Shown here one piece after another: positions 1 through 49,381 of a DNA stretch of 49,381 nt. The notes under the pieces are model-generated. The model ran no database searches and was not told the DNA's origin. It saw nothing but the letters and a program-made list of their open reading frames with translations. Origin of the DNA: Octopus sinensis (lineage: Eukaryota); the NCBI RefSeq assembly GCF_006345805.1, contig NW_021834341.1:1-49381 (forward strand). The letters run 5' to 3'. How positions within the stretch are numbered: position 1 is the first letter of the stretch; each line of letters begins with the position of its first letter. Made by a program: the position numbers and the translations under genes.

Positions 1-302
1 CACCATTTCTCTCTTCACAACTCTCTCTCCCTGCCAGTCTCTCTCTCTTTCTCTCCCCATCGCTCTCCCTGTCTGTCACTCTGTCCCCACTCTCTCTATC
101 ACTATCTGACGCTCTCTCTCTCTCTCTGTCATCCCTTTCCTTCTCTGTCAGTCTCTCTTTTTTGCCACTCTCTCTCTATCATTTCCCCTCTGTCTATCTC
201 CGTTTCTCTCCGTTACTCTCTCTCTCTCTATCTCTATCTCTATCACACTCCATGTCACTCTCTATCTCTCTGCGATTCTGTGTCTCTCTGCCTCTGTCTC
301 TG

Positions 303-333
<31 letters not shown>

Positions 334-545
334 GCTGTATGTCATTCCGCGTGTAAGTACGTCTCTCTCTGTCATTCACTCTCTTTCACACACACATGAG
401 CACGCTCTATCTTTCTATCTCACTCTCTCTGTCAATCTCCTTGTCTCCCCCCACTCTCTCTAGCTATCTATATCTCTATTATACGTCTCTCTCTCTCTCT
501 GTCTTTCTATCCATCACTTTGTCCCACTTTCTCCTTATCTCCATC
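1..545. repeat. Degenerate (CT)n-rich simple repeat
   Basis: Continuous ctct/ctgt/ctat pattern. Confidence 0.9.
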
Positions 546-959
546 TACACATACTCAGATAATAAAACACGCATTTCTCCCAACGTAGATATCAATCAAA
601 CCCTAGCAATAGCTTCAAGGAAGACGTAATTTCTTTCTTCCATATTTCTCTGGACATCAGCCAACTACAAATCCACCATTCCCACCATCTTTTGCATCCA
701 TCTCTTTCCTTGACGTTGCTCTCACATCTTCCTTTGTGGTTTCCATACATCTTTCTTTTAACGGGGCTTTGTTCATGCGTGACTGTATTCGCCAGCGCTG
801 CGGTAACGTGATGTCAAACTCTATGACAAAACCGTTTCATTTTCTGTCTTTTTAAAATCGACAGAAGAGATACATCTGAAGACTGATTCGTAATGCTTCT
901 AACAATTTTTCTGTTAATACTCGAGCATGTAGGATGTCTTGCATATGGAATATGAATGA

Positions 960-1760
960 ATAGGCCTGGCCGTGGGGTAAGGAGTTTGCTTCCTAGCTAC
1001 CTGACTCCGAGTTCAGACCCACTACGTGACACCTTGGACATGTATCCTCTTCTACAGTCTCGGGTGTATATTTATGTGTGTACCGTAAATCCTCGAGTAT
1101 AATACGCAGGGGGATTTTAGGGGGCTATACCTGGGAAAAACCTAAACATTGTGTATAATACGCACCACCTCTCTAACTTAAGTCAAACACTTCCGCGCAT
1201 GTATAATACAATAATGGTTATATGGGAATGTAAATAAATTTTCAAATTGTTTTTGTTACATGTTTTTCTGTGTTCTGAATACTTTTATTTTAATAAATGT
1301 TGCTTACTGCAAGTTATGGATGATTCTGTTATGACTTCATTGCTTTCAGGCTTAGTTTAAGGTATTTTCGCGCCCGACATCACAAAATGCGTCTGAATAA
1401 ACATTGCCGGACAGCAAATAGAGTCTAGGACATTGCTTAGAAAATAATTTTCATTTTTAACCTCGTATATAGTACGCACTAGGGATTTTGACCTTTAGAT
1501 TTTGGGAAAAAAATGCGGAATATACTCGAGGATTTACGGTATGTCTTTGTGTATGTGTTTGTCCCCAATCACAGCTTGACAACCAATGTTGGTGTGCGTA
1601 CGTCCCCGTAACTTAGTGGTTTGGCAAACGAGACCGATAAGATAAGTACTAGGCTAAGAAAGAAAGATAAACCTCTGGAGTCGATTCGTTCAACTATAAA
1701 TTCTTCAGAGCGGTGCACAAGCATGGCCATAGCCTAATGATTGAATCAAGTAAAAGACAT
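960..1760 (+). mobile_element. tRNA-derived SINE, split by a MITE
   Basis: Head (gtggggtaag...gttcagacccac...accttgg) at 960-1080 and body (gcttgacaacc...tccccgtaacttag...taagtactagg...gtcgatt...gcatggcc) at 1542-1760 align by eye with the intact copy at 46500-46890. Confidence 0.8.
1083..1539. mobile_element. MITE, Tc1/mariner/pogo-type, TA target duplication
   Basis: Perfect TIR ccgtaaatcctcgagtata / tatactcgaggatttacgg; TA at 1081-82 and 1540-41; internal repeats of gtataatacgca; no ORF. Confidence 0.92.
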
Positions 1761-1779
1761 ACACATATCTTTAATATTT

Positions 1780-1940
1780 AGGCGAGGGCATGGCTCAGTG
1801 GTAAAGAACCATACGTGGTTTTCGATTCAGTCCACCTAAGCGGGACCTAGGTCAAGCGTCTTCTACTAGGGATCCGGGCTGTCCAGTGCCATGCCTTGTG
1901 AGTGAATATGGCAGACGGACACTTGTAGAAGCCCGTTGTG
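1780..1940 (+). mobile_element. SINE 5' fragment (same family as 46500)
   Basis: tggctcagtggtaa A-box-like head; gtcttctacta...gccttgtgagtg...gaagcccgt. Confidence 0.7.
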
Positions 1941-1977
1941 TTTATAGATACAGACAACGGGCTACGTAGTGTTTACG

Positions 1978-2150
1978 ACATGGCATAGTGGTTAGGGCGT
2001 TGCACTCACGATTGTGAGATCGTGGTTTCGATTCCTAGACCGGGCATTCCGTTCTGTTCTTGAGCAAAGCACTTCATTTCACGTTGCTCTGCGACCATTT
2101 CGTCAAATGATATGTGGCACATGGTGTACCTGTACAGGTATTGGCTATTT
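1978..2150 (+). mobile_element. tRNA-derived SINE head
   Basis: tggcatagtggttag (A box), ggtttcgattcc (B-box-like), then cttgagcaaagcacttcatttcacgttgctc shared with 38430-38660. Confidence 0.75.
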
Positions 2151-2249
2151 GAATGAGGACACATTAATATATTTATACATAAAATCTCCAAGAAGTTAAG
2201 GAGATAGACAAAGAACATGTTGTACCTACAACAGCATAGACGTAACTGA

Positions 2250-2287
<38 letters not shown>

Positions 2288-2458
2288 AGGTTTGGAGATG
2301 ATGTACAGGTTTTATTTGAAAACCCCATTAGAATGGGAGAAAGCGCTAATGATCTGAATGATACGATCTGAATGATATGATATATATATGTAAAAAATGT
2401 AATATATAAATAAATATCTGTAAATATGAACCATCCGATCTTCTGATTACCTCATTTC

Positions 2459-2513
<55 letters not shown>

Positions 2514-2677
2514 TAATATATATATATATTATAATTAAGGGTTAAATGCAACAAGTTGCTCAAAACCACATACCGAAAATATTAGAATATTAGAAAATAT
2601 GCTCAAAACCACATACCGACAAATCTACTAGGTGAAATTGATTAATTTTATTAAATTAATTATATTCCACCCTTTAT

Positions 2678-2721
<44 letters not shown>

Positions 2722-2979
2722 GTACAGATTCGATATAGAGGACCGCTGCAGTCTACTACTGAAAGTTTTGCTTGTACTGACATATTGTTGCAACGACGTT
2801 AACTTCGCATTGCTCGAGAACTTGCTCTGGCAGTTTTAAACCTCATTTATTTAACAATGTCAATGGAATAGAGGAACGTGAAATAGAATATCTTGACCAA
2901 GGATATAAAGCACCTCCCAGACAGTAAAAAATACAAATCCAACGATCGAACTCAGCTAAGAAGTAAACCAAGCGCTTTG

Positions 2980-3029
<50 letters not shown>

Positions 3030-3195
3030 AGCGCATAGAAGAAGGTTAAACGTTCAGACCGATAGACGATACAGACAGAGGCAGAAGAGGGAAACAACTA
3101 TTAGGACAGGCAAAAAAATTACGGGTCATTCTTAGCTTTCTTTCATCAGTCAGTCCATGTATATTTTATATGTATATGTATATTAATATATATAT

Positions 3196-3242
<47 letters not shown>

Positions 3243-3363
3243 ATCTATATAACTATCTATCTATTCATATGTATGTGTGTGTGTGTGTGCGAATACGCAA
3301 TGTATGCACATGCGGATATATATAAACACACACGCATATACACACACTCTTGCATATATACAT

Positions 3364-3404
<41 letters not shown>

Positions 3405-3737
3405 TCACATATGTATATACATATATATTCTATGTATCTGTATATATAATGATATGCCTGTTTGTAAGCATATATACATATATGTTTATATATATATATA
3501 TACACACGTAATACATACATACATGCCTACATGTACTTATGTGTATATTTATTATTTACTATTACGAGAACGGAGGCGACAGTGACTTCAAAGGTTCGGT
3601 TTTCTATCCTTCGTCGGAAATAATAATAAATATGTAAATATGCACTGTGCAAAATGGAGTGTGTTATTCTTCAATATTAATTCTTTTAAAAAACTCAACA
3701 TAAAAACAAACATTAGCGTTTGCTATGCGCACTCGTG

Positions 3738-3787
<50 letters not shown>

Positions 3788-3834
3788 TATATATATATAG
3801 ACACACACACGTATACGTGTGCATATACATTTAT

Positions 3835-3866
<32 letters not shown>

Positions 3867-4649
3867 GCATAATCTGTATGTATGTGTGTATTTATGTATG
3901 TATGCCTGTAGGCATGTAGGCATGATAGGATAGATCCAGGGGAGAAAGAAGAATACAAAGAAAGCGGGAGAGATCAGGACTGTGAAGAAAACAAGTGGAT
4001 GAAAGAGAGAGGGAAGACAGAAAGAGAGGCGGGGGAAAATAGAGACGGATTGATAGACAGGAAAGGAAGAAGAGAGGAAAAGTATGAGGGCGAGAAAGAG
4101 GCAAAGAGAGAGGGGGAGAGAGAGGAGAGAAAGAGTGTCTGTGAGAAGGGTTTGTTAAGGTAGCTAATGACAGACACACAGAAAGTAATATAGACTGTAA
4201 AATAAAAAGAGAAACAGAGGGAGAGTAAGAAGGAGAGCAAGTGCGAGAAAGAGAGAGAGAGAGAGAAAGAAGACACAAAGAAACAGAGATAGAGAGAGAA
4301 AGAAGGAGATTAAAAGAGATTGTTGAAAAGAGATCAAGCAAGATGTATAAAAAATGGAGCGATGAGTAAAAGAATAGGACGAAAGCCACAGCATGCCAAT
4401 GAGTTTCTACTGAAATAAATGACGTTGTTTTCTACTGCTAATGTTTTTCACCGAGAAACTTCTGAACGAATAACCATTTTTATGGGCAGAATAATTGAAT
4501 TGTGTTTTATTTCATAATACCAAACTGCGGCTGTTTACGTCTAGCTTTCCTTCTTTCCCTGTTGCTCTATTACGGTGTGTCTCTTTTGAATGCTTATTTA
4601 TCATCTCACGTATAATAGGTTGCTAGATATCAAGAAATGGATAGATAAT

Positions 4650-4722
4650 AGAATGGATAGATAGACAGACAGACAGATAGACAGATAGGCAGATAGACAG
4701 ACAGACAGATAGATAGATAAAG

Positions 4723-4808
<86 letters not shown>

Positions 4809-4859
4809 CAGACGCCAACAGACAGACATATAGATAGATAGGTAGATAAATAGACAGAC

Positions 4860-4934
<75 letters not shown>

Positions 4935-5410
4935 AGACAGATAAATAGATAGATAGTACTCTCAGAGGATGTACATAAAGTATATAAATAGGTAGAAGAT
5001 AAATATATATATATATATATTTGTGTGTGTGTGTGTGTGTATTTGTATATATACATCTATTTATATGTATATATATGCACATATATATATAAATGTATGT
5101 ATATAGATATACTTCTGTATATAGATATACATATGTGTATACATATATATATATACATATATATATTTATGTATGTGTGTGTGTGAATGTATTAATATAT
5201 ATACATATACATATATATATTTACATATATGTATATGTATATATATAGATATATATGTATATGTATGTGTATATGTATATATACATACACACATACATAC
5301 ATACATACATACATACATACATACATACATACATACATACATGCATACATACATATTTCACATAGTTGTGCACGCACACACACTCACATACACATACACA
5401 TGTATATCGA
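4650..5410. repeat. Compound microsatellite (TAGA/GA/TA/CATA)n
   Basis: Directly visible. Confidence 0.95.
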
Positions 5411-5847
5411 TATATTAATGTTCCGTTTTTGGCTTATTCAATTCCTAACACTCTCGATGACTCTGCCTCGTAAAAGAACTTTTTTCTTCTTCTTGTTGTA
5501 TTTAGAAGAAGAAGGTTTAGTGCCAATGACATTTTCAGGCCATCCAAGACCGGATGAGCAACATGTCATTAATGCTGCGTTAAAACTGTTGCAGGTTCGA
5601 ACAGGCAATGTGATATGCTTGTGGTTTGGATGCTCGCAGAGTGGAAAAAGTCGAGGGACGAGTGGACTGAGTTTCCTGAGTGGTGGAAGTATGAACTATG
5701 GAACCAGCAAATGCTGAAGAACAGAAGCCACTAGTAAAATGCTAATAGAAAAGCGAGGTGACACCATAATCCTGGAAAATATACTATAAAACGGGCAGTG
5801 TATTGCAGTGACCATCAAAGTGGTAAATACTGTTTAATATTTTTAAG

Positions 5848-6926
5848 CCAGCGTTTCTTAACTGGGGTTCCACAGAACCCTAGGGTCCCGCAATTCATAT
5901 ATATACTACTTGTGTGGGAAATTCTGTCAGTGGGTGTGTTTTTGGAGTTCTTAGCTCACTCCTGCTACATCGTTTTATCGATTTTGATTAAACTTGACCC
6001 GTGAGTAGAACTCATGTCTTGAAATCTCATGGCATACTCATATTGTTGAAAAATCGATAATAGAGCTCCTGGAAGGGATCCTTATTTATATCTAATATAT
6101 TTCATTTTAACAGCCAAGGGAAATAACCCGTTCGCCCATATTTTAACAGCCAAAAGAAATAACCCATTCATTTTCCTAAATCATTTGGTATCAATCAAAC
6201 TGAATATGCTTATTTCTTAGTATTTGAACTGTTAGAGTTACTTACGTATTTTATCTAGTACAACCATTAATGAAATAAATAGTATTTTCCTAAACAGTAG
6301 ATCCAATTATTCTGGTTAGTGACTTATTCACGAATATACCAACACTAGCGCCGCTGAGGGCAATATTATCTGGAACGCACAGAAGTCTATTTCAGAGTTA
6401 TTTACTTTGAATTGTTATTAACCAATATCTGATTAGCCTGTGATTACGTAATATACTTCACAATTTTAGAATACATACCTTATTAGTATTTTCTCCTAAG
6501 TTCTATATACTCTGGGAACGCACTGAAACCCTTTTCGGGGTTACCTTATTTGAATTCTTACTATCGGGTAACTAATTTCATGTAATTACATTACTGATTT
6601 CACAATTTGTGTATTCATAACTTATTGGAATTCCTAAAAACAAGATTCTGTGTAAGACAGTTTGGTATTCTCTGTAAATGCACGAAAACCGTTTTGAGGG
6701 CTACATACTTTGTAATATTGTTACTGGATTAGCGAAACAGTTATGAGAACGGAACCAAGGGAAATGCCGTTAGCTAGTATATAAGTATATGTATATATTT
6801 ACCACGTGAACTACGATGAAACAATATGAGAAAGATATGGTATATAATTTTTCTTGTGCAAGGGTTACTTGAGGCTGGGAACTTATTTTAAGGGAAACGC
6901 AAGGGTAAAAAGGTAGAAACACCGGG
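5848..6926. mobile_element. Non-autonomous hAT-like element, interrupted
   Basis: Left end cagcgtttcttaactggggttccacagaaccctaggg; degenerate right end aaaaggtagaaacaccgg. Confidence 0.5.
5895..6777 (+). mobile_element. Non-autonomous Helitron-like element with ~150-bp internal diverged repeats
   Basis: Starts TC in AT-rich context; ends acgg...ccgt hairpin then CTAG followed by T; repeated ggaacgcac.gaa...ttt.aatt blocks near 6370, 6513, 6672. Confidence 0.55.
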
Positions 6927-7156
6927 CTAAGCTGTGAGTTGACAGAATTATTTTCAACACCTAAAAGAAAGGTCTCGTTGTTTCTTTGTGCAGTAACAAC
7001 TATACAAAACTCGAGGATACGTGAGCGATATAATTAACTAATAGTAATTTGCGCGCTGTACCTGAGGCAATGGAGCATTGCGAATTACGGCGGTACGGGA
7101 GTGGAGTAATGTCACGTAATTGACGAGATGTAATGATAGAGAGATAAACAGACATG

Positions 7157-7223
<67 letters not shown>

Positions 7224-7468
7224 CGAGAGAGATAGATGAGATACGTAGAGAGGTAGATTATAGATAAATGGTAATGTACCTAAATCGCAAAATCTTAATG
7301 AGTTAACAGTTAAGTCAATAGCCAATCTATATAGTTACTATGGGCGTGTGCGTGCGTGTATATATATATTTGTAGCTATGCATATATATTAATACGGTGT
7401 GCGATATGTAAATTGTCGCATTTTTAATATCGCACATTCGCATTGCTTGTTTCTGATGTTGTCGACTA

Positions 7469-8167
7469 CAGAGTATAGTAGGGTCAGTTGGGTACCGTCT
7501 GTGAGGACAACAGCACCATGACACAATTCCTCTTTTCAGAAATTTGGAGATGACATGCTGTACTGCTTGGCATTCGCTGCGGAAGCTCCAATACAAACAT
7601 TTCAGAGTTTCGTTGGCAAACTGAGGACAATGCAATCTGAGGGCATGTACCGAGAGTGATGGAAATCAACATCCAGTCAACATCTTGCCTGGAAGAAGTT
7701 GTGCTGCTCTGGGTCAAGAGGGTGGCTACTACAAGATCCTAAGTCTGGCAACAGACTCTGTACCATGCCAAACAAGTAAGAGAACACAGTCATGACTGTT
7801 AGACAATTTCTGTGACCAAATCATCCCTAACAACTGGCCACCTAACTCCCGAGACTGCAATCCCCTTAATTATTGTGGGTGAGGCGCAGTCCAGCGAGAG
7901 ACCAACAAGACTCCTAGTACCACCAAAGATGACCCGAAAGCAAGGATCATTGCAGCATACACCAACTTAAACAAGGAGACCGTCCAGAAGAGTTGCAGGA
8001 GATTCCGAAGTCGTCTGGAGACCTGGGCTGAAGCCAATGGCGATTTTAATGAATAAATTTACTCTTTAGTATTTCAAGATGTTTTTATGTTATTTTGGTA
8101 AATATATCTGCTAAAATGAGATGTAAGTGTCGTTTTCATTAGAAGACAGTTCATTCACATCACCCTG
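7469..8167 (+). mobile_element. Internally deleted Tc1/mariner (maT/DD37D-like) transposon
   Basis: TA-flanked ends (ta cagagt / caccctg ta); N-terminus MTQFLFSEIWR*HAVLLGIRCG; C-terminal WQQDSVPC and NWPPNSRDCNPLNY...SCRRFRSRLE..AEANGDF. Confidence 0.8.
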
Positions 8168-8412
8168 TATATGGAAACATGTTTGCATACATCTACATCT
8201 ACAGGCACATAAATTCGCAGATACATACATACACACACATATGTCCAGATTCACACGAATATACATGTGCCTATATTAATTTATACATACATTCAGGTAA
8301 ATAGAAAGAATTATAAGCTAATAAGTCATTCGATAGGTATATAAATGCATGGCTAGGAAAATCTAAATAGATAGATAGATAGATTGACAGACAGACAGAC
8401 ATATATGTAGAC

Positions 8413-8504
<92 letters not shown>

Positions 8505-8510
<6 letters not shown>

Positions 8511-9232
8511 GTCTCTTTATTAGCCACACAGGGTCGAACACAGAGGAGACAAAATACAATGTTGAGCTTTTCTTTTTGAAAATAGAAAAAAATGGAGAAA
8601 AATAAAATTTCGATCAAAAGTGATCGGGGGGAAAAAACGATCAAAAGGAATCGTGTATCACAGAAAATATTAAAAATGCAAAAAGCAAGATTAGGTTTAT
8701 CCGTGGAAAGAAAAGCCTACGGAAAAGACCACGGTAACCTCAGGCAGGCAGGGAATAAACACATGAGAGCAAGTGCTCTCTCTCTCTCTGTTTTCGATTT
8801 ACAGGTTCACACTCAAAGTCGTTTCGTCACTCGTACACACCATTTTTGCTACATTCACCTACCTTTTTTTTGAAACTCCCGAGATAAAATATGCCTTGAA
8901 AAATTTGACGAGCGATTGGCCAGAGAGGTAAGTGCTTGTCTCTAATCCTTTCGCTCGAGTCGACCACACACATTCTTTCACCATGGCCACCAGTACGATG
9001 AAGACTGCCTTGCTTTCCGGTTAAGGGAAGGTGGCGGAGCAACTTTTGACGATAGACTCGGCCGACAGGCGGACTCGTCTCACACGTGATAGCAGCCGTT
9101 CCGCATAAGCTCACAGGTCCGAAATGCATGGACTCTGCACGAGGGCATGCAGAACGGTTTCGTCGCTCTGACCGCATCTCGGGCAAGTCGGTCCTGTGTG
9201 TCTCGAACCGTGCCTGTAGATCACGAAACGTG
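8505..9232 (-). mobile_element. 3' fragment of L1/Tx1-like LINE with (ATCT)n tail
   Basis: Minus strand encodes CPRCGQSDETVLHALVQS (CCHC zinc-knuckle remnant) and VKECVWSTR; 3' end tgtgtggctaataaaga-(atct)n, also present at 43570-43740. Confidence 0.75.
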
Positions 9233-9234
9233 CC

Positions 9235-9296
<62 letters not shown>

Positions 9297-9367
9297 AGAG
9301 CCAGACAGAAGATAGATAGGTAGATAGGTAGGTATATATATATATATAGATATATATATATATATAG

Positions 9368-9405
<38 letters not shown>

Positions 9406-9411
9406 AGAGAG

Positions 9412-9472
<61 letters not shown>

Positions 9473-9711
9473 TTTAGATAGATCTAAAGTTAGACACACA
9501 CCCAAGTAGATGTGAAGGCAAATCTAGCGAACAGACGCCATGATTGGTCAATTAAACAAACGAGAATGAAATGGTGTGTCAGATGACCAGTGTCTCAGAT
9601 GTGAAAGGTCTGTTATAAAGTGGACAATGGACAGAAGGTTAACCATTAGATAGATATTTCCTACATCGAACCAGACATTACAGTAATTTCCCGCTTGGTC
9701 AGATCGATAAT

Positions 9712-9714
9712 TTA

Positions 9715-9766
<52 letters not shown>

Positions 9767-9895
9767 TACTATTATTGTGGTGGTGCTGGTGGTTGTTGTT
9801 GTTGTCGTTGTTATTATAATAATAATTATTGTTGTTGTTGTTGAGGTGGTCGTCGTGGTCGTGGCTGTTCTGGTTTTCGTTGCTCTTTTTCCTCT

Positions 9896-9945
<50 letters not shown>

Positions 9946-10068
9946 TTATTATTATTATTATTAGTAGTAGTAGCATTATCATCCGTAGTAGTAGTAGTGG
10001 CAGTAGTAGTAGCAGCAGCAGTAGTATTAGTGATCTTAGTGGTGATAGTAGTGGTGGTGGTAGTAGTT

Positions 10069-10144
<76 letters not shown>

Positions 10145-10145
10145 A
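9712..10145. repeat. Compound trinucleotide microsatellite (ATT/GTT/CTT/AGT)n
   Basis: Directly visible. Confidence 0.95.
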
Positions 10146-10391
10146 ACATCAAGTATAGATTACTTTATTCAACATGTGTACAATATTCTTGATGCATCAG
10201 TTTGTGGGAGTTGATCTTATAAGATTATAGGTATGTATATATGTATATATGTTTACATGCATGCATGTTAGCATTTATATATGTATTATGCTTATGGTGC
10301 AAACATATATATACTTGTGAATCCCTTTACATGTATATATAGATAAATAAATATATATAATATGAATACTTATGTATATATACAGATATAT

Positions 10392-10813
10392 ATATTGTTG
10401 TATTTAGGAATGGTCATTTTGCCAGTTTAGCCAATAAAAACACACGCACTATATATTTGGTGTTACTTTGCTTCAGTGTTATTTATTTCTTACATTAATC
10501 TTAATCTTATTTCGGCCAGAGTTCTTTCGTCACACTCCTGTGACCGCATCAGTGGTCCTTTGTTTTCTTCTTACTTATTTGTGTCTCTCCTTACTAACCG
10601 TCAGCCATTTTGTAAGGAGGGACACAAATAAGTAAGAAGAAAACAAAGGACCACTGATGCGGTCACAGGAGTGTGACGAAAGAACTCTGGCCGAAATAAG
10701 ATTAAGATTAATGTAAAAAATAAATAACACTGAAGCAAAGTAACACCAATATATAGTGCGTGTGTTTTTATTGGCTAAACCGGCAAAATGACCATTCCTA
10801 AATACAACAATAT
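10392..10813. repeat. Long inverted repeat (~200-bp arms, 17-nt spacer), probable inverted PLE terminal remnant
   Basis: 10392-10594 is the near-perfect reverse complement of 10612-10813. Confidence 0.95.
10648..10692 (+). ncRNA. Variant type I hammerhead motif (mirror copy 10514-10558, minus)
   Basis: cca CTGATGC g GTCACA ggag TGTGAC GAAA gaac TC tgg: stems I and II pair, core A9 replaced by C. Confidence 0.6.
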
Positions 10814-10886
10814 CTGTTTCACACACACGACTTCACATAAAAATCTTGCACAACAAATATTTAAACGTATATATATATAATATATA

Positions 10887-10967
<81 letters not shown>

Positions 10968-11535
10968 GATAGATAGAGAGAGAATAGATAGATAGATAGA
11001 TAGATAGATAGGATAGATAGATAGATAGATAGATAGATAAGTATGTATGTATATGTCCATATTTATATATACACGTAATAGATTGATCTATGCATACGTA
11101 TATATTCATATATAGACAGACATATATACTTTTAGGTGTGTGAGTGTATGCGTGTTTCTATGTGTGATGTTGCGTATGTGCGTTTATGTCACGGCATATG
11201 AATAGGTCCATTACTCTCATGAATATATTTATATATATATATATATATTATATTGTATATATACTGATATTTTTTATTCATGTATGTATACATGTATATA
11301 TGCATATGTATATGTATATGTATATATGTATTATCTATACATACATATACACACGTATATACATATATACACACATATATACATACACACATGTAGTTAT
11401 ATATGTACGCATGTATGCATGTGATAAGTGTTTATATATATATGCTGACATATTTGTATACATTTTGACATCTATATGCGTACACCAATACATATGTACA
11501 TATAAATGTCATCATGTATCTCTCTATCTATCTAT

Positions 11536-11651
<116 letters not shown>

Positions 11652-11879
11652 TATATATATACAACGGCGTGTGACAGGAATTGCTTTTACCTAAGTACAT
11701 CTCCCGTTTGTGTATATTAACTCTATTCCCTGAGCGTTATCTAATCAACAGGATGTGATAAATAAATTATAGAACATAATTCTCTATTGCACTGAGTGAT
11801 ACGATTAAATTCTGCTGTATATGATATATATTGATAGGTAATGGCCAAGTGGTTGTTATGTTAGTCGTATTAAGTCTAG

Positions 11880-12355
11880 GGTATTATAGATGCAGATTAT
11901 CTAGTGTCGAGCTAAATCTGAGTTTAGTCTGATCTAGATTAAAACTAATTCTGATCTAAGACTGATCTAAATTCGAACTAATTTAGTATTATGAAAGAAT
12001 TATCTTTGAGCCGCGTGATGTAATTTTAAGATAAGTAATAGCTAAGTCTATGCTTAGTCTACAGTACGAGAGTGTTAATTCTGATCTAAATGAGATGTAA
12101 GTTTGAACCAATTCTGAGCTACGTTTCAGCCAAGTCTAAACTAAGACAGAGCTAAGGTTGCTCTAAGTTTGAGTTGAGTCTAAGTAAAGTCAGAGCTAAC
12201 TCTGAGCTAAGTCTGTGCTAAGCTTGAACTAAATTTGAACTTTTAGTTAAGAATAAATAAAGTTTAAACCACACCTGAGCTATGAGTGATCTAAGATTTG
12301 GCTAAGACAGAACAAAATTTTGAAGTTTCAACTAAATTAGTTTAGAGTTTGAGCT
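11880..12355. repeat. Degenerate short-period minisatellite (ctaagtctgag-like)
   Basis: Recurrent gagctaa / ctaagt / tctgatctaa motifs. Confidence 0.7.
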
Positions 12356-12379
12356 TACTCATATGCGTCTCTCTTTTTG

Positions 12380-12610
12380 TGCTGTGTTTATCCGCCACCT
12401 CCTGCTGACAGCTAGTGTTGGTATGTTTACGTCCCTTAACCTATCGGTTCGGCAAAACAAAACGATAAAATGTGTACCCGGCTTAAAACAAAAAAACAAA
12501 AGCGAAACAAATGCATCATTAGTAGTAGAGTCGATTTGTTCGATTAAACCTTTCAAAACGGTACTCCAGCATGACCGCAGTTTAATAACAGAAACAAATG
12601 AAAGATGAAA
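12380..12610 (+). mobile_element. SINE 3' portion
   Basis: gtttacgtccc..taac..cggttcggcaaaa...gtcgatttgttcga...tccagcatgaccgcagt matches 46720-46890. Confidence 0.75.
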
Positions 12611-13499
12611 GAAGACACATTGACTAATCGCATTTCTTTCGTCGCCACATAAATATTTCTAGTTAGATTTTTTAGTACACCCTGCACTAAATGGTGATAA
12701 AACGTTAACAATTATCTCTTTTATTTTTTCTTGCAGATCGCGCCCCTGGGCTACTTGTTTTGTAATCAAATCCAATATTACTAGGTGCGATTCTTGCGTT
12801 AATAATTATGAAGGTTACAGCTTTTCAAACAGGGCGATGCTTTTGGTTTTTTCTTCTAAATATGAAGTTGTGTAACCAGGTGAGATGTAACAACGGGAAA
12901 ATAAAACATAATTATAAAGTTATCAGTCACGTATTCGGCAAAATTAATCTTTGCCTTTAAGACGATCGAAGAAGAAAATTATTATGAAAAAGAATTGTTG
13001 ATTGACTACATACAGGTAATTGAACCCGTGGCTATACACCCAATTACGTGATAACCTAATAAGTTACTGCACCACGGCGCCAATTAAAAGGATAGAAATC
13101 AAATCAGTGACGATATTTTAGAACTGAGTCTAGCATTGTTAAAACAAAAATGGAAAAACGAAATAAAGAGTAATTTTAGAGTTTTTTTTTTTTTTTAGAG
13201 AGTGAAGGGGGTTCTAGCATCGCTGAATTGTTAAGGATTTCGTTTTGCAACGGGGACGAGGAGGTGGTTACATGTTCGTTCCCATTGCGTGATATTTTGG
13301 GTCGATAATTTTTATCATTGTGTTCTTTTAATGTAACAGGGTAACTGAACACTTTGTGGCGGAAATGGGTTTAAACAAAAAGGTTGTGACAGGTGGATGG
13401 GTTGTGAGTGAGTAGTAGGGGACAGGGAAGCGTTGTGAGTGAAAGTGGAGTACACGGGAGGGTAGTGGGTAATGTGTGGATATATACAAACTTAGTGGG

Positions 13500-13703
13500 T
13501 AAAACCGAGAGCTGGCAAGATCGTTAATACGTCAGACAAAATATTTAGCGGCATTTCTTCCCGATTTATACGTCATGGGGTGAAATCCCGAGGTCAGCAT
13601 TTCCGTTCATCCATTCGGGGTCGGATAAAGTACTAAAGTTGATGTAATAAACTAAGACACTTCTCTGAATGCTGCTGGCCTTGCGCCAAAATTGGAAAGA
13701 ACG

Positions 13704-13759
<56 letters not shown>

Positions 13760-14180
13760 CATCATCATTATTATTACTAAAGCGGGGAGCTGGCAGAATC
13801 ACTAACGCGCCGGATGTAATGCTGAGTGACATTTCGCCCGTCGCTACGTCCTGAGTTCAAATTCCACCGAGGACGTCTTTGTCTGTCATTCTTTCAGGGT
13901 CGATAAATTAAGTACCAGTCAAGTACTGGGGGTCGATGTGATCGATTGTCCCCCTCTCCACAAAAATCTACACCTTGTACCTATATTAGGAAGGATTATT
14001 ATTATTATTTTTACAAAAGCGTCGAGTTAGCAGAATCATAAACGCATCGGTACAATTGCTTAGCCTTTAAAGCAGTGAACTGGCATGCTTGCTTGTAGGC
14101 CGGACGAAATGCTTAGCGGCATTTCGTCCGTCTCTACGTCCTGAGTTCAAATTCTGCCGAGGTCGACTTTGCCTTTTATG
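13500..14180 (+). mobile_element. Cluster of partial SINE copies (gagctggcagaatc family) with (ATT)n spacers
   Basis: Repeated gagctggcagaatc...ctgagttcaaattc..ccgagg...gggtcgataaattaagtaccag at ~13505, 13780, 14020, 14075. Confidence 0.8.
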
Positions 14181-14501
14181 AAGACATTTATTGATTCATG
14201 CGAAAGCGTACCGGTCAAGAATTTAATTAACACACGTATTTGAAACAGCCTTAGATTAAAATATCGTTGTGGATATATGTTACAAATGCGTATTCAAGCA
14301 TAATGTTGATTTGGTTGACCTTCATTTTAACAACACCTAGAAGGATGAAAGTCAATGTCAACAGGAGCAGATTTGAACCCAGAACATAATACTGCAATAA
14401 TAATAGTAATTTAAGTTTAGAAGATGACAAAGGACTGAGATGTGTGGTGCCTTGCTGAACCAAGAGGACCTGTCCACCACTAAAAAACAGATACAGGTGC
14501 T

Positions 14502-14738
14502 GTTATCTATTTCTTTACTACCCACAAGGGGCTAAACACAGAGAGGACAAACAAGGACAGACAAACGGATTAAGTCGATTATATCGACCCCAGTGCGTAA
14601 CTGGTACTTATTTAATCGAACCCGAAAGGATGAAAGGCAAAGTCGACCTCGGCGGAATTTGAACTCAGAACGTAGCGGCAGACGAAATACGGCTACGCAT
14701 TTCGCCCGGCGTGCTAACGATTCTGCCAGCTCGCTGCC
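14502..14738 (-). mobile_element. Full SINE copy with 10-bp target-site duplication
   Basis: Reverse complement of the 13780 family; TSD tacaggtgct at 14492-14501 and 14739-14748; nearly identical to 34808-35030. Confidence 0.9.
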
Positions 14739-15249
14739 TACAGGTGCTACAAACTATTATCTATCTCCTGTATTTTTAGGCCTTATCTGGGGAAATACGG
14801 GCGCTCTGAGCGAAGCCTTGTCCTCTTAACACAGCAATCTCTTTGAGATACTTCCTTGAGACCTACAAATATCACAGCTAAGTGAGGCTTCAAGTTTTAT
14901 ATATATAGTCATTATATGTATACATAATATTATGTGTATATTTATGTGCGTGTGTGTGTGTATCTTTGCATGTACATATGTGTATGTATGTATGTATGTA
15001 TGTATGTATGTATGTATGTATGTATGTATGTATGATTAAATATGTATAACGTTGTTTTATGCAGAAATCTCAGCTACAAGCTTTCTAAGGAATTTATATC
15101 GAAAACAGTTGTATCTATCAGACCGTCTCACTGCCTGTCTCTCTGTGTATCCCTCTCTCTGTCTGCCTGCCTGTCTGTCTGTCTGCCTGCCTGTCTGTCT
15201 GTCTGCCTGTCTGCCTGTCTGTCTGTCTGTCTGCCTCTTTTTCTCTCTG

Positions 15250-15281
<32 letters not shown>

Positions 15282-15955
15282 CACGCACACAATCACACAC
15301 ACATATACATGTAGTATTCTATGGCGTTGCTAATTCATTTCACTTATATAAAGTGTATTTAAAACACTCCATGCCATACACCACACATACACACATACAC
15401 TCACTCACACGAACAGAAAACTAAATAATATTCACATATACATACATACATACACACATACATACATACATACACACATACATACATACATGCACACACA
15501 TACATACTTGCATACATACATACATAAACACATACATAAACACATACATGCATACATACATAGATACACACATGCATACATACATACATACATAAATAAA
15601 TATACATACATACATACATACACACATACATACATACATTCATACATACATACATACATACATACATACACATGTAAAATAAACAGACGTACGATCTTGT
15701 TCTGCTTATATCATGCCTGAAAAATCCTTCTGATACGATTTTACACACGATTTCTATGACTTCTCCGCCGCCGTCTCCGCCGCCATGTTCGACACTTGTG
15801 TTTATATTGTATTATTTATAAAGTAAATAGAGATATTATTCTATACAATGTAAATATTAACATTAATAATTTGATCACTTTCTCCATGGCGGTTATTGAA
15901 TATTACACTTGTGTTTGCCAACGTGCGCGTGTGTCTGTGTTCGTGTGTATGCAAA

Positions 15956-16003
<48 letters not shown>

Positions 16004-16099
16004 TATATATGTGTGTGTTGTGTGTGTGTGTGTGTGTGTGTTTGTATGTATGTGTATATGTATGTGCGTGTGTATAATATACATATATATATATATGAG

Positions 16100-16408
16100 G
16101 ACCACTCCGTCGGTTATGACGACGAGGGTCCCAGCTGATACGATCAACGAAAATTAACGTGCAACTGGCGGTGTACTACACAGATACATATATCCTTTAC
16201 GCAGATTTTAAGGGAGAGTCAGCGTAACACAGAGTGTGGCAGGGCTGGCCCTTTGAATTACAGGTACTACTCATTTTTGCCAGCTGAGTGGACTGGAGCA
16301 ATGTGAAATAAAGTGTCTTGCTCAAGGACACAACGCGTCGCCAGGAATTGAACTCACAACATTACGATCGTGAGCCTAATGCGCTAACCACTAAGCTACA
16401 CGCCTTTA
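16100..16408 (-). mobile_element. tRNA-derived SINE
   Basis: Minus head tagcttagtggttag...gagttcaattcc; body homologous to 34790-35220. Confidence 0.8.
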
Positions 16409-16557
16409 CACACATACACAGACAGACAGACAGACACACATATAAGTATATATATATATATATATACTTATATGTATGTCTGTCTATCTGTCTGTCTGTC
16501 TGTGTATGTATATATATATATTTAAAAAAGATGTGGAACACGAGTTATGATATATAA

Positions 16558-16746
16558 AAAAGGAAATGAAGAAAATTCTGACAAAATATTTTAAGTAATT
16601 TAAGTAATTTAATTAGGTGAAGTTCTTTTTACCGGTTGCGCATTTGTTATGCTTATCAAAAGATATTTTTTAAAGAGAGATAGAGTTCCTTTCTGATAGA
16701 TTTTTTTACTTAAATTATTTTGTCAGCATTTTCTTCATTTCCTTTT
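16558..16746. mobile_element. Short element with ~30-bp inverted ends and a decayed hammerhead remnant
   Basis: aaaaggaaatgaagaaaattctgacaaaata / tattttgtcagcattttcttcatttcctttt; lies within a (TA)n tract. Confidence 0.7.
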
Positions 16747-16802
16747 ATATATATATATAATATATATATAATATCTTATATCTATATATATCTATATATA
16801 TA

Positions 16803-18455
16803 TCTTATTAAATATTATAAAAGGCAGATTTTATCTGCCTCCCTTTGTCTCTTATAGAAATCTACTATATAGGATTTCTTCAATTACAATTTACCTAGCA
16901 TTTTTTAAGAGTAGAATGCATCGATGGTCTTGCCAGGTCCACTTTTTAAATTTCAACCCCAATTAAGCAAAATTTAGAGAAAACTCACCATTGTGGTGTA
17001 TGAGTCAAATGCTTTTCTTAGTGTGGGATACAGCACACGCACACGCCACACACACAGTGTGCAACGAATAAAGTGAAAGTAATTCACTGTGGTGTGTTGA
17101 CAGGTAGACAATAGAATGCGATGGCGATGGCGATGGCGATGTATATTTGTTTCTGTCTATGACGCTGATAGATACATGAGTAAAATGTATGGGAAGCTAA
17201 GAGATAAGAGTGAGTGAAATGTTCTTGGAAGAGAGTAAATAGCGAGAGAGTGATTTGAGGAAGACTTTACATTAAATAACCGTAGTGGCCTGTCATATGA
17301 AGAGGAATGAGAGGGTACTGGAGGAAATAGGGTGAGTGAGGAAGATGGCCCCTAGCAACTACACCTTTAAGATAGGGATTTCTAAGGTAGCCCACGAGCA
17401 TCGTCACCTCATTCTACATGTCCCTGTAATTTTGGAGCGAATCAGACGACGGATAAAGTTATCTCTAAGAAACAGAAAGATCGCCCAAAAGTGTATATAG
17501 ATATTAAATGTATTTATATATTCATCTATACACATGTATGTATAATGTGCGTGTATATATTTCCATAGAGGTAACCATTCAATCCATACAAAGTTTTTTA
17601 GAACGAAAATATTTATATATAAAAGAAAGGTTGTGTGTCTGTCTACTCCATTTAGATTCCTAACTACTCTCCCACTTTTGCAATGCAGTTTAACCAAAAC
17701 CGGGTATCTTATAGTCGTGATTCATATCGAGCCCTTCTGGGTATTAGCGCGCGTCTACGATGAGTCTATGATTTTACAAATAATTTACCATCATTTTTTC
17801 CATTTTAATGCATATTTTTTTTAATAAAGGGAAGTAACTCTCAAACTTCACACCAATATGCGTGCTCATATGCGACGTAATATCACACCAAGCAGCATTT
17901 CCTCACACCCTCCTTGCACTTCGCGAAGGCAAAATACCAGGGATGAAAATGGTAATATTGCCATCGATTCCATTTGTAACATTGTTAAGACGCCTTCTGA
18001 TCTCAGAGATGCATGTTCCCAGATCTACAAGCTAATTATCAGAATATGGATTGGATTGGCAAAAAGGCTATACTGGCCCCGAGGAATAAAACTGTTCACC
18101 ATATTAATGATGAAATGCTAAAACTCATTCCTGGGGAAGCCTATGTATATCAGTCTATCGATACAACTCCTGACCCAGAGGACGTCATCAACTATCCAAT
18201 AGAGGTACTCAATTCCTTTGAGCACCCCGGACTACACCACACACTTTCTCAAACTTAAAGTTGGTGCCCCTATAATGCTCATCAGAAATTTGGTTCCCCC
18301 AAAACAATGCAATGGCACACGTTTGATCGTTAAGTCCTTATCTCCCACCGTAAACTTATATCAATATTTGCCTGAATAATCATCATAATTCAGTGCAATC
18401 ATTAACAGTACTTTCAAGCAATTCAGCTCCGAGCAACGCCGGGCAATTCTGCTAG
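16803..18455 (+). mobile_element. Deleted or composite Helitron
   Basis: 3' end ccgagcaacgccggg...CTAG then T; PIF1 helicase fragment inside; 5' boundary uncertain (16803 or ~17612). Confidence 0.75.
17830..18350 (+). pseudogene. Helitron RepHel PIF1-family helicase C-terminal fragment (frameshifted)
   Basis: KLHTNMRA; KAILAPRNKTVHHIN; YPIEVLNSFEHPGL; LKVGAPIMLIRNL..PKQCNGTRLIVK. Confidence 0.92.
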
Positions 18456-18465
18456 TATATATATA

Positions 18466-18630
18466 TAGAAGGGCTTCTCTCAGTTTCCGTCTACCAAATC
18501 CATTCACAAAGCGCTGGTCGGCCTTAGAATATAGTAGAAGTTACCTGCCCAAGGTGTCGCGCACTGAGATTGAACTGGGAACCTTGAGGTTGGGAAGCAA
18601 ACTTCTTACCACACAACCACAACCACGCCT
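18466..18630 (-). mobile_element. SINE 5' portion
   Basis: Reverse complement of 46500-46660. Confidence 0.8.
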
Positions 18631-18835
18631 ATGTAGGTATGCATATATATATATATACACATATATGTGAGTCTGTGTTATTGTGCGTGCGTGTGTGTAT
18701 GTGAGGGTGTGTGAGAGAGAATGTGTGTGTGTGCGTGTGTGTACGCGCGCGCATGTATTTACAAATAAACATGCGTATATCGGTTTCTTGTTGTTGCTGA
18801 ACCTCTATGTTACGAGGACGTAACCAAGCCCTCAC

Positions 18836-18975
18836 CGGTTATTGGAAGATGACATACAACCTCAAGCATGCGCGCCCGCTGCACACGCATGCACAACAAA
18901 CACGCACTCCAAAACACATGCGCGCGCGCTGGCACACACATGATAGGCTTGCGCATCTAGGGCTATATTTATAGA
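18836..18975 (-). promoter_or_regulatory. Candidate TATA promoter and non-coding first exon
   Basis: Minus-strand TATAAATA at 18973-18966, TCA with its A 32 nt downstream (18941), CpG-rich tract, donor-like CCG/GTGAGG at 18836/18835. Confidence 0.3.
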
Positions 18976-19239
18976 AGACACTCACCCATGACACGACCCG
19001 GAGGTACCAAACATGAAACACACGTTTTTCCAAAGCCAACTTAAACTCAGACGTCTCTGCACCTAAAAGCCATTTAACAATTGGACAGACTCTGTTGTTT
19101 CTTCCATCGATTAATAAACATTGTTAGAATGGAGGGGCTGTACCCGTAACATTTTTCTCGGGATTCCGAGACTGATGGTGGAACATGATATGAGAATGCA
19201 CGACAGTTTCGTTGTTAGACGACAGTTTGGATATGATTC

Positions 19240-19696
19240 AATTGATGTATCGAAGTATCTGCTAATTTGCTCCTAATCCCCGCTGCAAAATGTTCTGTCT
19301 CATAATTCCTTCAAGAGAATTATGGACCAGACTTCACCATTTTTAGTTTCTGATATCCTTGTCCCTCGATTATGAACTTATCGTTTACTATGTATGGGGT
19401 GCGATTTTGAAAGACACCAACCACTCTGCCTGCAACACCAAAGCTAAGGAGGTAGCCTAGATCAAGGCGGTATTCGAAGATCTTCCCAGGGTTATAGTGA
19501 GGAACGCATATACCAGGTTCCGGAGCCTTCTTGCAGCCGTAGTGAAAGTTGAGGCAGCTATTTTGAATAAAGTGTCATCTCTCAGGCATAATAATCTAGT
19601 TCATATTTTTCGCAATTTTAAAATTCCTTCAATTTTAGATGGGATACTGTGTTTTATTTTATTTTAAGCAAACAATCAAAATTAACACGAACACCG
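19240..19696 (+). mobile_element. Tc1/mariner (maT-like) transposase C-terminal remnant
   Basis: YYVWGAILKDTNHSACNTK...NAYTRFRSLLAAVVKVE, similar to the 7469 element; ends acaccg-ta. Confidence 0.7.
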
Positions 19697-19899
19697 TATA
19701 TGTCCACCATTCATGAAGACATATGATCCATTCCACAGACCTTAGCATCATTTCCGTGTATCCAATTGGATTGAGCCGAGTCTTATGTGAAATACACTCA
19801 ACGATATCACAACCATTTATTATTGAACTACGAGAACGGTCGATAGATCTTATAAGAATTTCAGTGGCTTCTAAAAAATGATTAAAGAGAAATGAACTA

Positions 19900-20525
19900 A
19901 CGGGAAATTATTTGACTAAAGATTTTTCATTAATTTCTGTTTCTCAGAAACTGTACTCATCATTCTATTTTATAGAAACTGATTTTAATGGTCTCCTTGA
20001 GGGAACAAGTTGAGGGCATTTTATTTTATCAAAGAAGTCGGTAAGATTAGATAAAATGTAATACCAATCTGCACTCTGTCAGAAAATTGAGTAAATTTGA
20101 TTTTTGTTTTTCTTGCGATGAAAGGAAATAATTTGTTGTTTTTTTATTTAATGAAACTGCTGTAACCCTTCGAAAAATCTTACCATGTAACAACCATCTA
20201 GTTTTTGAGTGCAACAATCAATTTTTGTATGCAGTTCCTGCAGCGTTGCAAAATTCTGAAAATAATCAAACATCTGTTGAATTGGCTTTAATGAAATTCA
20301 CGATCTTGATAATAGCATCCATATTGACAGACAAATCATGGACCATTTCCTTTGATGTTGGCACCTGTCTTTGAATAATGCAATGTGTTTGCAATATATA
20401 TATATAATATATATATATATTATATATATATATATATTATAATAAAATCGCTCTCAGTTGTTTGACTTTTGTGCAAAATCCATTGAGCTTTCCTGTAATG
20501 TTAATATCAACTTTTGTTCACATTA
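19900..20525 (-). pseudogene. hAT (Buster/Charlie-like) transposase fragment
   Basis: THCIIQRQ...IIKIVNFIKAN...LLHSKTRWLLHGK; LTDFFDKI; stops and a (TA)n insertion. Confidence 0.8.
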
Positions 20526-20562
20526 CGACAGATACGAAAGTTGTATGGAACGCAATGCAAGT

Positions 20563-21630
20563 ATGGGGATAACTTTTTAAAATTAACTTACATAAGTCGT
20601 TCAAAGTTCATATAATGATAGAGAAACTCTCTCTATATACAAAGGTATTAGTTAATATGGTCTCCTTCACAACCCAAATTCCTCTGTTGATGAATCCTAC
20701 TCCCGAATCCCGAATCTTCTTTGAAGAAATTCACATGTGCATTGTTGTATCCACTTCTTCACGGCTACTTAATTTCACCATGACTGTATCATCAAATCGT
20801 TGTCTCCGAAGATTGTTCTTCATTGAATTGATCAGGTGAGGATCAAATTTACTGAATGCCCGATTTGTTGTCAAAGATGCGTTTGGTCCTACATTGTCGT
20901 GTGGACGTGGGACCGTTTTCATATTCTTCCTCCCAGTGGCTTTTCTAAGTTATGTTCACGGTACAACCCTGTTTCAGAACACCAAGGAAAAAGACGCCTT
21001 TGTCATCCCCTAAGCAGTCGCTATAAACTTCTGTGCCGACCGATAGATCTTAAACTTTTTTGGTCTCGGAGAAGTGTGACGCCATTCCATGTACTGAGTT
21101 TTCGTTCCTGGACAATGAAGACACGACAACGATTCATTCTTTGCCGTCAGATCGGAAAAAAGCGCGTTTTATTGGCTTCAAACGCTTCCGGTAGATCAGA
21201 GCAGATTTCTACCTCTACTTCCGGTGTCAACTACTGAGATACCTACCGTTTTCCACCGTCTTCCACCATCTTCTTCAATACACTGTCATCAAAGTCTATT
21301 CCTGTTGGAATCTCACAGAGTTTGACTCATCTATTCACGTGAATAGGTCCATTCGCTGGTGATTTGTTACAGTGGTCGCCGTCGGTGGTCTACCGCTGCC
21401 TGGTTTGTGCTCAATACTGATTTCCCCTTCTTTAAACTTCTTTATCCATCTCTACACATTGCCCCTGCTAATGGTGTCAATATACGACATACATATACAC
21501 ATATATAGACATACACAGATTGTAGCCTCCCGTTTATGACGGACAAGCCATAATCCTCCTTCGCTAAGAACTTTATGACGGCATGTTGCTTCTACTTGGA
21601 ACACATTATTTACCTACTATGAAGAATAGA
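20563..21630 (-). mobile_element. Decayed mariner (DD34D-type) transposon
   Basis: QHAVIKFL; SRGNV*RWIKKFKEG..PGSGRP; TKTQYMEWRHTSPRPKKFK; HDNVGP; SMKNNLRRQRF. Confidence 0.85.
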
Positions 21631-21818
21631 AAGAAGAGTTACAACAGGGGAAGAGTTACTACAGAGAAAGAGTTACTCTAACCATAAATGCAATTTGAAC
21701 GGCGTATGCCAGTTACTGTAGAGCCTCATCTGAATTTCCAATATTTCATTTGATACATTATTTACATTATTTACACTATTTACATTTGACGGATATTTGT
21801 CCTCATCTTTGTTGTTAA

Positions 21819-21860
21819 CACAACGTTTCGGCTGATATACCCTCCAGCCTTCATCAAGTG
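21819..21860 (-). ncRNA. Minimal PLE-type hammerhead motif, C3 mutated
   Basis: cac TTGATGA a GGCTG gagggtatat CAGCC GAA ACGT T gtg; flanked by inverted (aatgtaaat)n repeats. Confidence 0.6.
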
Positions 21861-22774
21861 ACTTGGGTAAATTTCGAACCTGGGTTCTCATTCCTAAGGT
21901 ATTTTAATGTAAATAATGTAAATAATGTAAATAATGTACATAATTCCCCATCTCTTAAATATAGAACTCTATTTCATTGGATGTTGTGCATAGCAAAAAG
22001 ACCGAGCAGAAAATAAAACTAAAGATTCCCGTAGAATTTATTTACGTAAAATATCGAAAATATCGAACACATTATAACACTTGTACTTGACTTCTGGCGA
22101 TATTATTTTTCATTTGACTGTATCAAAAGCTTGGAGTTTATTATCTTTCGATCGTGCGATCCACTTGATTTTCCATCGAGTCTGCGCTTCAGCATGTCAT
22201 AAGAAAATGGGTTTGATTTCGAATTTAACGCAATATTTTCACTAGAAACCTTTCATATCCCGCCGACAAAATGAAAGATCCACCACCTGTATGTGTTTTG
22301 ATAACATTGCAATAATTTCTTCCACTATATAAGACAATTATAAGCAAAATGAAGCTGTAATAATATAAAGCCAGCAGGATTTTGCTTCTAATATGAATAG
22401 AGAAGTCCTTAAACTGTGGTTAAAATTTGCTGGATTGTTATTCGTGTTTGAGACATGTTTATTTGAGACCCTTCAGTTTTGATAACTCTAAATTTATGTT
22501 TGGTAAAACAAAACACTTTTCTTTTTACTCGGCGGGATTGCTACCGGAGTACAAAACCATACTTGAAATAAGAAGAATCGAATAGAATATTTCTTTCAAT
22601 TTTCCTTTTAAGATGAGAATGGAAGTCCTGCTACGTTAGAATTCCACTTTAGAAATTTATAGATTATTTTAATTAACATACATGCATACAAACGTACATG
22701 CATATGCATGCGTACATATTACATACATAAATATAGACAGATGTACAGGGACAGACAGACGCTCATATACAGGA

Positions 22775-22846
<72 letters not shown>

Positions 22847-22892
22847 CCCCAAAACACGTGCATTTAGATATATTTGGATTGATACACTCACA

Positions 22893-22929
<37 letters not shown>

Positions 22930-23115
22930 CATATATACATATAAAACATATTCGTATATATATATGCATATACATGCATATATGTATGTCTATGTATACA
23001 TATTTATTTATATATGCGTATATATATATATAATATATATATATATATGTATATATTTATGTATGTACCTATATATGCATGTGTATATATATTTACGTAT
23101 GTATATATGTATACA

Positions 23116-23153
<38 letters not shown>

Positions 23154-24264
23154 TATTTACGTATGTATACATATATATATATATGTATATATTTATGTAT
23201 GTACCTATATATGCATGTGTATATATATTTACGTATGTATACATATATATATATATGCATGTATGTATATATATACATATGTATGCATATGTATGTATGT
23301 GTCTATGTGTGTGTGTGTGTGCGTATGCATAACCGAGATTATTGTATGGAGATGATATTATTGGTTACGTAATATTCAAGTAGGAAACTGCATGAAATAT
23401 GAATTTTTCTGTTTAATATGCTGCAACATGTGTCTACTCTGACAGTTATATATGTAACTCTCTGCACACAGAGTTAGTATACGAGAATTTAGGAGCATCT
23501 CTAAGCCAGTAGGAATGGGGAGACGGAGGCGAAATGCATGAAATTCTTTGCTTACAGAACAAAGACAACTATCTGACATGACAGGTTCAATCTATATAAA
23601 CTGCCAGTAGGTCTCGAGGTCAGTGTAAGCTTTATATGACGTAATGCCACGACGTGGTTTGAAGTTTGGCATCACGCATGCATAACGGCTTCTAGAATGT
23701 TCTGAAACGGTAATATGGTGACAGAGAATTGATAGAGTTGAAATATGTGGTGTTCTTGACTGGAGATGAAATGGAACCGGCTGCCATAAAAAGTTATATA
23801 TATTTCAATGGTTAAAATCTAAAGTCAGTCTCTGATTTATTAGAATTATGATCATGAAAAGAATATTTTAATTACGTTATACGAGGTAATTTGCTTTGCC
23901 TTCTTTTTCTGTCCTGAGATCACCGTCAAGGATGCCTGACCATGCTAGAAATATTGGTTTAATTCACAGAGATTTGAAGTTACAGCACCGACAACCACTT
24001 ATATCGATATGCGTCACAGGGTTTGTATAACTCGCTTAAATGAACTAAATTTTTGTACCGATTCATTCTCACCCGTCTACCATAATGTATATATATATAT
24101 ATATATATGTATATATAACTTATATATAGAGGGCATTATACATACATGCCAGAGAGCATTATACATACATGCCACACGCTAAGAGGGACAATTAGTCATT
24201 TCTACCAAAAATATTACTAATCCCACCGAATGCAATTTTTCAAAATAAGACATTTAAAAAATAT

Positions 24265-24312
24265 AGACCTGTATCACAGTGATTTCTTACTTACGTATTC
24301 ATCAGCAGGCCT
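24265..24312 (-). ncRNA. Type I hammerhead ribozyme, array A copy 1
   Basis: aggcctg CTGATGA atac gtaa gtaa GAA atcac t gtgat A caggtct; first stem II pair is an A/A mismatch. Confidence 0.8.
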
Positions 24313-24738
24313 GAATGCATCATACATAAACGACCCTGCCCCGCTTAAGCCGATCAGCTAACTGATCAACATCAACGAAGCACATGGGTGAGTTTACATA
24401 TATTACATCCTGTAAATGGCATACTTTTACGAATTGCATTTCGGGAGAGGAAAAGTTTTTTCGGAATAAAAATTTAGCAATTAAGGACAACTACTTAATA
24501 AGGAAAACTTAACAAGAAATTGTCAGGTAGATAGCGTGAAAACCTCATAAGAGAATAAATTTCGAAATATTATTTCTTATTGAACATATTAATTTATATA
24601 TAGAGGGCATTATACATACATGCCAGAGAGCATTATACATACATGCCACACGCTAAGAGGGACAATTAGTCATTTCTACCAAAAATATTACTAATCCCAC
24701 CGAATGCAATTTTTCAAAATAAGACATTTAAAAAATAT

Positions 24739-24786
24739 AGACCTGTATCACAGTGATTTCATACTTACGTATTCATCAGCAGGCCT
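24739..24786 (-). ncRNA. Type I hammerhead ribozyme, array A copy 2
   Basis: aggcctg CTGATGA ATAC gtaa GTAT GAA ATCAC t GTGAT A caggtct: 7-bp stem I, 4-bp stem II with GNRA loop, intact core, AUA cleavage triplet. Confidence 0.9.
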
Positions 24787-25214
24787 GAATGTATCATACA
24801 TAAACGACCCTGCCCCGCTTAAGCCGATCAGCTAACTGATCAACATCAACGAAGCACATGGGTGAGTTTACATATATTACATCCTGTAAATGGCATACTT
24901 TTACGAATTGCATTTCGGGAGAGGAAAAGTTTTTTCGGAATAAAAATTTAGCAATAAGGACAACTACTTAATAAGGAAAACTTAACAAGAAATTGTCAGG
25001 TAGATAGCGTGAAAACCTCATAAGAGAATAATTTCGAAAATAATTATTTCTTATTGAACATATTAATTTATATATAGAGGGCATTATACATACATGCCAG
25101 AGAGCATTATACATACATGCCACACGCGCTAAGAGGGACAATTAGTCATTTCTACCAAAAATATTACTAATCCCACCGAATGCAATTTTTCAAAATAAGA
25201 CATTTAAAAAATAT

Positions 25215-25262
25215 AGACCTGTATCACAGTGATTTCATACTTACGTATTCATCAGCAGGCCT
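25215..25262 (-). ncRNA. Type I hammerhead ribozyme, array A copy 3
   Basis: Identical to copy 2. Confidence 0.9.
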
Positions 25263-25480
25263 GAATGTATCATACATAAACGACCCTGCCCCGCTTAAGC
25301 CGATCAGCTAACTGATCAACATCAACGAAGCACATGGGTGAGTTTACATATATTACATCCTGTAAATGGCATTATATATATATATGCATATATATGTATG
25401 CATTTATGTATGTATGTATGTATGTATGCATGTATGTATGTATGTATGTATGTATGTATGTATGTATGTATGTATGTATG

Positions 25481-25516
<36 letters not shown>

Positions 25517-25693
25517 ATATATAGCCGATTTTCTTCCAGAATTAGCCAAGAAAACATTTTATCATTAATTAAAATCTTAGGGTAGCAAGAATATTCATAG
25601 AAAAATATTCATAGAAAAATTCTTAGTTGCCAGTAGTCTAGCGAGAAAGAAACAATTAGTCAATAGACTATATATTATTCAAAGAAGAATACA

Positions 25694-25942
25694 GTGTACG
25701 TTCAAACACAAAAGAGATACCCGAAGAATAGGACATCTGACTCGCTAGAAAGAGCAGTTAAAACTCCAAGCCACCAATTGTTGTAATTCCAAAAGTGATT
25801 GGAAAATAGGATTAAGGTAAATGTTTTTATTTTCCAGTCACTTTCGGAATTACAACAATTGGTGGCTTGGAGTTTTAACTGCTCTTTCTAGCGAGTCAGA
25901 TATCGTATTCTTCGGGTATCTCTTTTCTGTTTGAACGTACAC
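25694..25942. repeat. Inverted repeat, ~115-bp arms, ~19-nt spacer
   Basis: 25694-25808 is the near-perfect reverse complement of 25828-25942. Confidence 0.92.
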
Positions 25943-26171
25943 GATATATATATATATATATAATATACACGCACATATGGTCCAAAACTATAGAAAACAC
26001 AAAGAAAAGGGAAAGAACAGCAAACATAGTGTATTAGTTTAATGCCCAGGAAAATGAGCGAAGTCTGTAACGTTTTGAGCCATCATTCGGAATAATTCAG
26101 CACTGAATATATTCCGGTAAAATTTAAAATTTAGAAATAGGATAAAATCTTTATAAGTATTTATCAAGTAG

Positions 26172-26595
26172 TCAGCATGACAAACCTCATAAGGGAAAAA
26201 TTCATAATTATTCCCTTTAAATTATGAATTTTTCCCTTATGAGGTTTTTTACGCTGAATGTACACGTGTACCGAGATGCAATTCGTAAAGCCCACCTCTT
26301 ACATTGATATATAAGAGTGAACAGTTCTATGTACCGTGCAGGATACATTTAGTTTTCGTCTGGTATGTTGATTTTTTTGTTCATTTTTTACGTGTCTTGG
26401 TTATGCCTGCACTGACGATTACAAAGTGTATTTTGTGCAATAACTATGAAATCATATAGGATTTGCGGATGAATCTGTTTTTAAGAGTTCGGTTTAAGAT
26501 TTACATACCCTCGCGTTCAGTACACTGTATTCATTATGGTAGTTTTGACTTTAAGAGTCCCTCATAGCATGAGGCATTTATGTGTAGTAATACGC
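26172..26595 (+). mobile_element. Diverged single copy of the array A/B family, preceded by an inverted partial copy
   Basis: Shares ttatgaggtttt..acgct, atgcaattcgtaaa and gtccctc.tag..tgaggcatttatgtgta blocks in the same order; perfect 28-bp IR 26182-26209 / 26220-26247. Confidence 0.8.
26407..26468 (+). ncRNA. Type I hammerhead motif, diverged
   Basis: ctgca CTGACGA [29 nt with tacaaag/ttttgtg hairpin] GAA atc atatag gat T tgcgg; base of stem II irregular. Confidence 0.65.
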
Positions 26596-26609
26596 TTAAT
26601 ATAAATAGA

Positions 26610-26645
<36 letters not shown>

Positions 26646-26819
26646 TATATGTATACATACCATGTTTTAGTGGCAACAGAAATATTACCGTCTTGTATTG
26701 TTACTACTTATATCTCGTTCAGAGATTTTAGAACTATGTATGTATGTATGTATGTATGTATGTATGTATGTATGTATGTATGTATGTATGTATATATCTA
26801 TCTACCCTCTTCTGACTCT

Positions 26820-28190
26820 TAATCTGCATGTGTCTTTCACTTGCTGTGGAAGTTTATCACCGTTAAAGGCCGCTGAGAACAAAAGTTCTCCACAGGGTCA
26901 ACATAGTTTCTTGGTCTCTTGTCTTGAAGGATCTCAGTATCCATCCTGCCAGTTGTCTGCACTTTGATGCCATCTTGATGATGTGCATATAAAATTATGC
27001 GTCATTTCACGTACTGATCCTCAAGTATTTCACTGTTTGTGATTCTGGGATTGTAGTGCCTTCGGGTCTTGTATATGTAGGCTGTAGTGCATTCGTGAGT
27101 TGATAGTGCAGTGCTCTAAATTTTCCATTAAGCAGCATGTTGTTTATTTCAGCCCACTTGTATATCGAATTTAGGTCCCGCTGTAAGCTTGCGACGTCAC
27201 CTTGGTTTTTTACTGCCTGTGATAATTTTGTATCATCGTCTTAACTAGTGACAGTGGCTGTCCGTGTGAACGTGGGCTATTATGAACAGTAATGGCCACA
27301 GAACAGTTCCCTGGGGGATGTCACTTAGGAGTTGAGCTTCCTCAGAAAGAGCAATATTGGCTGCAACTACCTGACTTCTGTCTGTAAGGAAGTCATGCAG
27401 CTACTCCCCTAGTTTACCAGTAATACCAAGGTCTTGTAGCATATGGCATATCATTCCATGATCTTCTTTATCAAATGCCTTTGCAAAGTCAATATATATC
27501 ACGCTGACATCTGAATGGTCAAGCAGCTGTTCAAAACCCAATCATAGGCGTTCTGTGCAGCAGCTTCTTCCTGGACGGAAGCCATGCTGTGTATTGTTCA
27601 GTAGGTTGTTTCCTTCTAGGAACATTATCAACTTCTTTCTGATAGTTCGCTCCAAGTCTTTACTAACATATAAAGTCAGACAGATTGGCCTGTAGTTTTG
27701 ACCTCTGCTCTGCTTCCACCTTTGTGGATAGCGTATATAATTATTTCAGGGTTTTAGAAATTTTACCACTTGCAAGGAAACGTTGGGAAAGTATCTGAAG
27801 TGGTTTCGCTAAAGCCTACTTACATGACGTCAGGAGAATACCTGGGAAGTCATTGGGAACAGGTGCAGAGTTTGAGATCATCTGATCTATGGTCGCTGTT
27901 ACATTTGTTTCCTCAATGTTGATGTAATTGATGGTTAACGCCTCCTGTTTTGGAGCCGCAATATTAAAGAACTCAGCAGTTTTTTAAATTTTATTATAGT
28001 ATGTGTCAAAGGGAGGAAGTGAAAACACTTTTAAATTGTTCACTGAGTATCTAACTTATCCTTCCTGGGTCGGCTGTCAGTGAGTCATTCCCATAAAACG
28101 AGGGTCCTATTTTATATTGTATTATGGTTGTTTCCTTTGGGAAATTATTGAAAGTTTTCGGATTTGTTTTTATGCTTTCCACAGCTCGAT
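26820..28190 (-). pseudogene. CR1/L2-group LINE reverse transcriptase fragment
   Basis: RPICLT; TQHGFRPGRSC; DVIYIDFAKAFDK; IPQGTVL; DDDTKL...LQRDLNSIYKWA; many stops. Confidence 0.9.
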
Positions 28191-28295
28191 TCTGTCTCTC
28201 TCTCCCTCTCGCTCTCTCTCTGCCCTTTCCCTTTCGTGAGAGAGTTTGTGCAATATTCATTTTTTCATTCACTCTCTGTTTATTTTCTCTTATTC

Positions 28296-28410
28296 CTTTC
28301 TGTTGAAGAGCGAAGGTTCGAAATTTAAAGATTTTCCCGAGGATCAAATTAATACACCTGCCAGTTGTTCATACACCAGACTTCGTCTTTTGTTATTCTA
28401 TAAATTTCAG
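28296..28410 (+). mobile_element. Short repeat with decayed minimal hammerhead; relatives at 44645-44755 (+) and 25985-26082 (-)
   Basis: cttt CTGTTGA a GAGC gaag GTTC GAA ATT T aaag; downstream aatacac...cttcgtcttt tail shared between copies. Confidence 0.55.
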
Positions 28411-28418
28411 GTGTACAT

Positions 28419-28456
<38 letters not shown>

Positions 28457-28484
28457 GTATGTGTGTGTGTGTGTGTGTGTGTGT

Positions 28485-28521
<37 letters not shown>

Positions 28522-29175
28522 ATTTATGTATGTATTCATGTATGTATTTATGTATGTATGTATATGTATATATGCAATATGCTGCAAGCATAAACTTACG
28601 GTAAAATTCATATATTTCTACAAGCATTGAATATCTACATACATATATGTTTGTATGTCTATCACTCACTCCCCGCTTCTGTGTCTCTCTATCTCTGTCT
28701 ACTTGCCTCTCTGTCTGTGTCACACACACACACTCTCTCTCTCTTTCTCTCTCTTTCTCTCTCTTTCTCTCTCTCTCTCTTTATATGGCCGCAGTCAAAT
28801 GACTGGAACAAATTAAAGAAAAGAACAAAAGAATATGTGTGTGTGCGGGGGGTGGTGCACATGTATATTTAAATTGATATAAATATATTTATATTTTTAT
28901 ACGTATGTATGTTTATATATAATATATTATATAATATATATATATATATACATGAAGATGTAATAATATTCATAAAGGTATCTTCGCGTGTACATGTATT
29001 TATATTGATATACATATGTATGCTTATATATATATATATAATATATTAGGTGCATTTATGTGTGAATGTATATATGTGTACATATATGCATATATGCATG
29101 TATATGTATGGTGTATATATTTATGTACATATGTATGTGTGTATATGATATATATATTATATATATATGTATATG

Positions 29176-29214
<39 letters not shown>

Positions 29215-30771
29215 ATATATATATACATGTAAATATATACGGACATATTTTATACACACACACACACCACACCCACATACATATACACACATACATGTTT
29301 AAATACATATATTATTTACATATTTATCAGATGCCTAAGCTTCCGTCTGTTGCCAGCAAGAGATTGCAGAAATAAATAAAATAAATATAAAAGACGAAAC
29401 TTTATTATATACACTACACATAAAACGTATTCATTCGCCATTTCGATTTATCATTCCATCAAGCAATGTGAATTCTTCGGTTTAAGTTGACATCATCAGA
29501 TGCTTTAGTAATTTGTAAGCCACCGGGGCAGAATTTAGAGCTGTAGTTGTGTGTGCCGGGAATATTATGAAGTTATAAAGCGTAGCCATCATATATAGTC
29601 GACATTAATGCTTAATAATGTCTTGTATTGATTCCTGCATTCGAAGCCATCCGCGGCATTGATTTTCGCAACGAATCGATATTATATATTACACTTAGTC
29701 GTTGAGATATATGTGTATATGTATGTATATATGTATGTATGTATATATGTATGTATGTATGTATGTATATATATATATGTATATATTTATATGTGTGTAT
29801 ATATGTATATTTACATACATACATAGAAGAGAGAGAGATGTAGAGATAGATAGATAGATAGATTAATATGTGTTTGTATGCATCGATATATGCATTTCTA
29901 TGTGACCATACATAAATATATATGCACCTGTACACACACACATATCTTGATTCATGTATGCATACGCACATATATACACACAGACTGTATTTATATCTAC
30001 GTATTTATATATGTATAAGTATCTATGTATATATATATATATATACATACATACATACGTACATACATACATATATATATGTCTGTGCGTGTGTGAACGT
30101 CTGGTTGTATTTATATGTGCTCCAGATGAATTGTTGTCGGTGATGTATCCGTGTATCGGTGTGAGTATGTAAATAAATATATAATAAGATAGCATATGAA
30201 TAAGACTACCTGTAGTGTTTACGATTCATTCGAAAAACAACATTGTTCATATACAGACATTTTCTAGTGAGATTTTCTCATATTTTTTTCATAAGGTTTT
30301 GCGCTCTAAGCGGCTAAAATTATTCTATATTCTCAGCTGGTATGGAGGCCCTCTTCGAAGCCGTTTATATATACTTTTTAAAAACTGCATTTGGGTATGA
30401 TTAGTATAATTTTGGTAGTAATGACTTTGTCCCTCTAGTGTGAGGCATTTATGTGTAATAATGCCTCTATACAATATAGATATAATTAATTTGTTCAAAA
30501 GAAAAAAAATTATTTTCGAATTCTTTTTTTTATGAGGTTTTCACGCTAGCTACCCGATAATTCTTGTTAAGATCCCTTATTAAGAGATTATCCTTAATTG
30601 TTAAACTTATTCCGAAATACTTTTCATTACCCGACATGCAGTTCGTAAAAAAGCTCGCCATTTACCGGATATATGATTTATAAACATTCCATGTGCTTGG
30701 CCGGAGTGAGCAGTTGTCTGTTCATCTTCGCTACGTAAGGTTGGTAGTTTATTTATGATGTGTTCAGAATC

Positions 30772-30829
30772 AGTTCTGCTGACGATCATTAGAGGTAAGT
30801 TGAATGTGAAATCACGGTGATACAGAACT
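30772..30829 (+). ncRNA. Type I hammerhead ribozyme, array B copy 1
   Basis: agttctg CTGACGA tcattagaggtaagttgaatgt GAA ATCAC g GTGAT A cagaact. Confidence 0.85.
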
Positions 30830-31247
30830 AAATTCATTTTTTAAATGTCTTGCTTTGAAAAACTGCATTTGGGTATGATTAGTATAATTTTGGTAGTAAT
30901 GACTTTGTCCCTCCTAGTGTGAGGCATTTATGTGTAATAATGCCCTCTATACAATATAGATATAATTAATTTGTTCAAAAGAAAAAAAATTATTTTCGAA
31001 TTCTTTCTTTTATGAGGTTTTCACGCTAGCTACCCGATAATTTCTTGTTAAGATCCCTTATAAGAGATTATCCTTAATTGTTAAACTTATTCCGAAATAC
31101 TTTTCAACCCGACATGCAGTTCGTAAAAAAGCCCGCCATTTACCGGATATGATTTATAAACATTCCATGTGCTTGGCCGGAGTGAGCAGTTGTCTGTTCG
31201 TCTTCGCTACGTAAGGTTGGTAGTTTATTTATGATGTGTTCAGAATC

Positions 31248-31305
31248 AGTTCTGCTGACGATCATTAGACGTAAGTTGAATGTGAAATCACGGTGATACA
31301 GAACT
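31248..31305 (+). ncRNA. Type I hammerhead ribozyme, array B copy 2
   Basis: agttctg CTGACGA t CATT a GAC gtaa GTT g AATG t GAA ATCAC g GTGAT A cagaact. Confidence 0.88.
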
Positions 31306-31568
31306 AAATTCATTTTTTAAATGTCTTGCTTTGAAAAACTGCATTTGGGTATGATTAGTATAATTTTGGTAGTAATGACTTTGTCCCTCCTAGTGTGAGG
31401 CATTTATGTTAATAATGCCCTCTATACAATATAGATATAATTAATTTGTTCAAAAGAAAAAAAATTATTTTCGAATTCTTTCTTTTATGAGGTTTTCACG
31501 CTAGCTACCCGATAATTTCTTGTTAAGATCCCTTATTAAGAGATTATCCTTAATTGTTAAACTTATAT

Positions 31569-31603
<35 letters not shown>

Positions 31604-32168
31604 GGCAATTAAGGAAGTGGAGAGGAAATCGACAGACATCAACCGGTAAACATTCCAGTGTGTCTATTTATTCCAATGCATTAGATAAATACATACACCT
31701 GTATTAGTGGTACAGATTATCAAATAGGAAGAGTTGGTCATTGCAAGAACAAGGGTGTGGAAGCATATAATCATATAGGAACAGGCGATTAATTGAGTAA
31801 ATGAGCAAATGAGCAAATAAGTAAATGAACAGATTGTCAGTAAACCCGAATGTGTGTGTAGGTGCTAGGTCCTATATATATAATTTACATACATACATAT
31901 ATTATGTGCGCGGTACGGGGTGGGCCAAAAGTTACGCAAGACAGTAAAACTCATTTAATAATGAACAAAATTAATTACAATAATACAATATGAATAAAAT
32001 GTCAAATGTTCTGGTGATTTTACTTTCACTCACCCTGCATACATTTCCATACACTTCTCTCTGTTATGCGCAGCTGCTTGTACGTCAATTCAGGAGCTGG
32101 TTATCCGGTTGCCACTCTATCACCATATATATATATGTATATATATATATATGTTGTGTGTGTGTATG

Positions 32169-32212
<44 letters not shown>

Positions 32213-32288
32213 GACCGGAGTAAACACATAATGTGAAACAAGGTGGAAAAAAGAGTACTCAAATACCAGTGGTAGAGTAATATGCTTT

Positions 32289-32436
32289 TTTTAAGCAGCA
32301 GAAAATTCAACAAAATCTGTTACTCTGAGTTTCTCGTTGCCGTTCATCAGACAGTTTTTGCTAGCAAAAACTGTCTGATGAACGGCAACGAGAAACTCAG
32401 AGTAACAGATTTTGTTGAATTTTCTGCTGCTTAAAA
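32289..32436. repeat. Perfect spacer-less palindrome, 74-bp arms
   Basis: Centre gct/agc at 32362/32363. Confidence 0.95.
32371..32408 (+). ncRNA. Minimal type I hammerhead (mirror copy 32317-32354, minus)
   Basis: ctgt CTGATGA a CG gcaa CG a GAA ACTC a GAGT A acag; intact core, GUA triplet. Confidence 0.8.
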
Positions 32437-32618
32437 TAAAGTATATATATATATATATATAAATTAGAAAAACCACCTTTTATCAATTCAATAATGAAAA
32501 ATTAAATTGTACCATCTAGAAAATTACATATTATATAAAGATTAAATTTAAGATAAAACATATAACGATGATTAAGTAGTCTGCAACATAATAAATAAAA
32601 CCTATATATTTGGTAGAA

Positions 32619-32722
32619 TAACGACACGTGTTTCGTGGCTATATTTAAGAAATGATTATAGTAAAAATATTAGTAGTAGTAGTAAACTCACTTCAATATA
32701 AATATAGCCACTCATCAGGTTA
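32619..32722 (-). ncRNA. Type I hammerhead with long stem II in a probable solo PLE terminal remnant (32460-32960)
   Basis: taac CTGATGA gtggctatattta...taaatatagccac GAA ACACGTGT C gtta; 13-bp stem II, palindromic stem III, GUC triplet. Confidence 0.88.
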
Positions 32723-33579
32723 AAGATAACTACAATAATATAATAATTCATTAATAAATATGCGTAAATAATCTTTTAAAATACAAATATATTCTTTAAT
32801 ATATATATATATAAGATACAAAATATACATTAAGTGAAGAACTAAACACAACACTTTAAACTATGTACATTAAATCAAATTATTAATTAATATATTTATT
32901 TAATAAACGTCCAAATAAAATCTAATACCCATTAAGCAATTTATACTAATAATATTTGGATTTTGTATATAAAGCGTAGCCATCATATACAGTCGACATT
33001 AATGCTTAATAAGACCATGTACCAGTCGTGGACGGAAAGGTTTTAATTTCAGCTTTTGCATTTCGCTCTGCAATGATGCTCCTGGTATGGAGATTTATGG
33101 AGAATCAGGTCGTGTGGACTTCTTTGGACTGATCACAAATGCCATAGTCACTACCATCCATCTCATTTTGTTCAGTCACAGAAGCCTTAGGGCGTTCAGT
33201 CTTTGGAGCACTACTCACAGAACCTGTGTATCAAATTTATTTCTTATCAGAGAAATTGTCTCGCGTGAAGGTGGAGGAGTGTATAAGGCTTCATGCCATG
33301 GTGTGTGCACCTGCTCGGCATTTTCAGACTCCGAACCTGCTTTAGTATCCACTTTCTTTGTGCTTGATTTAAATTATTTGCCATGGCTCACACTTTACAG
33401 TACCGGTAAAAAAAAACAAAAAAACAAAACAATTACAAACTGAAAAGGGAGCTTGACAGAATTAACTAAATTAGCATATATATTAGCATTATATTCCTTA
33501 TAATTAAGATCTAAAACTGCTAATGGGATAGTTGAATAACTATAAACCTACTTTTGGGCCACCCTATATATAAATATAC

Positions 33580-33617
<38 letters not shown>

Positions 33618-33619
33618 TA

Positions 33620-33679
<60 letters not shown>

Positions 33680-33969
33680 ATGCTACTTCACTAAGACAAA
33701 TATTCAGAAACCACATGGGATAGTAATTGTATTGTTTGGGAAAATAAATTACACTGAATTTTAACTGCAAAACCAGCTTGGATCGATAGCGTCTTTGGCA
33801 TCGTTTAGTTCTCTATGCATTTGAGCATTTGAATAAATTTTTTTTCTATCGAAGGAAACTCTATAAATGTTTGGGGTTTTTTTTCAGTGATTATATGAAA
33901 TTCGTGTAAAACGTGTAAATATTACACTACAACTCGGTAACGAACTATACACACACACACATATGCACC

Positions 33970-34048
<79 letters not shown>

Positions 34049-34184
34049 ATATCTGTATCTATATTTATATATGTATGTGTCTCTATTTCTATATCTATCT
34101 ATCTACCAATCTATTTAACTACTATCCTTACCATTGAAATCTGCTGTGTTATTTAGTAAGTATAATTAATGTATACCAAACTAC

Positions 34185-34226
34185 CATCAACACCACCCCA
34201 CCACCACCACCACCACCACCACCACC

Positions 34227-34258
<32 letters not shown>

Positions 34259-34420
34259 CAACAACAACAACGACAACAACGACAACACTACCACCACCTA
34301 CTCCGATAACCACAGCAATGAGAACAACAACAACAACAACAATAATAATAACAACGACCGTTAACACTACCACCACCATCACCATCACTACCACCCCACC
34401 CCCACCAACACCACTACCGC
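34185..34420. repeat. (ACC/AAC)n compound microsatellite
   Basis: Directly visible. Confidence 0.9.
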
Positions 34421-34789
34421 CTTCTTTAAAACAAGGTAGGAAACGTTTGCTGTTTATAATCTTGTAAAGGCTGAAAAACAAAACGAAAGAAATACATCGA
34501 AATATGATTTTGTCTGTGAATTTTGGAAAACAGAGGAAACAAAGAAAAAAGAAAGGAACAAATGAAGTTTAAAGTATTTAAATCTTCAGTTTTTTTTTGA
34601 GAATAACAATGCCAATACACACACGTGACCTGAATTATAACCCCCGCGTCTATTCTTAACTGTACAACTTTTGTGTTTTCACTTTCAATTTGTTTTTCCA
34701 GTATGTTAGATCTTTCTGAAGTTAAGTCAGATGGAGGAATTAGACATTTTGTCTGAGTTATAGTAAAATGATAATAATAAAAAAGCACT

Positions 34790-35220
34790 GGCACTCCGTC
34801 GGTTGATCCTATTTCTTTACTACCCAGAAGGGGCTAAACACAGAGAGGACAAACAAACGGATTAAATCGATTATATCGACCCCAGTGCGTAACTGGTACT
34901 TATTTAATCGACCTCGTAAGGATGAAAGGCAAACTCGACATCGGCAGAATTTGAACTCAGAACGTAGCGGCAGACAAAATACGGCTACGCATTTCGCCCG
35001 GTGTGCTAACGATTCTGCCAGCTCGCCGCCTATGGTACCAGTTGATCCGATCAACGGAACAGCTTTTTTGTGAAAATAACGCGCAGGTAGTTGATCACAT
35101 TAACACACACGTGTACCCTTAATGTAGTCCTCAGGGAGATTCAGCGAGGCACAGAATATAACAATTTTGGCCCATTGAATTACAGGTATAACTCAGTTTT
35201 TGCTCGCTGAGTGGGCTGGA
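34790..35220 (-). mobile_element. SINE (34808-35030) nested in an older SINE
   Basis: Inner copy matches 14502-14738; flanks cactccgtcggtt and cagttgatccgatcaacg... match 16100-16300. Confidence 0.8.
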
Positions 35221-35263
35221 TCTTGTTTTAACCGCCATCATTTAAATCTGAACACTGTCTTGA

Positions 35264-35303
<40 letters not shown>

Positions 35304-35344
35304 TATATATATTAGGTATATATATATAATATATATATATATAT

Positions 35345-36030
35345 AGATATCGTAATCATTTGTAGCATATTAATTATGAATTTGCATTCTCTCCTCCAGA
35401 TCTCAAGTTCAGCTATAATTTGCACCTGACAGGTCGGTATATGCGCTGTTTCTCCAATAATAATATGTATGAAACTGAAGGTATACCTTGGAAACTGGAT
35501 TTGCGAGCTCCTTATCAATGATCCATAGACGTCTCCTTTCTCTTACATTTTTCTAAACAGATTCGTCTCCAGAGAACAGTTAGTTTCCAAAACTGAAATA
35601 CCCTTTCTTTCTGGTTGCACACTAAAATATCTGACCGGTTGCGTTTTAACTTGTTGGCTATTTTAACTTTCAATTTCCACCAGTATTCTGTTAATCCATC
35701 GGTCTCAATATGGTCAATTTGCTTGTAGGTATTCCCTCTTTTCTTTTTTGTCATCCTGTTCCAGACCGTCCTGGTCTCCATATCATGCTTCATGGGGAGA
35801 CAATATCTGGATGACATTCTGTCACAGATGGCAATAATATGGTTGATGTCTTCAGTCTTGGTCTTGCAGAGCCTACATTTGTTGTCTTTCAACGCTTCCT
35901 GCCATTTATGTTGTAGGTCCTTGGTGGAGATTTTTGTTCTTGGATCACATGGATGTAGCCTTCAAAGTAGGACGGCATAATCGTGTCGGAACTTCATGCC
36001 AAGCTGTTGAAATGATCGATCGGTTTTAGC
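35345..36030 (-). pseudogene. R4/Dong-like non-LTR retrotransposon C-terminal fragment
   Basis: CRLCKTKTEDINHIIAIC zinc knuckle, KHD, then NRSDILV (PD..D-type restriction-like endonuclease remnant). Confidence 0.85.
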
Positions 36031-36799
36031 TTTACGTGCCAAGTACTCTCGTTCTATGTAGGTATGCATGCATACATGCATGTATGTATGTGTGTATGTA
36101 TGTATTTATGTATATATATGTATGTATGTATATATGTATGTATACGTGTTGGTGCATGTATATATGTGTATGTATGCATGTATGTAGATATTTATCTGTG
36201 TGTTTATGTATGTATGCATGCATACATGCGCATGTGTATTGTGTAAATATGTATGTATATAAGTATATATATGTATGTACGTATGTATGTATACGCGTGG
36301 GTGCATGTATATATGTGTGTGTATTCATGTATGTAGGTATGTATCAGTGTTTATGTATGTATGAACGCATGCATACATGCACGTGTGTATGTGTGTAAAT
36401 ATGTATGTATATATGTATATATATATATATGTATGTATATGTATGTATATGTGTGTGAATGTATATATATGTGTATGCATGTATGTAGGTTTGTATGTGT
36501 GTGCATATAAGTGTGTGTATGTATGTATATGTACAGAAATGGATATACTCACACACATACGCAATGCACATACACTCACACATATACTTTGTAGAGCTAA
36601 CCGGAGATTTTTGGCAGCAGATACCCCAGTAACATTTTGGGATTTTATAGAAACTAAATTTTTAAAATAAATCTCGGTTATTTCAAAGATGCACCCAATT
36701 ATGCTATGTGTAGATGATCAAAGGAAGATAAAAACAAGTTTCCAAAACCATGATTAATGAAACTATATTTTAAAAATTATTTTAAAGAAATAAAATTTA

Positions 36800-38300
36800 A
36801 TACGACTAAAACTTTATTTAAAGTCTTCAGTGTGGAAATACGTGCTCACAAAATTTAACAAAGCATGCTTTTGTAGCTACACAAAAAGGAACAAACAAAC
36901 AAGCGTTGTAATAAACTGAAATTGGCACCACTTTATCAAAGCAGATATTTTTTCAGTAGCAAATAATTTAATTGGAACTACTATTAATACTTTCAGCAGA
37001 ATTTGTAGCTTGTCATGGAAATATTCTTCGAATATTTTTATGAGAAGCTTGTTTAGGAGAAGTTATTAATAAAGGAATTCGTTCTTCGTCAATTGCAACT
37101 GATTGTAAACTTCACAGAACGAAATGCACGGTTTTTATAGAAAAAAGAAAGTGTTATCTTCTCATCCTTACTGAAGAAATAAATTGAAGCTATAAGTAAG
37201 AATCAGTTTCGCTTCATTTTGGACGAATCGACTGACACTGGTTGTAAAAAAAATGGCGACATCTACGCGTATGTGTTAGCTAACATAATAAACGAGAAAC
37301 TAAAAGTTGTATCAGTTTTTATGTCCGATTCTTGTTAAAAAAACCTTACTGCTGAAGTGCTGTATTATGTCATCTTGCCATATAAAAGACCTTGAGTGAT
37401 GTGGGAATTAATATTAAAAACCATTTGGTATTGCAACGGAAGGAACTTCAAACCTTTTGTGGCTTTAATAATTCTCTCGGCACCTTCATGAAATTACATA
37501 ATCTAAAGTGATTCTCATAAAATGTATGTCATTTTCTCTCTTTCCTCTCTCTCTCTCTCTCTCTTATTATCTCTTTCCCTCTTTTTGTATCTTTCTCTCC
37601 ATTTAGCATGTTCCTAAGCTGTTGAAGAATTATTACCTTCTAACGTTGAATATTAGTTAAAGGAAAGCTTACAGCTGGTTCCGCAGATTAACACCGAGAA
37701 GAGAATCTTAAACACGAATATAAAAATTAATCGATGAGTCCCTTTTCAAGACCAAAATGGTAGGCGTGATATAACTGTGTAAGCAAACTTCTCAAGCCAA
37801 AAGATGCATTAATGCTATATTTTCAAATGACATCTTCTAGCTTCAACATGGATTATGCAAGAGGATTACATGTTATATCCTGTGAGACGACTAATAAAAT
37901 TTATTTTGCGTTAATGAAATCTGTGTTCAATGAATTTGAAAAAAAAACTAATTTGCTGTTTGGAAATGAAATTATGAATCATTGAAGTATCTTAGATGAA
38001 CTTTACAGTTTTGCATTGTCCATATAACTAGAAATGTTTATTCTCATTATGTGAATGTTAGAAGCTAATTTAGATATTAAATTTACCTCTCAGGGGAAAA
38101 ATAAACTAACTTGGGATGCGATTCGACTAAACGTTTCAATAAGTGAGCTTTCATAAATACAAATGAAACATGAAAACAACTGTGGATACATTTTTCGGAA
38201 TACTGTACAAAAACGGCATCTAATTCATTTTAGAATTATATGTAATGAACTTATTGTTTTCTTTTTATTAATTTAAGACAGAGAAAGAAGAGGAATCCTC
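36800..38300 (+). pseudogene. Heavily decayed hAT transposase
   Basis: LDESTDTGCKK near 37220; GIATEGTSNL near 37430; KC-(CHSL) remnant near 37520. Confidence 0.7.
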
Positions 38301-38429
38301 ATGATGCTGTTTCCTTCAGGGACTCCAAGACTTATTACTGAAAACTAACTTTAATGTTTGCAACTGAATGAAATCTGCTAAAAGCATATGGAGTAGTGTT
38401 TCTCAACCGGGGACCATATGACCCCAAAG

Positions 38430-38660
38430 TAAGCGCGCTGGACTCATGATCGTAAGAATGTCGTTTCGATTTCTAGACCGGGCGACGCGTTGAGTTCTTA
38501 AGCAAAACACTTCATTTCACGTTGCTCCAGTCCACTCTGCTAGCAAAAGTGAGTAAACCTGCGAAGGACTGGGGTACCGTCCAGGGGGAGAATTTATATG
38601 CCTTGGAAACCGGGAAACCGGTCCCTATCTTTCGGTAAGACTTGTGAAAGCAACTTTATT
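38430..38660 (+). mobile_element. SINE inserted in a hAT-like MITE end (from 38394)
   Basis: Matches 1978-2100; preceded by tagtgtttctcaaccgggg. Confidence 0.65.
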
Positions 38661-38769
38661 TTTTACAATGGTCATATGGATTTTGGTGTTAACGTTTATG
38701 TGAATTATAAATTGTTTATACTTTTACAATACACAAAATATTTTAACAAATATTTTTAATACGTTTATA

Positions 38770-39080
38770 TATCATCGTGATCATCGTGACCGACCAGGCT
38801 ATCAGATGTTACTACACATCGCTGGTCACAATGCGCTTCGCATTGTTTTAGCCTTCAAAGGACGCCACTCCGCTGGCTAAGCGAGCAGACCAACGGAAGA
38901 AAGAGTGAGAGAAAGTTGTGGCGAAAGAGTACAGCAGGGATCGCCACCACCCCTTGCCGGAGCCTCGTGGAGCTTTAGGTGTTTTCGCTCAATAAACACT
39001 CACAACGCCCGGTTTGAGAATCGAAACCGCGATCCTACGACCGCGAGTCCTTTGCCCTAACCACTGGGCGATTGCGCCTC
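38770..39080 (-). mobile_element. tRNA-derived SINE
   Basis: Minus head ggcgcaatcgcccagtggttaggg...ggtttcgattctc; short-repeat tail (cacgatgat). Confidence 0.8.
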
Positions 39081-39081
39081 C

Positions 39082-39115
<34 letters not shown>

Positions 39116-39640
39116 GTGTGTGTGTATATGTATGTATGTATAAATATGTATATATGAACATATATATATATATATATGCACACGCACACGCTTATATATA
39201 TGCATACATACATACACACACACACATAAATATATTGTTGTTGTTCATGTTATCGTTGATGATAATGAGGATGACGACGATGACGACGATACAGATGAGG
39301 ACCACGACGACAATGATGAGAATGACTATGATGATTATGATGATGATGATGGTGATGATGATAATGACGTCAACGACGAGGACGATGATGATGATGACAA
39401 TGATGGCGATGATGATGATGAGGTTGCGAGGGTGTTAATGACAAATTATTAATGATGACGATGACGTTGATAGAAATTCTATAATTAATGAAAAGGAACA
39501 ATGAGAAGTCTATGAACGTAAATAGAAGAAATAATTGATTGAAACAATATGATAATCCTCAAATTTACATATAAATTTCGGCAAACATAAATGTTAAATG
39601 TAAATATGTAGTTATCTACGGGCATATTTAAGATATCAAT

Positions 39641-39778
<138 letters not shown>

Positions 39779-40155
39779 TTATATATATATATATATATAT
39801 TATAAAATGAGATAGGGGTTGAAAATTCAACCCACCATGGGATAATATATATCCAATATACTGCTAGATAGGTACCCAACAAGACTAATACATAGATGTT
39901 AAAAATTGCCAAACAATCAGTTCATCTATTGTATTATATGGGTAAAGGTAATAATATTACCGTAAATTAATATTACAAAATTAGAGAATGGAGAAACCTA
40001 CTTAAATCAATAAAATATCAACTATCAGATGATACCCAATCAATACTTTAATACACCATTACATATCAGTAAAGGCATTATAAAAAATATACAGTAAGAG
40101 TAAATAGACAAAGAGATATAAGTATAAAATTTCAAATATAATATGTAATTAAATC

Positions 40156-40272
40156 AATTCTGACAGCTGTTTCGGCAGTGAGGGCAGTCGTACCTCATTT
40201 AACCTATAAGCCAATAAAGGCAGGTATAAATGAGGCATTAACAAGGATGCCCCACGGCCTCTTCAGAGAATT
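40156..40272 (-). ncRNA. Type I hammerhead ribozyme in PLE pseudo-LTR
   Basis: aattct CTGAAGA ggc[80 nt]gcc GAA ACAGCTGT C agaatt; intact core, GUC triplet. Confidence 0.92.
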
Positions 40273-40607
40273 AAATTTGTTATAATCGTGAAAAATTATT
40301 TAACCATATACATATAAATATAAAAATATAAAAATGTAAAATATAAAAACTTATACATTAAACTTCATAATGCTACACTTATATAATATAATACTCATTG
40401 GTACAATAATGGAAGGTAAACAGAACAAACAGTAAACAAAATATATATCAGTGTATATATTATATTAATAAGCACCGATATTATACATATTTGGCTAATA
40501 GTTTTTAAAAAAAACTAACACATAGGGAGATGAAAAATAATAATTAAAACCATGGTTCAGTTCATAAAATTATAAAGCTATAAAAGTTAATAAAAATTAC
40601 TATTAAT

Positions 40608-40668
<61 letters not shown>

Positions 40669-41099
40669 TATACAGTTATGTTTGCACCAAATCCATCCTT
40701 TCAAGATTGAAATAACTATGAGTTAAGAAATACTGACCACTAGGTAATGATAATTTAGATTAATTCGATTGGCTATTGGTTTGAAATTTAAATCTCAAAA
40801 GAAATTATACGGTTGGTTAGTCAAGGAACGCCAATATTCACACACGCATCTACAGATCAATCGCACATACACACTAATTATATGTATACACATACCTTAT
40901 ACACATACATAACCACAAGCAACAACTAGCACATAGATAAACAAAAAGGAAGCAACTATGCTGCCATTTAGTCCTACAAAATTATAACTATGCCTCAAAT
41001 AACGAAAAAAATCCACTCATGCATTTCATAAAATATTTAATTTAAAGATAGAAAGATATTTTTAAATATCAGTATGTTACAAAATCAGATACTATTTTA

Positions 41100-42986
41100 T
41101 TAGGTAACTTAAAATTTATAACACCGGTTTGTTGCAAAGTAAACATACGGTTGTTAGATTTACCGTAAGTTTGTTATGATTCCAAGTACGCTAAGTTATA
41201 AAATATAAAATATATATTAATTTATATATTATAAATAAATCTCTTATTTACTTTTTAAGTTTTAATATGTATATTATTATTAATATTACTACTATTACCC
41301 GTAGGCTCAGATCTATTTGAGCTACCGTTCACCTTTCCGAGGTTAACATCACTTCTACATTTATTATAGGTGTTTCATCTATTCTATTTTTCTATTCTTC
41401 TGTATATTGTTTTTATCCTAAATCTATTGGTGTTGTTCCTGATAGTTCTACCTCCATAAGAGGGTTCCCCTAGGTATAAACCATATCTTACTATTGTATC
41501 CTGCTTAAGCAATGCTGCATTGTATCTATCACAATGCTTGTTAAAAATTTCCTCGTTAGAGGATAAGCTAGAAATTCTCTGACTAATGCTACGCACTAGT
41601 GCATTTTTTATTTGAGGGGGGTGATTACTTGAACGGTTAATATATATTAGGTTAGAATTAGGTTTAATATAGGGTTCATGTAAACCATTAGTAATGTTAC
41701 AATTCATCTAAATAATTAGCAGAATAATTTTCACTTTCAATGATAATGGATAGGCCGAAACTTTTAAAAAATTTATTTATTCTTTTTTTCAAAGATCTAA
41801 TCTCCTATTATGTATTCTTAACACAAAATAAGGCGTCATCCCTGTATAATCCACCTTTTAATTCAGGGAATTCCCTACTAAAGTTATCTAATAGATACAT
41901 CCCAACTAGATCAGTCACCTCCGCCGAGTCCGGCGATCCCATTGTGATATCGAACAAGTTAGGTGTGTCCTTTCTAGCCCAAAGTTTATTATCAAACTCT
42001 ATTAAAGTTTTCCTGGCTGTTAATATAACCTTAATCTCCCCCATACTTAATTTAGTGTGTTTTCTAGCAAAAATTAAGGACTTATTTAATATAATAGGGT
42101 TAATGGAAGTGTAATAATTCTGTATATCAAATTAGATGAATTTATTTCTATTATAGCTAAAGTTGTTATTGTCACAGACCTTAATGGCAGAAAACCAATC
42201 CAAAGCACCCTGAGTATTCCTCCAAAGGTTTAGTTTGATTTTACTGCGGATGGTGGGTAGATATTTATCTAGAATGAGTTTGCTTAGTCTGCCTAAGTCA
42301 GATTTAGTAGGGCAAATTAATCTGACCTGTGTGTTTCCAAGAAAGTTCTCTTTATGATCCTTTAGTGTAATTCTCGGTCTAGTTGGGGTGTAGGGTTCCG
42401 TTTTTTCTTCTAGGTAGTAGTCAAATATAATTTCCCTGATCTCCAGGTTCAGTTTTCTAAGTGTACTAGAAGGTACTACTTTGTATTTCTTGGTTATTTC
42501 TTTGTGTAGAAGATCATGATATGTAGGAATGTCAATATTGTAGACGTTGCTGGTTTTGTTAGAATGTGTTAGAATGCCGCTCTTACCTTTGAGAGTTCTA
42601 ATTAAATTTTTCAATTCCCTTTGGTGCGGGTTATATCTTAAAGGATGATTTCTAATTTTATGTTTTTTATAGTCTCCCATAGTTCTTGTTCAAATTGTCT
42701 AGATGTATATTTGGTGGGGACTTCCTAGATTTAAATGTAGTGCCTTTAATTTTAATATTTCTTCATAGGTACTTCCAATTCCATTACGGATCGTTTCCCC
42801 AGTATGTTGTTGGTTTATTTTTTTGTTATAGTTCTCATGGTGGAAAATCCTCCATCTGATCCTGTGGATGAATTCATTAATTCTATAAATTAGTTCTTTA
42901 GTGTAATGGTCTTTGGTAGGGATAGGTACATTCTTCATTGATGAATTGATCAGTATTTTCTCCATTCTTCTAGCAGTAATGATCAA
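41100..42986 (-). pseudogene. PLE reverse transcriptase (possibly Naiad-type); GIY-YIG domain largely lost
   Basis: SMKNVPIP..RIRWR; TLKDHKENF..RLICPTKSDLG; FI*FDIQNYY; FDITMGSPDSAE; GGLYRDDAL; YINRSSNHPP; CLLC remnant near 41140; stops and frameshifts. Confidence 0.9.
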
Positions 42987-43279
42987 GGAGGAACAAATAT
43001 ACTACACTAGGGTGTATTCACATGCACTATTAATATTTAAATTAATAAATGGATGCTTCTATTACACCAGTATGAGCAATTCAGGTTCCTCAAAAGATAA
43101 ATTTAGGTTATAAAATGAGATAGGGGTTGAAAATTCAACCTTGTCTATTTACTCTTACTGTATATTTTTTATAATGCCTTTACTGATATGTAATGGTGTA
43201 TTAAAGTATTGATTGGGTATCATCTGATAGTTGATGTTTTATTGATTTAAGTAGGTTTCTCCATTCTCTAATTTTGTAG

Positions 43280-43580
<301 letters not shown>

Positions 43581-44553
43581 CTTTTTTTTCCTTTTTTTAC
43601 GATCCCTTTTGATCGAAAACCTACCCCCACCCCTTTTGTTTCTCCCCAAAAGGAAAAGCTCTACTTTGTAATTTGTCCCCTCTGTGTTCAGTCCTGTGTG
43701 GCTAATAAAGAAACATATCTATCTATCTATCTTGTTTCTATCTATCTCTCTCTATATATATATATTTATCCATATATTTATGCACTTATGCCCATGTATC
43801 GGTTTGTGCATGTATGTGCATGTGTTATGCATAATGTGTGTATGAGTGTTTTTACTTCTTTACACGCCCGATTTGGTATCTGCCATCATTACGATCTGGT
43901 TAAAAGTCACATGGGTATTAATACTTTGAAATGAAGTCACAATGACTGAAAGCTCCATGCAGATACTAACGCTAATAGCAATAGATACAGAGCCCAAAGT
44001 AAGCCGTATTCTTAACACCCAATACAAAAGCACTGATTGCACTTTGGTTTTGAATATTCACCTAATGGATTGCTTTGAAGTATTAACAGGGCTAAGAAAT
44101 GGCTACCTGCTATCAAAACTTCACATGTTTTTAAAGTCTTTCTGGAATAAATCATCAAAGGGCTGAAAGACTTAGATAATATCTCTCCATCATTAAATGC
44201 GACGTCATAGCTATTGGACATGGTGGAAACAGAAATATAATACTAACAATATTTTAACAAATTAAACAGCAGCCATTTTGAACGTAGCATGCAGAAAGCC
44301 TGACTGGAAAATTAAGAGCAATAAATACAAGATATTGACGCTACAAAGATATCCTGAGCGTCAGCTTGCATCGTCGGGTGCATAAGAGGTTGTGGCTTTG
44401 AGATATACGAAGTTAGATAATTCAACGATAGTAAAAGTGGAAGGAGAAACTTAGAGACAAATGGTCGAGTTTGTAATATATATATATATATAGATATATA
44501 TATATATATGATATATATATATATATATGTATATGTACATATAATATATAAAA

Positions 44554-44608
<55 letters not shown>

Positions 44609-44809
44609 GTGTGTGTGTGTGTATATATGTATATGTACATATATCGAAGAGCGTAGGCTCGAAACGTGAAAGACTGTCTCACTTCCCGAGTGTTAAAATA
44701 ATACATCTGTTTGTTGTTTACACACACGTCTTCGTCTTTTTTTTGTAAATTCTCGCTATATATACATTTATGTGTGTGTTTGTGTGTGTGTATGTGTGTG
44801 TGTATATGT

Positions 44810-45040
44810 GTGTTATTTTGTCTGTGTTTGTACTCCCACAGTCGCTTGACAATCGATGTTCATGCGTTTATGTCCACGTAACTTAACACTTCGGAAAAAG
44901 AAACCGATAGAATAAGTACTAGGCATACAGAGTATAAGTCTTGGGTCCATTTGTTCGACTAAAAATGGTAAACTTTGACTAAAGACTTTGGCCATGTTGA
45001 AGCATGGCCAAAGTCAAATGACTGAAACAAGAGAATAAAA
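44810..45040 (+). mobile_element. SINE 3' portion
   Basis: gcttgacaatcgatg...accgatagaataagtactagg...gcatggcc..agtcaaatgactgaaacaag. Confidence 0.8.
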
Positions 45041-45335
45041 AAATAAAAGAATATATACATATTTATATACATACAAAAATACATGTCTATATGTATACAT
45101 ACATGTATACATATATAGGTATATACATACAATATACATATATATATATATATATATATAATATATATATATATATATACATACATATATACTTATATGT
45201 ATACTTGTAATATTACATGTACACATGTATATATGTATATAAGCATATATATACATAATGTATGTTTGTATATATATATATATGCATACATATATACATG
45301 TATATATACTATATAGATACATATACACATATACG

Positions 45336-45399
<64 letters not shown>

Positions 45400-46499
45400 A
45401 CTGTACATATATGCACACATATACATGTGTGTGTGTTCGTGCAGCTTTTCAACGCATCAAAAGAGTCCTTATGTTTCTCCATAATTGCGATGGCGTATAT
45501 ATTTATTGGCCGATCAAAATTTTAAAAGTCTTTGGCATCTTCATTATACAGAATTGTTCTCAAAAGTACAATAATGCAGCCCTTGTCCCCCTCCTCTTCC
45601 TCCTCCCCCACCTCTCTACTTCTCCCTCTCTTCTCCCTCTCCTGTCCCTCATCTCTCCTCTTCTTTCCTTCTCTCTCCCTCTCGATCATATATACGCATA
45701 AAAAGATGTACAAACTCGTATAAATATTTGTGCCTCTGACACTATGTGTGTGTGTAAGTATAAATATATATATGCGTGTGTGTGTGTGCGTGCGTATGTA
45801 TGTGTATATGTGCATATATATATATATGTGTGTGTGTGTTATTTATATATACATTTATCCATTTTTATGAGTGTATATATATATATATACAAATATATAC
45901 ATATATTATATGCATGTATATATCTACATACATAGACAGACGCAGACACAGTACATGTTCACATAAACATACACCGTAAGACCAATCAATATTCTACCGT
46001 CACACCTCCGTTGCCATAACCATCAACATCACCACCAACGTCACCAAACTCCCCACCACCACCACCATTAACACATCATCTACCGTTAGGCTATATATCA
46101 CTAACATGACCAGCATTGTAGTACGACCACCATGATCTAAACTCAACCACCATCACCGATACTACTACGATCTTCGCTGCCACATCCGTCACCGCCTACA
46201 CCACCAATACCACCATTAACCTCACCACGAACACCAGCACTTCCGCCTTCCCAGGCGTGCCACCTCTGCCGCCACCGTCATCGGCGCCGATATCAACAAC
46301 AGCAGCGCCGCTGCCTCGATGCTGATCCGTCCCTGGCCCATAGCCTCACAGCCATCGCCGTTACAGCAACCACCACCGTGACCGCTAGCTCCATTACTAT
46401 CACCCCCAACAGTACCCACCGCAGCCCACCGTCAACACTGCTAACACTATTACAATACCTCAAGCTCCAACAACAACATCAACACCAACGACACCATTG

Positions 46500-46890
46500 C
46501 GCAGGAGTAGCTGTGTGGTAAGTAGCTTGTTTGCCAACCACATGGTTCCGGGTTCAGTCCCACTGCATGGCACCTTGGGTAAGTGTCTTCTACTATAGCC
46601 TCGGGCCGACCAAAGCCTTGTGAGTGGATTTGGTAGACGGAAACTGAAAGAAGCCCGTCGTATATATGTATATATATATAAATATGTATATATGCGTGTG
46701 TGTGTTTGTCCCCCTAGCATTGCTTGACAACCGATGCTGGTGTGTTTACATCGCCGTCACCTAGCGGTTCGGCAAAAGTGACCGATAGAATAAGTACTGG
46801 GCTTACAATGGATAAGTCCTGGGGTCGATTTGTTCGACTAAAGGCGGTGCTCCAGCATGGCCGCAGTCAAACGACTGAAACAAGTAAAAG
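46500..46890 (+). mobile_element. Full tRNA-derived SINE with internal (TA/TG)n microsatellite
   Basis: tagctgtgtggtaag and ggttcagtccc boxes; several homologous copies in this window. Confidence 0.88.
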
Positions 46891-47543
46891 TGTAAAGTGT
46901 AAGTGTATTGCAAGCACCAGAACCTCCACGCCCTACGACGCCCTCATCCCCGCCTCAACCAGCACCACTACCTCCAAAACATTCCATTAAATCTATAACT
47001 AGCCAATTTTACCATAATTATTAAGGAACCAATTTCGATCTGCAAATTCAATCCAGTGTTCACCCAGTGTTATTCACTGAGCACTAACTCAGAGTGGAGA
47101 TCCTGAGATGCACCAGATTGAAGTTGTCAGTCATCTTCTTGTTTGTAACAGCTAAACTGTACAAGCATGAAGATACACGTATGTATATACCTGCATGAAC
47201 GTGGCATGTGTATGTAAATACGGAAGGTACATATGAGTCTGTGTAGAAATACTTGTCAGAGTTTGTGCAGTGTACATACATGCAAGCGTGTTTATAATTA
47301 GATACCTATAAACACACGTATATATAGGCAAACATACATGCATAATTACATTCACAAGTGGAACACTTGAAAATTGTAGAGACCTTTCTCACATGAAACA
47401 ATTGGTTGGCTCGTTACTACAGAAAGAAAGTGTGTATATATTTGTGTGCGTGTGTGTTTGTGTATAAATATATGTGCACACATATACGTATAACTATCTA
47501 TCTACCTATCTATCTATATACATGTATAAGCATGCATATATAA

Positions 47544-47593
<50 letters not shown>

Positions 47594-47659
47594 TATAATA
47601 TATATATTATATATATATATATATACATATATATATTTAAGGTCTATATATATCATTAT

Positions 47660-48620
47660 ATTGAAGTAATCCACTTCGGTAAATGCACTTTAGCTACCTT
47701 ACACTCTTTCCTCGGGTGGAAACCCCGTGGCATCAAACACTGCAAGGGACCTCGGAGTAATTGTCGTCAACAACTTAAGCTGGAATATCCACATAAACAA
47801 CATAGTCAACAGGGCCGGCCTTAGGAGTTGGGAACAATTTTTGTGGGCCCAAGGTTCCCAGTATGTTGCACTTCGGAAATTACCCCCCACCCCACCAACT
47901 CGGAGTTATTTTCAGGTGCTATCAACTAATCTCGCCTCCTGATATACTGCAGAGGACATTTTTCCCCTTTGCGGAAAATTAGGTAACCACAATAGCGGCT
48001 GTTTTGTTTGATTAATAACTCCTATTTCTAGTATACTAAACAGACACGTTAAGGACGGGCTACCTTTCAGTCGACTATTCGTCGACATGGGCTGCAGAGC
48101 GGACCTTCTGTATCTTCAGGACTTTCCCTGTAGAGACGCTCCTACAATTATCTTTCTCTTCTCCATCTTCACCCGTCCTCACCTTCAATATTATCGTCCG
48201 CTGTGGTTTTCCCACACGAAACAAAATATAAAAATTGAAGAACCGCAGATATCGGTCACGAGGAAAATAGACCAAATGGTTTTGTCAATTGTATCTATCG
48301 TATGAAGGGGAAAATATTCCACCAGCATTGCCGAAAGGATTTTGGCATTAACTTTAAAATTCACCCAAGGCTTGGTCCCCATGCCATCCACCCTCTACAA
48401 AAATGATACTCATGTCATATCATTAAAACAGAATCATTTCATCTCAACTGGCCCGGCTCTCTTTAACATCCGTCTAAAACACATACGAGGAGACAAAAGT
48501 CACGTGCCATTCAAAAGGTTCCTGGACGAATATCTCAGCAAATTCAAGATAGACAACCGAAACCCGAACATATATCTCGGCAAACAATAACTCTTTACGC
48601 GAATTGGCTGTGCTGTCCGA
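47660..48620 (+). pseudogene. CR1-group LINE 3' fragment interrupted by a hAT-like MITE (47810-48062)
   Basis: RDLGVIVVNNLSWNIHI; FTRPHLQYYRPLW; GPALFN..FKRFLDEYL; insert ends cagggccggcctta / ttaaggacgggcta. Confidence 0.8.
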
Positions 48621-49007
48621 AAAATGAAATGTCTTTTACAGACATTTAAGCTATACATGGCCAGAGCAAGTTCTAGCCGGCACTTATCTAAGTATCTGAA
48701 TGTATATCAGGTATGAAAGAAGTTCAGGTTTCTTATAACATGGCCACCATTATATATTTAATATATGTTATTGTGATTAATAGCGCGAAGAGTATATCCG
48801 ATACTTATAACATACAGCTAAAACATTACATCGAGATACCCATATTACTTTTAACGTAATCATATATAAGCACACAAACATATGCATATATGCATATATA
48901 TATATACATATATATTTAGTATATATATAATATATATTTATGTATACATTTATATGTCTAGATACATTTACACACTCATACACGCATGTATATATGTATG
49001 CATGTAT

Positions 49008-49061
<54 letters not shown>

Positions 49062-49181
49062 TATATATATATGGTGGTGTGTGTATGGATTTATTATATA
49101 TATATTATATATATAGTATATATATATATGTATGTATGTATATATATATTTATGTATTATATATGATATATATATATGTGA

Positions 49182-49218
<37 letters not shown>

Positions 49219-49278
49219 CATACATAGATATATATATGTATATTATATATATATATATATGTATATATAATATATATA

Positions 49279-49329
<51 letters not shown>

Positions 49330-49381
49330 ATACTGTCTTTAATAATAGACTTTGTGAAAGGTATCTTAAATGTAGCTTACC

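Follow-up and report, generated by a model that had tools for sequence, protein, structure and literature searches.

A tandem array of non-coding, hammerhead-bearing units (array A) in the window, the whole stretch of 49,381 nucleotides of Octopus sinensis DNA that was analysed, is very probably a non-autonomous retrozyme mobilised by Penelope machinery. The element itself is a retrozyme, which is a known kind; the new part is its insertion ends, which expose the integration step. The way in which these ends are paired suggests that a Penelope enzyme begins copying a single RNA at two fixed points simultaneously, a step that has so far been difficult to observe. This bears on two questions left open in published work, namely which enzyme mobilises retrozymes and how the tail and the inverted repeats of Penelope elements originate.

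Array A and Its Surroundings

The preliminary description of this DNA had proposed near-identical, head-to-tail 474-bp units that contain no ORF and lie between (TA)n tracts, and each of these points was borne out. TRF placed the repeat at 24111–25372 with a period of 474, 2.7 copies and 98% matches. The unit lengths are 474 and 476 bp, and 470 of the 472 aligned bases of the units are identical. The longest stop-free frame of the array amounts to 57 aa, and TA tracts flank it on both sides (Table 1). The monomers of 476 and 474 nt that it was predicted to yield agree with the cut-to-cut spacing in the DNA. The remark that 474 nt is longer than described retrozymes had to be dropped, as the published ranges are 51–972 bp (bioRxiv 10.64898/2026.07.22.740005) and 150–450 bp (PMC7229834).

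Two further features of the window were recorded. An inverted repeat with arms of ~115 bp beside a TA run (25696–25941) is possibly a short-armed head-to-head insertion, or else a MITE. A 148-aa open frame at 35515–35961 with a weak zf-RVT match (E 0.00045, under the curated cut-off) is probably a LINE remnant.

Table 1. Positions of the retrozyme arrays, their parts and a Penelope element in the window.
Feature	Position	Strand	Remarks
(TA)n target at the 3' end of array A	24088–24128		Junction inside TA-rich microhomology
Array A, family-A retrozyme, 2.64 units, single arm	24122–25372	−	Finishes 3' at the short (S) site and 5' at +324 of the RNA, counted from the cut
Duplicated 23-bp hairpin directly before the S end	24128–24174; also 24602–24648, 25076–25122	−
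Type I hammerhead, cut 24272/24271	24265–24312	−	Core starts at 24305; A.A in place of a pair where stem II closes
"Tail" of ~120 nt that separates the S and L 3' ends	24466–24596; second copy ~24941–25070	−	Internal in array A
Hairpin finishing 11–17 nt ahead of the long (L) end	24486–24524	−	Compensatory change, A vs B
Type I hammerhead, cut 24746/24745	24739–24786	−	Core starts at 24779
Type I hammerhead, cut 25222/25221	25215–25262	−	Core starts at 25255
TA/(TATG)n tract, 5' junction of array A	25373–25523
Family C copy, older	26080–26610	+	Hammerhead near 26406–26470; S end; inverted piece
Array B, sister family, 2.5 units	30375–31568	+	72–73% identical to A; cuts 30822/3 and 31298/9; L end before (TA)n
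Broken Hydra-type Penelope element	39789–43280	−	Main arm ending at L (39789) and short inverted arm ending at S (43280), both sites being the element's own

Hammerhead Ribozymes

The three minus-strand type I hammerheads of the preliminary description were all recovered (Table 1). The stem II quoted there holds in two of the three units, whereas the unit cut at 24271/2 has an A for U at the base closing this stem. CUGANGA, GAA, the A15.1–U16.1 pair, H17 and three stems are all present. A hammerhead-like match was obtained in none of 5000 dinucleotide shuffles of the unit, and the same descriptor run across the whole window matched arrays A and B only. The Rfam Hammerhead_1 search that had been proposed as a check failed to support the call: the Rfam hammerhead families gave no match at the gathering score or at E ≤ 10, nor did any setting used return one. 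The ribozyme call therefore rests on anatomy and covariation.

The covariation extends across families A, B and C and involves stems I and III as well as the hairpin ahead of the L end. Among 299 parsed ribozymes, family A has C-G as pair 4 and G.U as pair 5 of stem I, where family B has U-A at both; the stem I of family C is different, though also paired, and its stem III is palindromic throughout. It should be noted that the conservation of stem III in A and B is partly built into the search pattern, the independent test being family C, which was found by BLAST. In circular folds, the z-score of the ribozyme strand was −7.2 (A) and −4.1 (B), and that of the other strand −3.1 and −2.5.

The usual G10.1–C11.1 pair, called highly conserved in PMC4209133, is missing from the ribozyme. 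Position 10.1–11.1 is A-U in 72 and U.U in 39 of the 117 A units, and U.U in 162/163 B-length and 17/19 C-length units. In the monomer, stem III consists of 4 bp and a 3-nt loop with a pairing probability of 0.02–0.06; when two copies were folded together, B adopted the double form and A did not. Palindromic stems III and action as a dimer are known for metazoan and Penelope hammerheads (PMC4209133). Because G10.1–C11.1 is absent, cleavage may be slow, and this absence, the weak stem III of the monomer and the lack of an Rfam score together indicate that the ribozyme may cut poorly. Eight of nine Xenopus retrozyme dimers failed to cleave (bioRxiv 10.64898/2026.07.22.740005).

Related Families in the Genome

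A pattern count over the genome gave 3227 complete hammerhead cores and 3565 half-cores, and 0 in the reversed control. In the 2.72-Gb genome, of which the window is one contig, candidate places number 1018 for unit A (39 of them scored), 852 for unit B (40) and 1317 for the older unit C (40). The window by itself already contains all three related unit types, with compensatory stem changes. Array B is a single L-ended arm with a longer stem II and compensatory changes in stem I; the family C unit measures ~492 bp elsewhere in the genome, and its relatives are 82–88% identical. The presence of three related families inside 8 kb suggests that this TA-rich region has been used repeatedly.

A Penelope RT fragment lies beside one of 31 position-ordered A/B clusters, with a TA tract in between, and none was found at the 50 best-match A/B loci, including 1.5 kb of flanks. 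Family C loci gave a weak, distant Penelope protein match in 1 of 30 cases. Constant attachment to a PLE ORF, which the preliminary description had named as the mark of something other than a retrozyme, is thus not what these loci show, the one A/B place matched by a Penelope protein being separated from it by the TA tract. For the same reason, a chimera of this array (locus L112) with the neighbouring RT fragment was ruled out. Ordinary pseudo-LTRs were also ruled out, given that no RT-endonuclease ORF flanks the arrays at the loci searched.

Several loci deserve separate mention. At 2126–4054 of L126 and 2640–3686 of L113, the units of family A arrays are irregular or longer than elsewhere, with a spacing of 583 in L113. 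L164 and L165 on contig C29 are one insertion present twice, ~255 kb apart, which is either a segmental duplication or an assembly duplicate. L006, L017 and L171 hold distinct retrozyme insertions that differ in family or orientation and occupy shared or adjoining TA tracts.

Insertion Ends and Target

For the mapping of insertion ends, 95 loci were used; L165 was dropped as the duplicate of L164, which left 33 position-ordered loci (contig C1) and 61 best matches. Counted from the ribozyme cut, the 3' ends of family A fall near +150–160 (S) or +272–280 (L), and those of family B at +134–142 (S) or +260–268 (L). The two sites are ~120 nt apart, and the cut coincides with neither. (TA)4+ then follows in 139 of the 151 anchor-classified arms. 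A hairpin stands ahead of both the S and the L site in families A, B and C, as judged for the tail hairpins from single folds and anchored hairpins, and the stem of the 23-bp hairpin before the S end is kept in all three. Meanwhile, the 5' ends are scattered: 10 of 156 lie within 10 nt of the cut versus 6.6 expected (p = 0.12).

These data bear on two points of the preliminary description. The non-integer copy number was attributed to rolling-circle reverse transcription of a circle; it does arise in copying, from a fixed internal 3' start and a scattered 5' stop, but a circle or a long linear multimer would both suffice. A genome-wide look at copy number and end permutation was proposed as a check; the copies are numerous, and their ends are not freely permuted.

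Arm lengths fit an exponential distribution with a mean of 1.0 kb (KS p = 0.10, 49 arms), and arrays of 12–15 units also occur. This distribution bears on the published model (bioRxiv 10.64898/2026.07.22.740005) in which solo Penelope pseudo-LTRs grow locally into satellites by unequal crossing-over, and in which block duplication could give the periodic variants described below. Besides the exponential lengths, the model is opposed by inverted arms that are both multi-unit and have haplotypes in common, by the lack of a parent element among ~7 sampled Penelope families and by the lack of an attached ORF, and we regard local growth of this kind as highly improbable. The mapped loci carry the hallmarks of Penelope insertion: a fixed 3' end with an optional tail, 5' truncation and head-to-head inversion. 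The earlier retrozyme reading is upheld in that array A belongs to a non-coding, hammerhead-bearing tandem element with many dispersed copies, which is unattached to a Penelope ORF and bears Penelope-type insertion marks. The best overall explanation, which we consider reasonably probable, is that array A was inserted recently and represents a non-autonomous element of Penelope type that belongs with the non-LTR retrozymes.

Head-to-Head Pairs

Among the mapped arrays, 65 adjacent head-to-head pairs were found. In 5 of them an arm was unclassifiable; the remaining 60, including 5 classed by position alone, all combined one S arm with one L arm, and neither S+S nor L+L was seen among them. Twenty of these 60 pairs come from the position-ordered sample. 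About half would be S+L under independent choice of sites. Family C was left out of this count because of its decayed ends and its complex locus L202. Among 25 single-arm loci, 3 conceal a short S arm beside the L arm and none an arm of the same type.

The longer arm is S in 29 pairs and L in 31; the lengths of the two arms show no correlation, and in 30 pairs each arm is longer than one unit. Some inverted junctions are palindromic, with overlaps of up to 124 nt, as would be left if a single priming event were followed by fold-back or self-priming and the endonuclease then cut the inverted arm back to the second site. Self-priming and endonuclease resolution have been proposed for Penelope elements (PMC3846280, PMC8557442). 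Such an origin is nevertheless very unlikely here, because S+S is never seen, the longer arm may be of either type, and the short arm of L117 matches no stretch of the long arm of which it should be a copy. We consider twin priming at two sites to be the likely origin of the pairs.

Autonomous Hydra-Type Penelope Elements

The same genome contains 6793 candidate Penelope-like RTs, some of them in open frames of 947–1124 aa. Pfam named neither Penelope protein, and the clade was therefore assigned by motifs, which by eye match those of the Hydra clade of PMC8557442. The window itself holds a copy (Table 1) that is interrupted by stops and frameshifts and has lost ~2.2 kb internally, and near-identical relatives elsewhere keep a 960-aa open frame.

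All five mapped Hydra-type copies pair S with L (four of one family, including the window copy, and one of a second). Their tails measure ~170 nt in the first family and ~115 nt in the second, and the ends of a third family are ~125 nt apart. By eye, these elements bear hammerheads of their own with a long stem II. When families A, B and C were compared with the Penelope loci of ~7 families out of the 6793 RT candidates, BLAST and local alignment gave nothing over shuffled scores. Since one strict end rule holds for dependent and autonomous elements alike in this genome, the retrozymes are tied to the Penelope machinery by mechanism and not merely by co-occurrence.

Template of Reverse Transcription

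The median difference is 0.4% for the two arms of a given insertion and 1.7% between insertions (54 pairs), which is what arms copied from a single RNA or a single source should show. Among 42 arrays of at least three units, 17 carry in every unit a substitution that is the majority base in none of the other arrays, "private" being meant relative to the 42 insertions sampled, in a family for which each query gave ~1000 candidate places. There are 28 distinct fixed haplotypes among the 42 arrays.

Some variants recur with a period of two (L167), three (L166 and the L arm of L153) or four units (L139 and partly L151). The alternation in L167 runs over six units with one column departing once, and in L139 a 5-bp deletion and a substitution mark units 4 and 8. 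Certain columns are in phase across the arms of L119, L167 and L168; in L153 the two arms do not share a phase, and L117, L152 and L159 are mosaics with no clean period. Rare alleles found in one arm (154) outnumber those in both (103), an excess that may be due to errors of assembly and to subsequent mutation. Periodic variants can also be produced by duplication of blocks after insertion or by polishing of the assembly. The private and periodic variants favour, without proving it, a rolling-circle mode in which circles of one or a few units are copied, and a circular RNA template is somewhat probable in our judgement.

The same twin priming could also take place on an uncut or slowly cut linear multimer, for which the ribozyme would be secondary and a circle unneeded. 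A non-canonical, dimer-type ribozyme, the aperiodic mosaics and the 12–15-unit arrays as possible masters are in line with this, as is the anole element, whose main substrate in vitro is unprocessed RNA (PMC11167929). We nevertheless find a linear template unlikely, given that the insertion-wide private substitutions and the 28 haplotypes come more easily from a one-unit template, that L167 alternates through six units, and that partly cut RNA should leave 5' ends at the cut, where no excess is seen. As for expression, no RNA dataset on record is listed as containing the unit. It was present in four runs that we guessed to be RNA, in low-depth contigs that in some cases cross the cut, in others include a TA junction; contigs lack information on end, strand and level, and these weigh on neither side.

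Discussion

The observations to be accounted for are the anatomy of the ribozyme, the dispersed copies, the preference for TA tracts, the 3' ends fixed at two sites and strictly paired, the scattered 5' ends and the Hydra-type parallel. From these we propose the following scheme. Arrays would be transcribed on the hammerhead strand. With its weak palindromic stem III, the ribozyme would cut mainly as a dimer inside tandem transcripts, and RNAs of 1–4 units would then be ligated into circles, as the anatomy and the known retrozymes suggest. A putative Hydra-clade Penelope RT/GIY-YIG protein would bind the 120-nt tail region between the two hairpins and nick both strands of (TA)n, in keeping with the observed target preference. 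Each nick would prime cDNA within the RNA, one at S and one at L. Both cDNAs would pass several units and stop at points as scattered as the 5' ends, after which they would be joined head to head, or one arm would be lost or never extended, as may have happened in array A.

A more specific version can be offered tentatively. In it, an asymmetric Penelope RT dimer sits on one circular retrozyme RNA, holds both ends of the 120-nt element and primes from both nicked (TA)n strands, the enzymes chasing round monomeric or 2–4-unit circles. Penelope RTs are not known to have an RNase H, the lack of which would leave the template intact for another pass. If this version is true, the Penelope tail and the head-to-head inversion are products of a single twin-primed rolling-circle event, autonomous elements included, and RNA circles of defined size can be read directly from the arrays. 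The 474-nt RNA, the (TA)n target and the copies with open frames of 960 and 947 aa in the same genome allow a single reaction to test both twin priming and rolling-circle copying.

Retrozymes have been described as circular RNAs with Penelope elements as their likely drivers (PMC7229834), and frog retrozymes as akin to pseudo-LTRs (bioRxiv 10.64898/2026.07.22.740005). In the giant squid, 235 Hammerhead_1 loci are reported, uncharacterised in that account (PMC6962438). The arrays resemble the metazoan non-LTR retrozymes of the first two sources in their tandem units, which are low in GC, do not code for protein and each contain a single type I hammerhead, in their dispersal in thousands of copies, their structured unit and the presence of Penelope elements in the same genome. 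They differ in the paired inverted arms, the two fixed 3' ends and the (TA)n targeting, which the accessible text of those sources does not describe (the word "inverted" occurs 0 times in that of PMC7229834), and also in the missing G10.1–C11.1 pair.

With Hydra-clade Penelope elements, which target (TA)n and carry hammerheads with a palindromic stem III, the arrays share these features as well as head-to-head inversions, a tail on one arm and more-than-unit copies (PMC8557442). The arrays differ from them in having no ORF and no sequence likeness to the sampled families. Their tail of ~120 nt also contrasts with the 30–40 bp reported for other Penelope clades (PMC8557442), and the tail is said to be present "optionally" on one inverted arm (PMC3846280, PMC8557442). 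Non-autonomous Chlamys elements such as MRC1 (PMC8557442) are likewise non-coding Penelope dependants with multicopy head-to-tail insertions, but mostly have no hammerheads, and the 3' ends of these dependants resemble those of autonomous families.

The closest biochemical parallel is Poseidon of the green anole, studied in vitro (PMC11167929). Two internal RT start sites define its tail, cutting and extension take place on both DNA strands, and a dimer has been predicted; its target is AT-rich, its copies end elsewhere than at the ribozyme cut, and it inserts with no need for cleavage. Its start site is said to be unmatched to the cleaved DNA, whereas the junctions of the arrays lie in TA-rich microhomology, and no pairing of site with strand was seen there, whereas the two sites of the arrays are strictly paired. 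Within the mostly open-access main texts consulted, we found no strict one-short-one-long rule, no Penelope twin priming and no retrozyme ends of this kind.

Long asparagine-rich stretches were also observed between the RT and the endonuclease in three of the octopus Penelope ORFs (L142, L146 and L149), and comparable stretches have been noted in rotifer Penelope elements (PMC3846280).
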